Of a stretch of DNA of 64,000 nucleotides, positions 1 to 64,000 are shown in pieces. Location: positions 9,026 through 73,025 of the forward strand of contig CALXVM010000002.1 of the NCBI GenBank assembly GCA_944392105.1. The letters run 5' to 3'. The notes under the pieces were generated by a model. That model was given only the letters and a program-made list of their open reading frames with translations, searched no databases and was not told the origin of the DNA. The stretch is from an uncultured Clostridia bacterium. GTDB lineage: Bacteria > Bacillota > Clostridia > TANB77 > CAG-508. Position 1 is the first letter of the stretch. Each line of letters begins with the position of its first letter. The position numbers and the translations under genes are program-made.

Positions 1-104
1 ACTGCTCTTTGGTCCATTCTCCTTATATTACCAAAATTTTCTTTATCACTTAAATTTGTAAATGGTGCATCAAAATGCATGTCTGTCATATGTATAAATT
101 TCAT
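1..104 (-). CDS. metallophosphoesterase / SbcD-YhaO-like nuclease, N-terminal fragment (gene runs off the left edge)
   Basis: Reverse-strand ATG at 104..102 opens MKFIHMTDMHFDAPFTNLSDKENFGNIRRMDQRA. The N-terminal D-x-H motif is typical of calcineurin-like phosphoesterases. Confidence 0.55.
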   Translation of the reverse strand, partial: MKFIHMTDMHFDAPFTNLSDKENFGNIRRMDQRA

Positions 105-383
105 ATTTTAAACTCATATAATATTTTTTTGTTAATTTATTTTATAATATTACATTTTATTTTTTTATAACATATTATTTTTATTAAAATAAATATAATA
201 TAATTAAAACAATATTATATGAAACTCCCTTCTTATAATTATTTCTTAAATTAATTTATCATTTTTAAATTTTATTGTCAATTTAATTAGATAATAAAAA
301 AATATCAAAAATATTATTTATTTAATATATTTGATATTTTCTATTAATTATTTAAATTATGTATTATTACTTTTATATACTAA

Positions 384-2457
384 CTAATTTTTAGTATCAT
401 CATTATTATTTTCTGTAATATCTCCAAATAACTCATCAAATTTTGCTTCTATTTCTTTTTGTACATCTATTGTAAATAATTCGTCATCATTTTCTTCGTC
501 ACCTTGTGGTAAAATTACTGAGTCTATTTCAGAGGTATTATTTTGTTGAGTCTGAATTTTGTCTTGATTATTGTTGTTTACATTTTCCACTATTGGCTTA
601 TTTTCTACACTTTGTTCCTGTTTATTATTATCATTTTTTGCTTCGTTTGGAGTATCTTCAAATAAGTCATCTAAAGACTCAACTTTTAAGTCTTTTTGAG
701 GTTGGTTTTTATCATTTTCGTCTACATATGGATTATATGGATTGTATTTTCTCCATTTTCCTCTAACTCCAACATCAAATTCTAAGTGATTTAACGTATG
801 TTCTTGCAATTTTCTTGCCATAGGCTTTTCAAAGTAATAATATTTTCTTGCTTTTACTGGTTTTAATCCCTTTTCAAAAATTATACACAAGTCATTATCC
901 ATCCTTCTTAATTCATCTGGTGTCATAAGCGCTCTTGCTACAGATTGGTCTGATTCGCTTAGTCCTTGTTTATGATAATGCTTATCTCTGTTTATTGATT
1001 TGCTATCTCTAAATACGGTTTTTTCTCCCAATGCTTTAGAGAAATATTCTACTGTTTTAAATGAGTTACTTCCTAAAAATACGTGTGTATCACAGTTACC
1101 CATTATTGTTTCGTATGATTTTTCATATACTGCTTCTAATTGGTCTAAGTTTTGTAAAATAACACTAAAAGATATTCCTCTACTTCTACTTGTTGAGATT
1201 TTCTTATCGAAGTCTGGTATTTGACCAATGTTAGCAAACTCATCTAATATAAAATATGTTGGTACTTTTAATCTTCCGCCATTTTCATCTGCAAAATTAT
1301 ATAATTGTTGAATCATTTGAGCAAAGAATATTGTTAATAAGAAGTCATATGCTTTATGTGTATCTGAAGATATAACATATACAGCTGTTTTTTTACTTCC
1401 TATATCTTCAAAATTAATTGTATCTGTTGAAGTGACTTCTGCAATTTCTTTAGAGTCAAATTTTCCAAGTTTTGATTGTAATGAACTTAGTATAGAGCCA
1501 TATGTTTTTTCTGGTGCTATTTCTATTGATTTATAGTTCATTCTTGCTGGATGGTCATATGGTAATTGATTCATTAATTCTGTTAATAGGTTATTTCCTC
1601 CATTGCTGTTAGCTGCTCTAACTAATTCTGAACAACTTGCTAAGTTTTGTTCTTCCTCTGGTCTTGTTGCCATTAAGTAATATATTAATGCTTTTAATAA
1701 CATTTCTGCCATATCATCCCAGTATGGGTCTGAACTTCCGCTTTCTGATTTTTGTCCTTTTACTATAGTGTTTGCAACAACATCTACATCTATCTCGCTA
1801 GATATATGCATAAGTGGATTATATCCGTCACTGTTTGTTGGATTTACTAAGTTTAATACTTTTATATCATATCCTTGACTTTTTAAATATCCTGCTGTTT
1901 TATCATATAGCTCACCTTTTGGGTCTGTAAATACATATGAGCCTAAGCATTGGAATGCATTTGGAATTGAGTATGATGCAGATTTACCAGAACCAGAACC
2001 GTCCAACTACCAATACGTTTACATTTCCTCTTTTATCTACTGGTAGATAGTTGTTTTCTGCTAATATAATTCCCTTTGTTTTACTTAAAATTCTGTATTG
2101 TTCCCCATTTTGGCTCCAATCACTAGATCCATGCTCTATATTGTAATAATCTCCTTTTGCTTTTGTTCTAAAGAAACCTATTGTAGCAAATATTGCATAT
2201 ATTACTGTAAATATTCCTAAAGTTTTGAAAAAAGTTCCTACTGCCATTGCAGAAAATACTTTTGCTATTGCATTAAAGCTAATTAGTGATGATACAAAAG
2301 TTTCTAGAAATGCAGCAAAATCAAAAGCTCCACTTTGACTAGCATATGCTATTGCATACGCAAGTGGAGCAACAAATATAATCGTCAAAATAAGCCATAA
2401 TACGATAATTACGATTAGGCTTATTTTATTCTCTTTAATTACTCTAGCTATGTTCAT
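384..2457 (-). pseudogene. VirD4/TraG-family type IV coupling protein, disrupted by a frameshift at the Walker A motif
   Basis: ORF 1984..2457 encodes the N-terminal TM region and ends ...NVNVLVVGRFWFW*. ORF 384..2006 resumes in the +1 frame with (L)DGSGSGKSASYSIPN (Walker A) and the rest of a TraG/TraD-like ATPase body. The two ORFs overlap at 1984..2006. Confidence 0.8.
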
Positions 2458-2476
2458 AACTACACCTCTTTAGTTC

Positions 2477-2827
2477 TTATCTAGACTCATCTGCTCTTTG
2501 TGTTGTTTTGCTTCTTGTATATCTATTTCTCTTATTTTGATTTTCTTTTACGCTTTGGTAACTACCTTTTTGCATTTCCATAATTGGATTACCATTAGCA
2601 TCTCTTAAAATATTGTCTTTTCCTAACTCACATGTACTTGCAACTAGTTCGATACTTCCTAAATTAATATCATATTCAGTTGGTCCTAAGTCATGTGTTT
2701 TACCTTTTTCAGTATTCTCAGGTACTTCTATTCCTCTACCTGTTAAAATTGTTTGCATATTTGCACTTGTAGGATTGTCCTTTTCGTTTCTTCTTTCCTT
2801 TTTATTCGGTACATTTGTACTTCCCAT
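2477..2827 (-). CDS. hypothetical protein, co-oriented immediately upstream of the coupling-protein gene
   Basis: 116-aa ORF, 20-nt gaps to its neighbours, no recognisable motif. Confidence 0.5.
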   Translation of the reverse strand: MGSTNVPNKKERRNEKDNPTSANMQTILTGRGIEVPENTEKGKTHDLGPTEYDINLGSIELVASTCELGKDNILRDANGNPIMEMQKGSYQSVKENQNKRNRYTRSKTTQRADESR

Positions 2828-2846
2828 ATTCTATTTAACCCCTCTC

Positions 2847-3371
2847 TTATTGGTCTTCTTTCTTATCTCTTATTTCAAAAGAAAAATATGATTTATAAGG
2901 TTTTAATTTACATTTTCCTTTTACTTCATTTGTTTTATCGTCAAAATATAATATTGGCTTTACTTCTTCTGCCGTTTCTGGGTCTATTATTGTAATTTGT
3001 CTTTTTAAGTCTGGTGTATATCTAAAATTCTTATATTCTGTCTCTTGCTCAGAATACAAAGTGTCAAACTTTATTGGTATTGGTTTTTTTGCTATTTTAA
3101 CTTTATCATTTTCCATTATACCAGAGTTTACTACTACCTTATCTTGTCCAAAAGAAAGTATTACTAATTGCTCTTTTTCCTTTGGTTCATCAATAAAGAA
3201 CACTTTTTTCTTCATTGTTCCGTTGATTTCTTCTCCATATGCCAGTCTCTCTACAGTATATTTTGGAAGGTTTTGTTCTGCGTAATTTTCTGTCTTATTT
3301 ATTCGATAGATAACAGTATTTACTCCTTGTGGATCTGTAATGCTAAAATTCTTTCCACTAATACTTTCCAT
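2847..3371 (-). CDS. hypothetical protein (first gene of the 3-gene TraG string)
   Basis: ORF track 2847..3392. GAGGAGG lies 5 nt upstream of the internal ATG at 3371, so MESISGKNF... is the likelier start. Confidence 0.5.
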   Translation of the reverse strand: MESISGKNFSITDPQGVNTVIYRINKTENYAEQNLPKYTVERLAYGEEINGTMKKKVFFIDEPKEKEQLVILSFGQDKVVVNSGIMENDKVKIAKKPIPIKFDTLYSEQETEYKNFRYTPDLKRQITIIDPETAEEVKPILYFDDKTNEVKGKCKLKPYKSYFSFEIRDKKEDQ

Positions 3372-3491
3372 CTTTTTCCTCCTCTTCTGCAATTATTACT
3401 GCAAAAATAGTTCGTCTTTTGTTTAACTAGACCACTATTTATAATTATACAACGCTGTAAATAATATGTCAATAATTTTGCTTAATTTATG

Positions 3492-4394
3492 TTAACTATA
3501 TATTTCTCTTGGTTTAAAATTTGATGTTTTCGACAATTTATTAAATAATTCTTTTTCATCTGATGTTAAATGTTTTGGTATCATTATTTTTACTTCTGCA
3601 ACTAACTCTCCTCTGCCACCTTGTCCATCTTTATATCCTTTATTTGGTATTGTAATTTTTTCTCCACTCTCTATTCCTTGTGGCACTAGTAAAGAAATAT
3701 TCTCATCTATTGCAGAAACGTCTATTTTAGCACCCAATGCCGCTTCCCATGGTGTTAAATATATATTAGTATAAATGTTATTTCCCATTATTTTAAACTT
3801 TTTATCATCTTTTAGGTTTATTTTTACAAATAAATCTCCATTTTTTCCGCCATTTTCTCCGGCTTTTCCCTGTCCTAATAAGCGTATTTTTTCTCCATTT
3901 CTTATACCTGCCGGAATTTTAACAGTAAAAGTTTTCATTTTTCCATTTACTGTTCTTAAAGAAATTTTCTTTTCCATCCCAAAAAAAGCTTCGTATATAG
4001 AAACGTCTATTTGAGTCTCTACGTCTTCTCCTCTTATTGGCTCTATTGCCCTTGTAACCTTTTTATTTGCACTAGATGATGTATTATTAATGCCAAAAAA
4101 CATGTTCATAACATCTCCAGAAAAAGTTCCTTTTGCCTTTTTATTGTTAACATTTACTTTTCTTCTTCCAACATGCATATTCCACATTCTATCATATTTT
4201 TTTCTTGTGGTTATATTGGACAATACTTTATATGCCTCATTTATATCTTTAAATCTCTCTTCTGAAAAATTATCTCTCCCTATAACGTCTGGATGATACT
4301 TTTTTGCTTGATCTCTGTAGGCTACCCTGATTTCTTCATTTGTTACTTTACATGATTCTAATCCTAATATTTTATAATAGTCTTTAAAAATCAT
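3492..4394 (-). CDS. J-domain co-chaperone, DnaJ/CbpA-like without a zinc-finger region
   Basis: DYYKILGL...KKYHPD J-domain followed by a DnaJ C-terminal beta domain. GGGAGGGG RBS precedes the ATG at 4394. Confidence 0.8.
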   Translation of the reverse strand: MIFKDYYKILGLESCKVTNEEIRVAYRDQAKKYHPDVIGRDNFSEERFKDINEAYKVLSNITTRKKYDRMWNMHVGRRKVNVNNKKAKGTFSGDVMNMFFGINNTSSSANKKVTRAIEPIRGEDVETQIDVSIYEAFFGMEKKISLRTVNGKMKTFTVKIPAGIRNGEKIRLLGQGKAGENGGKNGDLFVKINLKDDKKFKIMGNNIYTNIYLTPWEAALGAKIDVSAIDENISLLVPQGIESGEKITIPNKGYKDGQGGRGELVAEVKIMIPKHLTSDEKELFNKLSKTSNFKPREIYS

Positions 4395-4613
4395 TGTAGT
4401 CCCCTCCCAAATAATATGCATACATTATATCATATCCATTAAGACAAATAAAGAATTTATGCTATTTTTCTACTAAATATTCTATTTTTTTCTATTTAAA
4501 TTTTATAAGACTATTTATTTTTTTCTTTTTTATATACTACGAAAATCTAGTCTTTGTTCTATAACCTGTACCTTCCTTTATATTCTACTATATTTATATT
4601 ACTACCTATGTAA

Positions 4614-5195
4614 TTAGCTTTTATATTTTAGATTTTCTAACAATATTTTATTTCTTATTTTTATACTATCTGGGTGAATTGTTTTTTGTTTTTTTACATT
4701 GTCTACTAGCATATAATCTAATATATATAATATACACTTGTCCAAGTCTTCGTCAGCCAACTTTTGTACTGTTTGTAAGTCATCATATTTTCTATTTTCT
4801 TCTGTTTTATCTGCAACAAATATAATTTTAGCTAATGTATCCATATTTTCATTTCCTGTAGTATGATATTTTATTGCATTTTGCATTTCTTCTGTAAAAT
4901 TATATTTTTTCTTACAAATATCCGCTCCTATTTTTGCATGTAATAGTCCAATATTTATTTTTTCTATTTCATCTATTTCTATCTTATTTTCTTCTACATA
5001 TTTTATTTTTTCCTCTTCTGTTAACTCTTTTGCTATATCATGTGCAATTCCTACAGCTTTTGCTATTTCTACATCTTGTCCATATTTTTTAGCTAAGTAT
5101 TCCGCTTGTTTCATAACTCCGATAGAGTGAATATATCTCTTTTCTGATAATGTATTTTTTACATCTTCTAATATTTTTTCTATATCAAATTTCAT
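4614..5195 (-). CDS. yqeK: HD-domain phosphohydrolase YqeK (bis(5'-nucleosyl)-tetraphosphatase family)
   Basis: RYIHSIGV...GIAHDIAKE HD motif; ~190 aa. Confidence 0.7.
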   Translation of the reverse strand: MKFDIEKILEDVKNTLSEKRYIHSIGVMKQAEYLAKKYGQDVEIAKAVGIAHDIAKELTEEEKIKYVEENKIEIDEIEKINIGLLHAKIGADICKKKYNFTEEMQNAIKYHTTGNENMDTLAKIIFVADKTEENRKYDDLQTVQKLADEDLDKCILYILDYMLVDNVKKQKTIHPDSIKIRNKILLENLKYKS

Positions 5196-5313
5196 TTTTA
5201 AATATTGGTCTTATACACTAAATGCATAAGACCATCTCCTTTCTCTTTATTTAAGTTTTGATATTTTTGCCAAATGTATAAAATTATTATTATATTTATA
5301 CATTTGTATGTTT

Positions 5314-6369
5314 TTATTTCGGGGCTAGCTCAATTAGTTTGTCTAGTAATTCTTTGTAACTTACTCCTGCCGCTTCAAACAACTTTGGATACATACTAAT
5401 TTGAGTAAAACCTGGCATTGTATTTATCTCATTTATATAAATTTCTCCATTATTTCCAACAAAGAAATCAACTCTAGAAAGTCCGTTACCGTCTATTGCT
5501 TTAAACGCTTTTATGGCTTGTATTCTTATTTTTTCCTCTATTTCGCTTGGAATTTCTGCTGGTATTAATGTCCTTGATTCGGCATTATTATACTTTGCAT
5601 CAAATGTATAATAACTCTCTGCGGATTTTATTTCTCCCACTCTAGAAGCTATAACTTCTCTATTTCCAAGCACTGCACATTCTACTTCTTGCCCTACAAT
5701 TTGCTCTTCTATAACAATTTTATTATCATATTTTCCTGCATAGCAAATAGCTTCTTTTAATTCTTTTTCTGTGGTTGCTTTTGTTATTCCCACAGAAGAA
5801 CCTGAATTTGAAGGTTTTACAAATACAGGTAATTTTAAAGTATTAGCAACTTTCTTTACAATCTCATCTATTGTCATGCTATAAGCATTAAAGTTATTAT
5901 CTATATACTCATATTTATCGTCGGACTTATGTATATACACATAGTTTGCTTGGTTTAAACCAGCTTTTTCAAATATTATTTTAGCATATGCCTTATCCAT
6001 TGCTACACTTGAGGCAAGAACTTTACATCCAACGTATTTTATTTTTAAAAGTTCAAGTAATCCTTGTATTGTTCCATCTTCTCCATATAAACCATGTAAA
6101 ACTGGAAATGCTATATCGCATTTTTTTAGATATTCTATTGGATTTTCAATTTTTTCTATATTACTAATTCCATCTCCAACATGCAACTTAGCTAAATCTT
6201 CAATATTCCCTATATATTTATACCATTTTCCGTTTTTATCAATATATATTGGATATATTTCGTATTTTTCTTTGTCCAAATTATTTAAAACTGATGCTCC
6301 TGATACAATTGAAACATCATGTTCTGTTGACATTCCTCCAAAAATAACAGCTAATTTTAATTTTTCCAT
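5314..6369 (-). CDS. ddl: D-alanine--D-alanine ligase
   Basis: KLAVIFGG.S.EH.VS N-terminus and ATP-grasp C-terminus (EINTMPGFT). GGAGGAGG RBS favours the ATG at 6369. Confidence 0.9.
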   Translation of the reverse strand: MEKLKLAVIFGGMSTEHDVSIVSGASVLNNLDKEKYEIYPIYIDKNGKWYKYIGNIEDLAKLHVGDGISNIEKIENPIEYLKKCDIAFPVLHGLYGEDGTIQGLLELLKIKYVGCKVLASSVAMDKAYAKIIFEKAGLNQANYVYIHKSDDKYEYIDNNFNAYSMTIDEIVKKVANTLKLPVFVKPSNSGSSVGITKATTEKELKEAICYAGKYDNKIVIEEQIVGQEVECAVLGNREVIASRVGEIKSAESYYTFDAKYNNAESRTLIPAEIPSEIEEKIRIQAIKAFKAIDGNGLSRVDFFVGNNGEIYINEINTMPGFTQISMYPKLFEAAGVSYKELLDKLIELAPK

Positions 6370-6507
6370 TCTATCCTCCTCCATTTATATAATAAAATTA
6401 AATATATAAATTTTATTTTTAACTTGTTATCTTAATTGAAATTTAAGATAACTACCATAATAAAAAACTTCTTATGTAAAAATATTTAAAGTTCTGTTTT
6501 AGTTTTA

Positions 6508-7893
6508 TTATTTTGAAAGTTCTTTCGTAATCTCATCAAATTTCATAGCATTTGAAGCTTTAACAAGAATATTGTCATTAGCTTTTACTAATTCTTTTAT
6601 TTTGGGCATTGCTTCTTCTTTTGTTGCAAATTCATATATACTACTTTCTAACATACCTTCTTTTTCTGCTCCCACAGCTATATTTCTTGCTTCGGTTCCT
6701 ATAGTAACTAAAATGTCTATTTTATTTTTTGCAACTTCTTTTCCTACTTTTTCGTGTAATTCTTTACTAAATTCTCCTAATTCTAGCATATCTCCTAATA
6801 TTGCAATTTTTCTATTGTTTAATGTACCTAAGTATTCTATTGCTGCTTTCATAGAGTCATAACTTGCATTATAGCAGTCATTTATTATTAAATTATTATT
6901 TTTCGTTTTTATAATTTCCATTCTCTTTTTTGTAAGTTCAAAGTTAGAAATTCCCTTAATAATCTCTTCGTTAGATATACCTAAAGCCTTTCCTACAGCG
7001 ATTGCACATAAACTATTATATACAAAATGCTCGCCACTTACAGGTACTGTAACATTATATGTCTCATTATCTAATTTTATTTTATATGTACTTCCATTTT
7101 CTTTTAAGTTTATATCATATGCCACATATTTGCTATTATTTTCTATTCCGTATGTTTCTACATTTTTAATTATGTTTTCTTCTTTATACCACTTATCTAA
7201 TAAGTCATTATCATTATTAATAATTAACTTTCCATCTTGTTTTAATCCCTCTAGAATTTCAAGTTTTGCTTTTAATATATTTTCTCTAGAACCTAATATT
7301 CCTATATGGGATGTTCCTATATTTGTAATTGCAGCTATATCTGGTTTTGCAATACTTGTTAATAAACTCATTTCTCCAAATGCGCTCATTCCCATTTCCA
7401 GCACCATTACTTCTTCATCTTTTAAAGATAAAATTGTAAGTGGTAAACCGATTTCGTTGTTATAATTCCCCTGTGTTTTAAGAACTTTGTATTTTTGTGA
7501 TAAAACGCTAGCAACTATATCTTTTGTACTTGTTTTTCCAACACTACCCGTTATTCCAACAACTTTTACATTTGTATTTTCTCTTTTATATCTAGCAACA
7601 TCTTGAATAGACTTTACAACATCTTCTACTAATATAACAGTTCTATCTTCATATTTTTTTATTATTTCTTCTGGTATTTCTATATCTTGTAATATCAGTA
7701 CTTTAGCTCCATTTTCTAAAGCTTGTTTATAATAGATGCTCCCATTTGTATTTTCACCTTTTATTCCTAAATATGTATCTCCATTTTTTACTTCTCTACT
7801 ATCTTTGCAAAAATTCTCACAAATAGTTTCTTCATTTCCACAAATTAATTTTGCATTATTAATTTTTATAAAGTCTTTTACTTTAATGTCCAT
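6508..7893 (-). CDS. murF: UDP-N-acetylmuramoyl-tripeptide--D-alanyl-D-alanine ligase
   Basis: GITGSVGKTSTKD Mur-ligase P-loop; sits next to ddl. Confidence 0.9.
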   Translation of the reverse strand: MDIKVKDFIKINNAKLICGNEETICENFCKDSREVKNGDTYLGIKGENTNGSIYYKQALENGAKVLILQDIEIPEEIIKKYEDRTVILVEDVVKSIQDVARYKRENTNVKVVGITGSVGKTSTKDIVASVLSQKYKVLKTQGNYNNEIGLPLTILSLKDEEVMVLEMGMSAFGEMSLLTSIAKPDIAAITNIGTSHIGILGSRENILKAKLEILEGLKQDGKLIINNDNDLLDKWYKEENIIKNVETYGIENNSKYVAYDINLKENGSTYKIKLDNETYNVTVPVSGEHFVYNSLCAIAVGKALGISNEEIIKGISNFELTKKRMEIIKTKNNNLIINDCYNASYDSMKAAIEYLGTLNNRKIAILGDMLELGEFSKELHEKVGKEVAKNKIDILVTIGTEARNIAVGAEKEGMLESSIYEFATKEEAMPKIKELVKANDNILVKASNAMKFDEITKELSK

Positions 7894-8015
7894 TATTTCT
7901 CTTGTATGATATATTTAATAATTTAAATAATCATACACTCCTTTCTTTTAATTCTTGTTAATACAACTATAATTTATACAGTTTTCTTATGTTTTTTATT
8001 ATTATATTCCATAAC

Positions 8016-8053
8016 AAAAAAATTAGCAACAAAATGAAATTCATTTTGCTGCT
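8016..8053 (-). terminator. rho-independent terminator after ypeB (possibly bidirectional)
   Basis: Arms AGCAACAAAATGA / TCATTTTGCTGCT, with T-runs on both strands. Confidence 0.55.
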
Positions 8054-8100
8054 GATTTTTTCTTCAAATTTTATATTAATATTCTTATAAATTTTGGAAT

Positions 8101-9501
8101 TTACTGTGTTAAAGTACCATTTGGAGTATTAGTTATAACTAATATATCTTCTTCTTTTCCTGTTTCCGCATTTACATATACTAAAAAGTCTGTATCGTTT
8201 ACTTTTCCTTTAAATTCCCAGCACAATACCTCTGTTTGCCACTCTGTTGGTATAATTGCTAAAGATTCACTTGTTATTTCCAAATTTTTATTTAAACTTT
8301 CTTTTGCTTTTTCTTTTGTTATTTTCACTTCTGGAATTTTACGCTCTTCATGTGAATTCAAATATCCTTTGGTTTCTATTCCCATTACTTCACCATTATC
8401 TAAAGCAATTTTTAATTTTATTAAGTCTGGATAAACTGTTACTTCATCTTGTTTATAAGCATAATTTATAGTTACAATTCCATCTTGTTTTAAATAATAT
8501 GTTTCTTTCATATTATTTAAGCCTCTATCTTCTAAAAATTGTTTACCTATTTTATCCGCTTCTTCTTGACTTATTAATTCTGCCGCAACATTTCTATTAT
8601 AGTTCATTAGTAGAACATGCCCACCTTTTTCTGTAATAGAAATATTCATATTTTCTTCATTTTCGTTATTTACCTTAACAGAAAAATCATATGTTATTAT
8701 ATCTGTGTTTTCAGATTTTCCACTTAAATTTATTTCTTGCATTCTATCTTTGCCAATAAAATCTGTTGCTATTTGTTTTGCCTTTTCTTCATCTATGTTA
8801 TCCCCTGTTAATACTTTCTTTTGAGAACTCGTCATGTGTTCTGAAAACGCACCATCATAAATCAATCCAGAATATTCATGAAAATTTTCTTCCAAGTTGC
8901 TAAAACTATTTTTTGATATATTACTTACTTCTTGAGCAAATGCAACTTTGCCCTTTTTAGTTAATTCACCCCATTTTATTCTTCCATCATTTATATCAGC
9001 AGATAGTTGGTCTAATGTGTTTCTTAATTCAACACTATAATTATGCAAATCTTCCAAATTTTTTAAATCTTCTTCTGTTAATTCTTCATTATATATATTT
9101 TTTCTTGAAAGAGAATAACTATAATCGCTTACTTGATTTAAAAACTTTGCTGTTTTTTCCAATTCTACACTATCTATTGGTAATCTCGATAAATATGCCT
9201 GTGCTAAATTTGCCTCTCTCCATACATGTGTTAATGTTTCTGCACCATGCTCTGGAGAACTAGATATTAATGATTTGGCTAAATATGTTTCAACATTTTG
9301 CACATAATCTACCAATTCATAAAAAGCCATATTATATTGGTTTTCAGATGCTTGTCTATATTCAGTTTGCTTTTTATAAATAATAACACTTAATATTATA
9401 ATTATTGTAAATAATACCACAATAACACTAAGCATATGCCTATCTTTTAATCTATTTTTCCAATCAATTAACTTATTTTTTATTTTCCCCATACAACTCA
9501 T
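8101..9501 (-). CDS. ypeB: germination protein YpeB
   Basis: N-terminal TM helix and ~450-aa PepSY-type C-terminus, directly downstream of sleB. The ATG at 9492 has better RBS spacing. Confidence 0.8.
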   Translation of the reverse strand: MSCMGKIKNKLIDWKNRLKDRHMLSVIVVLFTIIIILSVIIYKKQTEYRQASENQYNMAFYELVDYVQNVETYLAKSLISSSPEHGAETLTHVWREANLAQAYLSRLPIDSVELEKTAKFLNQVSDYSYSLSRKNIYNEELTEEDLKNLEDLHNYSVELRNTLDQLSADINDGRIKWGELTKKGKVAFAQEVSNISKNSFSNLEENFHEYSGLIYDGAFSEHMTSSQKKVLTGDNIDEEKAKQIATDFIGKDRMQEINLSGKSENTDIITYDFSVKVNNENEENMNISITEKGGHVLLMNYNRNVAAELISQEEADKIGKQFLEDRGLNNMKETYYLKQDGIVTINYAYKQDEVTVYPDLIKLKIALDNGEVMGIETKGYLNSHEERKIPEVKITKEKAKESLNKNLEITSESLAIIPTEWQTEVLCWEFKGKVNDTDFLVYVNAETGKEEDILVITNTPNGTLTQ

Positions 9502-9509
9502 CCTTTCAT

Positions 9510-9986
9510 TTATTTACAAAATCTGTGCTTACCTATAGTTTTTATTACTGGTCTCGACCATATCCATTTATTTGTAGCAGTGTTTGGATTAAAATAATAT
9601 ACTGCTCCCTCTGTAGGGTCCCAACCATTTAGAGCATCTCTTGCTGCTTTTACTACTGTTGAATTTTCATCTATTGGCACATTTATTTGCCCATCTGAAA
9701 CTGCAGTAAATGCCCCTGGCTGATAAATTACACCTGCTATTGTATTTGGAAATCTAGAATCTCTTACTCTGTTTAGAATAACAGCTCCAACAGCTACTTG
9801 CCCTTCATAAGGCTCTCCTCTTGCTTCTCCATTTATTGCTCTTGCTAATAGTTGCACATCTGATGTATTTCCACCGCCAGATGAGGCTTCTGAGATTGTA
9901 GTATTTTCCTTAATATTAAATATTGCTGTTATAATTACACCAAGTAATGTAATTAACAAAAAATATTTTGCAATTTTTTTAAACAT
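9510..9986 (-). CDS. sleB: spore cortex-lytic enzyme SleB/CwlJ family (hydrolase_2 domain)
   Basis: ARAINGEARGEPYEGQVAVGAVILNRV...FPNTI..VIYQPGAFT. Confidence 0.8.
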   Translation of the reverse strand: MFKKIAKYFLLITLLGVIITAIFNIKENTTISEASSGGGNTSDVQLLARAINGEARGEPYEGQVAVGAVILNRVRDSRFPNTIAGVIYQPGAFTAVSDGQINVPIDENSTVVKAARDALNGWDPTEGAVYYFNPNTATNKWIWSRPVIKTIGKHRFCK

Positions 9987-10233
9987 ACCCCTCTCCTTAC
10001 AAAAATAAAATTTATTTTCTTTTTTTATTAATTTTTATATTTAAGATTTATTTTTATATCTTTTCTATTTTTTATTAGTTACTTTGTCTATGCCTTATCT
10101 TTAATCTAATTTATTTTGAATATTTTTATTTTAGTTTTTATTTATTAATTTATATATTTAATTGTTATTTTTACTTTCTTATTTTTTATTAAATATATTT
10201 TGTCTATTTTTTTGTTTATTATTCTAAAAATTA

Positions 10234-10276
10234 ACAAAAAAATTCACATATATTAAACTTATTAACATATGTGAAT
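10234..10276 (-). terminator. rho-independent terminator
   Basis: ATTCACATAT (10242..10251) pairs with ATATGTGAAT (10267..10276); a T-run follows on the minus strand. Confidence 0.5.
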
Positions 10277-10283
10277 GTAATAT

Positions 10284-11429
10284 TTAATTATTTTTCTTAT
10301 ATTCTTCTCCTAATAAAATTTCACAAATATTTTCTGTTGAATCTTTTTTGGCAAGTTCTTTTACTTTTTCTTTCATTTTTGCTATTGTATCTTCGTTTTC
10401 AAATAGTTTTTTTATTATTTCATCTGGATTTTGATCTTTTTTTATCCAAATTCCCACTCCTTTTTCTTCTAAAAACTGTGCGTTTTCTTCTTCTTGTCCA
10501 GGGATTGGGCTTATTACTAATATTGGAAGCCCTGATGCTAAACTTTCGCTTGTTGTAAGTCCTCCAGGTTTAGTAACAACAATTGTTGATATTTTCATAA
10601 GTTCTGGCACTTTGTCTGTAAAACCTAATACTTTTACTCTATCTTCTGCATTTTCATATTGTACAATATCTTCAAATTTTTTTCTCATTTTTTCGTTTTT
10701 GCCAGAAATAGCAACTATTTGATATTCAGGAACATTTTTTACTAGAGAATCTAAAATTTGTACTGTTCTTTCTTTTCCTAATCCAAATTCGCCTCCACCA
10801 AAAAATAAAATAGTCTTTTTTTCTGGATTAAGATTAAACATTTTATATGTTTCTTTATTATCTATTTTCCTTTTAAACTTACTTGAGAGTGGTATTCCTG
10901 TAACATATATTTTTTCTTTGTCAACCCCATAGTCTATTAGTTGTTCTTTCATTTTATCATTTGCTACAAAGAAATAGTCTCCGTATTCATTTCCTATTAG
11001 CCATTGTGTATGCATAGAAAAATCTGTTAATATTGTAGCAAGTTTGCAATTTAAATGTCCTTTTCTTTTTAAATAGCTAACCATTTGTGTGCTAAACGGA
11101 TGAGTAGAAATAATTAAATCTGGATTATATTCTATTATTAATTTAAATAGTTTCCTTGCCATTAACTTATTAGTTTCTTTACTTACACTTGAAAGAAGCC
11201 CTTTTTGTGACCCTGCATAGACTTTTCCCCATAAATTTGGAACATCTTTTGCCATTTCATTATAGGCACCTGTTGTAACTTTGTTTAGCATTCTATTTAT
11301 GTATCTTATACAGTCTATTACTTCTATTTGTATATTTGTATAATTTGTCTCAAGACATTCTTTTATAGAATTAGCTGCTGACAAGTGTCCTCCACCATAT
11401 GATGCATAAAATATTAATATTTTTTTCAT
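10284..11429 (-). CDS. MGDG-synthase-family glycosyltransferase (diacylglycerol glycosyltransferase, UgtP-like)
   Basis: N-terminal GGGH motif with a GT28-type C-terminal domain (TKPGGLTTSE). Confidence 0.75.
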   Translation of the reverse strand: MKKILIFYASYGGGHLSAANSIKECLETNYTNIQIEVIDCIRYINRMLNKVTTGAYNEMAKDVPNLWGKVYAGSQKGLLSSVSKETNKLMARKLFKLIIEYNPDLIISTHPFSTQMVSYLKRKGHLNCKLATILTDFSMHTQWLIGNEYGDYFFVANDKMKEQLIDYGVDKEKIYVTGIPLSSKFKRKIDNKETYKMFNLNPEKKTILFFGGGEFGLGKERTVQILDSLVKNVPEYQIVAISGKNEKMRKKFEDIVQYENAEDRVKVLGFTDKVPELMKISTIVVTKPGGLTTSESLASGLPILVISPIPGQEEENAQFLEEKGVGIWIKKDQNPDEIIKKLFENEDTIAKMKEKVKELAKKDSTENICEILLGEEYKKNN

Positions 11430-11446
11430 ATATTTTCCCCTCTAAG

Positions 11447-12046
11447 CTATATTTCTCTTCTTCCCTCTAGTGCTTTACTTAATGTTACTTCATCTGTATA
11501 TTCTAAGTCTCCTCCTACAGGAATTCCATGTGCTATTCTTGTTACTTTTATTCCTAATGGCTTTACTAATTTTGATATATACATTGCTGTTGCTTCTCCC
11601 TCTACTCTTGGGTTTGTAGCTAAAATTACTTCTTTAACTTGTCCATCCATTAGTCTAGATAAGAGTTCTTTTATCTTTATGTCATCTGGTCCAACACCAT
11701 TCATAGGTGAAATACTACCATGTAAAACATGGTAAACCCCTTTGAACTCATGTGTTTTTTCCATTGCCACAACATCTCTTACATCCTCTACTATACAAAT
11801 TACTGAGTGATCTCTATTTTTGTTAGCACATATTGGACATGGATCTGTATCTGTAATGTTATAACATGTTGAACAATATTTTAAGTTTTTCTTTGCATTT
11901 TGGATAGCGTCTATAAATTCGTTTGTCTCCTGCTCACTTGCATCTAGTATATAAAATGCTAATCTAGCAGCCGTTTTATTTCCTATGCTTGGTAACTTTT
12001 CAAAAGCTTCTATTAATTTTTCTATTGATGGTGAATAATATGACAT
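11447..12046 (-). CDS. recR: recombination protein RecR
   Basis: Cys4 zinc finger [16 protein letters not shown] plus a Toprim domain; ybaB-recR synteny. Confidence 0.95.
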
Positions 12047-12195
12047 TTTTTTCTATAATATTACTTCTTTAAAGTAAATTATATAACTCTCCTTGCTGTT
12101 TAATTATTTAGGTTTTTAAAAGGCTTTACCTATAAACCTTTTACTTATCTGTTTTTATAAAGTTTAAAAAGCGTAGATTAAATTCTACGCTTATA

Positions 12196-12537
12196 TTACA
12201 TTATTCCTGGTATATTGTATTTTCCAAATTGAGCAGCTTGTGCACTGTCTACTTTTCTTAATGCTTCATTTACACATCCCAAAATTAAGTCTTGTAACAT
12301 TTCTACATCATCTGGGTCTACAACATCTTTTTGTATTTTTATTTCTTTTATTTCTTTTGAACCAGATACTTTTACACTTACAGCTCCACCACCTGCTGAT
12401 GCCTCGAATTCTTGGCTAGCAAGTTCTGCTTGTGATTTTTCCATATCTGCTTGCATTTTTTTTGCTTCTTTCATTAATTGTCCTATGTTCATACCTCCGA
12501 AGCCTCCGCCCATACCTGGGAATCCTCTTTTTGACAT
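12196..12537 (-). CDS. ybaB: nucleoid-associated protein YbaB/EbfC
   Basis: 113 aa; [15 protein letters not shown]...; lies between dnaX and recR. Confidence 0.9.
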
Positions 12538-12549
12538 AAAATTTCCTCC

Positions 12550-14169
12550 TTATTCATCTATAATATTAATTGATATATCTAAATCTTTTGTAGCTTCCGA
12601 AAGTGCGCTTTCTTCTGCTTTCTTTTTAACTATATTATCATTACTATCTAAAAGTTTAACTTGCATTGTTTTTCCACATTCTGTTGATATTAATCTTACT
12701 AATTCAGTATGGTTTTCTGGTTTTTCTAAAACTGTTTTTACAAATGGAGTTAATCCATTTATAAAAATAATTCCTATAGTCATGTCGTTAATTTCTACTA
12801 ATTTTGTATTTAATAAATTTGTAGCAACTAAAATTTTACCTGATTTTTTTAAAGTATCAATAACTTTTGGCCAAAAATCTAAACCTTTTATTTTTGATGT
12901 ATCTACTTTTTTATTATCTTCTGATTTTTGAGTAGTTGCTACCTTTTGAGCATTAGCATTACTACTAGGTTGATTTTCTGGATTTTTCTCTACTTTAGAG
13001 AAATCCATACTTCCAATATCTTTAATTTTTTGCTCTAATTTTGTTATTCTATTGTTTATATCTTCTAAGCCTGTGGCACTTGCTTCTGAGCTTTCTTTTG
13101 AGCATAATTTAATTACTTCTACTTGTAGCATTAAACTTTTTTGAGAAGACCACTTTATATTGTTTTCGCATTCTGACAAATCATATATAATTTTTAATAG
13201 CCTTTCTTTTGAAATTTTCTCTGAAAGCTCTTCAATTACCTTAATTTCTTCACTACTATACAAATCTAATTTTTTACTAGTTTTGTAGACCAAAATGTCT
13301 TTTATATATTTTATAAGTTCCCAAATAAGATTTGTTACATCTTTTCCTTGATCTAAAACTATATTTATATTTTCTAAAGCCTGGTCTAAATTATAATCAA
13401 ATATTGACTCTGTTATTTTAGATATAAATTCTAGTTTTGGCATTCCTACCAAATCTTTTACTAAATCTATTTCTATTTTATTATTTCCGTCTTGCAAGCA
13501 CCTTTCTAGAATACTAAGTGCATCTCTCATAGCTCCTTCTGCTAATACTGAAATTAATTTTATAGCATCTTCTGTTATCTCGATATTACTTTCTTTTGCA
13601 ACATATTTTAACCTTTTTGCTATATCTTCATTAGAAATTTTTTTAAAGTCAAATCTCTGACATCTTGAAAGTATTGTTGCTGGAAGTTTTTGAGGCTCAG
13701 TTGTTGCTAGTATAAACTTTACATGCTCTGGTGGTTCTTCTAATGTCTTTAAGAGTGCATTAAATGCACCTGTTGATAGCATATGAACCTCATCTATTAT
13801 ATATACTCTATATTTAGCTAATGTTGGTAAAAAATTAACTTCATCTCTAATAGAACGTATGTCATCAACACTATTATTAGATGCAGCATCCATTTCTACG
13901 ATGTCTGTCAATGAACCTGCTAATGCTGCTTTACATATTTCGCATTCATTACAAGGCTCTCCATCTTGAGGATTTAAGCAATTTACAGCTCTTGCTAAAA
14001 TTTTCGCACTAGTTGTCTTTCCTGTACCACGTCCACCATTGAACAGATATGCATGACCAGTTCTTCCTGCTATTACTTGATTTTTTAGAGTTCTAGTAAT
14101 TGCTTCTTGACCTACCATATCATCGAATCGTAATGGTCTAAATTTTCTATATAATGCTGTATATGCCAA
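12550..14169 (-). CDS. dnaX: DNA polymerase III subunits gamma/tau
   Basis: HAYLFNGGRGTGKTT Walker A, a Cys zinc module, and the clamp-loader box. Confidence 0.95.
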   Translation of the reverse strand: MAYTALYRKFRPLRFDDMVGQEAITRTLKNQVIAGRTGHAYLFNGGRGTGKTTSAKILARAVNCLNPQDGEPCNECEICKAALAGSLTDIVEMDAASNNSVDDIRSIRDEVNFLPTLAKYRVYIIDEVHMLSTGAFNALLKTLEEPPEHVKFILATTEPQKLPATILSRCQRFDFKKISNEDIAKRLKYVAKESNIEITEDAIKLISVLAEGAMRDALSILERCLQDGNNKIEIDLVKDLVGMPKLEFISKITESIFDYNLDQALENINIVLDQGKDVTNLIWELIKYIKDILVYKTSKKLDLYSSEEIKVIEELSEKISKERLLKIIYDLSECENNIKWSSQKSLMLQVEVIKLCSKESSEASATGLEDINNRITKLEQKIKDIGSMDFSKVEKNPENQPSSNANAQKVATTQKSEDNKKVDTSKIKGLDFWPKVIDTLKKSGKILVATNLLNTKLVEINDMTIGIIFINGLTPFVKTVLEKPENHTELVRLISTECGKTMQVKLLDSNDNIVKKKAEESALSEATKDLDISINIIDE

Positions 14170-14191
14170 ATATATCCCTCCTTATAAAAAA

Positions 14192-14341
14192 GATGGTATG
14201 TATTTACTACTAGTCACTCTATGGAAGATACCCCCACACAGAAGTATCTACTTATTGCTGCTTCCTTCCGGACCTGACAAGGTTCATAGGCTTCTGTCGA
14301 GTTTATCCTCCATACAGTGACTAATATTCTTCCATACCATC
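14192..14341 (-). ncRNA. ffs: signal recognition particle RNA (short hairpin form, ~150 nt)
   Basis: The minus strand contains GTCAGGTCCGGAAGGAAGCAGC (domain IV). The ends GATGGTATG / CATACCATC pair and a T-run follows. It sits directly upstream of dnaX, as in other Firmicutes. Confidence 0.8.
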
Positions 14342-14375
14342 AAATTATATACTGTTTTTATAATTTTATCAAGTA

Positions 14376-15128
14376 TTAATTAACCCTTTTAAATATTAAA
14401 TCTGACATATCTGTTTTTTCAAACTGTGTTGTGCCATCCTCTATTAAATTTCCATTTGGCATTTCTAAATTAATTGTTGTTTTATATTTATTTCTGTCTG
14501 TTTCTATAGTAAGGTCAAAAGATACATTAAACTTTATTTCTTCATCTTTTACATTTATTTTGCTTAATAAAGTTCCGTTATGTACTATTTCTTTATCTTT
14601 ATCAGAAGTATAGTCTCCTATTTTTGTATTGCTAAATCTAATATATGCCGTTCCTCCTTGGCTACCTATTTCTAGTGTTTTTGGATTAGATTTTGCTGCT
14701 CCATTATATTCTAATTTATCGTTTACTAAATATTCATCTGAATAATCATATAGCCTTCCCTCAGAACTATTTGGCATATATGGTCTTACTGTTCCCTTTT
14801 CAGGAGCTTTTGTTACCTGTATATTATCTATTAATACTTTACTTAGTATTTCTCCATCATTATGTTCTTCGTCTTTATCTATGTACAAATAAACATCATT
14901 ATTTTGATATATGCTTAAATTCCATTCTTCTGAAACTTCTTCATTGTTTTCTACACCCTCTGCTGTACTTATCATAATTATTTTAGAAAGTTTAAAAGGT
15001 AAATTTTTTTCCCCTTCTACTTGATATTTTACGATAAGGCTTATAACTATAAGTACTATAATTACTAAAACTGATATTGCTATACAAAATTTTATCGTTT
15101 GTTTTCTTTTTTCGTTATCCATATTCAT
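14376..15128 (-). CDS. hypothetical membrane-anchored protein
   Basis: 250-aa ORF with a single N-terminal TM helix. Confidence 0.5.
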   Translation of the reverse strand: MNMDNEKRKQTIKFCIAISVLVIIVLIVISLIVKYQVEGEKNLPFKLSKIIMISTAEGVENNEEVSEEWNLSIYQNNDVYLYIDKDEEHNDGEILSKVLIDNIQVTKAPEKGTVRPYMPNSSEGRLYDYSDEYLVNDKLEYNGAAKSNPKTLEIGSQGGTAYIRFSNTKIGDYTSDKDKEIVHNGTLLSKINVKDEEIKFNVSFDLTIETDRNKYKTTINLEMPNGNLIEDGTTQFEKTDMSDLIFKRVN

Positions 15129-15138
15129 CCTTTCTTAT

Positions 15139-15229
15139 TGGCGGAGTGAGTGGGATTCGAACCCACGTGCCAGTTTCCTGACTAACTGATTTCGAATCAG
15201 CCTCGTTATGACCACTTCGATACCACTCC
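15139..15229 (-). tRNA. tRNA-Ser (anticodon CGA)
   Basis: Hand-folded cloverleaf: GGAGTGG acceptor stem, anticodon loop TTCGAAA, long variable arm, GGTTCGAATCC T-loop, encoded CCA. Confidence 0.9.
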
Positions 15230-15370
15230 ATATTGTGATAAATTTATTTTATCACATTTAATTTAATATTTAATATTTTTTATAGTATTTTTATTATTTT
15301 ATACATAATTTTATGTTTATATTTCTATATTTTAAATATTATTTATTGTGGTTTCATTTACATAACTATA

Positions 15371-15856
15371 TTATTTAAAACTATCTTTACTTGTTTTTGC
15401 TTTTTTATTTCTTAATTCTTTAAAGAATTTTTTTAATATAGCTTCACATTCCTCTTTTAAAATTCCATTTTCTATTTCTACTTTATGATTAAATTTATAA
15501 TCCTCTAAAAGATTTAAAACCGAGCCACAAGCACCAGTTTTCTTGTCCTCTGTACCTATATATACCTTCCTTATTCTTGATTGTATTAATGCTCCAGCAC
15601 ACATACTACAAGGCTCTAATGTAACATACATATCGCAATCTGTCAATCTCCATGCTTTTAATCTTTTACTAGCTTTTTGTATTGCAATTATTTCTGCATG
15701 TTTTGTTGTATCCATTTTTTCTTCTTTTTTATTATATGCCCTAGCTATTATTTTATTATCTTTAACAATAATAGCCCCTACCGGTATTTCTTCCTTAATA
15801 TAAGCTTTTTTGGCTTCTTTTAAGGCTTCTTTCATAAACTTTTCTTTTTCTTGCAT
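15371..15856 (-). CDS. tadA: tRNA-specific adenosine deaminase
   Basis: HAE...PCSMCAGAL deaminase zinc motifs. Confidence 0.9.
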   Translation of the reverse strand: MQEKEKFMKEALKEAKKAYIKEEIPVGAIIVKDNKIIARAYNKKEEKMDTTKHAEIIAIQKASKRLKAWRLTDCDMYVTLEPCSMCAGALIQSRIRKVYIGTEDKKTGACGSVLNLLEDYKFNHKVEIENGILKEECEAILKKFFKELRNKKAKTSKDSFK

Positions 15857-15957
15857 TATTCTTACCCTTTATATATTTAGTTTTTACACAATATCATACT
15901 TTTTAAAATTTTTCAACTTTATTGCTATGTAAATATATAATTTTGCTTTTTCTATGA

Positions 15958-16410
15958 TTACTGTCCTTTATATATTTTTTGTAACAATGCCTCCTCTAGT
16001 GTTTTTGAAAAATTTATTTTTAAACTCTCTGCTTTTGAATTTATCCATTTAGGTATATTGACTGTCTTTTTTACCAACTCTTTCCCCCATTTTTCAGCAA
16101 ACGAACTTATATCCACTGCTATATACGTTTTAAATTTAGAAACATAATCCCAATCTTTTATATCTAAACTTTTTTCTAATTCTTCAAATGACACATCTTC
16201 AATTCTGCTTGATTTTGGTATTCTATTTTTTTCTTCCATTTCATCTAATACTAATCCTGCAATTAAATCCTCTGCCATTGACATGGCTTCCTCAAGTGTA
16301 GTACCACAAGTAGAAGCACTTGTATCTAACTCTTTTTGCAAATCTGGAACAAAAACAGAGTAACCCCCTTCTTTTTCCTCATAAAATAATACTGGATAAA
16401 TAACTTTCAT
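15958..16410 (-). CDS. hicB: HicB-family antitoxin
   Basis: N-terminus YPVLFYEEKEGGYSVFVPDL (HicB fold), downstream of a hicA remnant. Confidence 0.7.
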   Translation of the reverse strand: MKVIYPVLFYEEKEGGYSVFVPDLQKELDTSASTCGTTLEEAMSMAEDLIAGLVLDEMEEKNRIPKSSRIEDVSFEELEKSLDIKDWDYVSKFKTYIAVDISSFAEKWGKELVKKTVNIPKWINSKAESLKINFSKTLEEALLQKIYKGQ

Positions 16411-16442
16411 TGCTATACCCCCATATTTATTACAAGCGAGGC

Positions 16443-16626
16443 TTATTTCAGCCCTGCTTGTTTTAAAATATTGTTAAGAGTTCCTTTTGGTATATCTCCT
16501 TTATGGTTTGGCACTGTTACACTTCCGCTTTCTATCATTGTGCCTATATACATAATGCGAGCCATTTGTACGAGAATGGTACCAACCATTGGAGATTAAC
16601 AATTTCTCCAGTTCTCGAAACGTCAT
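16443..16626 (-). pseudogene. hicA: HicA-family mRNA interferase toxin, frameshifted
   Basis: AGGAGGAG-N5-ATG, then MTFRELEKLLISNGWYHSRTNGSHY. The conserved C-terminus ...TVPNHKGDIPKGTLNNILKQAGLK* continues in the +1 frame. Length is 184 nt, that is 61 codons plus 1 nt. Confidence 0.65.
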
Positions 16627-16843
16627 GACTACTCCTCCTAACAATTATATTTTACTACGTATTGTACGTATTTGTCAATAATTATTATAAATATTTTATT
16701 CAAATATATTAATATTATTCTGTTAGAATAAAAAATAGATACATCAATAGAATTTGTAAAAATATAATTTTTTCGTTGCATTAAATTGCAATAAAAAAGT
16801 CATACAAAATATTGATATTCCAATAATTGTATGATTTTTTATA

Positions 16844-16920
16844 TGGTGTGCTTAGCTGGAATTGAACCAGCGACCCCTCGCTTAGGAGGCGAGTGCTCTA
16901 TCCAACTGAGCTATAAACAC
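16844..16920 (-). tRNA. tRNA-Arg (anticodon CCT)
   Basis: Reverse complement GTGTTTATAGCTCAGTTGGATAGAGC...CTCCTAA...GGTTCAATTCC...CACCA. Confidence 0.9.
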
Positions 16921-17135
16921 ATTTTTATAGTATGTATTATAGCCTATTTATTGAGTTTTTTCAAGCTTATTAATAAATATATCTTGACTTAATTGTTATT
17001 TTGTACACTATATTTTGCTTTTACAATTTGCCACTTACATGTTATAATTTATTTTAGAATTTTATTTTTGTAACTATAAATTTATTAGTCTACAATTTTA
17101 ATAAATCATTAAAATTATTATTGGAAGGAATTATT

Positions 17136-17846
17136 ATGCAAAAAATATTAGGTTATATGAGAAAAGCAATTGAAAAATACAATATGATAGAAGATGGAGA
17201 TAAAATTATAGTAGGTCTTTCAGGTGGAAAAGACTCTATTACTTTAGCAATGGGATTAAAAGCATTGCAACGCTTCTACCCTAAAAAGTTTGAAATTTTA
17301 TGTGTAAGTGTGAATCCAGGTTTTGATTTTTTTGATTCAGAGTTTTTAAAAGCAACTTGCGAAAAAATGGAAATTCCTTTTATTGAAGAAAAAACACATA
17401 TTAAAGAAATTGTTTTTGATATAAGAAACGAAAAAAATCCATGTTCATTGTGTGCAAATCTACGTAGAGGTGTTTTAAACTCAGTAGCTAAAAGAGAGGG
17501 TTATAATAAGATAGCTTTAGGTCATAATGAAGATGATGTTTTAGAAACCTTTTTCTTAAACCTTTTATATGGTGGGTCTTTAAATACATTTGCTCCAATT
17601 AGTTACATGGATCGTTCGAAAATAACTTTAATTAGGCCTATGATTTATATCTCTGAAAAGGAAATTCGAAAATTTGTTAGGAGAAATAACATAGAAGTTA
17701 TGCCAAAAGTTTGCCCAATGGATGGTAAGTCTAAAAGAGAAGATATGAAAGATTTAATTTTGGATTTTGAAAAGCAAATTCCTACTATTAGAGCTAATCT
17801 TATTGGTGCAATAAAAAGAGGAAATATTAATGGTTGGAAAGAATAG
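17136..17846 (+). CDS. ttcA: PP-loop ATPase, tRNA 2-thiocytidine synthetase TtcA family
   Basis: SGGKDS PP-loop and CSLCANLRRG. The ORF track starts at 17121 (TTG); the ATG at 17136 follows GGAAGGA. Confidence 0.8.
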   Translation: MQKILGYMRKAIEKYNMIEDGDKIIVGLSGGKDSITLAMGLKALQRFYPKKFEILCVSVNPGFDFFDSEFLKATCEKMEIPFIEEKTHIKEIVFDIRNEKNPCSLCANLRRGVLNSVAKREGYNKIALGHNEDDVLETFFLNLLYGGSLNTFAPISYMDRSKITLIRPMIYISEKEIRKFVRRNNIEVMPKVCPMDGKSKREDMKDLILDFEKQIPTIRANLIGAIKRGNINGWKE

Positions 17847-17847
17847 A

Positions 17848-17940
17848 AAAAATTGTGGAAAAATTTTGTTGAATTTAAATACTTAAATTTTTATTTTTTC
17901 TAGTTTAAATTCACATCTTTTTAGTTTTTCCACAATTTTT
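17848..17940. terminator. nested inverted repeat between convergent genes (bidirectional terminator or cruciform)
   Basis: Perfect 16-nt arms AAAAATTGTGGAAAAA (17848..17863) and TTTTTCCACAATTTTT (17925..17940). Inner 9-nt arms GAATTTAAA / TTTAAATTC. Confidence 0.5.
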
Positions 17941-18034
17941 ATATGTTTTTTATTTATTATATATTTATTTTTCTGTTTATTTTAATTTATATTTTATTAT
18001 TTAAAGTTTTAATCAATATACTTATAAAATTAAT

Positions 18035-19762
18035 TTATTCTGCATATTTTTTCATACTGTTTTCAATATTTTGTAATTCTTTTTCCGCTTCTTCCATGCT
18101 ATTTTCTTTAACACCCATATAGAATTTTATTTTTGGTTCTGTTCCAGATGGACGTACACAACACCATGCATCATCTTCTAATTCATAATAAAGTACATTA
18201 GATTTTGGCAAGTTTGTGCTTGTTTCTTTTCCTGTTTCATTATTATGTATAACTTGAGAATTATAGTCTCCTACTGATATTACTTTATATTTTCCTATTT
18301 CAGAAGGCGGATTATTTCTTAAATCGTCCATCATTTTCTTAATTTGCTCAGCTCCTTCTGCTCCTTTTAGAGTAATAGAAAATTGTTTTTCTTTATAATA
18401 TCCATATTTTCTATACATATTATTCATTTGATCCCATAAAGTCATACCATTCATTTTATAGTATGCTGCTGCTTCGCAAAGTGTCATAACTGCTACTATT
18501 CCGTCTTTATCTCTTGCATGTGTTCCTATAATGCAACCATAACTTTCCTCATAAGAATATAAGCATTCATATTCATTATTGTTTTCTTCAAATCCTCTTA
18601 TTATTTTAGCTATATTTTTAAATCCTGTTAATGTAGAAAATAGTTTTACATTATATTCTTTTGCTATAGCATCTGTTAGGTTTGAAGATACAATTGTTTT
18701 AATTACAGCTCCATTTGCTGGAAGTGTTCCATTTGCCTTCTTCTGTGACAAAATATACTCTGCAAGTAAATTTCCTGTCATGTTTCCATTAAATTGAATA
18801 TATTCTCCTGTTTTTGTATCTTTTACATAAACACCTAGTCTATCTGCATCTGGATCATTTGCTAAAACTATGTCTGCATTAACTCTTTTGGCTAGCTCTA
18901 ATGCTAAAGTAAACGCTTTTGGATCTTCTGGGTTTGGATAGCTTACTGTTGGGAACTCACCATCTGGCTTTTCTTGTTCTGGTACAACATACACATTTTC
19001 AAACCCTATTTCTTTTAATATTCTTTGGACTGGAATGTTTCCTGTTCCATGAAGTGGTGTGTAAACAATTTTTATATCTTTTTGCATTTTATTAATAGCA
19101 TCTTGATTTACTACTAATTTTTTTAATGTATCTATATATTTGTCATCAATTTCTTTTCCTATTTTATTATATAAGCCTTTTTCTTCTGCTTCCTTTTTAC
19201 TCATTGTTTTTATTGTAGATAAATCTGTAATAGCATTTACTTCGTTAATTATTTCTTTATCTGTGGGCTCTACTATTTGAGCTCCATCTTCCCAATATAC
19301 CTTATATCCATTATACTCTGGTGGATTATGGCTTGCTGTTATAACAATTCCTGCTATACATCCTAATTGTCTAACTGCAAATGATAGCTCTGGAGTTGGT
19401 CTTAGAGAATCAAATCTATATGTTTTTATTCCATTAGCATTTAAGCATAAAGCTGTTTCTTCGCTAAATTCTTGAGACATCCTTCTAGAGTCATAAGCTA
19501 TTGCTACTCCTCTTTCTTGTCCATTTTTCTTTACAATATAATTTGCTAATCCTTGAGTTGCTTTTGTAACAGTATATTTATTCATTCTGTTAGTACCAAT
19601 TCCTATAACACCTCTTAATCCTGCTGTTCCAAATTCTAAATCCTTATAAAATCTGTCTTCTATTTCTTTTTCGTTATTTTTAATATTTCTTAAATCTTCT
19701 TTGTCTTCTTCACTTATAGCTGGATCATTAAGCCATTCATTATATTTTTCTAAATAATTCAT
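18035..19762 (-). CDS. phosphoglucomutase / phosphomannomutase family protein
   Basis: TASHNPPEYNGYKV active-site serine loop; 575 aa. Confidence 0.85.
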   Translation of the reverse strand: MNYLEKYNEWLNDPAISEEDKEDLRNIKNNEKEIEDRFYKDLEFGTAGLRGVIGIGTNRMNKYTVTKATQGLANYIVKKNGQERGVAIAYDSRRMSQEFSEETALCLNANGIKTYRFDSLRPTPELSFAVRQLGCIAGIVITASHNPPEYNGYKVYWEDGAQIVEPTDKEIINEVNAITDLSTIKTMSKKEAEEKGLYNKIGKEIDDKYIDTLKKLVVNQDAINKMQKDIKIVYTPLHGTGNIPVQRILKEIGFENVYVVPEQEKPDGEFPTVSYPNPEDPKAFTLALELAKRVNADIVLANDPDADRLGVYVKDTKTGEYIQFNGNMTGNLLAEYILSQKKANGTLPANGAVIKTIVSSNLTDAIAKEYNVKLFSTLTGFKNIAKIIRGFEENNNEYECLYSYEESYGCIIGTHARDKDGIVAVMTLCEAAAYYKMNGMTLWDQMNNMYRKYGYYKEKQFSITLKGAEGAEQIKKMMDDLRNNPPSEIGKYKVISVGDYNSQVIHNNETGKETSTNLPKSNVLYYELEDDAWCCVRPSGTEPKIKFYMGVKENSMEEAEKELQNIENSMKKYAE

Positions 19763-19843
19763 ATTCTCACAATCCTTTCTATTATTTATATAATTACATT
19801 ATATCTACTTTTTAGTATAATTTTTTAATTTAGAAACGTTGAT

Positions 19844-19892
19844 CTGTCCCCAATTTCCCAAATCGGGAAGTTGGGACCTGTCCCTAATTTCC
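19844..19892. other. GC-rich hairpin flanked by 15-nt direct repeats, in the pgm upstream region
   Basis: CTGTCCCCAATTTCC (19844..19858) and CTGTCCCTAATTTCC (19878..19892). The hairpin is CCCAATTTCCC-AAATC-GGGAAGTTGGG (19849..19875). Confidence 0.5.
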
Positions 19893-19928
19893 AAAAAACG
19901 TGCCAAAGGCTTTTGTCTCTGACACGTT
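19893..19928 (-). terminator. rho-independent terminator of the UDP-sugar pyrophosphorylase gene
   Basis: Minus strand reads AACGTGTCAGAG...TTTGGCACGTT followed by TTTTTT. Confidence 0.6.
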
Positions 19929-19973
19929 GCTTTTATAAATATATTTTTATAAATTTATATATCTTTTATTTAA

Positions 19974-21218
19974 TTATTTTGTTTTCCAAAAATCTTGATA
20001 TAATTTTCTTGCTGTCTCTGGACTATCAACACCTTCTGCATTTTTAACTGGTGCAAATTCTTCTTCTCTTTTTACTCTCATAATTACCATATCATCTAGG
20101 CTTTCAAATGCATCGAATAAAAATGCTTCAAATTTATATGCATTTGGTTCTGTTCCTTTTACTATTTCGCCTTTTTCATTCATATAAGTAGCTTTTTTAT
20201 GTGCACTATGGTATGGTAAATTCTTTTCGCTTATTTTTTCTATTTCTTTTATATTGAATAAGTTACATAAAATATGTGATTCTCCATATTTTAATTGACC
20301 ATTTTCGTCTGTTTCTTCTGCCATTTCTTTAGAAATTTCTGAATATTCTATAACACTTGGTCTACCATTTCTTTTACAAAATACTCCAACTTTTTCATGT
20401 GGTCCTGCTTTTACTACGCTCTTTCCTGCAGCTAAAATGCCTTTGCTTTCTGCTAAACCTATTAAGGTTGGGTCTACCATTTTTACTAAAACATTGTCAA
20501 CTCCACCTATAAATACCCATTCAATTCCACGGGCTTTCATGTCATAGATTACTCCGTCTTTTCTCATAGATGTAAAAATTCCTCCATGTCCATCTGCTGC
20601 TTGTTTTATCATTCCTTTTTCATCTAATAATACTTTTCCATCTTCTCCAACCATTGGTAATTCGCCTTGTTTGAAGAATTGAATATATCCTTTAGGATAT
20701 CCAAAATAATTATTTTTCTCAAAGAAATCTACTGTATCTTTATTGTTTTCTTTGCTTGTCATTATATACCAAGGTATTACTACACCATATTTTTCGTTTG
20801 CTAATTTTAATGTCTCACACAATAACTCAAAAATTGGTTTATGTGATTCTAGTCCTATATCAAAAGTTCCTTTAGGGCCATTATGTCCTAGTCTTGTACC
20901 TTGACCTCCAGCCATAGTAACTGCTGCAAGTTTTCCAGCTTTTATGGCTTTAGTTCCTATTTCGTCATATTTTTCTCTTTCTTCTTTACTCATTTTGTCT
21001 TTTTCTACATAAGATATTGGTTCAATTTCTGCTTCTGAATATACTTGTTTAAAATTTCTCTTTTCGTACAATTTTTCAAGTTGATTAAAGTCAATTGTTA
21101 AAATATCATCTAATAACTTGTCCTTATCATTTTCTGATAATTTTTCATAATTAGCTAATAGTTGTTCTTGACCATGTTTTTCAAGTACAGCTTTTGCGGC
21201 TTCTAGTTTTTCTTTCAT
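19974..21218 (-). CDS. UDP-sugar / UDP-N-acetylhexosamine pyrophosphorylase (UDPGP family)
   Basis: MAGGQGTRLGHNGPKG nucleotide-binding loop, eukaryote-type UDPGP fold, adjacent to pgm. Confidence 0.8.
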   Translation of the reverse strand: MKEKLEAAKAVLEKHGQEQLLANYEKLSENDKDKLLDDILTIDFNQLEKLYEKRNFKQVYSEAEIEPISYVEKDKMSKEEREKYDEIGTKAIKAGKLAAVTMAGGQGTRLGHNGPKGTFDIGLESHKPIFELLCETLKLANEKYGVVIPWYIMTSKENNKDTVDFFEKNNYFGYPKGYIQFFKQGELPMVGEDGKVLLDEKGMIKQAADGHGGIFTSMRKDGVIYDMKARGIEWVFIGGVDNVLVKMVDPTLIGLAESKGILAAGKSVVKAGPHEKVGVFCKRNGRPSVIEYSEISKEMAEETDENGQLKYGESHILCNLFNIKEIEKISEKNLPYHSAHKKATYMNEKGEIVKGTEPNAYKFEAFLFDAFESLDDMVIMRVKREEEFAPVKNAEGVDSPETARKLYQDFWKTK

Positions 21219-21429
21219 TACTATTTCCTCCTGAAACTTTGATAAACAAAAATAGACTATATAAAATAGTCTACTTATCTAATATATACTATTTAAAGAA
21301 AATAGTCAACTATAATTTTTCTTTTACCTTATTTCCGTAGTATTCCACCTTTTTTCTTTTATTTAAAGCCCTTTTTATGTTACTTTGTAATTATCTAAAA
21401 AACGCTTTTACGGTTATTACTATTATTAA

Positions 21430-21957
21430 TTAAATTATTTTCTTTCCTTTTTCATACCCTTCAAATACATCTTGTTTTTCTCTTTCACCAGAAGTGTTAA
21501 GTATTTTATCATGTTCATCCAAAATTTCTGTTATATTATAATTAAATTCTGTAATTTCATAACAGTTTATAATTTTTATATTGCTTACACTTTTATTTTG
21601 TTCTGTCCATCTTTCTATATTTTTTCCTATGTTATCTATAAATTTTTTTGTGCCATTAACCATAATTGTTATATTTTTTTCTCCCTTACTTTCATTGTTT
21701 AATATATTTTTTAATTCTAAATATTTCTTGGTTTTTATTATGTTCCAATTTATATTTAATATTTGCTTAGAATTTTTTAAATTTAATTTTTTTACTAAAG
21801 TTTCAACCTTTTCTTTTATATTTTTTTCTAACAATGTAACTATTTTATTTTCTTTATTTATTTCTTCATTTAAATATGGAAGTATCATTGTAACTAAATG
21901 CCAGTCACTTACATAAAAACTACAAAGCTTAGTTGTTTTTCTATTAACCTTTTCCAT
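21430..21957 (-). CDS. hypothetical protein
   Basis: 175-aa ORF. A TAGACTA hairpin with a T-run lies downstream at about 21253..21280. Confidence 0.45.
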   Translation of the reverse strand: MEKVNRKTTKLCSFYVSDWHLVTMILPYLNEEINKENKIVTLLEKNIKEKVETLVKKLNLKNSKQILNINWNIIKTKKYLELKNILNNESKGEKNITIMVNGTKKFIDNIGKNIERWTEQNKSVSNIKIINCYEITEFNYNITEILDEHDKILNTSGEREKQDVFEGYEKGKKII

Positions 21958-22268
21958 TCTTTAAATCCCCCTAAATAATTATTTGTTACATGGTAAATTT
22001 TACCATTTTATTACAAATGTGTCAAGAATATTACAGGACAATCGCATACTTTATTTCGACAGAAAAAAATTTACCATGTTTGTATATTTTTTTTATTTTA
22101 GTCAATAATTTTAATAAATAACTTTTATTTATTTACGAGGATTATTTTTATAAAAATTGATTTTATATACACATTTAAAAAAAGTTGTTTAAAATATAAA
22201 AGAAAGAATATGTTTACAAAATTTAATGTTAAATAAATTTATATAAACATATATGGGGACAAGATTTT

Positions 22269-22931
22269 ATGAAAAAATTTATAACTATTATTAAATTTCC
22301 TGCTCTAAAACGTTTTATTATAGTACTATTTTTACTAACTTTATTTATATTTGTTTCGGCTATTTCATATGTAAGTGCTGTTTCTAATAACATTGCAAAT
22401 AGTGTGTTTAGGCTTCATGTAATAGCTAACAGTGACAGCAAAGAAGATCAAAATTTAAAATATATTGTACGTGACAAATTAATAGAATATATGAACAATA
22501 TAGCTAAAGATTGTTCTAGTAAAGAAGAAGTTATTTCTATAGCTGAGGATAATATTTCTAACTTTGAAAATATAGCTAGAAAAACAATAGAAGAAAATGG
22601 CTATAATTATAATGTAACTTTAGAAATCGGAAACTTTGATTTTCCTACCAAAAGTTATGGAGATATAACTTTACCTGCTGGCAGTTATGACTCTTTAAGG
22701 GTAAAAATAGGTAAAGCAGAAGGTCAAAATTGGTGGTGTGTAATGTTTCCTCCTTTATGTTTTGTGGATGTAACATCCGGTGTTGTTCCAGATGAATCTA
22801 AACAAGAAATGAAAAACTCTATGCCTGAGGAAGAATACAGTTTAATTAGCAAAACAGATAATTCCGAAATTAACTTTAAATTTAAGTTAATAGAATTTTT
22901 TGAAAACATAAAATTAATGGCTAAAAAATAG
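22269..22931 (+). CDS. spoIIR: stage II sporulation protein R
   Basis: FRLHVIANSDSKEDQNLKYIVRDKL signature after an N-terminal TM or signal segment. Confidence 0.85.
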   Translation: MKKFITIIKFPALKRFIIVLFLLTLFIFVSAISYVSAVSNNIANSVFRLHVIANSDSKEDQNLKYIVRDKLIEYMNNIAKDCSSKEEVISIAEDNISNFENIARKTIEENGYNYNVTLEIGNFDFPTKSYGDITLPAGSYDSLRVKIGKAEGQNWWCVMFPPLCFVDVTSGVVPDESKQEMKNSMPEEEYSLISKTDNSEINFKFKLIEFFENIKLMAKK

Positions 22932-23017
22932 TCTTGTAAATTATAATATTTTATGTTATATATTAAGAGTAGAATACTGTGTATTCTATTTTTAATTTGA
23001 CCAATGGGGGAATTATT

Positions 23018-24277
23018 TTGGATAAATTAGTTATAAACGGACCAACTAGATTAAAAGGCGAGGTTAATATTAGTGGAGCAAAAAATGCAGCAGTTGCAAT
23101 TCTTCCAGCTACATTATTAATAAATGGTGTTTGTACTATTGATAATATGCCAAATATTAGCGATGTAAAAATATATTGCAATATTCTAGAAGAATTGGGT
23201 GCTAAAATTACATGGACAGGCAAAAATGAAATACAAGTAGATACAAGAAATATTAGTTGTAAGAATGTACCTATAGATATGACTAGCAAGTTTAGAGCTT
23301 CATATTATTTGCTTGGCTCTTTACTTGGAAGATGTGGCTCTGCCGAAGTTGGAGTTCCTGGAGGATGTAAACTTGGAGCAAGACCTATAGACCAACATAT
23401 AAAAGGTTTTGAAGCATTAGGAGCTAAAGTAGATGTAACAGGTGGAAAAATTGTTGCAAAAGCAAAAAAATTAACTGGAAACCATATTTATATGGATATA
23501 GTTTCTGTTGGTGCTACTATAAATGTAATGCTTGCAAGCGTTTTAGCTGAAGGCACTACAACAATTGATAATCCTGCAAAAGAACCACATATAGTAGATG
23601 TTGCTAACTTTTTAAATACTATGGGGGCTGATATTCGTGGTGCAGGTACAGATGTTATAAAAATAAATGGTGTTAAGGAACTAAAAGGAAATATTACATA
23701 TTCTGTCGTTCCAGATCAAATAGAAGCTGGTACATTTATGCTTGCTGCTGTAGCTTCAAGAGGAGATATCTTAATAAAAAATTGCGTGGCTGAGCACCTT
23801 GATTCAGTTATAGCAAAAATAGTTGAAGTTGGTGCTAATGTTGAAGATTTGGGAGATTCTATACATGTATGGATGAATAAAAGACCTTCTAAGGCAATAA
23901 TTAAAACATTACCTTACCCTGGATTTCCAACAGATTTACAACCTCAAATGGGAGTATGTCTATCTTTAGCAGATGGTACAAGTATAATTAATGAAAGTAT
24001 ATGGGAATCTAGGTTCCAGTATACAGAAGAGTTGAATAAAATGGGGGCAAAAATAACTGCTCAAGGGAAATCTGCTATATTTGAAGGAGTAAAAAGTTTA
24101 ACAGGTGCTCCTGTATACATGACAGATTTAAGAGCTGGTGCAGCATTAATTATTGCTGGTATTTCAGCAAGTGGCACAACAGAAGTTTACAACCTAGACC
24201 ATATTGACAGAGGTTATGAAAATATAGAAGAAAAGTTTAGAAAACTTGGAGCAAAGATTCAAAGAGTAACAGAATAA
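23018..24277 (+). CDS. murA: UDP-N-acetylglucosamine 1-carboxyvinyltransferase
   Basis: LVINGPTRLKGEVNISGAKNAAV. A TTG at 23018 after GGGGGA is the likelier start; the ORF track starts at 22979. Confidence 0.9.
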   Translation: MDKLVINGPTRLKGEVNISGAKNAAVAILPATLLINGVCTIDNMPNISDVKIYCNILEELGAKITWTGKNEIQVDTRNISCKNVPIDMTSKFRASYYLLGSLLGRCGSAEVGVPGGCKLGARPIDQHIKGFEALGAKVDVTGGKIVAKAKKLTGNHIYMDIVSVGATINVMLASVLAEGTTTIDNPAKEPHIVDVANFLNTMGADIRGAGTDVIKINGVKELKGNITYSVVPDQIEAGTFMLAAVASRGDILIKNCVAEHLDSVIAKIVEVGANVEDLGDSIHVWMNKRPSKAIIKTLPYPGFPTDLQPQMGVCLSLADGTSIINESIWESRFQYTEELNKMGAKITAQGKSAIFEGVKSLTGAPVYMTDLRAGAALIIAGISASGTTEVYNLDHIDRGYENIEEKFRKLGAKIQRVTE

Positions 24278-24314
24278 AAAATGACAAAGTAACAGAAGAA
24301 CAGAGGAATTTATT

Positions 24315-25109
24315 ATGTTTAAATTTTGTAGTTTATATAGTGGAAGCTCAGGCAACAGCTTATTTGTGGAAAATGACAATGCAAAAATATTAATAGATGC
24401 TGGTGAAAGTGCAAAAAAAATTGTAGAAGCCTTAAATAGTATAAACGTAGACATTAAAGACATAGATGCCATTTTAGTAACACATGAGCATAAAGATCAT
24501 GTCAAAGGTTTAGGGACACTTTCTCAAAAATATAATATTCCAGTTTATGCTAACAACGAAACTTGGGAAGCAATGCCTGATCAAAGTACTAAAATTAATG
24601 ATTCTAATAGAAATCAATTTATTGCTTATGAGGATTTTGCTATTAAAGATTTAATAATATCTCCGTTTAAAATACCTCATGATGCAGCAAATCCTTGTGG
24701 ATATAATATTTCTTTTAAAAATGAAAAAATTAGTATTGCTACTGATTTAGGTCATATAAGTGAGGATATATTATGCAAATTAGAAAAAAGTTCTTTTGTT
24801 TTATTAGAGTCAAATTATGAGCCTAAAATGCTAGATGTATCTCCATATCCTTATGTTTTAAAACAGAGAATTAAAGGGCCTAAAGGACATCTTTCTAATA
24901 AGGTCGCTGGAGAAACCATTTCTAATTTAATTAATTCTGGTTTAAAAACAGTAATGTTAGGACATTTAAGTAAAGAAAATAACTTCCCAGAACTTGCCTA
25001 TAAAACAGTGGTAGAAGAATTAATAGCTAATCATTTTGATGAAAATGCAATTAAATTAAGTGTTGCTAGTAGATATAAACCAGGACCTGTAATAGAAATA
25101 GCAAGTTAA
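24315..25109 (+). CDS. MBL-fold metallo-hydrolase (YycJ/WalJ-like)
   Basis: HEHKDH metal-binding motif; located upstream of rlmH. Confidence 0.8.
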   Translation: MFKFCSLYSGSSGNSLFVENDNAKILIDAGESAKKIVEALNSINVDIKDIDAILVTHEHKDHVKGLGTLSQKYNIPVYANNETWEAMPDQSTKINDSNRNQFIAYEDFAIKDLIISPFKIPHDAANPCGYNISFKNEKISIATDLGHISEDILCKLEKSSFVLLESNYEPKMLDVSPYPYVLKQRIKGPKGHLSNKVAGETISNLINSGLKTVMLGHLSKENNFPELAYKTVVEELIANHFDENAIKLSVASRYKPGPVIEIAS

Positions 25110-25119
25110 GGAGTTATAA

Positions 25120-25602
25120 ATGTTACATATTAATATTATTTGTATAGGTAAATTAAAAGAACAGTATTTAAAAGATGCTTTAAATGAATATTCTAAAAGA
25201 CTTTCTAAATATTGTTCTTTAAAAATGATAGAACTTCCAGATGAAAAATTGCCCGACATATTAAATGAAAACATTATAAATAAAATTAAAAATATTGAAA
25301 GTGATAATATCTTGTCACATATAAAATCCGACTCTTATACAATAGCCTTAGATTTACATGGTAAGCAATTTTCATCTGAGGAATTTTCTTCAAAGATAGA
25401 AGATATTGCTTTAAATAAAAATAGTAATATTAATTTTATTATTGGTGGAACTTTAGGCTTGTCTGACAAATTATTAAAGCAATCCTCTGAGTTAATTTGC
25501 TTTTCTAAAATGACATTTCCCCATCAATTAATAAGAATTTTTTTACTAGAACAATTATTTAGAGCCTTTAAAATTCTATCTAACGAAAAGTACCATCATT
25601 AA
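25120..25602 (+). CDS. rlmH: 23S rRNA (pseudouridine1915-N3)-methyltransferase
   Basis: SPOUT fold, 160 aa, FIIGG..G C-terminal motif. Confidence 0.9.
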   Translation: MLHINIICIGKLKEQYLKDALNEYSKRLSKYCSLKMIELPDEKLPDILNENIINKIKNIESDNILSHIKSDSYTIALDLHGKQFSSEEFSSKIEDIALNKNSNINFIIGGTLGLSDKLLKQSSELICFSKMTFPHQLIRIFLLEQLFRAFKILSNEKYHH

Positions 25603-25609
25603 TTTATAT

Positions 25610-25769
25610 TTGATTGTAGCAGAAATATAATACTCTCCTTTCTAAAAAACTTTCCTATATATCGGGGGCTAGGAACGAATAAGCAATAACTAAAGCTAAC
25701 CCAATTAGTTATTAATTATTTTGTTTTCGGGGTTACAAATTGAAAGACTGAAATTTTTTCTGCTACAAT
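25610..25769. other. 160-nt element closed by perfect 13-nt terminal inverted repeats (structured RNA or MITE candidate)
   Basis: ATTGTAGCAGAAA (25610..25622) and TTTCTGCTACAAT (25757..25769). The interior is unusually G/C-rich for this genome (CGGGGGCTAGG, TTCGGGGTTAC) with an inner ATAACTAA/TTAGTTAT stem. Confidence 0.4.
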
Positions 25770-25973
25770 AGTAAAAACAAATTGTATTAATTATTATCAA
25801 TTATTCTGAAATTTTTTTTAGAATCTTATAAGCCAATATTTTTTCTAATATTTTCTTGACAATAAAAAAAATTGAAATAAATAAAATGAATTTAATTAAC
25901 ATTGTTACCTCTTTAGAATTAAATTTTACATTTATTATATTACTCCCCTTTTCTACATATGTCAACAAAAACT

Positions 25974-26501
25974 CTACGACAAAATTCGCCATATTACGAC
26001 AGATGCAATAATTCCAGCTAAATCTGCCAATAGTGCAGCTAGTAAAACAAATCTTGTTTTCTTTATTCCTACACATCCTGTATATATTGCTATTGTATAT
26101 AGTGTAGTCTCTGTAGATCCCATAATTGTGGATGTAACTAACCCTATAAAAGTATCTGTTCCATATTTTTGCATAATATCCACAGCCACACCTATAGAGG
26201 CACTTCCAGAAATTGGCCTTAAGAGTGCAAGTGGCATTATTTCGCTAGGAATTTTTAAAAAATTAGTTAAAGGTGAAATAACATTTATAATTAAGTCTAA
26301 TATACCTGAATTTCTTAATGCTCCTACTGCAACAAAGATTCCTATTAATGTAGGAATTAATTGAAATACTATTTTTATGCCATCTTTTGCACCTTTTAAA
26401 AATATATCATATACCTTTTTTCTTTCTATAACACCATATAATATTATAATGGCAATAATAATAGGAATTGCAGCTGTAGAAAAATAATTAATTATTTTCA
26501 T
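25974..26501 (-). CDS. spmB: spore maturation protein B (nucleoside-recognition domain membrane protein)
   Basis: 175-aa polytopic protein downstream of spmA. Confidence 0.8.
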   Translation of the reverse strand: MKIINYFSTAAIPIIIAIIILYGVIERKKVYDIFLKGAKDGIKIVFQLIPTLIGIFVAVGALRNSGILDLIINVISPLTNFLKIPSEIMPLALLRPISGSASIGVAVDIMQKYGTDTFIGLVTSTIMGSTETTLYTIAIYTGCVGIKKTRFVLLAALLADLAGIIASVVIWRILS

Positions 26502-26625
26502 TATTCACATTTAATCCAATAAAAAATATTTTATAATAAGTTTGGATTATTCTCCCTTCTTATTTTTATTATTTTCGTTTTTTTGTTTTTAATATCTTTT
26601 ATTAATTTAATTAATATTTATATTT

Positions 26626-27210
26626 CTACCTTTTATTTTTTGAAATATTAATTAACATTTTTGTAGCAAAAATTCCAACAATAGCTGCAATTATAGTAGC
26701 TATCCAAACCGGAAATATTATTTCACTTGGAGAGTTTGAACCGAGCGAGTTTCTTATAGCTATAACATTTGTTGGTATTAATTGCAATGACGCTGTATTT
26801 AACACTATAAACATAACCATATAATTACTTAAAGTATCTTTTTTTTCGTTCTCTTCTTGCAAAGTTTGCATTGCCTTCAAACCTAACGGTGTAGCCGCAT
26901 TTCCTAATCCTAAAAAGTTTGCTACTATATTCATTGTTATTTCTGCTTTTGCCTTATTGTTATTTAATTTTGGAAATAAAAATTTTATTAATGGATTAAA
27001 TAATTTGCATAAATTATCTACAAATGAAGTATTTCTTGCTATCTCCATAATTCCATTCCACAAACACATAGTTCCTAAAAAAGTTAAAGATAAATTAACT
27101 ACATCTTCTAAAGACTTAAATATGCCATTGCTTATATTCTCTATATTCCCGGAAATAAGTGCATATGCTACTGATAATAAAATAAATAAAGGCCATATTA
27201 CATTTAACAT
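26626..27210 (-). CDS. spmA: spore maturation protein A
   Basis: 194-aa polytopic protein paired with spmB. Confidence 0.8.
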   Translation of the reverse strand: MLNVIWPLFILLSVAYALISGNIENISNGIFKSLEDVVNLSLTFLGTMCLWNGIMEIARNTSFVDNLCKLFNPLIKFLFPKLNNNKAKAEITMNIVANFLGLGNAATPLGLKAMQTLQEENEKKDTLSNYMVMFIVLNTASLQLIPTNVIAIRNSLGSNSPSEIIFPVWIATIIAAIVGIFATKMLINISKNKR

Positions 27211-27360
27211 ATTTTTTACTCCTTAAGAAATAATATTCACTATAAAAATTTTTATTCTTTTACTTATAAGTTAATGTTTGTTAATTGTGTTATTTGGCTA
27301 TATTACTAGCTTTTTATTATATTTTTACATATTTATACTGTTAAAAATTTCAAGTTTTGC

Positions 27361-27389
27361 TTGCAATTTTGTGTAAATTGTGCTATTAT
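27361..27389 (+). promoter_or_regulatory. sigma-A type promoter of abrB
   Basis: TTGCAA (27361..27366), 17-nt spacer, TATTAT (27384..27389). Confidence 0.55.
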
Positions 27390-27404
27390 AGTTATAGATT
27401 TTTT

Positions 27405-27421
27405 TGTCGAAAAATGTTGAA
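27405..27421 (+). promoter_or_regulatory. tandem Spo0A (0A) boxes downstream of the abrB promoter
   Basis: TGTCGAA (27405..27411) and TGTTGAA (27415..27421). This is the same arrangement as the classical abrB operator. Confidence 0.65.
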
Positions 27422-27437
27422 ATAAGGAGGAATAGTA

Positions 27438-27692
27438 ATGAAATCTACAGGAATTGTTAGAAGAGTAGATGAACTAGGCAGAGTCGTAATACCAATTGAA
27501 TTAAGAAATAAATTTGGGATTGCAGAAAAGGATCCTATAGAAATATATGTTGATGGTTCTTCTATTATATTAAAAAAGTATGAACCAAATTGTGTATTCT
27601 GTGGAAGCTCAAAAAAACTAATGGATTACAAAGGAAAATTAATCTGTAGCAAATGTGCAAAACAAATTGCTGATATGGATACAAATGAATAG
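27438..27692 (+). CDS. abrB: transition-state regulator AbrB
   Basis: MKSTGIVRRVDELGRVVIPIELR SpoVT/AbrB swapped-hairpin domain. Confidence 0.9.
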   Translation: MKSTGIVRRVDELGRVVIPIELRNKFGIAEKDPIEIYVDGSSIILKKYEPNCVFCGSSKKLMDYKGKLICSKCAKQIADMDTNE

Positions 27693-27698
27693 AAATTG

Positions 27699-27740
27699 AG
27701 ACATGAATTAAAAAAGTTCATGTCTTTATTTTTTTATTTT
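27699..27740 (+). terminator. rho-independent terminator of abrB
   Basis: AGACATGAA / TTCATGTCT stem followed by TTATTTTTTT. Confidence 0.65.
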
Positions 27741-27814
27741 TATAAAATTCATATTAATAATTTATTTTTATGTATTTATAGCTCATAGTTTATAATTTAA
27801 TTTTACTTTTATTT

Positions 27815-28639
27815 TTACTTTCTATCTATAAAATATTGATATATTTCGTTTTTTGCAACTTTTTTATCTTTAGCTATTTTCTTTATTATTTCTCTTTTAT
27901 CTAGTCCTTGTTTTAAATACATTTCATACAATTCATCTACTGTTAAATTTGTTTCTTCTTTCTCTTTTATGTTACTATTTAAATCAAGCATTATTACAAA
28001 CTCGCCTTTTGGCTGTTCAAATTTTTCTATCATTGCTCTTAAAGTGCCTCTAGTACATTCCTCATGTATTTTTGTTAGTTCCCTTGCTATAACACAGTTT
28101 ATATCACCCAAAACACTATACAAATCCTCTAAAGTATTTTTTATTTTATGTGGAGCTTCATATAATATTACAGTTTTATTTTCTTTAGAAATTTCTTCTA
28201 GTTTCTCTTTTCTATTTTTCTTATTCATTGGTAAAAATCCATAAAAACAAAAAGATTTGGTATTTAATCCTGAAATTATTAGAGCATTTACAAAAGCGCA
28301 TGCACCTGGAATTGGAACAATTTTTACATTGTTTTTTATTGCTTCCTTTATTAGTTCCTCTCCAGGGTCTGAGATTCCTGGTGTTCCCGCATCACTAACT
28401 AAAGCAATATTTTTTCCATTTAATAATTCTTCTATTAATCTTTCTGACTTTACATCTTCATTGTGTCTATAATAACTAACCAATGGTTTAGAAATTTGAT
28501 AATGATTTAACAATTTTAAAGTCTGTCTTGTATCTTCAGCAGCAATTAAGTCGACATTTTTTAACGTCTCTACTGCTCTATACGTAATATCAGACAAATT
28601 TCCTATTGGTGTAGCAACTAAATATAATATTCCTTCCAT
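27815..28639 (-). CDS. rsmI: 16S rRNA (cytidine1402-2'-O)-methyltransferase
   Basis: GILYLVATPIGNLSDIT...AAEDTR signature. Confidence 0.9.
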   Translation of the reverse strand: MEGILYLVATPIGNLSDITYRAVETLKNVDLIAAEDTRQTLKLLNHYQISKPLVSYYRHNEDVKSERLIEELLNGKNIALVSDAGTPGISDPGEELIKEAIKNNVKIVPIPGACAFVNALIISGLNTKSFCFYGFLPMNKKNRKEKLEEISKENKTVILYEAPHKIKNTLEDLYSVLGDINCVIARELTKIHEECTRGTLRAMIEKFEQPKGEFVIMLDLNSNIKEKEETNLTVDELYEMYLKQGLDKREIIKKIAKDKKVAKNEIYQYFIDRK

Positions 28640-28662
28640 CTTATTTTCCTTTCTATAACCTT

Positions 28663-29400
28663 CTATAATTTATTATAAATTTTTAATATTTCTTTTGTAT
28701 AATCTCCATTTTCGTCATATATGTAAAGTGGTTTTTCTATTTTTAAAAATGGCTTAGCATTTTTTACTGCCTTAATTAAAACTAGTTTTGGAGCTTCTTT
28801 AACATTAGCAAAAACAAATTTTATCTTTTTGGGTTCTAATTTGCTTTTTCTAAGTTCAGCTAAAATATCAACTAATCTTTCTGTCCTATGTACCATATAC
28901 AAAGTGCCATTATCTTTTAATAAATTATAAGATATATTTAAAAAGTCACTTAAAGATGCTTCTATTTCATGTCTTGCAATTAACTTTTCTATATTCTCAT
29001 TTTTTATTCCAGTTCCGTTTTCTTTATATGGTGGATTTGTAATTACACAGTCAAAACTTTTTTTAGGAAATATATTTAACAAATTTTTAATATTTTCAGC
29101 TCTTATTTCCACTTTTTGTTCCATATTGTTTAAAACTACATTTCGTCTTGCCAACTCTGCTAACTTTTCTTGAACTTCTATTCCATATATTTTTGACAAA
29201 TTAGTTTTTGCACTTAAAAGAATTGCTAAAATTCCATTGCCTGTCCCTAAGTCGATACATCTAGCATTATCTTTTATTTCTTTAGCAAAATCTGTTAGTA
29301 ATATACTATCTATCCCAAAACAAAAATAATTTTTATTTTGAATTATTTTTATTCCTTTATACTCTAAGTCATCTATTCTCTCGCCTTCCATTAATTCCAT
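28663..29400 (-). CDS. SAM-dependent methyltransferase, tRNA1(Val) (adenine37-N6)-methyltransferase family
   Basis: DLGTGNG SAM motif and the NPPY catalytic motif (ITNPPYKE). Confidence 0.75.
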   Translation of the reverse strand: MELMEGERIDDLEYKGIKIIQNKNYFCFGIDSILLTDFAKEIKDNARCIDLGTGNGILAILLSAKTNLSKIYGIEVQEKLAELARRNVVLNNMEQKVEIRAENIKNLLNIFPKKSFDCVITNPPYKENGTGIKNENIEKLIARHEIEASLSDFLNISYNLLKDNGTLYMVHRTERLVDILAELRKSKLEPKKIKFVFANVKEAPKLVLIKAVKNAKPFLKIEKPLYIYDENGDYTKEILKIYNKL

Positions 29401-29820
29401 AAATACCTCTTATTATTCACATTAAATTTTTAATATACATATTATATATAAAATTACTTTATAAATCAAATTTTAATATCTATACAATAATATTTTTGAA
29501 AGGAGTATATGATTATTTAATAAATCAAATAATCATGCAATCTGTTATGGATAATAAAAAATGTTGTAAAAAAGAAAAATTTAACTTAAAACACAAAAAA
29601 GAGAACGTAGTTTGTTCCCTTTTTGAAATAGAAGATTTTTTGTGTAAATTAAAAAAAATATGCAACGGTATAAAATTATACAAAATATTAAAGTAATCAA
29701 ATTTTATTTTAAATAATTAAATTTTTAAATATTCAATTATTTAATTGTTTAATATTACTCCTTTATTTATTTTTTTATTAATTCAACATCATCATTAATA
29801 CTAAAAAAACTAATTAATTC

Positions 29821-30372
29821 CTAATTTTCGGTTTTTACAAACGGATTTGTAAACTTAATTTTTCCATCTTTAAATTCCCCATCCTCTTTTCCGTCAATTA
29901 ATATTTTTACCCCATTTACTTCTGTTAGCTCTGTTAATGTATTTACAATTGAATAAATAGTCGTAGACTCTTCTTTTTCTCCTCCCACATGATTATCTAC
30001 AAATTCTTTTGATAAATCCAAGTATACTATATCATTTTTTAATTCTGCTTTATTTACTTTTGTATCTTTTGGAATAGCACTTTCCAACTTGTCATTTTTA
30101 GGTTGCTCTATTAATAATTCTACTAGTTTTTTATATGGTTCATTTAATAATTCTTTTGAATCAATAATCCTTCCTTCTGGCATTAATTCTCCTGTTTCTT
30201 TATTTTTATAATATAAAGATACTATGGTTTGCCTCATTTGTTCACTAGAAATTTCCTCCTCTGGTTGATAATCCTCTACAGTCGCATTTTTCTCTTTAAA
30301 ATAAAAATACAGCATCACTCCTATAATAATTAAAATAACTAAAACTAATATTATAATTAATTTTTTCTTCAT
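29821..30372 (-). CDS. GerMN-domain protein (GerM-like sporulation/germination lipoprotein)
   Basis: N-terminal TM or signal segment followed by a GerMN-type domain (...IVYLDLSKEF...SIVNTLTE...V.ILIDG). Confidence 0.65.
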   Translation of the reverse strand: MKKKLIIILVLVILIIIGVMLYFYFKEKNATVEDYQPEEEISSEQMRQTIVSLYYKNKETGELMPEGRIIDSKELLNEPYKKLVELLIEQPKNDKLESAIPKDTKVNKAELKNDIVYLDLSKEFVDNHVGGEKEESTTIYSIVNTLTELTEVNGVKILIDGKEDGEFKDGKIKFTNPFVKTEN

Positions 30373-30598
30373 ATTTTCTCTCCCTCCGCAATTTTTACAT
30401 TATCATATTTTTTTGTATAAATTTATTTTGTTGTTACATAACTATTATAGACAAGTAGTTTTTAGAACTTTTTATTGACATTTTTTAGAAATTGTTTTAA
30501 ATTATAAAATAACTTGTTAAAATCAAAATCAATTTAAAAAAAATAATTTCATAACTACAAGTAACTTTAAAATATAGCTAGAAAGGAATTGATTTATT

Positions 30599-31255
30599 AT
30601 GACAAAAGTTAAAGATCCAATTAGTGGGTTTTCTCATGCATTTGGCGCTATACTATCAATAGCAGGATTAGTAATATTAATTGTTTTTTCTGCAATATAT
30701 GGAGATGCCTGGGACATTGTATCTTATACTATTTTTGGAGTAGGATTAATATTATTATATACATTTAGTAGTTTATATCACTTATTAAACCTAAAACCAA
30801 AAGCTATGAATGTATTTCGTAAGTTTGACCATATTATGATATATATTTTAATTGCTGCAACGTACACTCCAGTATGTCTTGGAGTTTTAAGAGGTCCTTT
30901 GGGCTTTAGCATATTTGGAGTAATATGGCTTTTAGCTATTTTAGGTACTATACTTACAGCTGTATGGTTAAACGCTCCTAGATGGCTAACTACAGGAATA
31001 TATATTGGTATGGGCTGGATGGTTATAATAGCCATATACCCTATGATTAAGACATTTGCTTCTTTAAATGCTTTAAATTTATTATGGTGGTTACTTGCAG
31101 GTGGAATATTATATACAATAGGTGGTGTTATATATGGTCTTAAATGGCCACATTTAAAAAATAAATATTTTGGTTTTCACGAAATTTTTCATATTTTTAT
31201 ACTGCTTGGTAGTGCTTGTCACTTTATTTTTATATTATCTTTGCTATCAATTTAA
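30599..31255 (+). CDS. hemolysin III / PAQR family membrane protein
   Basis: Seven-TM protein with S.LYH, D...IY.LIA.TYTP and HE.FH motifs. Confidence 0.85.
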   Translation: MTKVKDPISGFSHAFGAILSIAGLVILIVFSAIYGDAWDIVSYTIFGVGLILLYTFSSLYHLLNLKPKAMNVFRKFDHIMIYILIAATYTPVCLGVLRGPLGFSIFGVIWLLAILGTILTAVWLNAPRWLTTGIYIGMGWMVIIAIYPMIKTFASLNALNLLWWLLAGGILYTIGGVIYGLKWPHLKNKYFGFHEIFHIFILLGSACHFIFILSLLSI

Positions 31256-31261
31256 GTCCTC

Positions 31262-31301
31262 GAAGCTAATAAATAAAAAATTTATTGGCTTCAATTTTTT
31301 T
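31262..31301 (+). terminator. rho-independent terminator
   Basis: GAAGCTAATAAAT / ATTTATTGGCTTC stem followed by AATTTTTTT. Confidence 0.6.
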
Positions 31302-31416
31302 ATAAAAATTTCCTTATACAAACAGTCATTTTTATTTGACAAAATTAGCTTTTCCGTATACAATTAAGGTTGATTAATATTGACTTTATGTAAATTTTTG
31401 AGGAGAGATTATATAT

Positions 31417-34400
31417 ATGGAAAATTTATTACATGTAGGTTTAGATGTTGGCTCTACAACTGTAAAAATAGTAGTAATGGACGAAAATTTAAATACAATA
31501 TATAGAGATTATCAAAGACACTTTTCTGATACAAAAAATACTGTATGCAATGTTTTAGAAAACTTAGCAACAATGTATCCAGACAGCCTTTTAACAGTAG
31601 CATTAACTGGTTCTGGAGCAATGAGCGCTGCTAAATTTTTAGATTTACCTTTTATTCAAGAAGTTGTCGCTTGCAAAAGAGCAGTAGAAAAATATATACC
31701 AAAAACAGATGTAGTAATAGAGCTTGGCGGGGAAGATGCCAAAATAATTTACTTTGATAAATCAATAGAACAACGTATGAATGGAACTTGTGCTGGTGGA
31801 ACAGGTGCATTTATTGACCAAATGGCATCTTTATTACATACAGACCCAACAGGTTTAAATGAACTTGCTAAAAAACATACTATGATTTACCCTATAGCTT
31901 CTCGTTGCGGAGTTTTCGCTAAAACTGACGTGCAACCATTATTAAATGAAGGTGCCGCAAAGGAAGATATAGCTGCATCTATTTTCCAAGCAGTAGTAAA
32001 TCAAACAATAAGTGGATTAGCTTGTGGTAGACCAATAAGAGGTCATGTAGCTTTCTTAGGTGGTCCACTTAACTATCTTTCAGAATTAAGAAAAAGATTT
32101 ATAGAAACATTAAATTTAACAGATGAAGAAATAATAGTACCTGAGGAAGCTCATCTTTTAGTCGCAAAAGGTGCTGCTCTTGATTCTGTTAACACTAATG
32201 CTATTACAATTGAAAAGTTAAAAAGCAAAATAGGAGTACTAAAAGTATCTCATGACGATACATCTGTGCCTTTACACCCTTTATTTACAACAGATGCTGA
32301 CTATGAAGAGTTTAAACAAAGACATGAAAAAGATACTGTTGAGAAAAAAGATTTAAAATCTTATAAAGGAGACGCCTTTATAGGAATAGATGCAGGTTCT
32401 ACAACTACTAAACTTGTTTTAATAGATAATGAAGGCAATTTACTATATTCATTATATGGCAGTAATGAAGGTAATCCCCTACAAAGTGTTATAAATAATT
32501 TAAAAACATTATATAGTGAATTACCAAAAGATGTAACAATTAGATTTAGTGGAATTACAGGTTATGGCGAAAAGTTAGTTCAAACAGCTTTAAACATAGA
32601 TTTAAATGAAATAGAAACTATCGCTCACTATACAGCCGCAAAAAAATTTATGCCTAATGTTACAAGTATTGTAGACATCGGCGGTCAAGATATGAAATAC
32701 ATAAAACTAAAAAACGGTGCTATTGATAATATAATGTTAAACGAAGCTTGTTCTTCTGGTTGTGGTTCATTTATTGAAACATTTGCCAAAAGTTTAAATT
32801 TATCAATAGAAGACTTTGTAAAATCAGCAATTGAATCTAGAAGACCTGTTGATTTAGGCTCAAGATGTACCGTATTTATGAATTCTAGAATTAAACAGGC
32901 TCAAAAAGAGGGATATTCTGTTGGAGATATTTCAGCAGGACTTTCATATTCAGTAATCAAAAATGCTATTCAAAAAGTTATGAAAGTTAGAGATACTGCT
33001 ACTTTAGGAGATTACATAGTAGTTCAAGGTGGAACTTTTTATAATGATGCCGTCTTAAGAGCTTTTGAGCTAATTGTAGAGAAAAATGTAATAAGACCAA
33101 ACATCGCAGGTTTAATGGGTGCATATGGTGTTGCTTTACTTGCAAAAGAACAATACGAAACTAACAATGATAAAGAATATGTCTCTACAATTTTAAGAGA
33201 TGACGAATTAGATAACCTAAAAATAGAAGCTTCACACGTTCGTTGTGGACTTTGTGAAAACCACTGTTTACTTACAGTTAATAAATTTAGCAACGGTAAA
33301 AAGTATATCTCTGGTAACCGCTGTGAAAGAGGTGCTGGAAATATTAATGGAGATAAAAATTTACCAAACGTAATGAAATATAAGTTTAATAGATTATTCA
33401 ATTATGTACCATTAGAGGAGAAAGACGCACCACGTGGAACAATAGGAATTCCTAGAGTACTAAACATGTATGAAGATTATCCATTTTGGTTCACGTTCCT
33501 AACAGAATTAGGTTTTAGAGTAATAATATCAGAAAAAACTACTAGAAAAACTTATGAAAAAGGTATGGAATCTATGCCTTCAGAATCTGTATGCTTCCCA
33601 GCTAAACTTTCTCATGGACATATTATAAGCCTTATAGACCAAGGAATTAAAACAATTTTTTATCCTTGTATGCCATTTTCTAGAAAAGAATTTAAACAAG
33701 CAGACAATAAATATAATTGTCCAATAGTTATTTCTTATTCTGAAGTATTAAAAAATAACGTAGAAGAATTAAAAGAAAAAAATATAAAATTTTTAAATCC
33801 ATTTTTGCCATTTGACCCAAAAACTCTTGCAGAAACAATTATGGATTTGCCAGAATTTAAAGAATATAATTTTACTAAAAAAGAATTAATTCAGGCAGCA
33901 AAAAAAGCAGAAAAAGAATATCAAAACTTTAAAAATGATATTCGTGCAAAAGGTAAAGAAGCTTTAGCTTATATGAAAGAACATAATTTAAAAGGTATAG
34001 TTCTTGCAGGTAGACCATATCATACAGACCCAGAGGTTAACCATGGTATTGATACTTTAATTACTGGACTTGGACTTTGTGTTTTAACAGAAGATAGTAT
34101 TTCTGACATGGCTACATTAAAACACCGTTTAAGAGTCGTAAATCAATGGGTTTACCATGCACGTTTATACGCAGCTGCAGACTTCGTTGGGACTCAAAAA
34201 GACTTAGAACTTGTACAATTAAATTCTTTCGGTTGTGGTGTTGACGCAGTTACCACAGATCAAGTTGAAGAAATACTTGAAAGTTATGGAAAAATGTATA
34301 CACTTATTAAAATAGATGAAGTTAATAACTTAGGCGCAGTTAGAATACGTATACGTTCTTTACTTGCAAGTATGAAAAAGCGTGAAAAAGAAGCAAACTC

Positions 34401-34422
34401 TCAAAATCTAAAAGAAGCATAA
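31417..34422 (+). CDS. double BadF/BadG/BcrA/BcrD-type ATPase (CoA-substrate-specific enzyme activase family)
   Basis: Two acetate/sugar-kinase-fold ATPase repeats (GLDVGSTTVKIVV and GIDAGSTTTKLVL) plus a Cys cluster CGLCENHC. Confidence 0.8.
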   Translation: MENLLHVGLDVGSTTVKIVVMDENLNTIYRDYQRHFSDTKNTVCNVLENLATMYPDSLLTVALTGSGAMSAAKFLDLPFIQEVVACKRAVEKYIPKTDVVIELGGEDAKIIYFDKSIEQRMNGTCAGGTGAFIDQMASLLHTDPTGLNELAKKHTMIYPIASRCGVFAKTDVQPLLNEGAAKEDIAASIFQAVVNQTISGLACGRPIRGHVAFLGGPLNYLSELRKRFIETLNLTDEEIIVPEEAHLLVAKGAALDSVNTNAITIEKLKSKIGVLKVSHDDTSVPLHPLFTTDADYEEFKQRHEKDTVEKKDLKSYKGDAFIGIDAGSTTTKLVLIDNEGNLLYSLYGSNEGNPLQSVINNLKTLYSELPKDVTIRFSGITGYGEKLVQTALNIDLNEIETIAHYTAAKKFMPNVTSIVDIGGQDMKYIKLKNGAIDNIMLNEACSSGCGSFIETFAKSLNLSIEDFVKSAIESRRPVDLGSRCTVFMNSRIKQAQKEGYSVGDISAGLSYSVIKNAIQKVMKVRDTATLGDYIVVQGGTFYNDAVLRAFELIVEKNVIRPNIAGLMGAYGVALLAKEQYETNNDKEYVSTILRDDELDNLKIEASHVRCGLCENHCLLTVNKFSNGKKYISGNRCERGAGNINGDKNLPNVMKYKFNRLFNYVPLEEKDAPRGTIGIPRVLNMYEDYPFWFTFLTELGFRVIISEKTTRKTYEKGMESMPSESVCFPAKLSHGHIISLIDQGIKTIFYPCMPFSRKEFKQADNKYNCPIVISYSEVLKNNVEELKEKNIKFLNPFLPFDPKTLAETIMDLPEFKEYNFTKKELIQAAKKAEKEYQNFKNDIRAKGKEALAYMKEHNLKGIVLAGRPYHTDPEVNHGIDTLITGLGLCVLTEDSISDMATLKHRLRVVNQWVYHARLYAAADFVGTQKDLELVQLNSFGCGVDAVTTDQVEEILESYGKMYTLIKIDEVNNLGAVRIRIRSLLASMKKREKEANSQNLKEA

Positions 34423-34450
34423 TGCTTATTTTAAGGAGGTTATATAATTA

Positions 34451-35791
34451 ATGGAACTTGGAAATTACGAATTACATAGAGAAATATTTACTAAAGACAT
34501 GAAAAAAACATATACGATACTAGTACCGCAAATGGCTCCTATACACTTTGAATTACTAGAAGCTGCCGTAAAGTCTTGTGGATATAATGTTGTATTGTTA
34601 AGAGAATGTACTAACCATACTGTAGAAACAGGATTAAAATATGTTAACAATGACGCTTGTTATCCTTCTATATTAGTAACAGGACAAATGATTGAAGCTT
34701 TACAATCTGGAAAATATGATCCAAATAAAACTGCATTAATTATGTCTCAAACTGGAGGCGGATGTAGAGCTACAAATTATATAGGATTTATAAGAAAAGC
34801 CTTAAAAGATGCTGGTTTTCCAAACGTGCCAGTTATATCATTTAATGTAGTCGGCATGGAAAAAATGCCAGGATTTAAAATTACACTTCCTTTAATAGAA
34901 AGACTATTAAAATCAGTTGTTTATGCAGATTTATTGCAAAAAATGTTAACTAAAAATAGAGCTTATGAAATAAACAAAGGTGAAACTCAAGCTTTATTTG
35001 ATAAGTGGATGGATAAATGCAAAAAATTAGTAGTTAAATCTAGCATGAAAGAATTTAAGAAAAGCATTTATGAGATGGTAGAAGACTTTGAAAAAATAGA
35101 ACTAGATACTACTATAGTAAAACCTAAAGTTGGAATAGTAGGTGAAGTATTAATTAAATATCATCCTTTTGGAAATAATTATATTGCAAATAAATTAGAA
35201 GAAGAAGGCGCTGAAGTAATTTTACCTGATTTTATGGGATTTGTTAAATTTATTGCCACACATAAAATAACCTTTAACCAACTAATAAAAACAGATAAAA
35301 CAAAAGCCAAATTATTTAAAGCAGCTATTAAATTAATAGATATTTTGGAAAAAGATTCTGTTATAGCACTTTCTAATTCAAAAAAGGGATATTTGTTACC
35401 TTGCAATATATGGGAACTAGAAGATAAAGTAAAAGATATACTATCAATAGGAAATCAAACTGGAGAAGGTTGGTTTTTAACAGCTGAAATGATTGAATAT
35501 ATAGAACATGGTATTCCAAATATAGTTTGTGTACAACCATTTGCTTGTTTACCAAATCATGTAGTTGGTAAGGGGGTCATTAAAACAATTAGAGATAAAT
35601 ATCCAGAAGCAAATATATCTCCTATAGACTATGACCCAGGAGCTAGCGAAACAAACCAAACAAATAGAATAAAATTATTAATGACTGTCGCTAAAGATAA
35701 TTTAAAAAGACAGCAAAAAGAAAAAGAAGCAATAAATAAAGAAAATATTACTGATAATAAAAATAAAGAAAAAATAACAGCCAAGAAATAA
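34451..35791 (+). CDS. activase-associated subunit (2-hydroxyacyl-CoA dehydratase-like / DUF2229-type C-terminal module)
   Basis: Starts 28 nt after the activase stop and has its own AAGGAGG RBS. In many Clostridia this region is fused to the activase polypeptide. Confidence 0.65.
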   Translation: MELGNYELHREIFTKDMKKTYTILVPQMAPIHFELLEAAVKSCGYNVVLLRECTNHTVETGLKYVNNDACYPSILVTGQMIEALQSGKYDPNKTALIMSQTGGGCRATNYIGFIRKALKDAGFPNVPVISFNVVGMEKMPGFKITLPLIERLLKSVVYADLLQKMLTKNRAYEINKGETQALFDKWMDKCKKLVVKSSMKEFKKSIYEMVEDFEKIELDTTIVKPKVGIVGEVLIKYHPFGNNYIANKLEEEGAEVILPDFMGFVKFIATHKITFNQLIKTDKTKAKLFKAAIKLIDILEKDSVIALSNSKKGYLLPCNIWELEDKVKDILSIGNQTGEGWFLTAEMIEYIEHGIPNIVCVQPFACLPNHVVGKGVIKTIRDKYPEANISPIDYDPGASETNQTNRIKLLMTVAKDNLKRQQKEKEAINKENITDNKNKEKITAKK

Positions 35792-36447
35792 TATAAAAAT
35801 TAAATATGAAGCAATTTTAAATAATTAATATTAATTATTTAAAATTAATTCAAAAAATAGAAAAGAAAAATATTTATTTATTTTTCTTTTTTTATTTTGT
35901 ATTTTTTTATAAATATAAATTAATTATTTTAATAAATAAATGAATTATTAATAATTAATTCATTTGAATATACTTATTTAAAAATAAATTAATTATTTTT
36001 AAAAGAATTTAATAAATAATATCTCTATAAATTATTATTTTATTGAATATTATTTATTTTAATTATTTATTATTTGTTTTATTTAAATTAAATTATATTT
36101 TATTATAAATATAATTTAATAATTTATTATTTATTTAATTAATAATTATATTTTTTATTTATTTTAAATTATTTTTAATATTAAAAATTAATTATAATAA
36201 TATATAGAATTTTTTATTTTTTTAAATAAATAAATTAATAAATTAATTAATTAATTTATTATATTATTTTATTTAATTATCTAATAATTTAATTTTATAT
36301 TAATAATTAAATTTTAATTTATAATAATTAACATTTTTATATTAGACAAACAAATCCAATTTAATTTTTTATATTTAATATACTTCTTTTATTAAGTTTC
36401 TTTTTTATCCTCTCTTATTATATCTTTACGCAAATAATACAAAGTCA

Positions 36448-36827
36448 TTTTGACAACTTTATTGTAACTCTTAACTATATAATTTTTCTATATCTATTTA
36501 AAGTTCCATTTCAGTCTGTATAAATAACAGTATGCTTTCAAATTCACTAAAAAACTTATATCAATAGTACTTTTTTAATTAATATTTAAAATGTTAGTAT
36601 TCCGTTTACTTTTGATTTATAATTATTAAAAAATTTTAAACAAATAAATAATTTTCTTAATGCATTTCCTTTTTATTATAATATTATTTAAAATTTTTCA
36701 CTTTTCTTATTTTTCTTCTTAATTATTTTTCTCTAATAACTATAATATCTATATAATCATTTTGACAATTTTTTATATTACATTTTATTTTAAAATTATA
36801 TATTATATTTTTTGTGTTATGTATACT
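36448..36827 (+). repeat. module copy M1
   Basis: Box A at 36448, C at 36601, B at 36760, T at 36817. A-C is 153 nt, C-B is 159 nt, B-T is 57 nt. Confidence 0.8.
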
Positions 36828-36938
36828 TTGTTTAATTTATGTAAATTTATAATCTTCCTAACTTTTATTTTATAATAGCAAAAAATTGAATAACATTATA
36901 TTGTATTTTTATGCATTTTTTTATAAAATATTATAAAA

Positions 36939-36992
36939 AAATTAAATAGTAAAAAAATAATATTTAATTTTTATTTTTTTACTATTTAATTT
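36939..36992. repeat. perfect 22-bp A/T-only inverted repeat (10-nt loop), 112 nt after box T of M1
   Basis: AAATTAAATAGTAAAAAAATAA (36939..36960) and TTATTTTTTTACTATTTAATTT (36971..36992). Confidence 0.8.
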
Positions 36993-37418
36993 TATATTTT
37001 ATTTTTTTATTTGATTTATAATTATTTAATTAATTAAATTTTATTATAATAAAAAAATTATTAATTAAATAATTATATTTTTTTATTAATAATTTTATAA
37101 TTATTTTTATAAATTTTATATTTTATTTTTTATACAATATTTTATAAATTAATATTATAATTATTTTTATAAACAAATTAATTATATTTAATATTTTATA
37201 TATAATTAATTTATTATTAATATAATTACTACTTTTACTTTTTATATAATTTTTTATTTTTATTTTAATTTTCATTTTTATAAATATTAATAATTACATT
37301 ACCTTTTATTTTTTAATTTTTTTAGTATATTATATATTAAGACACCACTTATAGTTAACATCTGTAAAAATTTTATTTCTTCTTTAGGACATAAACTTCA
37401 TTTTAAAAATCCATATCA

Positions 37419-37791
37419 TTTTGACAATTTAATATTTTTGTTTCCTCTTTTTTTATATTATTCTCTCATTTGTTATTATATTTCTATTACTTATTTTATA
37501 ATTTGTATCTACTTAAATATATTTTTCTTTTTCTATCCATTATTTATAGATTTTTCTAAACTACTGTAATCCGTTTAATTTATTTATTATATTTTATTAA
37601 ATTTGTATAAATATTTCTATTAAAATTGTTTTATTTTAATAATATGTTCTTATTAAAAAGCTGTATATATTAAATTTATAATACTTAATAATAAATTCTC
37701 CTTATCTATATAATATATAAATGTAATCTTTTTGACAATTTATTATTTATATGATTTCACTATTTATACATTAATAGATTATATGTATTCT
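37419..37791 (+). repeat. module copy M2
   Basis: A at 37419, C at 37570, B at 37730, T at 37781 (aTATGTATtCT). Spacings 151 / 160 / 51. Confidence 0.8.
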
Positions 37792-38397
37792 AATTTATAT
37801 TTTGAATTACGTAAACTTTTTTATCTTTATTTATTATTTAATGAAACTTAAACTTATCTCATTTTTTTGATTTGTATTATACATTTTTTAGTATGAAAAT
37901 TAATGTTAATTTTTTATATAAATTAATATTTAAAAAATAAATTTATATTGTTTAATTTTAATTAAATAATATTTAATTAAATAAATTAAATTTATTTAAT
38001 TTATTCAATTTATTTTTTAATAAACATTATTTAATTTATTTTTTTAAATTATTTTTTTATCATTTTATATATTATTTATTAAAATATAATAAATAATATA
38101 TTTTTTTATTTTTGTATTATATTTTTTTAGATTATTTTATTTTTAATATTTTTTTAATTAATTAATATCTCTAAAAAAATAAATTTAAAAATAAATATAA
38201 AAATAAAATATTTTATTTTTATATATTTTCTATAATTTTTATTTAATATTTTTATAAAAATAAACTAAAATTTTATATAGCATTTTTTCTAAAAATTGAT
38301 TGTAATATTTTCCATATTAAGTAAAATATACTTTTAATCTTACATGAGCTTTTTATATAAATGAATAATATTAATATTTTTTAACTCTATTTAATCA

Positions 38398-38784
38398 TTT
38401 TGACAATTTTATAAAAATATTTTCATACTATGTTCTTATTTTTTATAATAATTAATATTCTTTTCAGGCATTATATAATCTTTCCTCTCTTATAATATTT
38501 AAAATAAAAAATTTTGTACATATATCTATAATAAAAAAATATGAGAATTCCGTTTAGTTTTATATTATTTTTTTTATAAATTATAAAAAAAAATAATATA
38601 AATTTCTTTATCTTTTGTTAAATATATATGTTTTTTAGTAACTAATCTTTGTATAAATTTTATCAGTCATAAAAAAATTAATATTAGTTTATTTAATATT
38701 AATATCTTTTTGACAATTTTCTTGTTTTTATAATATCTCTATAATATAATTGTTTCTTCCCTTATTTTATATTTTATGTATACT
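38398..38784 (+). repeat. module copy M3
   Basis: A at 38398, C at 38549, B at 38708, T at 38774. Spacings 151 / 159 / 66. Confidence 0.8.
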
Positions 38785-38896
38785 ATATTATAATATTAAA
38801 TTCCAAAAATTTTATTTAATTTCTTTAAGTAATTTTTAATTAATATTTGAAACTTAATGACTTTATTTTAAATATTTTTTTATTTTCAAACATAAG

Positions 38897-38934
38897 AATA
38901 AAAATAAATTAATTTTAAAATATTTATTTTTATT
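38897..38934. repeat. perfect 13-bp A/T-only inverted repeat, 113 nt after box T of M3
   Basis: AATAAAAATAAAT and ATTTATTTTTATT. The loop is itself partly palindromic. Confidence 0.75.
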
Positions 38935-39336
38935 TATATTAATTTATTTTTATATAAAATTTTATAAAATCTTTTATATAAAATAAATTTCTCTCAAAAA
39001 TAATAAAAAAATATTAAACAATATTTTTTTATGAATTTATTTTTTTAAATAAAAATATAACTATTTAATTTTTTATTATTTATTTTTTGGAATTTTATTT
39101 TTATTTAATAATTTTATTATTTAAAATATTAATTTTATTATTTAATAAATAATTATTATTATTACTTTTTATATTTTTTAACACAAATTTTTTATAAAAA
39201 AATTTTATTATTATTATATTATAAATTTGTTACAATTTTATTTATCAAAATAAATAGTATTATCTTTATTGAATTCATAGTATAATTATTTCGTATTATA
39301 CATATAAATATTTAATAGCTAAATTTTATTATATCT

Positions 39337-39732
39337 TTTTGACAAACTTTCATGTTTTTTTGAATTTTAATCTTTCATCTTCAAAATTTTATAAATTTCT
39401 ATAATTTATCTATCTCACATTTTTAGTAGAAAATATTTTTATTATTTTTTTCTCCTTTTAGACTCTTTTATTATGATTTCTTTTATCCGTTTATTTTCAT
39501 AATCTATTTTTTCATTTTTCTATATTTGGCAAATCTATTTTCATATTTTTATTAAAAAACAATTTTATAAAATGAATTTTATATCTTATCATATTTTTTT
39601 ATATTTTCAAATTTTTCTATATTTCTATAATCTTTTCTTAATCATTTTGGCAATATTTTTTTATATTTCTTATTACTTAATATTAGCTAACATATCATGA
39701 AAAAATCTTTTTTTCGTAAAATTATGTATACT
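39337..39732 (+). repeat. module copy M4
   Basis: A at 39337, C at 39486, B at 39645 (TTTTGGCAA), T at 39722. Spacings 149 / 159 / 77. Confidence 0.8.
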
Positions 39733-39819
39733 TTTTTATAAATTTTATTATCTACGTTTTAAAAAATTTTTATAATATAATTGTAATTTTTTTATAATAA
39801 AATTTATAAAATGCCATTA

Positions 39820-39859
39820 TATATTTATTAAAAAATATACAAATTTTTTAATAAATATA
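39820..39859. repeat. perfect 17-bp A/T-only inverted repeat (6-nt loop), 88 nt after box T of M4
   Basis: TATATTTATTAAAAAAT (39820..39836) and ATTTTTTAATAAATATA (39843..39859). Confidence 0.8.
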
Positions 39860-39954
39860 ACTTAATTTTAAATAATTTAATTTAATTTGATTTTATTATT
39901 TAATTTATTATTATTTTTTTTATTTATATTCTATTATTTTTTAATTAATTAATT

Positions 39955-40020
39955 ATTTATTTATTTATTTATTTATTTTATTATTTATTATTTATTATTT
40001 ATTATTTATTTATTTATTTA
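39955..40020. repeat. A/T microsatellite: (ATTT)n then (TTATTTA)n
   Basis: About six ATTT units, then about four TTATTTA heptamers, then (TTTA)3. No G/C. Confidence 0.75.
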
Positions 40021-40618
40021 ATTAATTATTTATTTGTTTATTTTATCATTTAATTATTTATCTATTCATTTTTTATCATTTTATTAATTAATTATTTATT
40101 TTTTATATTATCCTGTTGTAATATTCTTCTTGTACTTTTTAATATTTTTTACTTATTAATCTTTTGAATTATAAAATAATGTTTATTTTTTATTCTATAA
40201 AATTCTAAATATTAAAAAAATAAATTAATAATTATTGTTTCTATAAATAAAAATTAAATATATAATAATTATTAATTATTTTTTATTAATTATTATAAAA
40301 ATATAACTATAATAAAATAATAAAATTATAAAAATAATTATAATAGAATTCATCTTTTTATAATTTTATTATAATTAATTATTAAAAAAAATTAATTAAA
40401 TAATTAATTTATAATATTTTTTAATAATATTTAATAAATTAAAATATTATTCATTACAATATAATAATTTTTATATTACATATAAATTATTATATTTGTT
40501 AACTTTATGTGTTACTATATTTAATCTAATTATTTTTTATTTAACCTTTTATAACTTATTCTGTTAATTTCATAAATAATATTAGAATTATATTTCTTTT
40601 TCTTCTTGTTTAATATCT

Positions 40619-41017
40619 TTTTGACAAATACATTTTGTATTTCTTTTATTTTTATAATTCTACTATGTTTTTTTCATTTATGTAACTATTATTTTTTTAT
40701 TAAATTCAAAATTTTTACAACTCTTCTACAAATTTTATCTTTTGTTAAAGTTTTTGTATCATATACAAATCCGTTCATTTTAGTGTTATAAATTTTAATA
40801 TTTTTTCCTCAAAAACTGTAAAAATAAAGTTAGCTTTATTTTGATTAATCTTTCTATATTTATATTATTCTTCTGGCACTCTTTTATATATTATCAAAAA
40901 CAAAATTGAGATTATTCATTGTTTGACCTTATTAACAATATTTCATACTGCTTTACATTTTATCACAAATATATATTCATACTTTCTAATCTCTCGATTT
41001 TCAATATTATGTATACT
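40619..41017 (+). repeat. module copy M5 (box B degenerate)
   Basis: A at 40619, C at 40770 (TCCGTTCA), B at 40921 (gTTTGACCt), T at 41007. Spacings 151 / 151 / 86. Confidence 0.7.
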
Positions 41018-41044
41018 TTTTTCTATCTTATAATTCTTTCAAAA

Positions 41045-41160
41045 TTTATTTATTTTAATTATTTATTTATTTATTTATTTTAATTAATTATTTATTTATT
41101 TATTTTATTATTTTATTATTTATTATTTTATTTATTTATTATTTTATTTATTTTATTTTA
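41045..41160. repeat. A/T microsatellite tract (TTTA / TTATT / TTATTTA units) between M5 and M6
   Basis: Visible run of ATTTATTTATTTATTT...TTATTTTATTATTTATTATTTTATTT. Confidence 0.7.
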
Positions 41161-41318
41161 CTTTTTATTAATACTATTTTTAATATAATTTTAAATTATA
41201 TTTTTTAATAAATTAAATATTTATTTATTTTACTATATTTAATTATTATTTAATAATAATTATGCATTATTATTTTAATATAAAAATATCAATAAAAGTA
41301 TTTACATAATGTAGATAT

Positions 41319-41696
41319 AGTATACATAATGCTTTTAAAATACTTCTTATAATTAAAGGCATATCTTTATATTTGATTTGTCAAAAAGGTAATATATAAT
41401 ATAAAAAAACGATCATTACATTTTTCTATATAAGCATTATTAATTTATTTGTTAAAATATAAATTGAGATTATTTATATTTTACATTAAAAACTATTCAA
41501 GATTAGATTTCAATTTAATAAAAATACAATTAAAATCCAAACGGAATATAGAATATTCAAAAATAATATATGGTTTACAATTTTTCTATCTTTTTTCTAT
41601 ATAAAAATATGAATACTTATAAAAAATATATAAGCTATTATTTTAATTATAAGTTTCTATATATAAAAAATAATTATTGCCTCAAATTTGTCAAAA
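41319..41696 (-). repeat. module copy M6 (inverted)
   Basis: Read on the minus strand: A at 41696, C at 41545 (TCCGTTTG), B at 41386, T at 41329. Spacings 151 / 159 / 57. Confidence 0.8.
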
Positions 41697-41825
41697 TAGT
41701 TGTATTATGAAAATTATCTTAGATATTTTATTAAAATATTTTTTCAAAGTAAATTGACCCAATTAAAAAAGTACTTAACAATTTCATTCTTATAATAATT
41801 ATTAATTATTTATTGTTTAATTAAT

Positions 41826-41930
41826 TTATTATTTATTATTTATTATTTTATTATTTATTATTTATTATTTATTATTTATTATTTTATTTATTTATTATTT
41901 TATTTATTTTATTTTTTTATTTATATAACA
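41826..41930. repeat. A/T microsatellite tract dominated by TTATTTA heptamers, between M6 and tRNA-Ser
   Basis: TTATTTATTATTTATTATTTTATTATTTATTATTTATTATTTATTATTTATT... Confidence 0.7.
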
Positions 41931-41977
41931 TAAAAGAAAGATATAATGTGTTTAAAACATTATATCTTTCTTTTTTA

Positions 41978-42069
41978 TGGCGGAGATTGAGGGATTTGAA
42001 CCCTCGCGGCCCTATACGAACCCTAACAGTTTAGCAAACTGTCCCCTTCAACCACTTGGGTAAATCTCC
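41978..42069 (-). tRNA. tRNA-Ser (anticodon GCT)
   Basis: Reverse complement GGAGATTTACCCAAGTGGTTGAAGGG...CAGTTTGCTAAACTG..., long variable arm, GGTTCAAATCC, CCA. Confidence 0.9.
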
Positions 42070-42107
42070 AAATTATTAGAAGTTCATAAATATTTTATAT
42101 AAAAAAA

Positions 42108-42199
<92 letters not shown>

Positions 42200-42229
42200 A
42201 TGTGTTTATTAATTATAATGACAATATAT

Positions 42230-42259
42230 ATATTATCATATTATTCATTAATATGTCAA
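42230..42259 (-). promoter_or_regulatory. candidate sigma-A promoter for the tRNA-Ser pair
   Basis: Minus strand TTGACA (42259..42254), 18-nt spacer, TAATAT (42235..42230). Confidence 0.4.
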
Positions 42260-42426
42260 TATTTTTTAACCATTTTATACATATTATATTTTACTTTTTT
42301 TATTAATCTTCATATTTTTTGTTATCTATTTTTTTAATTATATATTTTATAGATAAAAAATAAAAAGCTCCAGATTCAATTTTGAGCCTTTTATTTTTAT
42401 TAATTATATAATTTCATTACTTATGC

Positions 42427-42933
42427 TTATTTTGAGTTTACAGCCTTTTCTATGGCTTCCTTTTCTTCATCTGATAATACATATTCTGATTTTCCGTCTT
42501 TTACAGGTTTAGAATATATATTTGAATTGTCTCTTGAATAAATGCCATTTAAAACAACTCCATTATTATTATTATCTAATAATGCTAAAGTAAAACTTAA
42601 GTTACTTCCTACATCTTTAAAGGCATTATATCTTACAATACCTACTTTTCGTATACAAGTATCAACAGTTTTATCTAATCTTTCACAATATTGTATTATT
42701 TCCTTATTCAAATCTTCTACTTTTTGTACTCTTTCAATATAACTTTTTAAGCTTTCATCTATATCTTTACCATTGCCTAATTTTTTCATAAATTCGGAAT
42801 AATCATGTTTTATTCTATTTAGTTTTAAGTAATTAAATACTAATAAAATAATTGATAAGATGGATATTATAAATAGTATTATTAAAAATGTATCTGTCTT
42901 TAAAAACTCTACAATATTACTCATTGCCCTCAT
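42427..42933 (-). CDS. DUF4446-family protein
   Basis: N-terminal TM helix; 168 aa. Overlaps the parB stop, the usual position downstream of spo0J in Clostridia. Confidence 0.65.
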   Translation of the reverse strand: MRAMSNIVEFLKTDTFLIILFIISILSIILLVFNYLKLNRIKHDYSEFMKKLGNGKDIDESLKSYIERVQKVEDLNKEIIQYCERLDKTVDTCIRKVGIVRYNAFKDVGSNLSFTLALLDNNNNGVVLNGIYSRDNSNIYSKPVKDGKSEYVLSDEEKEAIEKAVNSK

Positions 42934-43789
42934 TCCTTATTAAATCTAATATTCTTTCCAACTCCTCATTAGATGTATATTTTATTATTATTTTACCGCT
43001 TTTTTGTTTTGCATCTAATTTTACTTTTGTTCCGAAAAAATTTTGGAATGTATCTTCTATATCTCTATATATTGCTTCATATTTTTTATTTTGTTTTTCT
43101 ATAACCTTTTTATTTTTTACTCTTTGCTCTATATCTCTTACAGAATCCCCTGTTTCGATTATTTTTAATGCCATTTTATATTGTTTGTCCGGATCTTCAT
43201 AATTTAAAAGCTGTCTACAATGTCCTTCAGAAATTTTGCCTTCTCTTGCTAAGTTTTGTACTCTTTCGTCTAAATTTAATATTCTCAAATTATTGGATAT
43301 TGTACTTCTACCAATTCCTACAGTCTCACTTAATTCCTGTTGAGTCATTCCATATTCATCTAATAATTGTCTAAATCCTAAAGCTTTATCTATAGGGTTT
43401 AAATCTTCTCTTTGAATATTTTCTATTAATGCTATTTCTTTATTCTTTCTTTCATTGCTTTCTCTTACTAAGCAAGGAATTTCCATAAGTCCTGCCTTTT
43501 TAGCAGCTCTCCATCTTCTTTCACCAGCTACAATTTGATAATAATTATCCATTTTTGTAACTATTATTGGTTGTATAACACCATATTTCTTTATAGAAGT
43601 TGCTAATTCTTCTATACTCTCAGAGTTAAAGGTTCTTCTAGGTTGGTCTCTATTAGGCTCTATATCTATTAGTTTTAAGTTTTGTACTATTTCCTCTCCA
43701 TTTTGTAATTTTATTTCTTCTTCCTTAGTTAATTGATTATCATTAAATAAGGCTTCTAGACCTTTTCCTAATCCTGTTTTTTTAACCAT
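42917..43789 (-). CDS. spo0J: chromosome partitioning protein ParB/Spo0J
   Basis: GERRWRAAKKAG ParB box plus an HTH. Confidence 0.9.
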   Translation of the reverse strand: MVKKTGLGKGLEALFNDNQLTKEEEIKLQNGEEIVQNLKLIDIEPNRDQPRRTFNSESIEELATSIKKYGVIQPIIVTKMDNYYQIVAGERRWRAAKKAGLMEIPCLVRESNERKNKEIALIENIQREDLNPIDKALGFRQLLDEYGMTQQELSETVGIGRSTISNNLRILNLDERVQNLAREGKISEGHCRQLLNYEDPDKQYKMALKIIETGDSVRDIEQRVKNKKVIEKQNKKYEAIYRDIEDTFQNFFGTKVKLDAKQKSGKIIIKYTSNEELERILDLIRNEGNE

Positions 43790-43806
43790 TTATATTATCT
43801 CCTTTT

Positions 43807-44598
43807 TTAAAAATGTTTTCCTTTTGAATTATTTGATGTTTCATTTTTCTTCAAAAATTCTTTTACAAATTTTTCATAACTTCTAGATCCTTTAGACCTT
43901 GGATCATATATAGTTATTGGCATACCATAGCTAGGTGCCTCACTTAATTTTACATTTCTTGGAATAACAGTTTTATAAACTCTATCTCCAAAGTAATTAT
44001 TTACTTCTTTTACTACTTGATTTGATAGGTTAGTCCTCATATCATACATTGTTAATAATGCTCCTTCAATCTCAAAGTCTTTATTTAAGTGTTTCTTTAC
44101 TAAATTTACAGTATTTAGAAGTTGACCTAATCCTTCAAGTGCATAATATTCACATTGTACAGGGATTAAAACACTATCAGATGCAGTAAAAGCATTTAAT
44201 GTTATTAACCCTAATGATGGTGGACAATCTATAATTATATAACTATAGTCATCTTTTATTTCATCTAATTTTTCCTTTAGTCTATACTCTCTAGACATCA
44301 TAGATACAAGCTCAACTTCAGCTCCTGCAAGGTTTATATTAGAAGGACATATATCTAAATTTTTTATTTGTGTCTTTTTGACAATTTCTCTTGCTTTTGC
44401 ATCATTTATTATTAAGTCGTATACAGATTCTTCTACATCTTTATCTACACCAAGTCCACTCGTAGCATTTCCTTGAGGATCTGCATCAACTAATAAGACT
44501 TTTTTTCCTTTTTTAGCAAGCCAAGTGCTCATATTAACTGAGGTTGTAGTCTTTCCTACTCCACCTTTTTGATTTGCTATTGATATTATTTTTCCCAA
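43807..44598 (-). CDS. soj: chromosome partitioning ATPase ParA/Soj
   Basis: Deviant Walker A KGGVGKTT. Confidence 0.9.
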   Translation of the reverse strand: MGKIISIANQKGGVGKTTTSVNMSTWLAKKGKKVLLVDADPQGNATSGLGVDKDVEESVYDLIINDAKAREIVKKTQIKNLDICPSNINLAGAEVELVSMMSREYRLKEKLDEIKDDYSYIIIDCPPSLGLITLNAFTASDSVLIPVQCEYYALEGLGQLLNTVNLVKKHLNKDFEIEGALLTMYDMRTNLSNQVVKEVNNYFGDRVYKTVIPRNVKLSEAPSYGMPITIYDPRSKGSRSYEKFVKEFLKKNETSNNSKGKHF

Positions 44599-44704
44599 CG
44601 TTATTCCTCCATTCTTTTAACATATTAATAATATAAAAATTATATTAATATGTCAATGAAATTTTATAAAATAATTAAGATTTTTTTCAAAAAGAAAAAC
44701 CCAA

Positions 44705-45424
44705 TTAAATAATTGGGTTTTTACTTGGTATTCCAGCCTTTCTTGGATATTCTTTAGAAATATTTTTCACTTTTTTTATTATAATATTGTGTCTTTTTAT
44801 ATCAGTATTTGGTAGATTAATTTCTTCTACTTTTTCTATTTTTCCACCTAATATATCAATTGCTTTTTTAGCCTCTTCTAACTCTTCAATATTTGAACCT
44901 TTCATACATATACAATATCCTCCAACTTTTACAAAAGGCATCATATATTCTAGTAAAATATTTAATCTAGCAACAGCTCTTGAAACAACTATATCATAAT
45001 TCTCTCTATATTTTACTATTCTAGCTAAGTCTTCAGCTCTTGAATGTATAGCATTTATATCATTTAATTCTAATTTTGTTATTACTTCATTTAAAAATGT
45101 TATTCTTTTATTTAATGAATCTACTAAGTCTATATGTATATTATTATTAATTATTTTAAGAGGTATTCCTGGAAAGCCAGCTCCTGTACCAATATCCATT
45201 ACATTTTTACCTTCTTGCAAATATTTAGATATAATTAAGCTATCTATAAAATGTTTAGTTATTATTTCATTTGCTTCAGTAATTGCTGTTAAATTTATCT
45301 TTTTATTCCATTCTACTAATAAATTCATATATGTGTAAAATTGTTTTACTTGAACATCAGATATATCAATAGATAAATTCTTTAATTCTTCTTTTAATAA
45401 ATTTTTAAATTGTTCGAAATCCAT
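44705..45424 (-). CDS. rsmG: 16S rRNA (guanine527-N7)-methyltransferase
   Basis: DIGTGAGFPGIPLKI SAM motif; downstream of mnmG. Confidence 0.9.
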   Translation of the reverse strand: MDFEQFKNLLKEELKNLSIDISDVQVKQFYTYMNLLVEWNKKINLTAITEANEIITKHFIDSLIISKYLQEGKNVMDIGTGAGFPGIPLKIINNNIHIDLVDSLNKRITFLNEVITKLELNDINAIHSRAEDLARIVKYRENYDIVVSRAVARLNILLEYMMPFVKVGGYCICMKGSNIEELEEAKKAIDILGGKIEKVEEINLPNTDIKRHNIIIKKVKNISKEYPRKAGIPSKNPII

Positions 45425-45426
45425 AA

Positions 45427-47313
45427 TTATTCTTCCTTTTTTCCTGTTTTTTGTTCTAAATATATGAGTAAAACTGATATATCAGCTGGTGAAACTCCTG
45501 ATATTCTTGATGCTTGGCCTATAGATGATGGCTTTATTTTATTCAACTTTTGTCTTGCTTCTAATCTTAATCCATCTATTTTACTATAATCTATATCCTC
45601 TTTTAATAGTTTTCTTTCTAATTTTTCAAATTTTTTTACTTGATCTTCTTGTAATCTTATATATCCTTCATATTTTATTTGAATTTGTACTTCATTTCCT
45701 ATACTATCGTCTATTTCTGGTCTGTTTTCATCTATTTCTTTTAAATTTTCGTAAGTTAACTCTGTTCTTTTTAATAAATCTGCCAATTTTACGCCTGTAG
45801 TGATAGGTGTTGAATTATGATTTTCTAAAAACTCATTTACTTTTTCAGATGGTTTTACTACTGTTTTTCTTAGTCTTTCTTTTTCTTGCTCTATTTTACT
45901 CTTTTTTTCTAAGAATTTTTGATATCTTTCTTCAGAAATTAATCCTACCTCATGCCCTATATCTGTAAGTCTTAAATCTGCATTGTCTTGTCTCAATAAT
46001 AGCCTATATTCAGCTCTCGAGGTCATCATTCTATATGGTTCATTTGTTCCTTTAGTTACTATATCATCTATTAGTACTCCTATATATGCTTGTGATCTAT
46101 CTAATATAATTGGAGTTTTATTTTGTAATTTGCGACCTGCATTAATTCCAGCAATAATACCTTGTGCAGCGGCTTCTTCATATCCTGATGTCCCATTAAT
46201 TTGTCCTGCAAAAAACATTCCACTTATTGTCTTATGTTCTAATGATAACTTTAATTCTTGAGGATCTATGCAGTCATATTCTATAGCATATGCAGGTCTA
46301 GTAAATTCAACGTTTTCTAGTCCTGGAATTGTTCTATACATAGCAATTTGTACATCTTCTGGAAGAGAAGAGCTCATCCCTTGGACATACATTTCGTCAG
46401 TATCTACTCCCATTGGTTCTATAAAAATCTGATGTCTTTCTTTATCTGCAAATCTAACAACTTTATCTTCTATAGAAGGGCAATATCTTGGTCCTGTACC
46501 TGTAATCTCACCAGAATATAATGGAGACCTATTTAAATTTGCTCTTATTATATCATGTGTTTTTTGGTTAGTATATGTTAAAAAGCATGGTAATTGTTCT
46601 TTTTCTTTGTCTATTTTGTCATCAAAAGAAAAAGCTTCTGGATTTTTATCCCCTTCTTGTATCTCCATTTTAGAAAAATCAATAGAATTTTTGTTAACTC
46701 TTGCAGGAGTTCCTGTCTTAAATCTTAATATGGTTATTCCTATCTTTTTTAAAGTATCTGAAAGTTTTATTGATGGAAAAACTCCATCTGGTCCGCTTTC
46801 AAATGAAGTCTCTCCTATATAAATTTTTCCCTTTAAATATGTTCCTGTAGCTAAAATTATACATTTAACATTATAAATAGCACCAACATTTGTCTCTAAC
46901 CATTTAACTTCATTGTTTTCTACACCTATATCCACAATTTCAGCTTGCTTTAAGTATAAATTTTTTTGTTTTTCTAAAGTATGTTTCATTTCCATCTGAT
47001 ATCTTTTCCTGTCTGCTTGGGCACGCAAAGAGTACACAGCAGGACCTTTAGATGTATTTAACATCCTCAACTGTGTATAAGTTTTGTCTATATTTTTTCC
47101 CATTTCTCCCCCCAGACAATCTATTTCTCTTACTAGATGTCCTTTAGAACTGCCACCAATATGTGGATTACATGGCATATTAGCTACTGCTTCCAAACTA
47201 ATTGAAAACAATAAAGTTTTATATCCCATCCTTGCTGTTGCTAAGGCTGCTTCGCATCCTGCATGTCCTGCTCCAATTACTGCTACATCAAAATCTCCAG
47301 CTTGATACTTCAT
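45427..47313 (-). CDS. mnmG: tRNA uridine 5-carboxymethylaminomethyl modification enzyme
   Basis: [18 protein letters not shown] motif; 628 aa. Confidence 0.95.
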
Positions 47314-47365
47314 TTTTTACTACAACTCCTCTATTATTTTTAAACGCATTAAAAGAATATCAAAA

Positions 47366-47438
47366 TTGCGTTCGCATTTTTTCCGCTAATGCGTTCGCAT
47401 TTTCACATTTTATCCACATGTTTTCTCAATGTTTCACG
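47366..47438. promoter_or_regulatory. repeated GC-rich palindromic sites plus a consensus DnaA box in the mnmE-mnmG gap
   Basis: TTGCGTTCGCATTTT (47366..47380) and AATGCGTTCGCATT (47388..47401, a 6+2+6 palindrome). TTATCCACA at 47410..47418. TGTTTCACG at 47430..47438. Confidence 0.45.
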
Positions 47439-47503
47439 TTTAATCTTCGATTATCTCGTTTTTTCTCCGTTTTCCTATGCTAGTTAACATAATATAGAGA
47501 ACA

Positions 47504-48889
47504 TTATTTTCCCAAACAAAATTTAGAAAATATTTCATTAATTATATCTTCTGAAACATTATCTCCTGTTATTTCTCCTAAATCTTCTAATGTTTGCTTT
47601 ATGTATATAGCTAAAATGTCCTCTGTTTGTCTTTCTTTTGCTACGTTTATTGCTTCTTTTATACTTTTAACAGCTTTATCTATCTGGTTTTTGTGTCTTA
47701 CATTTGTTATTACAGTTTCATTTGTTGCCTCTATTTTATTTATATTAAACATTTTTATAATTTCATTATATAAATCTTCTATTCCCTCTTTTGTTACAGC
47801 TGATATTTTTACAACTGGTTTATTAACTTTTAATATTTCTTCTCTATTTTCAGCTTTTTTATCTTCCTTATCTATTTTATTTAGTACAATAATTGCATTT
47901 TTATTTTTAATTATATCTAATATTTTTATATCTTCATTATCTAACTCTTTAGAATTATCTATTATTGCAATTACCAGATCTGCATCTTCTGCTATCTTTA
48001 GAGCCTTTTCTACTCCTATTTTTTCAATAACATTATCCGTATCTCTTATTCCTGCCGTATCTATTATTTTTAGAGGAATATCCTTTATAGTAATAAATTC
48101 CTCAATAGTGTCTCTTGTTGTGCCTGCATATTCGCTTACAATGGCTCTATCTTCCTTTAATATAGCATTTAAAAGAGATGATTTACCTGCATTTGGTTGC
48201 CCTATAATTGCTGTTTTTATTCCTTCTCTTATTAACTTTCCTGTATGGAAACTTTCTTCCAACTTTATTAAGTCTTCTCTTACTTCATTTAAAACTCTTA
48301 TTGTTTTTTCTTCTGTTAATTCTTCTATATCATATTCGGGATAGTCTATTGAAGCTTCTATATCTGCCATAATATCTAGAATTTTAAATTTTATAGAATT
48401 AATCTTTCTTGATAGCTCTCCCTGTAACTGATTTAAAGACTCATGGGCTTCTCTATCACTTTTAGCATTAATAAGTTCTATTACAGATTCAGCTTGTGAT
48501 AAGTCTATTCTTCCATTTAAGAATGCTCTCTTTGTAAATTCCCCAGGTTCTGCAAGCTCTGCTCCATTTTTTAAACATTGTTCTAAAATTTTTCTTTCTA
48601 CTACTATACCACCATGTGAATTAATTTCGCACATATTCTCTCTTGTATAGCTTTTAGGATTTTTAAAAAATGATACTAATACTTCATCTATTTTCTCTTT
48701 TGTTTCTGCATTTACAATATATCCATATTTAATTGTATAGCCTTTAATGTTATTCCAGTCTAATTCTTGTGGTGTAACAAATATCTTTTTTAGAATTTCA
48801 AAACATTTTTCTCCACTCATTCTAATAATTCCAATTCCACCACTTCCTGTTGCTGTAGATATTGCAGCTATTGTTTCCACTTTTTTCAC
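47504..48889 (-). CDS. mnmE: tRNA modification GTPase
   Basis: GQPNAGKSSLLNA G1 motif and the C-terminal FCLGK. Confidence 0.95.
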   Translation of the reverse strand: MKKVETIAAISTATGSGGIGIIRMSGEKCFEILKKIFVTPQELDWNNIKGYTIKYGYIVNAETKEKIDEVLVSFFKNPKSYTRENMCEINSHGGIVVERKILEQCLKNGAELAEPGEFTKRAFLNGRIDLSQAESVIELINAKSDREAHESLNQLQGELSRKINSIKFKILDIMADIEASIDYPEYDIEELTEEKTIRVLNEVREDLIKLEESFHTGKLIREGIKTAIIGQPNAGKSSLLNAILKEDRAIVSEYAGTTRDTIEEFITIKDIPLKIIDTAGIRDTDNVIEKIGVEKALKIAEDADLVIAIIDNSKELDNEDIKILDIIKNKNAIIVLNKIDKEDKKAENREEILKVNKPVVKISAVTKEGIEDLYNEIIKMFNINKIEATNETVITNVRHKNQIDKAVKSIKEAINVAKERQTEDILAIYIKQTLEDLGEITGDNVSEDIINEIFSKFCLGK

Positions 48890-48904
48890 CTCTATTAGTA
48901 TATT

Positions 48905-48965
48905 TTAAATAAAAGAAGTCAAGGTTAGAGTATAGTTTATAAACTAAAATCTGAACTTTGACTTC
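48905..48965 (-). terminator. rho-independent terminator after jag
   Basis: GAAGTCAAGGTT (48915..48926) pairs with AACTTTGACTTC (48954..48965); a T-run follows on the minus strand. Confidence 0.55.
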
Positions 48966-49130
48966 CGATTCTTCTATATTTAATTACTACATTTAAATTA
49001 CATTTATTACTACATTTTTTGCTACGTTTTAAGTTCGTATATATTATACTATATATTTTTTCATTTTTCTACACTTTTTTACAAATTTTTTAATTTTTTT
49101 ATCAAAAAGTTAAAATTAACTAAATATATA

Positions 49131-49796
49131 CTATTTTTTTCTTATTATAACCCTTCTATAAGGCTCCTCTCCAACACTGTTTGTTACAACTTCTTCGCTA
49201 TCTTGCAATGCTGTATGAATTATTTTCCTTTCATATGCATTCATTGGTTCTAACTTAAATGGTTTTCCATTTCTTATAACTGTTTTCTCTACTTTCTTAG
49301 CTAATATTTCTAATGATTTTTTTCTTTTTTCCTTATAATCTAATATATCTAATATAATTCTTACTCTTTCCTTTGTATCTTTATTGGCTATAGCAGATAT
49401 TATATTTTGAAATGCTTCTAAAGTCTCTCCCCTATAACCTATTAATTCAGAAGCTTTCTCTCCTGTTACTTCTACATAAATAGTGTCCTCTTTTATTTCT
49501 GTATTGTATTGTACATTTTCTAAATTATTAATAAAATTATTTAAAAAATTTTTAGTAGTATTTAAAGCTTTTTCTAAATCTTTTTCATCTATTTTTACTT
49601 CTCTATGTTCTTTTTTTCCACCTTTTAATGTTAACTCAACTTTTACAACTCTTGGAGCAAGAATATCAAAGAAACTCTTTTTTTCTTCTTCTAAAACTTT
49701 TACATCAACATCTTTTTTTGTAACTCCTAATTTTTTTAATCCATTTTCAATAGCTTCGTTTGTTGTTTTTCCTTCAGAAATAATACTATTTTGCAT
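49131..49796 (-). CDS. jag: Jag/KhpB RNA-binding protein (KH + R3H)
   Basis: The R3H motif ERKIIHTALQD; downstream of yidC. Confidence 0.85.
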   Translation of the reverse strand: MQNSIISEGKTTNEAIENGLKKLGVTKKDVDVKVLEEEKKSFFDILAPRVVKVELTLKGGKKEHREVKIDEKDLEKALNTTKNFLNNFINNLENVQYNTEIKEDTIYVEVTGEKASELIGYRGETLEAFQNIISAIANKDTKERVRIILDILDYKEKRKKSLEILAKKVEKTVIRNGKPFKLEPMNAYERKIIHTALQDSEEVVTNSVGEEPYRRVIIRKK

Positions 49797-50661
49797 CAGA
49801 AACTGCCTCCTTCTTTTCTTTATAACTCATTACTTTATTAATAATTAATCTTTCTATAATCATTAAAACATTACTTACTAACCAATATAATGCAAGTCCT
49901 AAAGGTGCTATTATAGCAATCATTACAGCCATTATTGGCATCATATACATCATACTCTTGTTCATTTGTTCCATAGGATTTATTTCTTCTTCCTCTTGAA
50001 CTTTTCCGTCTTCTACAACAATTTCTTTTTTCTTATCTTTATTGGCTTGTTTCTTTTGCATACTTATCGTCATCCTTACGGAAATAACAGATGTAAGGAT
50101 ATACAATAAAGGAATAATATATACTCTCCAATCATTTAAACTTTGAGTTGGAACTTTACTTAAATCTATTCCTAAAAAATCCATATTTATCTGAACAGCT
50201 GAATCAGTTGCTCCTTTTTGTTCTATTATAGCGATTTCTGGATAAGCAGTTCTTGTTTCTGCATTTTGTGATATCTCTTGTTTATAATTATTTATAATTT
50301 CTGGATCTACCTTTTTCATATATGTAAGCGGTTGACTCACTAACCAGAACATAGATAAAATAATTATAAGCTGAATAATAGAACTAAAACAGCCACTAAA
50401 AGGACTCATTTTTTCTGTTTTATATAAGTTCATCATTTCTTGATTTAATTTTTCAGGATTATTTTTATATTTAACCTGCAAAATTTTCATTTGCTCTTGT
50501 AATTTTGCCGTTTTTTTCATTGTTGACTGTTGCTTTATTGTTATAGGTATTAAAATAATTCTTAATAATATAGATAAAATAATAATGGCTATACCATAAT
50601 TGTTAAAAAATTCGTAAAGCCAATTCAATACATAACCAAATAAACTCGAAATAGCGCCCAT
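49786..50661 (-). CDS. yidC: membrane protein insertase YidC/SpoIIIJ
   Basis: 60-kDa-IMP family TM pattern, in rnpA-yidD-yidC synteny. Confidence 0.9.
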   Translation of the reverse strand: MGAISSLFGYVLNWLYEFFNNYGIAIIILSILLRIILIPITIKQQSTMKKTAKLQEQMKILQVKYKNNPEKLNQEMMNLYKTEKMSPFSGCFSSIIQLIIILSMFWLVSQPLTYMKKVDPEIINNYKQEISQNAETRTAYPEIAIIEQKGATDSAVQINMDFLGIDLSKVPTQSLNDWRVYIIPLLYILTSVISVRMTISMQKKQANKDKKKEIVVEDGKVQEEEEINPMEQMNKSMMYMMPIMAVMIAIIAPLGLALYWLVSNVLMIIERLIINKVMSYKEKKEAVSDAK

Positions 50662-50674
50662 AAACTCTTCCTCT

Positions 50675-50893
50675 CTATTTTAATGGATCATATCCGCCTT
50701 TAGAAAACGGATTACATTTTAAAATTCTTTTTGTTCCAAGCATACATCCTTTAATTACTCCATACTTTTCTATTGCCTGTTTTGTATATTCTGAACATGT
50801 AGGATAATATTTACAATGTATGCCAAAAAAAGATAATATTGGTGAAATGAATTTTTTATAAAACTTAATTAATCCTAAAATTACTATTTTCAT
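50675..50893 (-). CDS. yidD: membrane protein insertion efficiency factor YidD
   Basis: 72 aa; C.Y.PTCSEY and NPF..GGYDP motifs. Confidence 0.85.
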
Positions 50894-51237
50894 TATAAAA
50901 TACCTATCTTCTTAAATATAGATTTCATATCGTTCCCTATCTTAAAAAAATCTGCTTCATGAAAATCTGCTTTTTTATTCCACAAAAATACAATATTATA
51001 GCCTTGTTTAAGGTTATTTTTTATTAACCTGTAATTTTCTCTTATTAATCTTTTTAATCTATTTCTCTTTACTGCTTTACACAATTTTGTACTTATAGCT
51101 ATTCCTATTCTATTTTCGTTTATCTTATTTTTAGATACATATATAATAATTTGCTTACCTAAATAAAATTTTCCTTTATTTAAAACATTTTTAAATTCGT
51201 AATTTTTTTTTAAAGTTTTTATTTTCCTCATATTCAC
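50893..51237 (-). CDS. rnpA: ribonuclease P protein component
   Basis: 114 aa, basic, [13 protein letters not shown] motif; downstream of rpmH. Confidence 0.9.
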
Positions 51238-51254
51238 ATCACTTAATAATTATC

Positions 51255-51283
51255 TTAAAAAAGTCCACTAAAATTGTGGACTT
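51255..51283 (-). terminator. hairpin with T-run between rpmH and rnpA
   Basis: AAGTCCAC / GTGGACTT stem followed by TTTTTT on the minus strand. Confidence 0.5.
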
Positions 51284-51287
51284 AACA

Positions 51288-51422
51288 TTATGCGCTTAAT
51301 TTTTTTCTTCCTTTAGCACGTCTAGCTTTTAAAATATTTCTACCTGATCTAGTTTTCATTCTCTTCATAAAACCATGTTCTTTTTGTTCTTGTCTCTTTT
51401 TTGGTTGATATGTTCTTTTCAT
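51288..51422 (-). CDS. rpmH: 50S ribosomal protein L34
   Basis: Hand translation gives [44 protein letters not shown]. It is below the ORF-track size cutoff. AGGAGG RBS present. Confidence 0.9.
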
Positions 51423-51485
51423 TTTGCACCTCCTAAAACTTTATATAAACCGCAAACGGATTATTCCTATTTTTTCATACTGAGT

Positions 51486-51515
51486 ATTATACACCGGAAA
51501 TTACTAATATGTCAA
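51486..51515 (-). promoter_or_regulatory. rpmH promoter
   Basis: Minus strand TTGACA (51515..51510), 18-nt spacer, TATAAT (51491..51486). Confidence 0.6.
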
Positions 51516-51552
51516 GTATTATAAATAATTTTAAGATTTTTTTTCTTTTTTA

Positions 51553-51582
51553 TTGACTATACTGTTCAATTTTTGATATGAT
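51553..51582 (+). promoter_or_regulatory. dnaA promoter candidate
   Basis: TTGACT (51553..51558), 18-nt spacer ending in TGa, then TATGAT (51577..51582). Confidence 0.5.
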
Positions 51583-51608
51583 ATACATTGTTATAATTAT
51601 CAACATAA

Positions 51609-51629
51609 TGTGGATAATTATGTGTATAA
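51609..51629. promoter_or_regulatory. DnaA boxes upstream of dnaA
   Basis: TGTGGATAA (51609..51617, a perfect reverse box) and TGTGTATAA (51621..51629, TTATACACA). Confidence 0.7.
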
Positions 51630-51679
51630 CTTTTATGTAATTCTATATTACCATCACATTTTGGAAGGACTGAATCGTA

Positions 51680-53032
51680 ATGAATAATAAAGAATTAAGC
51701 GAACTACTAACAAAAGCAAAAGATCTTTTAAAAGATGAAGTAACTAAAATATCTTATGAAACATGGATTAAAGATTTAGAAATCGAAAGTGCTGAAAATG
51801 GTAATATTGTATTAGTTGCAAATACAGTTTTTCAAAAAGATTCTATTATGTCTAGATACTATGATTTGTTTAAAAATACATTTAGATTTCTAACAAACAA
51901 AGAATGGGACATTAATGTTATCTTAAAATCAGATGATAGTACTCCTATGCAGGAGACTTCTAATTTAGAGCAATCAACAAATTCTTATGTAAACCCAAAT
52001 TCAAACCTTAATCCAAAGTATACTTTTGATACATTTGTTGTTGGTAACAATAACAGATTTGCTCATGCTGCAGCATTAGCAGTTGCTGAAGCTCCAGCAA
52101 AATCTTACAATCCACTTTTTGTATATGGGGGATCTGGGTTAGGAAAAACACATTTAATGCATGCTATCGGAAACGAAGTTCTAAAAAATAATAAAACATT
52201 AAATGTATTATATGTAGATTCTGAAAAATTTACTAATCAACTAATAAATGCAATAAAAGATTCAAAAACAGAGCAATTTAAAAATAAATACAGAAATATA
52301 GACGTATTATTAATTGATGATATTCAATTTATAGCAGGAAAAGAAAGAATACAAGAAGAATTTTTCCATACATTTAATAGTTTACATGGTAGTGGAAAAC
52401 AAATAATTATATCTAGTGATAGACCTCCAAAAGATATTCCTTTACTAGAGGATAGATTAAAATCACGTTTTGAGTGGGGATTAATTGCGGACATTTCTAA
52501 TCCTGACTATGAAACACGTTTTGCTATATTAAAAAAGAAAGCTCAATTAGATAACATATATATTGATGATGAAATTTTATCTAATATTGCTACAAAAATA
52601 GATTCAAATATTAGGGAGTTGGAGGGGACTTTAAATAGACTTATTGCAACATCCTCTTTAACACAAGCACCAATTACTATGGAAATGTCAGAAAGAGCAA
52701 TAAATGATGTAGTAAAAAATAAAGAAAAAGTTCTTTCTTATGATTTAATACAAGAAACTGTAGCAAAATATTTTAATATAACTGTTAATGATTTAAAAGG
52801 GTCTAGACGTTCAAATGATATTGCCCTTCCAAGACAAATTGCTATGTATCTATGTAGGACAATTGCACAAATGTCTACAAATGCTATAGGCTCTTGTTTT
52901 GGTAAAAGAGATCACTCAACAGTACTACATGCTTGTAATAAAATAGAGAAAGATATAAAACAGGATAATAATTTAAAAATGGTTGTGGATAGTGTGAAAA
53001 ACTTAATCACTTCCAGTGATAATAACAAGTAA
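51680..53032 (+). CDS. dnaA: chromosomal replication initiator protein DnaA
   Basis: GGSGLGKTHLMHAIG AAA+ Walker A and the C-terminal DNA-binding domain (HSTVLHA). Confidence 0.97.
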   Translation: MNNKELSELLTKAKDLLKDEVTKISYETWIKDLEIESAENGNIVLVANTVFQKDSIMSRYYDLFKNTFRFLTNKEWDINVILKSDDSTPMQETSNLEQSTNSYVNPNSNLNPKYTFDTFVVGNNNRFAHAAALAVAEAPAKSYNPLFVYGGSGLGKTHLMHAIGNEVLKNNKTLNVLYVDSEKFTNQLINAIKDSKTEQFKNKYRNIDVLLIDDIQFIAGKERIQEEFFHTFNSLHGSGKQIIISSDRPPKDIPLLEDRLKSRFEWGLIADISNPDYETRFAILKKKAQLDNIYIDDEILSNIATKIDSNIRELEGTLNRLIATSSLTQAPITMEMSERAINDVVKNKEKVLSYDLIQETVAKYFNITVNDLKGSRRSNDIALPRQIAMYLCRTIAQMSTNAIGSCFGKRDHSTVLHACNKIEKDIKQDNNLKMVVDSVKNLITSSDNNK

Positions 53033-53114
53033 ATAAGTTTTTTGAAATTTTTGTTTGGAAGAGCATTTGTTTGAAAAAACAATCGCATCTCTTCTTACGG
53101 AAATGGTACATTAG

Positions 53115-53280
53115 ATATCCACACCCACTTGTGAATTTCGTGTAAATAACTTGTTGATATCTAATTTATACCCAACTAAAAATTGAAAGTGTAGATAACT
53201 TATCCACTTATCCACAGAGTTATCCACATGTTATAACTTAAGGAAATAGACACTTGCGATAGTTATCCACTAAATCCACA
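53115..53280. promoter_or_regulatory. oriC DnaA-box cluster (dnaA-dnaN intergenic)
   Basis: ATATCCACA 53115; TTATCCACT 53200; TTATCCACA 53208; TTATCCACA 53220; TTATCCACT 53263; AAATCCACA 53272. Confidence 0.85.
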
Positions 53281-53284
53281 TGAC

Positions 53285-53302
53285 CTACTATTACTACTAC
53301 TA
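53285..53302. promoter_or_regulatory. DnaA-trio array
   Basis: CTA CTA TTA CTA CTA CTA (complement TAG/TAA repeats), starting 4 nt (TGAC) after the last DnaA box. Confidence 0.65.
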
Positions 53303-53330
53303 AATATATATTAATTATTATTATAAAAGG
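53303..53330. promoter_or_regulatory. AT-rich DNA unwinding element candidate
   Basis: AATATATATTAATTATTATTATAAAAGG directly follows the trios. Confidence 0.5.
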
Positions 53331-53342
53331 AGTTGAATTAAA

Positions 53343-54458
53343 ATGAAATTCGTTTGTGAAAAGGATAATATCCTTAAAGCTATTAATTCCGTAACAAAAG
53401 CAGTTGCTGTTAGAACAACAATGCCTATATTAGAAGGAATATTAATTCAAACAAATGATAACGAAGTAAAATTTACAACATATGATTTAGAGTTAGGTAT
53501 AGAATATATTATTAATTGTAATGTTCAAGAACAAGGAAGTACAGTTGTTAATAGTATAATGTTTAGTGAAATTATTAGAAAATTACCTGACTCAGATATA
53601 AAAATAACTTTAAATGAAAACAATTTATTAGTAATAGAGTGTGAAGGTTCATTATATAAATTAGCAACAATGAATCCAGAAGAATTTCCAGAATTACCAA
53701 AAATAAATGTAGAAAATTCTTTAGAAATAGAACAAAATTCATTAAAAGAAATGATAAGAAAAACAATCTTTGCTGTTAGTACTGAAGAAAATAGACCAAT
53801 ATTTACAGGTTGTTTATTTGAAATAAAAAATAATAGATTAAATGTAGTAGCTGTAGATGGATTTAGATTAGCATGGAAAACAAAAATGTTACAACAAACA
53901 GTAAATGATTTTGCAGCGGTAATTCCAGGAAGAAGCTTAAATGAAATAAACAAAATAATTTTAGACTCATTTGATACTATTAAAATAGGAGTTGCAAAAA
54001 ATCAAGCTTTATTTGAAATGGAAAATTGTAAAATAGTTACTAGATTATTAGATGGAGAATTTTTAAATTATTCAAGTGTTATACCAACAACATGGGAAAC
54101 AAGAATAAGAGTTGATAAAAATGCGATACAAGATTGTTTTGAAAGAGTAAGCTTAATTTCATCTTCAAGTATAGAAAAAGAAAAGAAATATCCTGTAAAA
54201 GTAACAATAGATATTGGAAAAGTAACAATTTCTTGTACAAACCAAACTGGAGATGCAAAAGAAGAAATGTATGTAACAACAGAGGGACAAAACTTAGAAG
54301 CAGGATTTAATCCAAAATACTTCTTAGATGCGTTAAGAGCAATTGATGACCAAGAAATATTCATTAACTTTGGTACAAGCATTTCACCATGTATTATAAA
54401 ACCTGTGGAAGAGGGAGATTATACATACATGATTCTACCTATTAGAATGAAAGAATAA
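53343..54458 (+). CDS. dnaN: DNA polymerase III subunit beta
   Basis: 371-aa sliding-clamp pattern (RLLDGEF.NY); follows dnaA. Confidence 0.95.
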   Translation: MKFVCEKDNILKAINSVTKAVAVRTTMPILEGILIQTNDNEVKFTTYDLELGIEYIINCNVQEQGSTVVNSIMFSEIIRKLPDSDIKITLNENNLLVIECEGSLYKLATMNPEEFPELPKINVENSLEIEQNSLKEMIRKTIFAVSTEENRPIFTGCLFEIKNNRLNVVAVDGFRLAWKTKMLQQTVNDFAAVIPGRSLNEINKIILDSFDTIKIGVAKNQALFEMENCKIVTRLLDGEFLNYSSVIPTTWETRIRVDKNAIQDCFERVSLISSSSIEKEKKYPVKVTIDIGKVTISCTNQTGDAKEEMYVTTEGQNLEAGFNPKYFLDALRAIDDQEIFINFGTSISPCIIKPVEEGDYTYMILPIRMKE

Positions 54459-54483
54459 AACTTAAATAAATAAGGACATAAAG

Positions 54484-55548
54484 ATGTATATAGAAAAAAT
54501 ATGTTTAAATAATTTTAGAAATTATGAAGAGCAAATAATTGAATTTAATAAAAATATAAATGTTATTTATGGAGATAATGCACAAGGAAAAACAAATATT
54601 TTAGAAGCTATATTTTTATGTGCTTTTGGAAAATCTTTTAGAACAAATAAGGAAAAGGAATTAATAGAAATAGGAAAAGAATTTTTAGATGTATCAGCTT
54701 TTTATAAAAAAAGCGATAGAGACGGAAAAATTCAAATAAATATATCTGATAAAAAAAATGTAAAATTAAATGGAGTAAAATTAAAAAAATTAAGTGAACT
54801 TTTAGGAAATATTAATGTAGTAATTTTTACTCCAGATGATATAAATATTTTAAAAGATGGTCCAGCAAAAAGAAGAAGATTCTTAGATATGATGATAGGT
54901 CAATTAAGACCAAATTATGTTTTTGTATTAAATCAATATTTGAAAACAATAGAACAAAGAAATAATTATTTAAGACAAATAAAAGAACAAAATATTTCAA
55001 CAGAAATGTTAGAAATATGGAATGAGAAACTAGCAGAATATGCAGTAAAAATTTTTGAATATAGATATGAATTTATAGAAAAAATAAAAAACAAAATAAA
55101 TGATATTCATAAAAATATAACAGATGGAAATGAAGAAATAAAAATAGAATATACGTCAGACTGTTCTAATAAAGAAAAATATTTGAATTTATTAAAAGAA
55201 AGAACAAAATTAGATATAATAAAGGGATATACAACAAAAGGAATTCATAGAGATGATTTTGTTGTATACATAAATAATAAAGAAGTAAACATATATGGCT
55301 CTCAAGGACAGAATAGAACTGTAATTCTTACTTTAAAATTATCAGAATTACAAGTTATATATGATGAAATAGGAGAGTACCCAATATTATTGTTGGACGA
55401 CTTTATGTCAGAACTAGATGAAAAAAGAAGAACTAATTTTTTAAACAATATAAAAGATACACAAGTTATAATAACATGCACTGATAAAATAGATTTAGAT
55501 AATTTAAATTATAAATTATTTAATGTAAGAAAAGGAGAAATATATTAA
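54484..55548 (+). CDS. recF: DNA replication and repair protein RecF
   Basis: GDNAQGKTNILEAI Walker A and the LLLDD..SELD signature. Confidence 0.95.
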   Translation: MYIEKICLNNFRNYEEQIIEFNKNINVIYGDNAQGKTNILEAIFLCAFGKSFRTNKEKELIEIGKEFLDVSAFYKKSDRDGKIQINISDKKNVKLNGVKLKKLSELLGNINVVIFTPDDINILKDGPAKRRRFLDMMIGQLRPNYVFVLNQYLKTIEQRNNYLRQIKEQNISTEMLEIWNEKLAEYAVKIFEYRYEFIEKIKNKINDIHKNITDGNEEIKIEYTSDCSNKEKYLNLLKERTKLDIIKGYTTKGIHRDDFVVYINNKEVNIYGSQGQNRTVILTLKLSELQVIYDEIGEYPILLLDDFMSELDEKRRTNFLNNIKDTQVIITCTDKIDLDNLNYKLFNVRKGEIY

Positions 55549-55805
55549 TGTATGTACATATTGGTAAAGAATGTGTAATAAACTCAGATAATATTGTGGC
55601 AATTTTTAATATTAAAGCTATTACAAAGAAAAAAGAATTAAAAGAAATTTGCAATAATATGAGAATTAGTGATAATATAATAGATGTATCAGAAAATAAT
55701 AAAAAAACTTTAATACTATATAAAATAAATAAAAACATAAAAGGATATATAACAAATATATCTTCAAATACTATTGCGAAAAGATGCAATTTAAAAGTAT
55801 GTTAG
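55548..55805 (+). CDS. remB: DUF370 protein (RemB/YaaB-like)
   Basis: 85 aa, between recF and gyrB; start overlaps the recF stop (TAATG). Confidence 0.75.
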   Translation: MYVHIGKECVINSDNIVAIFNIKAITKKKELKEICNNMRISDNIIDVSENNKKTLILYKINKNIKGYITNISSNTIAKRCNLKVC

Positions 55806-55823
55806 TTTCTATATTATATATAA

Positions 55824-57782
<1,959 letters not shown>

Positions 57783-57810
57783 AGTTTAAAAATTTAATAA
57801 AAAATAGTAC

Positions 57811-57819
57811 TTATCCACA
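57811..57819 (+). promoter_or_regulatory. consensus DnaA box just after gyrB
   Basis: TTATCCACA. TGTGGAAAA follows at 57835..57843. Confidence 0.5.
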
Positions 57820-57902
57820 GAATAAGAACAACATGTGGAAAAACATATTAAAAACTAACAAAAAAGTTAATAAATTAAAGAAATAAATTTATTAAATATT
57901 TT

Positions 57903-57936
57903 AACAGCCGAGATGATTTTATTCATCTCGGCTGTT
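57903..57936. terminator. strong 14-bp GC-containing hairpin downstream of gyrB
   Basis: AACAGCCGAGATGA - TTTTAT - TCATCTCGGCTGTT. Confidence 0.55.
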
Positions 57937-58605
57937 ATCAGTAAAGCCTATATTAATCTTCAGCTAAAACTAATATTCCAAATATCTAACCTAATATATA
58001 TTACTATATAAATAAGCTATTAATCTAAAATATTAATCAGTCGCTTGAATACAAATATATTCATAATAACCATATTCATCCCTGTGGGACTAATAACAAT
58101 CATTATCAAATATAAGAATACTCGTAACTTTGAATATATTTTACATATTTTCAACTGTAGAATAAATAGAGGATAAAGAGCAAATGAAAGAGAAAAAAAC
58201 ACAAAAGTTACAGCTTAAATACAAAAAATATACTCGCATCGCCGACAATTAATAATCTAAAATAAAACTATTAATTATCTTTGCTCGAACAATATAAAAC
58301 TATAAACTAATCTTATAAAGCTCTTATTTCAACTAATATAAACCTTATATTCTTATTATGTAACAAAATAAAAAAATTATTCAAAAATATATAAATAAAA
58401 TAAAAAAATAAATAAATATAAAATAATATAAATAAAGAAAAATTAAAAAATTAATTTAAATTAATCAAAATTAGTTAAAATTTTAATACGTTAACAAATA
58501 AAAAGGAATAAATAATTCCTATATATGCATTACGAAAAGCATAGAAAATACTATAAAAAACAGCAAAAAGCGAGAAAAATGTCGAAAAAAGTCAAACGAA
58601 AAAAC

Positions 58606-58634
58606 TTGACTTATATAAAAAAAGTAAATATTAT
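58606..58634 (+). promoter_or_regulatory. sigma-A type promoter of the VirB4 gene string
   Basis: TTGACT (58606..58611), 17-nt spacer, TATTAT (58629..58634). Confidence 0.5.
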
Positions 58635-58655
58635 ATACGAAAGGAGGTAAAGAAA

Positions 58656-59219
58656 ATAAAAAAAAATAAACTTTCAGTTCAAGAATGGCTACCGTTTGAA
58701 AAAATATTAGAAAATGGTATTATAAAAATTAACAAAACAACTTATGTAAAAATAGTAAATGTAAAGCCAATTAATTTTAATCTTAAATCTGAATTAGAAA
58801 AAGAATCTATATTAAATTCTTACAAAATTTTTTTAAAATCCTGCGATTTTGATTTCCAAATATTAATCCAAAGTAAGAAAGAAGATTTAAATAAACATAT
58901 AGAAGAAATAAAAAAAGTTGAGGATGAACCCAATATAAAAGAAATATCAAATAAATACATTAATTATATAAAATCACTTAACCATGACAAAAAATCATCT
59001 TCAAAAAATTTTTATATTATTCTAAGATATAAAAATAATAACGAAAAAGATGACAATATAGAAAATTATGCTATAGAAGAACTAAACGAAAAATATTTTA
59101 AAATTAAAGATTGCTTATCTAGATGTGGAAATATAGTTTTATCAAATAATACAGCTAAAAGTACTTTGGAAATATTATATTCTTTTTTTAATACAAGAAT
59201 TAATTTGAATTTAATGTAA
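58656..59219 (+). pseudogene. N-terminal domain fragment of a Gram-positive VirB4 (Tn916 ORF16-like), with no canonical start codon
   Basis: Open frame 58557..59219 has no in-frame ATG or GTG, and its only in-frame TTGs lie in the last 18 codons. AAGGAGG (58641..58647) is followed after 8 nt by ATA. Encodes ...LSVQEWLPFEKILENGIIKINKTTYVKIVNVKPINFNLKSELEKESILNSYKIFLKSCDFDFQILIQSKKEDL... Confidence 0.6.
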
Positions 59220-59243
59220 AACTTTATTCTTTAAGGAGGTTAA

Positions 59244-61073
59244 ATTATTTTTTATTCTAAAAGAAAAAATAAACAAATAAAAACAGAAGAAAAATTTAAT
59301 TTTTTAGAAGGAACTTTTTCAAATAAAGATTATTTAAGTCCATCTTATATTAATTTAAACAATCCAAAATATATAGAAATAGATAATATGCTTTTTTCTG
59401 TTATATTAGTAACTAATTATAACCGAGAACAATCGGAATTAATTTTAAAATCTTTAATAGATACTAATATAAATATTAATATATCTATCTTCTATGAAAA
59501 ACAAGATCCATATAAAACAATAAGAAATTTAACTTACCATATAGGAAATGTAGGAGTAGACTTAAAAGGAAAAAATCAAAATAGACAAGATATTGATATT
59601 GCAGCATTTACATATAATGATGCAAAATACATAAGAAAAGAAATGCAAGTAAATAATGAGGACTTATATTTTTTATACATATATGTAAGTACTTTTTCGA
59701 CAGATGAAAAAGAATTAGAATACTTATTAAATAAAATAGAAGGAATTTTGCAAAGCAAAGGCATGCAAACCATAAGAGCATATTTTAGACAAGAGCAAGG
59801 ATTTAAAGCAATATTACCTTTAATGGAAAATAGTATAGATGTTAAAGAAGCAGCAAAAAGAAATGTATTAACTAGTGGACTACTTGCTACATACCCATTT
59901 ATTTCTTCGGCAATATTTGATGAAACAGGAATATTTATAGGTACAAATATATATAACAATTCTTTAGTATTTATAGATAGATATGATAAAAATAAATATA
60001 AAAATGCAAATATATGTATTTTTGGAACAAGTGGAGCAGGAAAATCTTTTTATACAAAATTATTAATTTTAAGATGTAGATTATTAGGAATTGAGCAATA
60101 TATTATAGATCCGGAAAGAGAATATAATAAATTATGTAAAAATTTAAATGGATTATTATTAAAATTAGGACATAGTTCAGACTCATACATAAATATATTT
60201 GATATTAGAAAAGAAAGTTTAGAAGAAGGGGAAGAAGGATATTTAGCAAATAAAATAAGTAAATTAATTGGCTTTTTTAATTTAATATTCGGAAATATTA
60301 ACGAAGAAGAAAGAGCTTTACTAGAAGAAAAATTAATAGAGGTATATAAATTAAAAGGCATAACTTTTGATGACAATAGTTTATTTAAAAAAGAAAATGG
60401 AAAAATAAATATAAAACCAGTATTTAAAGATACATATGATATGCCAATATTAGAAGATTTTTATAATATTTTAAACGATAGCCGTACAAAAACTTTTAAA
60501 ACAAAATTAATTCCCTTTGTAAAGGGATCATTAAAATTTTTTAATAATTACACTAATGTAATTATAGATAATAAACTTATTGTAGCAGACATATACGAAT
60601 TAGGTGAAGAAAACTTAAAATATGCGATGTGGGTATGCATAGACCTTTTTTGGGACTTAATAAAAAAAGATAGAAACATAAAAAAAGCAATATACCTAGA
60701 TGAAATATGGAGATTAATTGGAGTAACTTCAAATAAAGATGTAGCTAGTTTCATTTATAAAATATTTAAAACAATTAGAAAATATGGAGGAAGTGGAGTA
60801 GCTATAACACAAGATGTTTCAGACTTATTTAGTTTAGAAGATGGAACATATGGAAGAAGTATATTAAATAATTCAGAAATAAAAACATTTTTTTCCTTAG
60901 AAGAAGAAAATATAAAAGTTTTAGAAAAATATTCAAACTTATCAGAAAAAGAAAAAATAGAAATAAAATCATTAAAAAGAGGAGAATGTTTAATGTTTGT
61001 AGGAGGAGAACATATACTAACTAACATAGAAGCAGCAGAATTTGAAAAAGAAATAATAGAAGGGAGAAAATAA
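59244..61073 (+). CDS. VirB4/TrsE-family type IV secretion ATPase (central and C-terminal part)
   Basis: GTSGAGKSF Walker A, DPEREY, LDEIW Walker B, AITQD. The frame is open from 59244. AAGGAGG (59233..59239) is followed by ATT at 59244 and 59247. The first ATG (59388) would remove conserved N-terminal sequence. Confidence 0.8.
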   Translation: MIFYSKRKNKQIKTEEKFNFLEGTFSNKDYLSPSYINLNNPKYIEIDNMLFSVILVTNYNREQSELILKSLIDTNININISIFYEKQDPYKTIRNLTYHIGNVGVDLKGKNQNRQDIDIAAFTYNDAKYIRKEMQVNNEDLYFLYIYVSTFSTDEKELEYLLNKIEGILQSKGMQTIRAYFRQEQGFKAILPLMENSIDVKEAAKRNVLTSGLLATYPFISSAIFDETGIFIGTNIYNNSLVFIDRYDKNKYKNANICIFGTSGAGKSFYTKLLILRCRLLGIEQYIIDPEREYNKLCKNLNGLLLKLGHSSDSYINIFDIRKESLEEGEEGYLANKISKLIGFFNLIFGNINEEERALLEEKLIEVYKLKGITFDDNSLFKKENGKINIKPVFKDTYDMPILEDFYNILNDSRTKTFKTKLIPFVKGSLKFFNNYTNVIIDNKLIVADIYELGEENLKYAMWVCIDLFWDLIKKDRNIKKAIYLDEIWRLIGVTSNKDVASFIYKIFKTIRKYGGSGVAITQDVSDLFSLEDGTYGRSILNNSEIKTFFSLEEENIKVLEKYSNLSEKEKIEIKSLKRGECLMFVGGEHILTNIEAAEFEKEIIEGRK

Positions 61074-61074
61074 T

Positions 61075-62403
61075 ATGAAAACTGTTATGACAGCAGTAGC
61101 AAATCCTATAATAAATGAAAAATTAAAAAATGAAACAAACATACAAATTATAGGCAATGATATACAATATAAAGAAGGAGTAATAGAAGCATTAGAAAAA
61201 AATAAAGAAATAAATTATTTAATATTAAGCGATATATTAATAGGAAAAGAATTATTAATAGAATTAATAAAAAAAATTAAAATAATAAATAAAAATATTA
61301 AAATATTAGTAATATTAACAGAAGAAAATAAAAAAGAATGCGATAATTTAATATCTTGCGGAGTAGAAAAAATATTCTATAATAATAATGTAGAAATTAA
61401 AGAAATTGTAAAAGTAATTAATGAAGAAAATGAAACAGATAAATTAATAGAAGAAATTAATTCTTTAAAAAAAATAATAATAGAAAATAATAACAAAAAT
61501 AATTTAGAAAAAAATAAAAAAACACAAAATAAAATAAAAAAAGAAAATAAATTAAAAAATAAATTATTAATATTTAATAAAATAAAAATAATAAATAATA
61601 TAAAAAATAAAATAAATAAATATTTACCTAAAAAATTAATTAATAAAAATAATAATATAAAAAGTGAAGTTATATCTGTTTTAGGTCCAGCAGGAGTGGG
61701 GAAGAGTATTTTTACAATTAATTTAGCTAATTCATATGTTTATTCTAAAAATAAAATTTTAATTATAGATTTTGATATCTTAAATAATAGTCTACATACA
61801 ATTTTAGGTCTAAAAAAATATTCCAAAATAATAAGAGAAAAATTAAAAAATAATAATTTAATAAATAGCAAAATAAATATTAAAGAATTAACTATTAAAA
61901 TAACAAATAAAATAGACTTAATTTCTGGAATAAATTTATTATTTGATTCAAAATATAAAATAAGTAGTGAAAAAATATATAATATAATTAATGAATTAAA
62001 AGAAAAATATGAAATAATAATTATAGATAATTCTGCTGAATGCTTTTTTGATTATACAAAAAATATTATAGAAAATAGTAATATTAATATATTTATTACA
62101 GAAGCAAATTTATCTGAAATAAAAAAATCAAAAAATTTATTAAATATATATATCAATAAATGGAATATTAATAAAAATAAAATAAATATATTATTTAATA
62201 AATTTAATAAAAATAGTATAGACATAAATATATTAAAAAATATTTTTAATGAATTTAATATATTAGGAAAATTAAATTTTGATGATAAATACAATTTAAT
62301 AATAAATAAAAATGGAATAACTTGTGATAATAAAATTATGAAAGAATATATAAATATAAATAAAAAAATAGAAGAAGAAAATTTAACTAAAATAAAAAAT
62401 TAA
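61075..62403 (+). CDS. ParA/MinD-superfamily ATPase with receiver-like N-domain (TadZ/CpaE-like architecture) and an N/K-rich low-complexity linker
   Basis: VLGPAGVGKS deviant Walker A at about aa 200. The N-terminal ~120 aa alternate in a beta-alpha pattern. Residues ~135-195 are nearly all N, K, I and L. Confidence 0.65.
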   Translation: MKTVMTAVANPIINEKLKNETNIQIIGNDIQYKEGVIEALEKNKEINYLILSDILIGKELLIELIKKIKIINKNIKILVILTEENKKECDNLISCGVEKIFYNNNVEIKEIVKVINEENETDKLIEEINSLKKIIIENNNKNNLEKNKKTQNKIKKENKLKNKLLIFNKIKIINNIKNKINKYLPKKLINKNNNIKSEVISVLGPAGVGKSIFTINLANSYVYSKNKILIIDFDILNNSLHTILGLKKYSKIIREKLKNNNLINSKINIKELTIKITNKIDLISGINLLFDSKYKISSEKIYNIINELKEKYEIIIIDNSAECFFDYTKNIIENSNINIFITEANLSEIKKSKNLLNIYINKWNINKNKINILFNKFNKNSIDINILKNIFNEFNILGKLNFDDKYNLIINKNGITCDNKIMKEYININKKIEEENLTKIKN

Positions 62404-62818
62404 AAAATAAAATAAATTAATATTAATTAATATATATGTTTATTTATTAATAATAAAAATTAAATTATTATTTTCATAAAAATATTTTTTTGGAATTTTA
62501 TTAAATAAACAAAAAATAAATAAAATAAAAAATCTTATAAAAAAATAAAAATAACAATGATTAAAAAAATAAAATATTAATTAAAATAAAATTATTATTT
62601 TTATAAAAATACTTTTTTAATTTATTAAATAAAATAAAAAAATAATTAAGAGAAAATATAAAATATAAAAAATAATAATTAATAAAAAATTAATTTAAAA
62701 AATAATTTAAAATAAAAATATATAATTTAAAAGATATAAAAAACTAAAAAATATAAATTTGTTTTTTTAAATAGTAAAAAAGTAAATAGAAGAACAAGGT
62801 TACATAAATATAAAACTA

Positions 62819-63195
62819 TGTATACATAATAATGGAAAATACAAGATTTGAAAAAAGTAAAAATATATATTTGAATTTACCAAAAAGACAAAATAGAATA
62901 TTTAGAATATAAATAAAAAATAAGGAAGAGATTATAAACTTATATTTTAAAATGATGAATAACGTTAATTAGTAATAAAGGTATGTAAAAAAATATATTT
63001 TTTAAACGAAAATATACGAAAAAAATAAAACAAAAACAAACGGATCTCTAGGAATTATAAAAATGGATAAAAATAATAAAAATTAAAAACGTATCAATAA
63101 AATATAGGTATATATGTAAATTATTTAGTTACATATAAAATGTATATAAAAAATAAAAGAAGAAAATTTTAAAAAACAATCTTAAATTGTCAAAA
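62819..63195 (-). repeat. module copy M7 (inverted, right of oriC)
   Basis: Read on the minus strand: A at 63195, C at 63044 (TCCGTTTG), B at 62885 (TTTTGGTAA), T at 62829 (TTATGTATACA). Spacings 151 / 159 / 56. Flanked by A/T-only spacers at about 62404-62760 and about 63350-63700. Confidence 0.75.
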
Positions 63196-63571
63196 TGGTA
63201 AAAATATATAGCGAAAAATAAGAAAAGAAAAATTATAAATTGTTTATAAAAAATTTGTATATTTTGAAAATTGTATATTAACTTTTTAAAAAACTTTTAT
63301 ACAATAAATTAAACTTATACATAAAAAATAGTTATATTAAAAATATATTTTAAATTAATAATTATAAAAAATAATAATTAATAAAAAAATAATTATTAAA
63401 ATTTTAAAAATAAAAAAATTAAAATAAAAATAATTAAAGATTAAATATAAAAAATAAATTAAAATAAAAATATAAAAAAATAAAATATATTAAAAATAAA
63501 TAATTATTTTTTTAATATATTTAAAATAAATTTTTATAATTATTTTTTAAATTAAATATTAAAATTTCAAA

Positions 63572-63606
63572 ATTAAAAATTAAAAATTAAAAATTAAAAA
63601 TTAAAA
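63572..63606. repeat. tandem heptamer (ATTAAAA) x5
   Basis: ATTAAAAATTAAAAATTAAAAATTAAAAATTAAAA. Confidence 0.8.
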
Positions 63607-63739
63607 ATAATTATTATTTATATAATTACAATTAAATAAATAATAATTAAAAACAATAATATTAATTAATATTATAAAAAATTTTAATCATTATCTATTA
63701 AAATATAAAAATAAAATCAACGAAAGAGGTGTTTTAAAT

Positions 63740-64000
63740 ATGAGTAACTTATTAGAGAATAATCAAGAAATAAGTAATACTTTGACAAATTCTAATGAAA
63801 ATGAGCTAACAAATGAAAAAGAACAAAAAAGTTTTTTAGAGACAACATTAGGGAAAACAATTAATACAGCAATTGACATAGGATTAAGATGGGTATTACC
63901 AGATTTTATAGAAAATCAAATAATAGATGTAAAAGATAGTTTAATTAAAGGAGGTCTAAAGGAAGGAATAAATACTGTTATAGATAGTGCTGTTGATATG
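63740..64000 (+). CDS. hypothetical protein, 5' part (runs off the right edge)
   Basis: AAAGAGGTG RBS, then ATG at 63740. Encodes MSNLLENNQEISNTLTNSNENELTNEKEQKSFLETTLGKTINTAIDIGLRWVLPDFIENQIIDVKDSLIKGGLKEGINTVIDSAVDM, open to the window end. Confidence 0.55.
   Translation, partial: MSNLLENNQEISNTLTNSNENELTNEKEQKSFLETTLGKTINTAIDIGLRWVLPDFIENQIIDVKDSLIKGGLKEGINTVIDSAVDM

Follow-up and report, generated by a model that had tools for sequence, protein, structure and literature searches.

The window analysed here, a 64-kb stretch of DNA from an uncultured, very A/T-rich gut Clostridium, contains seven copies of a gene-free module of ~380 bp adjoining the replication origin. Six of the seven, detected in the 64-kb window with a profile built on the motifs, lie at 36.4–41.7 kb, and a solitary copy (M7) is located on the opposite side of oriC. 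The array occupies a gene-free stretch in which no ORF of more than 61 aa was found and stops are abundant in all six frames, confirming the original prediction that it is non-coding; the T-rich strand has long stop-free runs from composition alone. The GC content of the stretch is 9–12% compared to ~27% in the flanks, and that of the modules is 13–19%. The A/T spacers between modules are (ATTT)n/(ATTATTT)n-type microsatellites, whose lengths vary across strains whereas module lengths do not. Because dnaA starts at 51680 and DnaA boxes occur at 51.6 and 53.2 kb, the array is indeed origin-proximal, as had been proposed. The solitary M7 is located within a 1.3-kb A/T insertion between a ParA-like gene (61075–62403) and a gene encoding 246 aa (63740 onward). 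The organism also encodes gerM (Germane domain), and the host is therefore probably a spore-former. The features are listed below with the nhmmer E-values of the modules and their orthologs (Y).

35792–41977, no strand: gene-free stretch, with a DUF2229 gene on one side and tRNA-Ser(GCT) on the other
36448–36847, plus strand: M1; A 36448–36456, C 36601–36608, B 36760–36768, T 36817–36827, T2 36837–36847 (TTATGTAAATT); E=3.8e-24; Y1 in L037
37419–37817, plus strand: M2; A 37419–37427, C 37570–37577, B 37730–37738, T 37781–37791 (ATATGTATTCT, degenerate), T2 37807–37817 (TTACGTAAACT); E=2e-21; Y2 (pair score 170)
38398–38784, plus strand: M3; A 38398–38406, C 38549–38556, B 38708–38716, T 38774–38784; E=1e-25; Y3
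39337–39732, plus strand: M4; A 39337–39345, C 39486–39493, B 39645–39653, T 39722–39732; E=2e-17; Y4
40619–41017, plus strand: M5; A 40619–40627, C 40770–40777, B (probable) 40930–40938, T 41007–41017; E=4e-23; Y5
41299–41696, minus strand: M6, inverted; A 41688–41696, C 41538–41545, B 41378–41386, T 41319–41329, T2 41299–41309; E=9e-22; Y6, likewise inverted
41932–41974, minus strand: intrinsic terminator of the tRNA-Ser operon, the right boundary, outside the module family
62797–63195, minus strand: M7, solitary; A 63187–63195, C 63037–63044, B 62877–62885 (TTTTGGTAA), T 62819–62829, T2 at about 62797–62807; E=1e-21

No more than these seven modules were detected in the 64 kb, the next match having an E-value of ~8. 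The predicted array of four-motif modules with held spacing was reproduced at all six modules, with small corrections: box B of M4 reads TTTTGGCAA, box C of M5 TCCGTTCA and box C of M6 TCCGTTTG. The one position that was probably misplaced is box B of M5, which is more likely located at 40930 (TATTAACAA) than at 40921, as judged from the sister-species ortholog Y5 with its box B (TATTGACAA) at C+161. With this placement, the C-to-B distance of M5 becomes 160 nt instead of an odd 151 nt. The count of six modules had to be extended by the seventh at 62.8–63.2 kb, outside the range first reported. This copy had been missed, as had the orthology by position between species and the lineage-specific insertion of both loci.

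Boxes A and B are identical asymmetric sites (consensus TCWTTTTGACAAWTT; AWTTGTCAAAA on the A-rich strand) spaced ~310 bp apart. The window also has canonical TGTCGAA sites outside the modules, one of them at 58580. Box C (WTCCGTTYRnTTTT) lies within ~4 bp of the A–B midpoint, and box T (consensus TTATGTATACT) follows on the B side at a looser distance. A fifth motif, T2 (TTAYGTAAA), is found 20–26 nt beyond box T in M1, M2, M6, and M7 and is absent from M3, M4, M5, and the K type. The order and orientation of the motifs are fixed, and they are asymmetric and 9–11 bp long, which is the size of protein recognition sites. In 17 modules, which represent at least five related species, the A-to-C distance is 151.0±1.18 and the C-to-B distance 159.4±0.94; B-to-T is 64±9 (range 51–78). 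The A-to-C and C-to-B spacing varies by ±2–3 bp, roughly one-fourth of a helical turn, and the modules thus do not maintain strict helical phasing. In one set of modules, TT showed a periodicity of 10 bp that their orthologs did not reproduce. Compared to 100 dinucleotide shuffles of the window, the motifs are in excess, with 13 observed vs. 1.97 expected for TTTTGACAA, 8 vs. 1.18 for TCCGTTYA, and 6 vs. 0.00 for the composite A-N(138-146)-TCCGTT-N(148-156)-TTTTGRYAA. In a computed alignment, as noted originally by eye, the sequence between the motifs is unalignable among paralogs. The length differences between modules are frame-breaking, k-mer discovery yielded no further position-specific motifs in the modules, and only ~10% of module positions are conserved.

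M1–M6 and Y1–Y6 are positional orthologs in two species whose flanking genes are ~88% identical. Between them, 11 of 222 motif sites differ (5%) compared to 702 of 2584 non-motif sites (27%; Fisher P=1.2e-16), and the net length change per segment is 0–3 nt. Peaks of conservation between orthologs are confined to A, C(+30), and B, and the filler changes at the rate of flanking non-coding DNA (0.26–0.28 substitutions per site). The motifs and their spacing are under purifying selection, as suspected from the original sequence, and the filler is neutral in sequence and constrained in length. The GC skew of the inverted M6 and Y6 tracks the chromosome strand and not module orientation, as expected of untranscribed neutral filler.

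All true matches in two public collections lie at only two loci, 10–16 kb on either side of oriC. Copies at the M7 locus also occur in L012/L034/L056 and L053. The module is absent at the same locus in L054 and L055, where a gap of 2–16 nt, suggested by these relatives to be an operon junction, takes the place of the M7 insertion. Both loci are insertions, and these are restricted to a subclade that is related to Clostridium sp. CAG:273. Since relatives without modules live, the function of the modules is not universal. One lineage carries the array as a homogenised tandem repeat of variable copy number. The K lineage has a ~1.1-kb tandem unit, 89% identical within arrays and present in 3–6 copies; unit identity between K and species V is 85–90%, extending over the entire ~850-nt unit, while a flanking gene is only 77% identical. 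In L020, an IS30-like gene adjoins the array.

The suggestion that the modules are a family of structured RNA genes was rejected. Folding z-scores scatter about zero on both strands, RNAalifold on 18 modules predicted no pairs, no covariation was observed in the modules, and Rfam gave no match even at E≤1. Canonical parS is absent from the window including the modules, and at ≤1 mismatch no DnaA box occurs in the modules (normal TTATCCACA boxes are clustered at oriC), which argues against ParB and DnaA, both named as candidate binders. Likewise, no palindrome common to the modules, no inverted termini or hairpin ends, no recognised target duplication, and no phage, plasmid, or viral matches were found for the modules; CRISPR anatomy is lacking and no cas genes are nearby. 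In agreement with the original view, the module appears, among the classes tested, to match none of the described repeats, RNA genes, or binding-site clusters.

Several known systems share single traits with the modules. Like ParB-parS and B. subtilis RacA-ram, the modules are a cis-acting site present in several copies that flank oriC on both sides, all within a few percent of chromosome length; the array is ~1 kb from a parB-parA operon, and a ParA-family gene is next to the solitary copy. However, parS and ram are single 14–16-bp palindromes, whereas the modules span ~380 bp with four asymmetric motifs of fixed polarity and 150–160-bp internal spacing. datA, DARS, and DnaA-box clusters are also non-coding and origin-linked, and depend for their function on a set arrangement of several protein sites with a bending-protein site between them, but the modules lack DnaA boxes at ≤1 mismatch. 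Clusters of Spo0A 0A-boxes (B. subtilis oriC, phages phi29 and Nf) resemble A/B in 6/7 positions of TGTCGAA, and the host is probably a spore-forming Firmicute; the module sites, however, are 310 bp apart and not clustered at promoters or origins, have A at G5, and are accompanied by the unrelated C and T. Pneumococcal BOX, RUP, REP/BIME, ERIC, and MITEs are repeated non-coding units of ordered sub-boxes, but these are 100–200 bp long, dispersed in tens to hundreds of copies, fully alignable, and have inverted repeats or hairpin potential. The modules number seven copies at two loci, with ~10% of positions conserved, no fold signal, and no terminal repeats. CRISPR arrays share short conserved words separated by unrelated sequence of near-constant length in an A/T-rich, gene-free stretch; the words of the modules are 9–15 nt, of three or four kinds, and non-palindromic, and their 'spacers' are 142–153 nt plus A/T tracts of 500–900 nt, with positional orthologs between species. 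OLE, GOLLD, ROOL, raiA, and sRNA gene arrays extend over hundreds of gene-free nt beside tRNA genes, but the modules, at 13–19% GC, have no Rfam match and a fold energy no better than shuffles. attP intasomes, Tn3 res, cer/psi, and dif similarly combine direct repeats, a distinct core, and an intervening architectural site under distance constraints; they span 120–250 bp, however, with one locus per element and a recombinase gene close by.

Protein binding at the motifs would be the most economical reading of these sequence data, and we tentatively propose that the modules serve the origin region as a cis-acting DNA platform with multiple protein-binding sites. Observations against the proposal are the departure of A/B from the Spo0A core at a contact base, the absence of DnaA boxes and parS from the modules, the 85–90% conservation of the whole K/V unit, which selection on motifs alone leaves unexplained, the variation of the spacing, the unreproduced TT periodicity, the promoter likeness of T2/T and the orientation of M7 described below, and the viability of relatives without modules.

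The main alternative, possible but doubtful, is that each module is a non-coding transcription unit with a promoter and an unstructured product. On the A-rich strand, the T2–T pair is similar to a sigma-A promoter (TTTACA-18-CATAAT), and this sequence, or its variants with -CATAAC or -CATAAA, occurs at the same offset in M1, M6, Y6, X7, and the L053 copy. T2/T would fire along the A-rich strand, perhaps overlapping an operator, and place B, C, and A at about +55–85, +215–245, and +365–395 of an unstructured A-rich RNA, where an RNA-binding protein would recognise them as linear motifs, or they would function in the DNA as roadblocks or operators. Six units of this kind would make up the array, and M7 would at the same time provide the 246-aa gene with its promoter and leader. 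M7 has the right orientation, and as its insertion interrupted what, judging from relatives, had been an operon junction, the downstream gene would need a new promoter; this orientation and the promoter likeness both favour a transcriptional reading. The A-rich strand is, as for genes, co-directional with replication in six of the seven modules. However, promoter-like matches in the region are not above shuffles (103 vs. 115±11), M3, M4, M5, and the K type lack T2, and the -10-like hexamer often lacks the final T. No terminator was found on the A-rich strand of the modules, fold and covariation are absent, the skew of inverted copies follows the chromosome strand and not the module, and the tight 151/159-nt spacing is not obvious for linear RNA motifs.

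We consider it unlikely that the modules represent a satellite-like or non-autonomous mobile or recombination element. In that case, a recombinase, transposase, or resolvase with its gene elsewhere would act on the motifs, A/B being direct repeats of the accessory or arm type and T/T2 the crossover core. Such an element would have spread by duplication or insertion and been amplified and homogenised by unequal exchange, consistent with the insertion of both loci relative to outgroups (one beside tRNA-Ser genes, the other inside an operon junction), the K-lineage tandem repeat with its identity to V exceeding that of the flanking gene, and the IS30-like gene beside the L020 array. T and T2 also loosely resemble a XerD-type half-site, but this likeness is not significant at this composition (>100 matches at ≤1 mismatch in the window), neither a full dif-like site nor a core-type inverted pair was found, and no recombinase gene lies within the flanks of the window. 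Furthermore, six copies have stayed in place since the W/Y split with the motifs kept in each while the rest decayed, which is not expected of dead copies of a selfish element. The lack of terminal inverted repeats, hairpin ends, recognised target duplications, copies beyond the two loci in any collection, and viral, plasmid, or phage matches also argues against this explanation.

Still less probable is a special case of the platform, a sink or regulatory array for a sporulation regulator, with A/B as variant Spo0A or SpoIIID-type (..GACAA..) sites that would couple replication or chromosome handling to sporulation. Functional 0A boxes are found in B. subtilis oriC and phage phi29, and SpoIIID binds asymmetric GACAA-containing sites as a monomer. 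The TGTCAAA within A/B agrees with the 0A core TGTCGAA at 6/7 positions, and the presence of gerM suits a spore-former. However, the mismatch falls on G5, a base that is contacted directly; none of about 30 boxes examined has G at this position, A being invariant, and the G5A change lowers the affinity of C. difficile Spo0A ~10-fold (PMC3485338). The original proposal of Spo0A as binder is thus not supported. TGTCGAA elsewhere in the window, such as at 58580, indicates that this genome does use the canonical site, and boxes C and T would be left unexplained.

Hardly credible, finally, is the view that the modules are pseudogenes in decay or what an old duplication left behind under neutral evolution, with eye-catching G/C-containing words and a spacing that persists because indels are infrequent: the filler rate and the composition-driven stop-free runs of the T-rich strand would fit, but this reading is refuted by the five-fold lower substitution in motifs between orthologs (P=1e-16), and the same four motifs recur in 17 modules with saturated filler, B-to-T and spacers change length while A-to-C and C-to-B do not, and length differences break the frame amid stops in all frames.

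According to the platform model, each module would be a cis-acting DNA element with four short recognition sites in fixed order and orientation, occupied by sequence-specific proteins that form one higher-order complex per module. In the likeliest form, the same factor would bind at A and B and be bridged over a loop of ~310 bp with C at the apex. With six of these complexes to one side of oriC and a single one to the other, the modules would take part in a function of the origin region, and candidate roles are the organisation or anchoring of this region in a centromere-like manner or the titration of a regulator.

The motif coordinates of the array at 35792–41977, taken in the original prediction from the sequence alone, were all reproduced. 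Box B of M5, placed at 40921, should be set at 40930, which gives a C-to-B distance of 160 instead of 151 nt. In comparison with shuffles, recurrence and spacing of the motifs exceeded the controls throughout: TTTTGACAA occurs 13 times (2.0 expected), TCCGTTYA 8 times (1.2 expected) and the three-box pattern including its gaps 6 times (0.00 expected). A profile HMM was built from the motif-anchored modules, each a non-coding unit of approximately 380 bp with boxes A, C, B and T, and scanned against the window. Exactly seven copies were recovered with E-values of 1e-17 to 1e-25, the next match having an E-value of ~8. This is one more than the six array copies (M1–M6, with M6 inverted) reported before. 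The additional copy, M7, is located at 62.8–63.2 kb on the minus strand, beyond the range of the prediction and on the opposite side of oriC.

Among 17 modules from at least five species, the distance from A to C was 151.0±1.2 nt and that from C to B 159.4±0.9 nt, and the distance from B to T fell into classes of ~51–58, 66–67, and 76–78 nt. A second T-like motif, T2 (TTAYGTAAA), follows T by 20–26 nt in M1, M2, M6 and M7; k-mer discovery yielded no additional position-specific motif in the modules. As already judged by eye, alignment of paralogous modules fails outside the motifs: free MAFFT and pairwise alignments gave near-random identity beyond them, and motif-anchored stacks were used in place of free alignment. 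The array stretch has a GC content of 9–12%, and the assertion that it contains no credible ORF was borne out, the longest ORF being 61 aa with stops in all frames. The A/T spacers are microsatellites of the (ATTT)n/(ATTATTT)n type and occupy the following positions.

35870–36340: A/T spacer
36930–37280: A/T spacer
37900–38210: A/T spacer
38920–39260: A/T spacer
39850–40110: A/T spacer
41040–41250: A/T spacer
41800–41925: A/T spacer

Public collections were scanned with the three-box pattern, counting as true matches those of low GC content in which box T was present. All true matches occurred at two loci only, either as an array downstream of the DUF2229 gene or as a single copy downstream of the ParA-like gene between gyrB and gyrA. 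The same scans returned chance single matches in unrelated taxa, which made up most of the matches in the genome-contig collection, where only L012, a related locus, was relevant. Three of the 13 genome-contig matches were located on Pirellulales MAG contigs (L010, L011, L015) in stretches of 34–35% GC, and these probably represent one conserved gene matched by chance and unrelated to the modules.

Among strains of the window species, the modules are near-identical, and the only differences are indels in the A/T microsatellite spacers. The lengths of these spacers vary from strain to strain; they could serve as strain markers and also cause breaks in assemblies. In the sister species Y (L036/L037), the flanking genes share 88% nucleotide identity with those of the window, and the array comprises five direct modules and one inverted module. 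These are positional orthologs of M1–M6, with pair scores of 105–170 compared to ~40 for non-orthologs and an identity of 68–70%. Within the six ortholog pairs, 11 of 222 motif sites differed, compared to 702 of 2584 sites (27%) between or beside the motifs (Fisher P = 1.2e-16), supporting the earlier claim that the motifs are selected and not the product of drift. Net length changes of the A–C and C–B segments amounted to merely 0–3 nt, and the conservation profile peaked at A, C (with an extension of ~30 nt) and B only. This pattern of divergence indicates that purifying selection acts on ~40 positions and on the two distances, and that the filler in between is neutral.

The window represents the origin region of a low-GC Firmicute, with the cumulative GC skew minimum at the dnaA/oriC region and canonical DnaA boxes at 51.6 and 53.2 kb. 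Among named relatives, 'Clostridium sp. CAG:273' has the closest match to the flanking DUF2229 protein (94% identity), and the window species was found in many gut metagenome assemblies. The gene neighbourhood is arranged as follows.

42.4–51.2 kb, minus strand: rnpA-yidC-jag-trmE-gidA-gidB-parA-parB-DUF4446
from 51680 (dnaA), plus strand: dnaA, dnaN, recF, gyrB
first in the gyrB–gyrA interval, before the VirB4-like gene: non-coding stretch
59388–61073: VirB4/TraG-P-loop-like ATPase
61075–62403: ParA/MinD-like protein with a long N-terminal extension
62797–63195, minus strand: module M7, followed within the gyrB–gyrA interval by a 246-aa protein without Pfam match

ParB (42917–43789) is typical in its domains (ParB_N, HTH_ParB, ParB_C), and ParA is also encoded there, despite the absence of canonical parS (≤2 mismatches). 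The distance between gyrB and gyrA is ~9.5 kb (57783–63739 of the window; also L035:4399–6864), and the gene cluster between them is kept in the relatives L053–L056 and is therefore not a recent island. The non-coding region following gyrB (57800–58620) contains two DnaA boxes in inverted orientation, at 57811 and, with one mismatch, at 57834. It further has a G+C-rich hairpin at 57908–57938 and a stretch of ~400 nt with moderate G+C content; a canonical 0A box (TGTCGAA) at 58580 lies immediately upstream of a TTGACT promoter-like site. This region aligns at ~88–90% identity with the L012/L034 species (BLAST) and had no match in Rfam. Upstream of the VirB4-like gene, a stop-free frame of ~190 codons (58650–59220) was missed by the ORF listing because it has no ATG, GTG or TTG at its beginning; it may have an unusual start codon or be a frameshifted gene.

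Comparison with related loci indicates lineage-specific insertion at both places where modules occur. At the array locus, the outgroup L021 carries AIM24 and patatin genes instead, L022 has two tRNA-Ser genes directly after the DUF2229 gene, and L049 has a different gene. Past the tRNA-Ser genes of L022 (L022:12130–12420 onward), a T-rich, partly 12%-GC non-coding stretch occurs without module motifs, so A/T-rich DNA without genes may have been present at the array locus before the modules were. The second locus has one gene order throughout the group (gyrB, VirB4-like gene, ParA-like gene, ~241-aa gene, gyrA), and only 2–16 nt separate the ParA-like gene from its downstream neighbour in L054 and L055. 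The window species, L053 and L012/L034/L056 have an insertion of ~1.05–1.3 kb of A/T DNA, containing one module, precisely between the stop codon and the ribosome-binding site. The copy in L053 retains the 159/149 spacing. Outside the motifs, the solitary module of the window species cannot be aligned with that of L012, although the neighbouring genes are 88–90% identical. We concluded that the feature occurs only in the origin region of a small clade: modules are carried by the window species (W), by species X, Y, K and V and by the L053 species, and are absent from L021, L022, L049, L054 and L055.

At the same locus as the array, the long-read complete genome L020 of a CAG:273-like species (K) carries six head-to-tail units of ~1.1 kb that are ~89% identical to one another, with a B-to-T distance scored as 68 nt in every unit. 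K-type and window-type modules have only the motifs and their spacing in common. In the more distant species V, K-like units occur at 85–90% identity although the flanking gene is just 77% identical; therefore, the array can be homogenised and perhaps exchanged. The number of K units differs by assembly, with six in L020, three in L052, and one in the short-read assemblies L019 and L051, where the single copy is a collapsed array. Arrays of 10% GC thus break or collapse short-read assemblies and are therefore absent from most MAGs of the clade. Two further features of L020 (locus L020:11341–20820) are located between the array and DUF4446.

L020:19391–20476: IS30-like transposase
L020, between array and DUF4446: unannotated 179-aa ORF

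The feature is real and selected, and it fits no class that could be tested. The view that it belongs to no described element class held for all classes considered here, and literature searches on the clade, on the motif words and on SpoIIID yielded no description of the element. As the best explanation, and tentatively, we regard the modules as a cis-acting DNA platform, which would be defined by short conserved sites that are restricted in order, orientation and spacing, by filler free of constraint, and by protein occupancy; this assignment is functional, not familial. Site conservation, constrained order, orientation and spacing, and unconstrained filler were all observed in the modules. 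Such a platform would offer three to four kinds of asymmetric recognition sites of 9–11 bp in one order and one polarity, to be read by proteins acting on the DNA. The two identical sites A and B are ~310 bp apart with C within ~4 bp of the midpoint, a geometry that suggests a bridged loop with the C site at its apex; the spacing variation of ±2–3 bp weakens this loop geometry. It is weakened further by the DNA-bending periodicity, as a TT period of 10.0–10.25 bp in the W+X+K modules (z ~5) was not reproduced in the orthologous Y+V set. In the inverted modules M6 and Y6, GC skew tracks the chromosome strand and not the module orientation, which fits untranscribed neutral filler; module-intrinsic strand asymmetry thus fails as evidence of transcription.

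The main rival to the platform is a promoter-bearing non-coding transcription unit. A sigma-A promoter at the T2/T pair would comprise conserved −35-like and −10-like hexamers 16–18 bp apart, together with a transcription start site. In five ortholog groups, T2 and T together do form TTTACA-18-CATAAY along the A-rich strand, and M7 points at a downstream gene that the insertion has cut off from the promoter of its upstream partner. However, T2 is missing from three window modules (M3–M5) and from the K type, and promoter-like matches are not enriched over shuffles. Intrinsic terminators are likewise lacking on the A-rich strand, and the T-rich strand has trivial A/T hairpins only. Boxes A and B were also considered as −35 elements, and no conserved −10 element was present at 16–18 nt on either strand. 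A selfish or mobile origin may explain the occurrence of the unit at two loci and the expansion of the array, but cannot account for motif-specific conservation in all six long-resident copies.

The remaining classes were rejected. For structured RNA genes, proposed in the original prediction as an alternative, we looked for a covariance-model match, folding energies lower than those of shuffled sequences, or a consensus structure with conservation or covariation. Rfam gave 0 matches in the region at the gathering threshold and at E≤1, folding z-scores (−2.7 to +1.3) were centred near 0 on both strands and inconsistent among copies, and RNAalifold predicted 0 pairs for 18 modules on both strands. 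In a protein gene or pseudogene family, the copies would have an ORF or would vary in length without loss of frame. All six frames are stopped in every module, the longest ORF (61 aa) is not common to the copies, and segment lengths vary by 1–2 nt. An ORF from the TTG of box B through box T keeps its frame relation in only 9 of 14 modules, and these ORFs are not conserved. An IS element or MITE would have inverted repeats or hairpins at its ends, encode a transposase or be related to one, and occur at dispersed sites; the modules have no ORF, A and B are direct and not inverted, and only two loci were found in genome, metagenome and viral scans. No matches pointed to phage, plasmid or viral origin. 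CRISPR arrays have identical repeats of 23–55 nt, unique spacers of 21–72 nt, and cas genes or a leader. The module words are of several kinds and 9–15 nt long, at intervals of 142–153 and 500–900 nt; the 'spacers' are orthologous between species, and no cas-like ORFs occur on the window map.

Spo0A, ParB and DnaA, named earlier as candidate binders, found no support in the sequence. The core of the 0A box is TGTCGAA with contact bases G2, C4 and G5, and canonical sites are present elsewhere in the window. In all clear copies, boxes A and B read TGTCAAA and invariably have A in place of the contact base G5, arguing against a canonical Spo0A array; a G5A change is reported to lower affinity ~10-fold (PMC3485338). 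Sites resembling the 16-bp parS palindrome TGTTNCACGTGAAACA with ≤2 mismatches were absent from the whole window and 10 related loci, the CAG:273-related group shows no canonical parS near oriC, and no G/C-containing palindrome recurred. DnaA-box clusters of the datA/DARS/DBC type contain several TTATNCACA boxes; with ≤1 mismatch, 0 boxes occur in 35792–41977 or 62404–63739, and clusters are located at 51.6, 53.2 and 57.8 kb. For dif (28 bp, with 11-bp XerC and XerD arms in inverted orientation around a 6-bp centre), the best 28-mers had 5–6 mismatches to the consensus, DNA of this composition has many matches to single arms, and the likeness of T and T2 to dif/XerD was not significant. By inspection, box C has no second repeat at 21 nt as in a LytTR-type site, and GTATAC is not an avoided restriction site (16 found, 10 expected).

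Returning to the DNA platform, we consider it rather unlikely, though conceivable, that the modules constitute an undescribed chromosomal cis-element: an origin-flanking nucleoprotein 'landing pad' of ~380 bp with three to four different sites at fixed distances. It would act in place of, or alongside, parS-type centromeres to organise, anchor or segregate the origin region, perhaps during sporulation, in a lineage of uncultured genome-reduced gut Clostridia, and would be of recent origin, with spread to a second locus and tandem-array expansion. Should the modules function as DNA platforms, they would provide a rare case of a bacterial non-coding grammar of site order, polarity and distance that is readable from evolution, as seven paralogs and their orthologs have randomised all but ~40 of 380 positions and two distances. 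On the same condition, they would point to sequence-specific factors at work around the origin in a widespread uncultured group of human-gut Clostridia related to Clostridium sp. CAG:273.

Follow-up and report, generated by a model that had tools for sequence, protein, structure and literature searches.

Four short boxes, set at fixed helix-phased distances over about 380–400 bp, form a non-coding module that was found exactly seven times in the window, i.e. the whole 64-kb stretch of DNA analysed. Six copies (M1–M6) make up an array to the left of the replication origin and the seventh (M7) lies across the origin in an operon. The module is conserved among uncultured Clostridia that form spores, probably of the gut. 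Since the boxes and their spacing are conserved and the bodies drift, the module is tentatively read as a lineage-specific cis-acting platform for the docking of DNA-binding proteins, with an architectural role close to the origin and with M7 as a secondary inverted copy; this reading is given somewhat less than an even chance.

The A and B boxes are two copies of one site (consensus ATCWTTTTGACAA). The C box, midway between them, has the consensus WTCCGTTYA followed by TTTT-N3-TTA, and the T boxes form a family with the consensus TTATGTATACT. The second T-like motif of M7 is also present in M1 and M6, and M2 has TTACGTAAACT. The sequence TTTTGACAA occurs 13 times in the window against 2.0 expected, and 11 of these 13 occurrences fall in modules. 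In a composite scan, the seven modules were the only places where a C box is accompanied by an A box as well as a B box; partial composite matches outside the modules remained at the level of shuffled sequence. The first-pass annotation had described M7 as a seventh copy with A–C, C–B and B–T spacings of 151/159/56; the copy, its box positions (Table 1) and these spacings all hold.

Table 1. Modules, boxes, spacers and neighbouring genes in the window (positions in nucleotides)
Feature	Position	Strand	Description
M1	36338-36888	plus	A 36448, C 36601, B 36760, T 36817
M2	37309-37859	plus	A 37419, C 37570, B 37730, T-equivalent TTACGTAAACT at 37807
M3	38288-38838	plus	A 38398, C 38549, B 38708, T 38774
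M4	39227-39777	plus	A 39337, C 39486, B 39645, T 39722
M5	40509-41059	plus	A 40619, C 40770, degenerate B about 40930, T 41007
M6	41256-41806	minus	inverted copy; A 41696, C 41545, B 41386, T 41329
tRNA-Ser genes	41978-42199	minus	two genes
ParA/MinD-family ATPase gene	61075-62403	plus	442 aa, N-terminal extension; upstream of M7
M7 T-side spacer	62404-62760		96% A+T; degenerate short tandem repeats, a 127-bp duplication among them
M7 body	about 62761-63300	minus	540 bp, G/C-bearing island, 15% G+C
M7 second T-like motif	62798-62807	minus	TTATGTAACC, about 22 nt past the T box
M7 T box	62819-62829	minus	TTATGTATACA
M7 B box	62877-62889	minus	degenerate, GTCTTTTTGGTAA
M7 C box	63037-63046	minus	GATCCGTTTG; TCCGTTT at 63044-63038
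M7 A box	63187-63199	minus	ACCATTTTGACAA
M7 A-side spacer	63301-63700		97.5% A+T; strain-variable short tandem repeats
ORF246	63740-64000	plus	246 aa in full, start portion in the window; downstream of M7

The spacing of the boxes was compared in 18 modules of four species, where the A-to-C distance of 149–153 and the C-to-B distance of 157–161 are kept despite many indels. In all eight module families the B-to-T distance is 56–57, 66–67 or 76–78, values which are all congruent to 6–7 modulo 10 (chance about 1e-5). In relative V the cores of A and B are found at -128 and at +140 (or +130) relative to C, compared with -149 and +161 here, which corresponds to differences of 21 and 21 (or 31) bp, and in relative U the T-to-C' distance is 57–58 in 7/7 modules. 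Such quantisation in whole helical turns points to a DNA-level platform to which proteins would bind. The A and B boxes also shift together across lineages, from ATC-N5-GACAA to TTTAC-N5-KGNCAA.

The sequence between the boxes behaves differently from the boxes. Paralogous bodies align at 0.67–0.73 vs 0.69 +/- 0.02 for shuffled sequence. Orthologues of M1–M6 in species X and Y are recognisable (alignment scores of 105–166 vs 8–57 off-diagonal) though strongly diverged, with a raw identity of 69–76%, which is near the ~0.69 of shuffled sequence with the same aligner, so that no rate is readable from it; the flanking genes of X and Y are 88–91% identical (59–74% at 4-fold sites). These comparisons show selection on the boxes and their phase only, with drift of the intervening sequence. 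Protein coding, also of a small protein, was rejected, as six-frame ORFs revealed no shared ORF or frame; the distances between boxes are not divisible by 3 and the X–Y alignments contain 1–2-nt indels. A structured RNA was rejected on three counts: MFE z-scores of most modules are close to zero on either strand and inconsistently lower in M6 (about -1.9, forward strand) and M7 (-2.1 and -2.9, both strands), RNAalifold gave 0 pairs for 17 modules, and no Rfam match reached the gathering threshold in a search run to E=5. The sole Rfam CRISPR match (E=1.7) is under the gathering score, and a CRISPR array was rejected given a unit of about 1 kb and no short identical repeat. A-tract curvature of the spacers was rejected too, since they display no 10–11-bp A-tract periodicity.

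The left array consists of units of about 1 kb in a gene-free stretch of roughly 6 kb. Its conservation was followed in species X, Y, Z and W, relatives V and U and the more distant L039 and L040. X, Y, Z, V and U all have a gene-free periodic array in the corresponding position, with DUF4446 identity down to 62%. In every relative examined the array follows parA-parB-DUF4446-tRNA-Ser(x2), and in every species examined the tRNA-Ser pair sits between the array and DUF4446-parB-parA. The order and orientation of the array are constant across strains and between X and Y, and species Y shares the inversion of M6. Species Z carries from 1 to at least 3 near-identical module copies depending on the strain. 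In the most distant relative both the box set and the box order are different; this is counted against the platform, for which functional homology across the clade is assumed.

All modules are located 10–17 kb from dnaA. The plus strand carries M1–M5, the minus strand M6 and M7. As had been noted, the direction of six of the seven is toward oriC. The innermost copies had been placed at ~10–12 kb from the dnaA-dnaN DnaA-box cluster, which agrees with the distances of 11.5–11.9 kb (M6) and 9.6–10.0 kb (M7) measured from about 53.21 kb. The mirror-image placement of the copies is not a conserved property, as relative V possesses the left array and no right-hand copy.

M7 indeed lies inside a T4SS-like gene string, which comprises VirB4-like and ParA-like genes of the window and continues just past its edge with genes for VirB6-like, pilin and coupling proteins. 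The two genes around it, said to be 1.3 kb apart, are separated by 1336 bp; the second one, ORF246, has no Pfam family. The M7 body contains 81 G+C per 540 bp. Its flanks had been called A/T-only spacers, which is nearly but not strictly the case, with 13 G+C in 62404-62760 and 10 in 63300-63700, the latter including an (AAATTAA)n tandem repeat at 63549-63608. The T-side spacer differs in length among strains and is missing in species Y, where the M7 body begins right after the stop codon of the ParA-like gene. A comparison of orthologous loci, which the first-pass annotation had proposed, found M7 in the three closer species X, Y and W and not in L039 and L040, where the ParA-like gene and ORF246 abut with no module between them. 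We infer that M7 was inserted later, when a module entered the conserved VirB4-like/ParA-like/ORF246 operon in an ancestor shared by the three species. M7 copies score best, though weakly, against M1-type modules, and an M1-type source is weakly indicated.

The proposal of a movable spacer-module-spacer unit was sustained in part. The absence of M7 in L039/L040, its presence in three species and the copy variation of species Z give some support to a unit able to duplicate or move, but the spacer is not an obligatory part of it, as seen from the species Y body abutting the stop codon. Of the hallmarks of a MITE or IS-derived repeat, target-site duplications were not recognised at the M7 insertion and no terminal inverted repeats were seen in module copies; in place of near-identical copies, X and Y have copies saturated in divergence. 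Between strains, left-array bodies differ by 0.25–0.9%, compared with 0.06–0.5% for genes; a general hypermutation of module bodies was rejected, as only M7 reaches 2.55%, in two strains.

Searches beyond the window recovered modules at two known loci, the left array and the M7 site. Across 596 Gb of other genomes, the exact A-C-B pattern was matched once, within an 874-aa ORF, and this match is judged to be due to chance. A non-exhaustive metagenome scan, whose locus counts are lower bounds, gave at least 11 loci with genuine modules; 8 were placed at one of the two known loci, and three (L017, L032, L025) consist of modules alone with no flanking sequence for placement. The same scan returned 14 off-target matches on contigs of 28–49% G+C, and the one inspected (L014) falls inside a 520-aa ORF. 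Plasmid and phage collections gave no match when queried by BLAST with the M7 body, nor did viral contigs scanned for the module pattern, and a literature search for the box sequences turned up no relevant paper. The module matches nothing described, and the element appears to be undescribed.

The platform is proposed to work as follows. The four boxes, predicted to bind proteins on fixed helix faces over ~380 bp, would bring several proteins together in a complex that wraps or loops the DNA near the origin. The role of the primary array, directly downstream of parA-parB-DUF4446-tRNA-Ser(x2), would be to organise or segregate the chromosome around oriC; it might act as a polar barrier or as a site for unloading or anchoring, and an outward traveller from the origin would meet the T box first. 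M7 would be a module copied into the operon in the ancestor of the three species. An origin-domain function, as formerly put forward, is suggested by the left array staying beside parAB/oriC; initiation or sporulation control via DnaA or Spo0A is unsupported. Further points are counted against the platform: modules are known from two loci only, the right-hand copy is dispensable in relatives, some strains of species Z manage with a single module, the likeness of the T box to the XerD arm of dif is at chance level, and the spacers lack A-tract periodicity.

The main rival, which is considered unlikely, is a site for site-specific recombination comparable to cer/psi or att, where a recombinase would act at the T box and accessory proteins at the phased boxes; the module would then be part of a unit, selfish or domesticated, capable of duplication, inversion and insertion by recombination. 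In cer/psi and attP, phased accessory boxes lie upstream of a short, partly palindromic site, a layout which the module resembles. Furthermore, the T box matches at 10/11 positions an arm of the B. subtilis dif site, whose right half we take to be the XerD arm. The dif sequence containing TTATGTAAACT as its right half has been published (PMC3025954). Direct T-like repeats in M1, M2, M6 and M7, the inverted M6, the newly inserted M7, the variable copy number of species Z and the vicinity of tRNA genes, which are frequent integration sites, are also in line with recombination. Against this stands the lack of a complete core: no second inverted 11-bp arm is conserved in the 30-nt stretches that precede 26 T boxes, and a full dif/Xer core (two inverted 11-bp arms, 6–8 bp apart) was rejected with one arm-like 11-mer only. 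XerD-arm sites within 1 mismatch are not beyond chance in the A/T-rich window (16 vs 14 +/- 4 expected), and no integrase or recombinase gene was found in its annotated part. Directly repeated resolution sites should delete, yet the order and orientation of the array are stable, and its position is constant over deep time. A cer/psi-type resolution site was rejected as well, with no full XerCD core; the consensus sequences of the accessory region (ArgR/ArcA/PepA) were compared by eye. Several other binding sites (CodY, CtsR, TnrA, IHF, sigma-54, ARG box, PurBox and the EbfC GTnAC motif), compared by eye only, were rejected.

The neighbourhood of parB raises two readings related to the centromere. 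In the first one, which is held to be quite improbable, the arrays would be an unknown class of origin-flanking architecture element having taken over the role of the parS centromere or of SMC control, in the form of helically phased multi-protein landing pads set in ultra-A/T DNA, polar and facing the origin on both replichores. It would explain the lack of parS within tens of kb of parB: no match to the 16-bp parS palindrome (TGTTNCACGTGNAACA) at <=2 mismatches was present in the 64-kb window or in the origin-proximal loci of relatives, and the matches at 3 mismatches all lie outside modules. In the second one, ParB, or a partner of the ParA-like ATPase, would bind the modules in place of parS as a non-canonical centromere. 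The missing parS and the position of both loci directly downstream of ParA-family genes speak for it, but the boxes are not 16-bp palindromes, TTGNCAA being their only symmetric part, and ParB has ordinary ParB_N, HTH_ParB and ParB_C domains. Moreover, the ParA-like gene occurs without any module in L039 and L040, and parS could sit outside the sampled sequence. This second reading is given little credence.

A low probability is also assigned to transcription units or promoter arrays, which would produce small unstructured RNAs or, as outward promoters, restore the expression of ORF246. TTGACA is contained in the A and B boxes, and TTGTCA, in the reverse complement of the boxes, is also -35-like; one module of relative V reads TTGACA-17-TATAAT on the reverse strand (by eye), and some promoter matches were flagged in X. 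An orientation-linked purine/pyrimidine asymmetry (C > G about 2:1) was observed in six modules, not in M6, and ORF246 is intact behind a 1.3-kb insert. Nevertheless, promoter-like sites do not exceed the shuffled level (99 vs 109 and 24 vs 22 expected), no terminators above chance are present in the modules, and no -10 element is conserved at a fixed distance from the boxes. The A/B core of relative V (TKGNCAA) holds no -35 hexamer, and the paralogous bodies are without conserved sequence or structure.

It is very unlikely that the modules titrate or position DnaA or Spo0A for initiation or sporulation. They are near oriC in a spore former that carries YpeB, SleB-like and GerM genes, and the reverse complement of the A/B boxes, TTGTCAAAA, is one base off what we take to be the TTTGTCRAA form of the 0A box. 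However, no Spo0A box (TGTCGAA, TGNCGAA) is found in any module, and no DnaA box of the TTATCCACA type (<=1 mismatch) in 34.6–44.4 kb or 57.85–64.0 kb; the A/B core differs between close lineages, whereas the specificities of Spo0A and DnaA are conserved. A functionless A/T-rich satellite, grown by slippage and tandem duplication with the boxes left over, is hardly credible and already disfavoured, for although its spacers are strain-variable slippage-type repeats, its copy number varies in species Z and its bodies have no detectable conserved sequence, the boxes are nearly invariant beside paralogous bodies resembling shuffled sequence, their spacing is kept via compensating indels and in steps of helical turns, and reduced genomes of ~1.5 Mb have held on to about 6 kb at a single locus across deep divergence.

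Coming back to the platform, the retention of ~6 kb of gene-free DNA beside parAB/oriC in a genome of about 1.5 Mb, the size in this lineage, implies that the element is paid for, and selection confined to four boxes and their helical phase is the signature expected of a higher-order protein-DNA machine. Should this machine organise the surroundings of the origin or insulate them, it would represent a new way of segregating origins or of controlling SMC, in a very prevalent group of uncultured Clostridia for which sample names suggest the human gut as origin. M7 would then illustrate how such an element can be copied to the other side of the origin and into an operon. The boxes provide an easy lineage marker, and they account for the breaks of the lineage's assemblies at this locus.

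Among known systems, XDS (sites bound by XerD that have no XerC arm) and the XerD arm of dif come close through the 11-bp TTATGTATACT, one base from TTATGTAAACT and present in modules as a lone arm. XDS arrays block Smc-ScpAB and create a boundary, according to work as cited in PMC11840125. Unlike the modules, which flank the origin, XDS lie near the terminus, and for this location the XDS class was rejected; the T box of the module is one of four phased boxes and, with its match at chance level, a candidate site only. The cer/psi and attP sites are likewise modules of a few hundred bp, with accessory sites helically phased to the recombinase site and with geometry rather than intervening sequence as what matters. 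The present modules differ in being chromosomal, tandem and positionally stable, and in having no two-arm core, ARG box, known accessory consensus or linked recombinase gene. Tandem intergenic units of 0.5–1 kb with short conserved elements are also known from the LDR and Sib/Ibs type I toxin-antitoxin repeats, but neither a small ORF nor a promoter pair nor an RNA structure is conserved among the modules. With parS/ParB, RacA ram, DnaA-box clusters and datA/DARS, they share the nature of non-coding cis elements around oriC, beside parAB; in those systems the elements organise, anchor or regulate the region of the origin. However, none of the defining motifs of parS, DnaA boxes or datA/DARS occurs in them, and such clusters are made of single short motifs, whereas a module spreads four boxes over ~380 bp within a unit of about 1 kb. 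In archaea, the TrmBL2 boundary is an A-tract-rich SMC roadblock region proposed to stall loop extruders (PMC11840125). It belongs to another domain of life and another protein, and the module spacers, known like the whole module from sequence, lack A-tract phasing, but both are very A/T-rich intergenic regions of about 2–6 kb with protein sites beside an Xer-type motif.

The 1336-bp gap at 62404-63739, bounded by a ParA/MinD-family ORF (61075-62403) and a 246-aa ORF starting at 63740, contains M7, a copy of a non-coding unit of about 400 bp (the module) in which four boxes succeed each other in the order A-C-B-T. The first-pass annotation had proposed it as a seventh copy with A-to-C, C-to-B and B-to-T spacings of 151, 159 and 56; re-measurement gave identical values, and the same arrangement was found at six other sites of the window, the left array M1 to M6.

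Position of the modules and of the M7 boxes in the window
Feature	Sequence	Position	Strand	Remark
M1		36448	plus	A-C-B-T arrangement
M2		37419	plus	A-C-B-T arrangement
M3		38398	plus	A-C-B-T arrangement
M4		39337	plus	A-C-B-T arrangement
M5		40619	plus	A-C-B-T arrangement
M6		41696	minus	A-C-B-T arrangement, inverted copy
M7 A box	ACCATTTTGACAA	63199-63187	minus	
M7 C box	TCCGTTT	63044-63038	minus	
M7 B box	GTCTTTTTGGTAA	62889-62877	minus	degenerate
M7 T box	TTATGTATACA	62829-62819	minus	

The window contains the motif TTTTGACAA 13 times for 2.0 expected, 11 of the occurrences being within modules. A relaxed-box composite scan of the window detected the C box with both partners at the seven module sites only, partial matches elsewhere being at the shuffled expectation. 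The exact A-C-B pattern matched once in 596 Gb of other genomes, within an 874-aa ORF. An identical A-C-B match beginning TGAGTTTTGACAAAGAT was present in six metagenome contigs of 40-49% G+C (L014, L015, L027, L028, L029, L034); in L014, the one checked, it falls within a 520-aa ORF. These contigs were rejected, as they appear to carry a conserved gene fitting the pattern by chance. The metagenome scan overlooked one contig with known exact matches and is thus not exhaustive.

When 17 modules of four species were aligned, only the boxes gave conserved columns. Paralogous bodies aligned at 0.67-0.73, as compared with 0.69 ± 0.02 for shuffled sequence. M1 to M6 are one-to-one orthologues between X, the species of the window, and its sister species Y (orthologous pairs align with scores of 105-166, non-orthologous pairs with 8-57). 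Their bodies are strongly diverged, with a raw identity of 69-76% that is not readable as an evolutionary rate since shuffled sequence gives about 0.69 with the same aligner; the flanking genes show 88-91% identity (59-74% at 4-fold sites). Within these heavily diverged bodies the boxes are almost unchanged, and A-to-C (149-153) and C-to-B (157-161) were kept through many indels.

The B-to-T distance is 56-57 in M1, M6 and M7, 66-67 in M3 and the modules of the relative Z, and 76-78 in M2 (measured to its TTACGTAAACT), M4 and M5. In all eight module families it is congruent to 6-7 modulo 10, for which the chance is about 1e-5. In the more distant relative V (L042), which retains the C box, the A/B core is TKGNCAA after TTTAC and its two copies are positioned relative to C at -128 and +140 (or +130), as compared with -149 and +161 in X, which corresponds to shifts of 21, 21 and 31 bp. 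In U (L043), the most distant relative, the T box is followed at 57-58 bp by TATTCCGCA in 7 out of 7 modules, functional homology between X-type and these rearranged modules being assumed. The A and B boxes vary in concert between lineages, as expected if a single protein reads both. Judging from the sequences, such phased spacing is the behaviour of protein sites requiring a common helix face, and not that of a gene or an RNA.

No ORF or frame is shared among the modules. Their MFE z-scores are around zero for most on both strands; the forward strand of M6 and both strands of M7 gave about -2 to -3, with no consistent signal. RNAalifold predicted no pairs in the modules, Rfam returned no match to them even at E up to 5, and promoter- and terminator-like sites in them were not above shuffles. 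None of the modules contains DnaA boxes, parS or Spo0A boxes, and the M7 body has no similarity to plasmid and phage records. The element is confirmed as real, under selection and non-coding. No relevant paper of the literature searched contains the box sequences, and the element is apparently undescribed.

The M7 body (about 62761-63300) contains 81 G+C in 540 bp. Its spacers, first described as A/T-only, are nearly so but not strictly (13 of 357 bp and 10 of 401 bp); they consist of degenerate slippage repeats whose length differs between strains. In Y, the M7 body begins right after the ParA-like stop codon, so the spacer is an expandable accessory. Strain divergence (against L004 and L024) is 2.55% in the body, 0.26-0.72% in the flanking genes and about 0% in the spacers. 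The M7 bodies of X and Y share no detectable likeness, Y_M7 being nearest to Y_M1; faster evolution or gene conversion could explain this pattern. The top scores of M7 copies, though weak, are against M1-type modules, with which they share the 57-bp B-to-T class and a second T-like motif. The ParA-like ORF itself has about 15% G+C and A/T-only runs of 47-83 bp (61262-61308, 61544-61626, 62164-62215), which would encode low-complexity inserts rich in Lys/Asn/Ile.

Many assemblies from ENA, Logan and NCBI, independent of each other and all of one uncultured organism, contain the module locus. The organism is a spore former (YpeB, SleB-like and GerM genes), and its relatives are assembled in contigs of up to 1.5-1.75 Mb. 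The left array lies about 10 kb from dnaA, always flanked by BcrAD/DUF2229 genes and by tRNA-Ser x2-DUF4446-parB-parA, and counts six modules in X, six in Y (both with the inverted M6), about seven in V and seven in U. In Z the array is homogenised, with 1 to at least 3 modules. Z modules (L017, L019, L030, L032, L033, L041) score about 290-390 against each other but always below 60 when compared with those of X or Y, and their number ranges from one in L041 to at least 3 elsewhere, which indicates either concerted evolution or modules recently gained and lost in tandem.

Comparison of orthologous loci located M7 at the same gene junction in X, Y (L023, L044) and the relative W (L038). It is absent from L039 (species V) and L040, where 15 bp and 1 bp, respectively, separate the ParA-like gene from the ORF241 orthologue. 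The string gyrB-VirB4-like-ParA-like-ORF-gyrA-dnaI-like-DnaD-like-VirB6-like-pilin-T4CP is kept whole in these relatives, so M7 is an insertion into an old operon and not part of a recent ICE. The T4SS-like genes (VirB4-like, ParA/TadZ-like, VirB6-like, VirB2-like pilin, two coupling proteins) interleave with gyrB, gyrA, dnaI-like and DnaD-like genes (window 58650-64000 and 384-2006; L002 12674-21329), an order that relatives keep at identities as low as about 54-72%, and therefore look vertically inherited. The VirB4-like gene, a single 616-aa ORF in V (L039 6149-7999), looks split or shortened in X (189 + 561 aa; 58650-59219, 59388-61073) and W (228 + 350 aa; L038 6313-7999), where it may be decaying or frameshifted.

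As initially noticed, the T-box end faces oriC in M7 and in the left-array modules, here in every species, with M6 as sole exception. Neither a C>G nor a T>A skew is seen in M6 (segment 41001-42000), in contrast to M1-M5 and M7; both of its flanking spacers retain the plus-strand T-rich bias, hence only the M6 body is inverted. The proposed distance of 10-12 kb from the dnaA-dnaN box cluster was recovered (M6, 11.5-11.9 kb; M7, 9.6-10.0 kb). The mirror-image placement did not hold as a pattern: V has no right-hand copy, so mirror symmetry is no conserved requirement. A search for canonical parS (TGTTNCACGTGNAACA) that allowed up to 2 mismatches found none in the 64-kb oriC window, parB (42917-43789) included; in the roughly 156 kb of relatives' DNA near the origin (L002, L008, L038-L043) it gave a single match, with 2 mismatches (L042, 16645). 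A perfect DnaA box, TTATCCACA, with an inverted near-box lies at 57811-57842, just past gyrB and outside both classical oriC clusters (51.6 and 53.2 kb).

The observation behind the first-pass annotation is confirmed and its interpretation, an origin-domain function or a mobile or duplicating unit, is supported in part. The comparisons show a cis-acting DNA element whose selected features are the four boxes and their helical phase only. The main rival explanation, in which a duplicating unit carries the modules as recombination sites (cer/psi or att-like), fits the M6 inversion, the M7 insertion and the changes in copy number, but is hard to reconcile with directly repeated copies that stay stable, and neither a complete core site nor a linked recombinase was found. 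As a cis-acting element, the boxes would assemble several proteins into a wrapped or looped complex that helps the host to organise or segregate the origin region, as argued from the element's persistence beside parAB and oriC in a reduced genome; confidence in this role, proposed from sequence, is moderate to low.

In B. subtilis dif, the right half is the arm bound by XerD. The T box differs by one base from this half, TTATGTAAACT (dif sequence from PMC3025954). Near-matches to the arm occur at chance frequency in the window DNA and T boxes have no second arm, so the resemblance is considered as a lead only. Arrays of XerD-only sites are reported to block Smc-ScpAB (PMC11840125).
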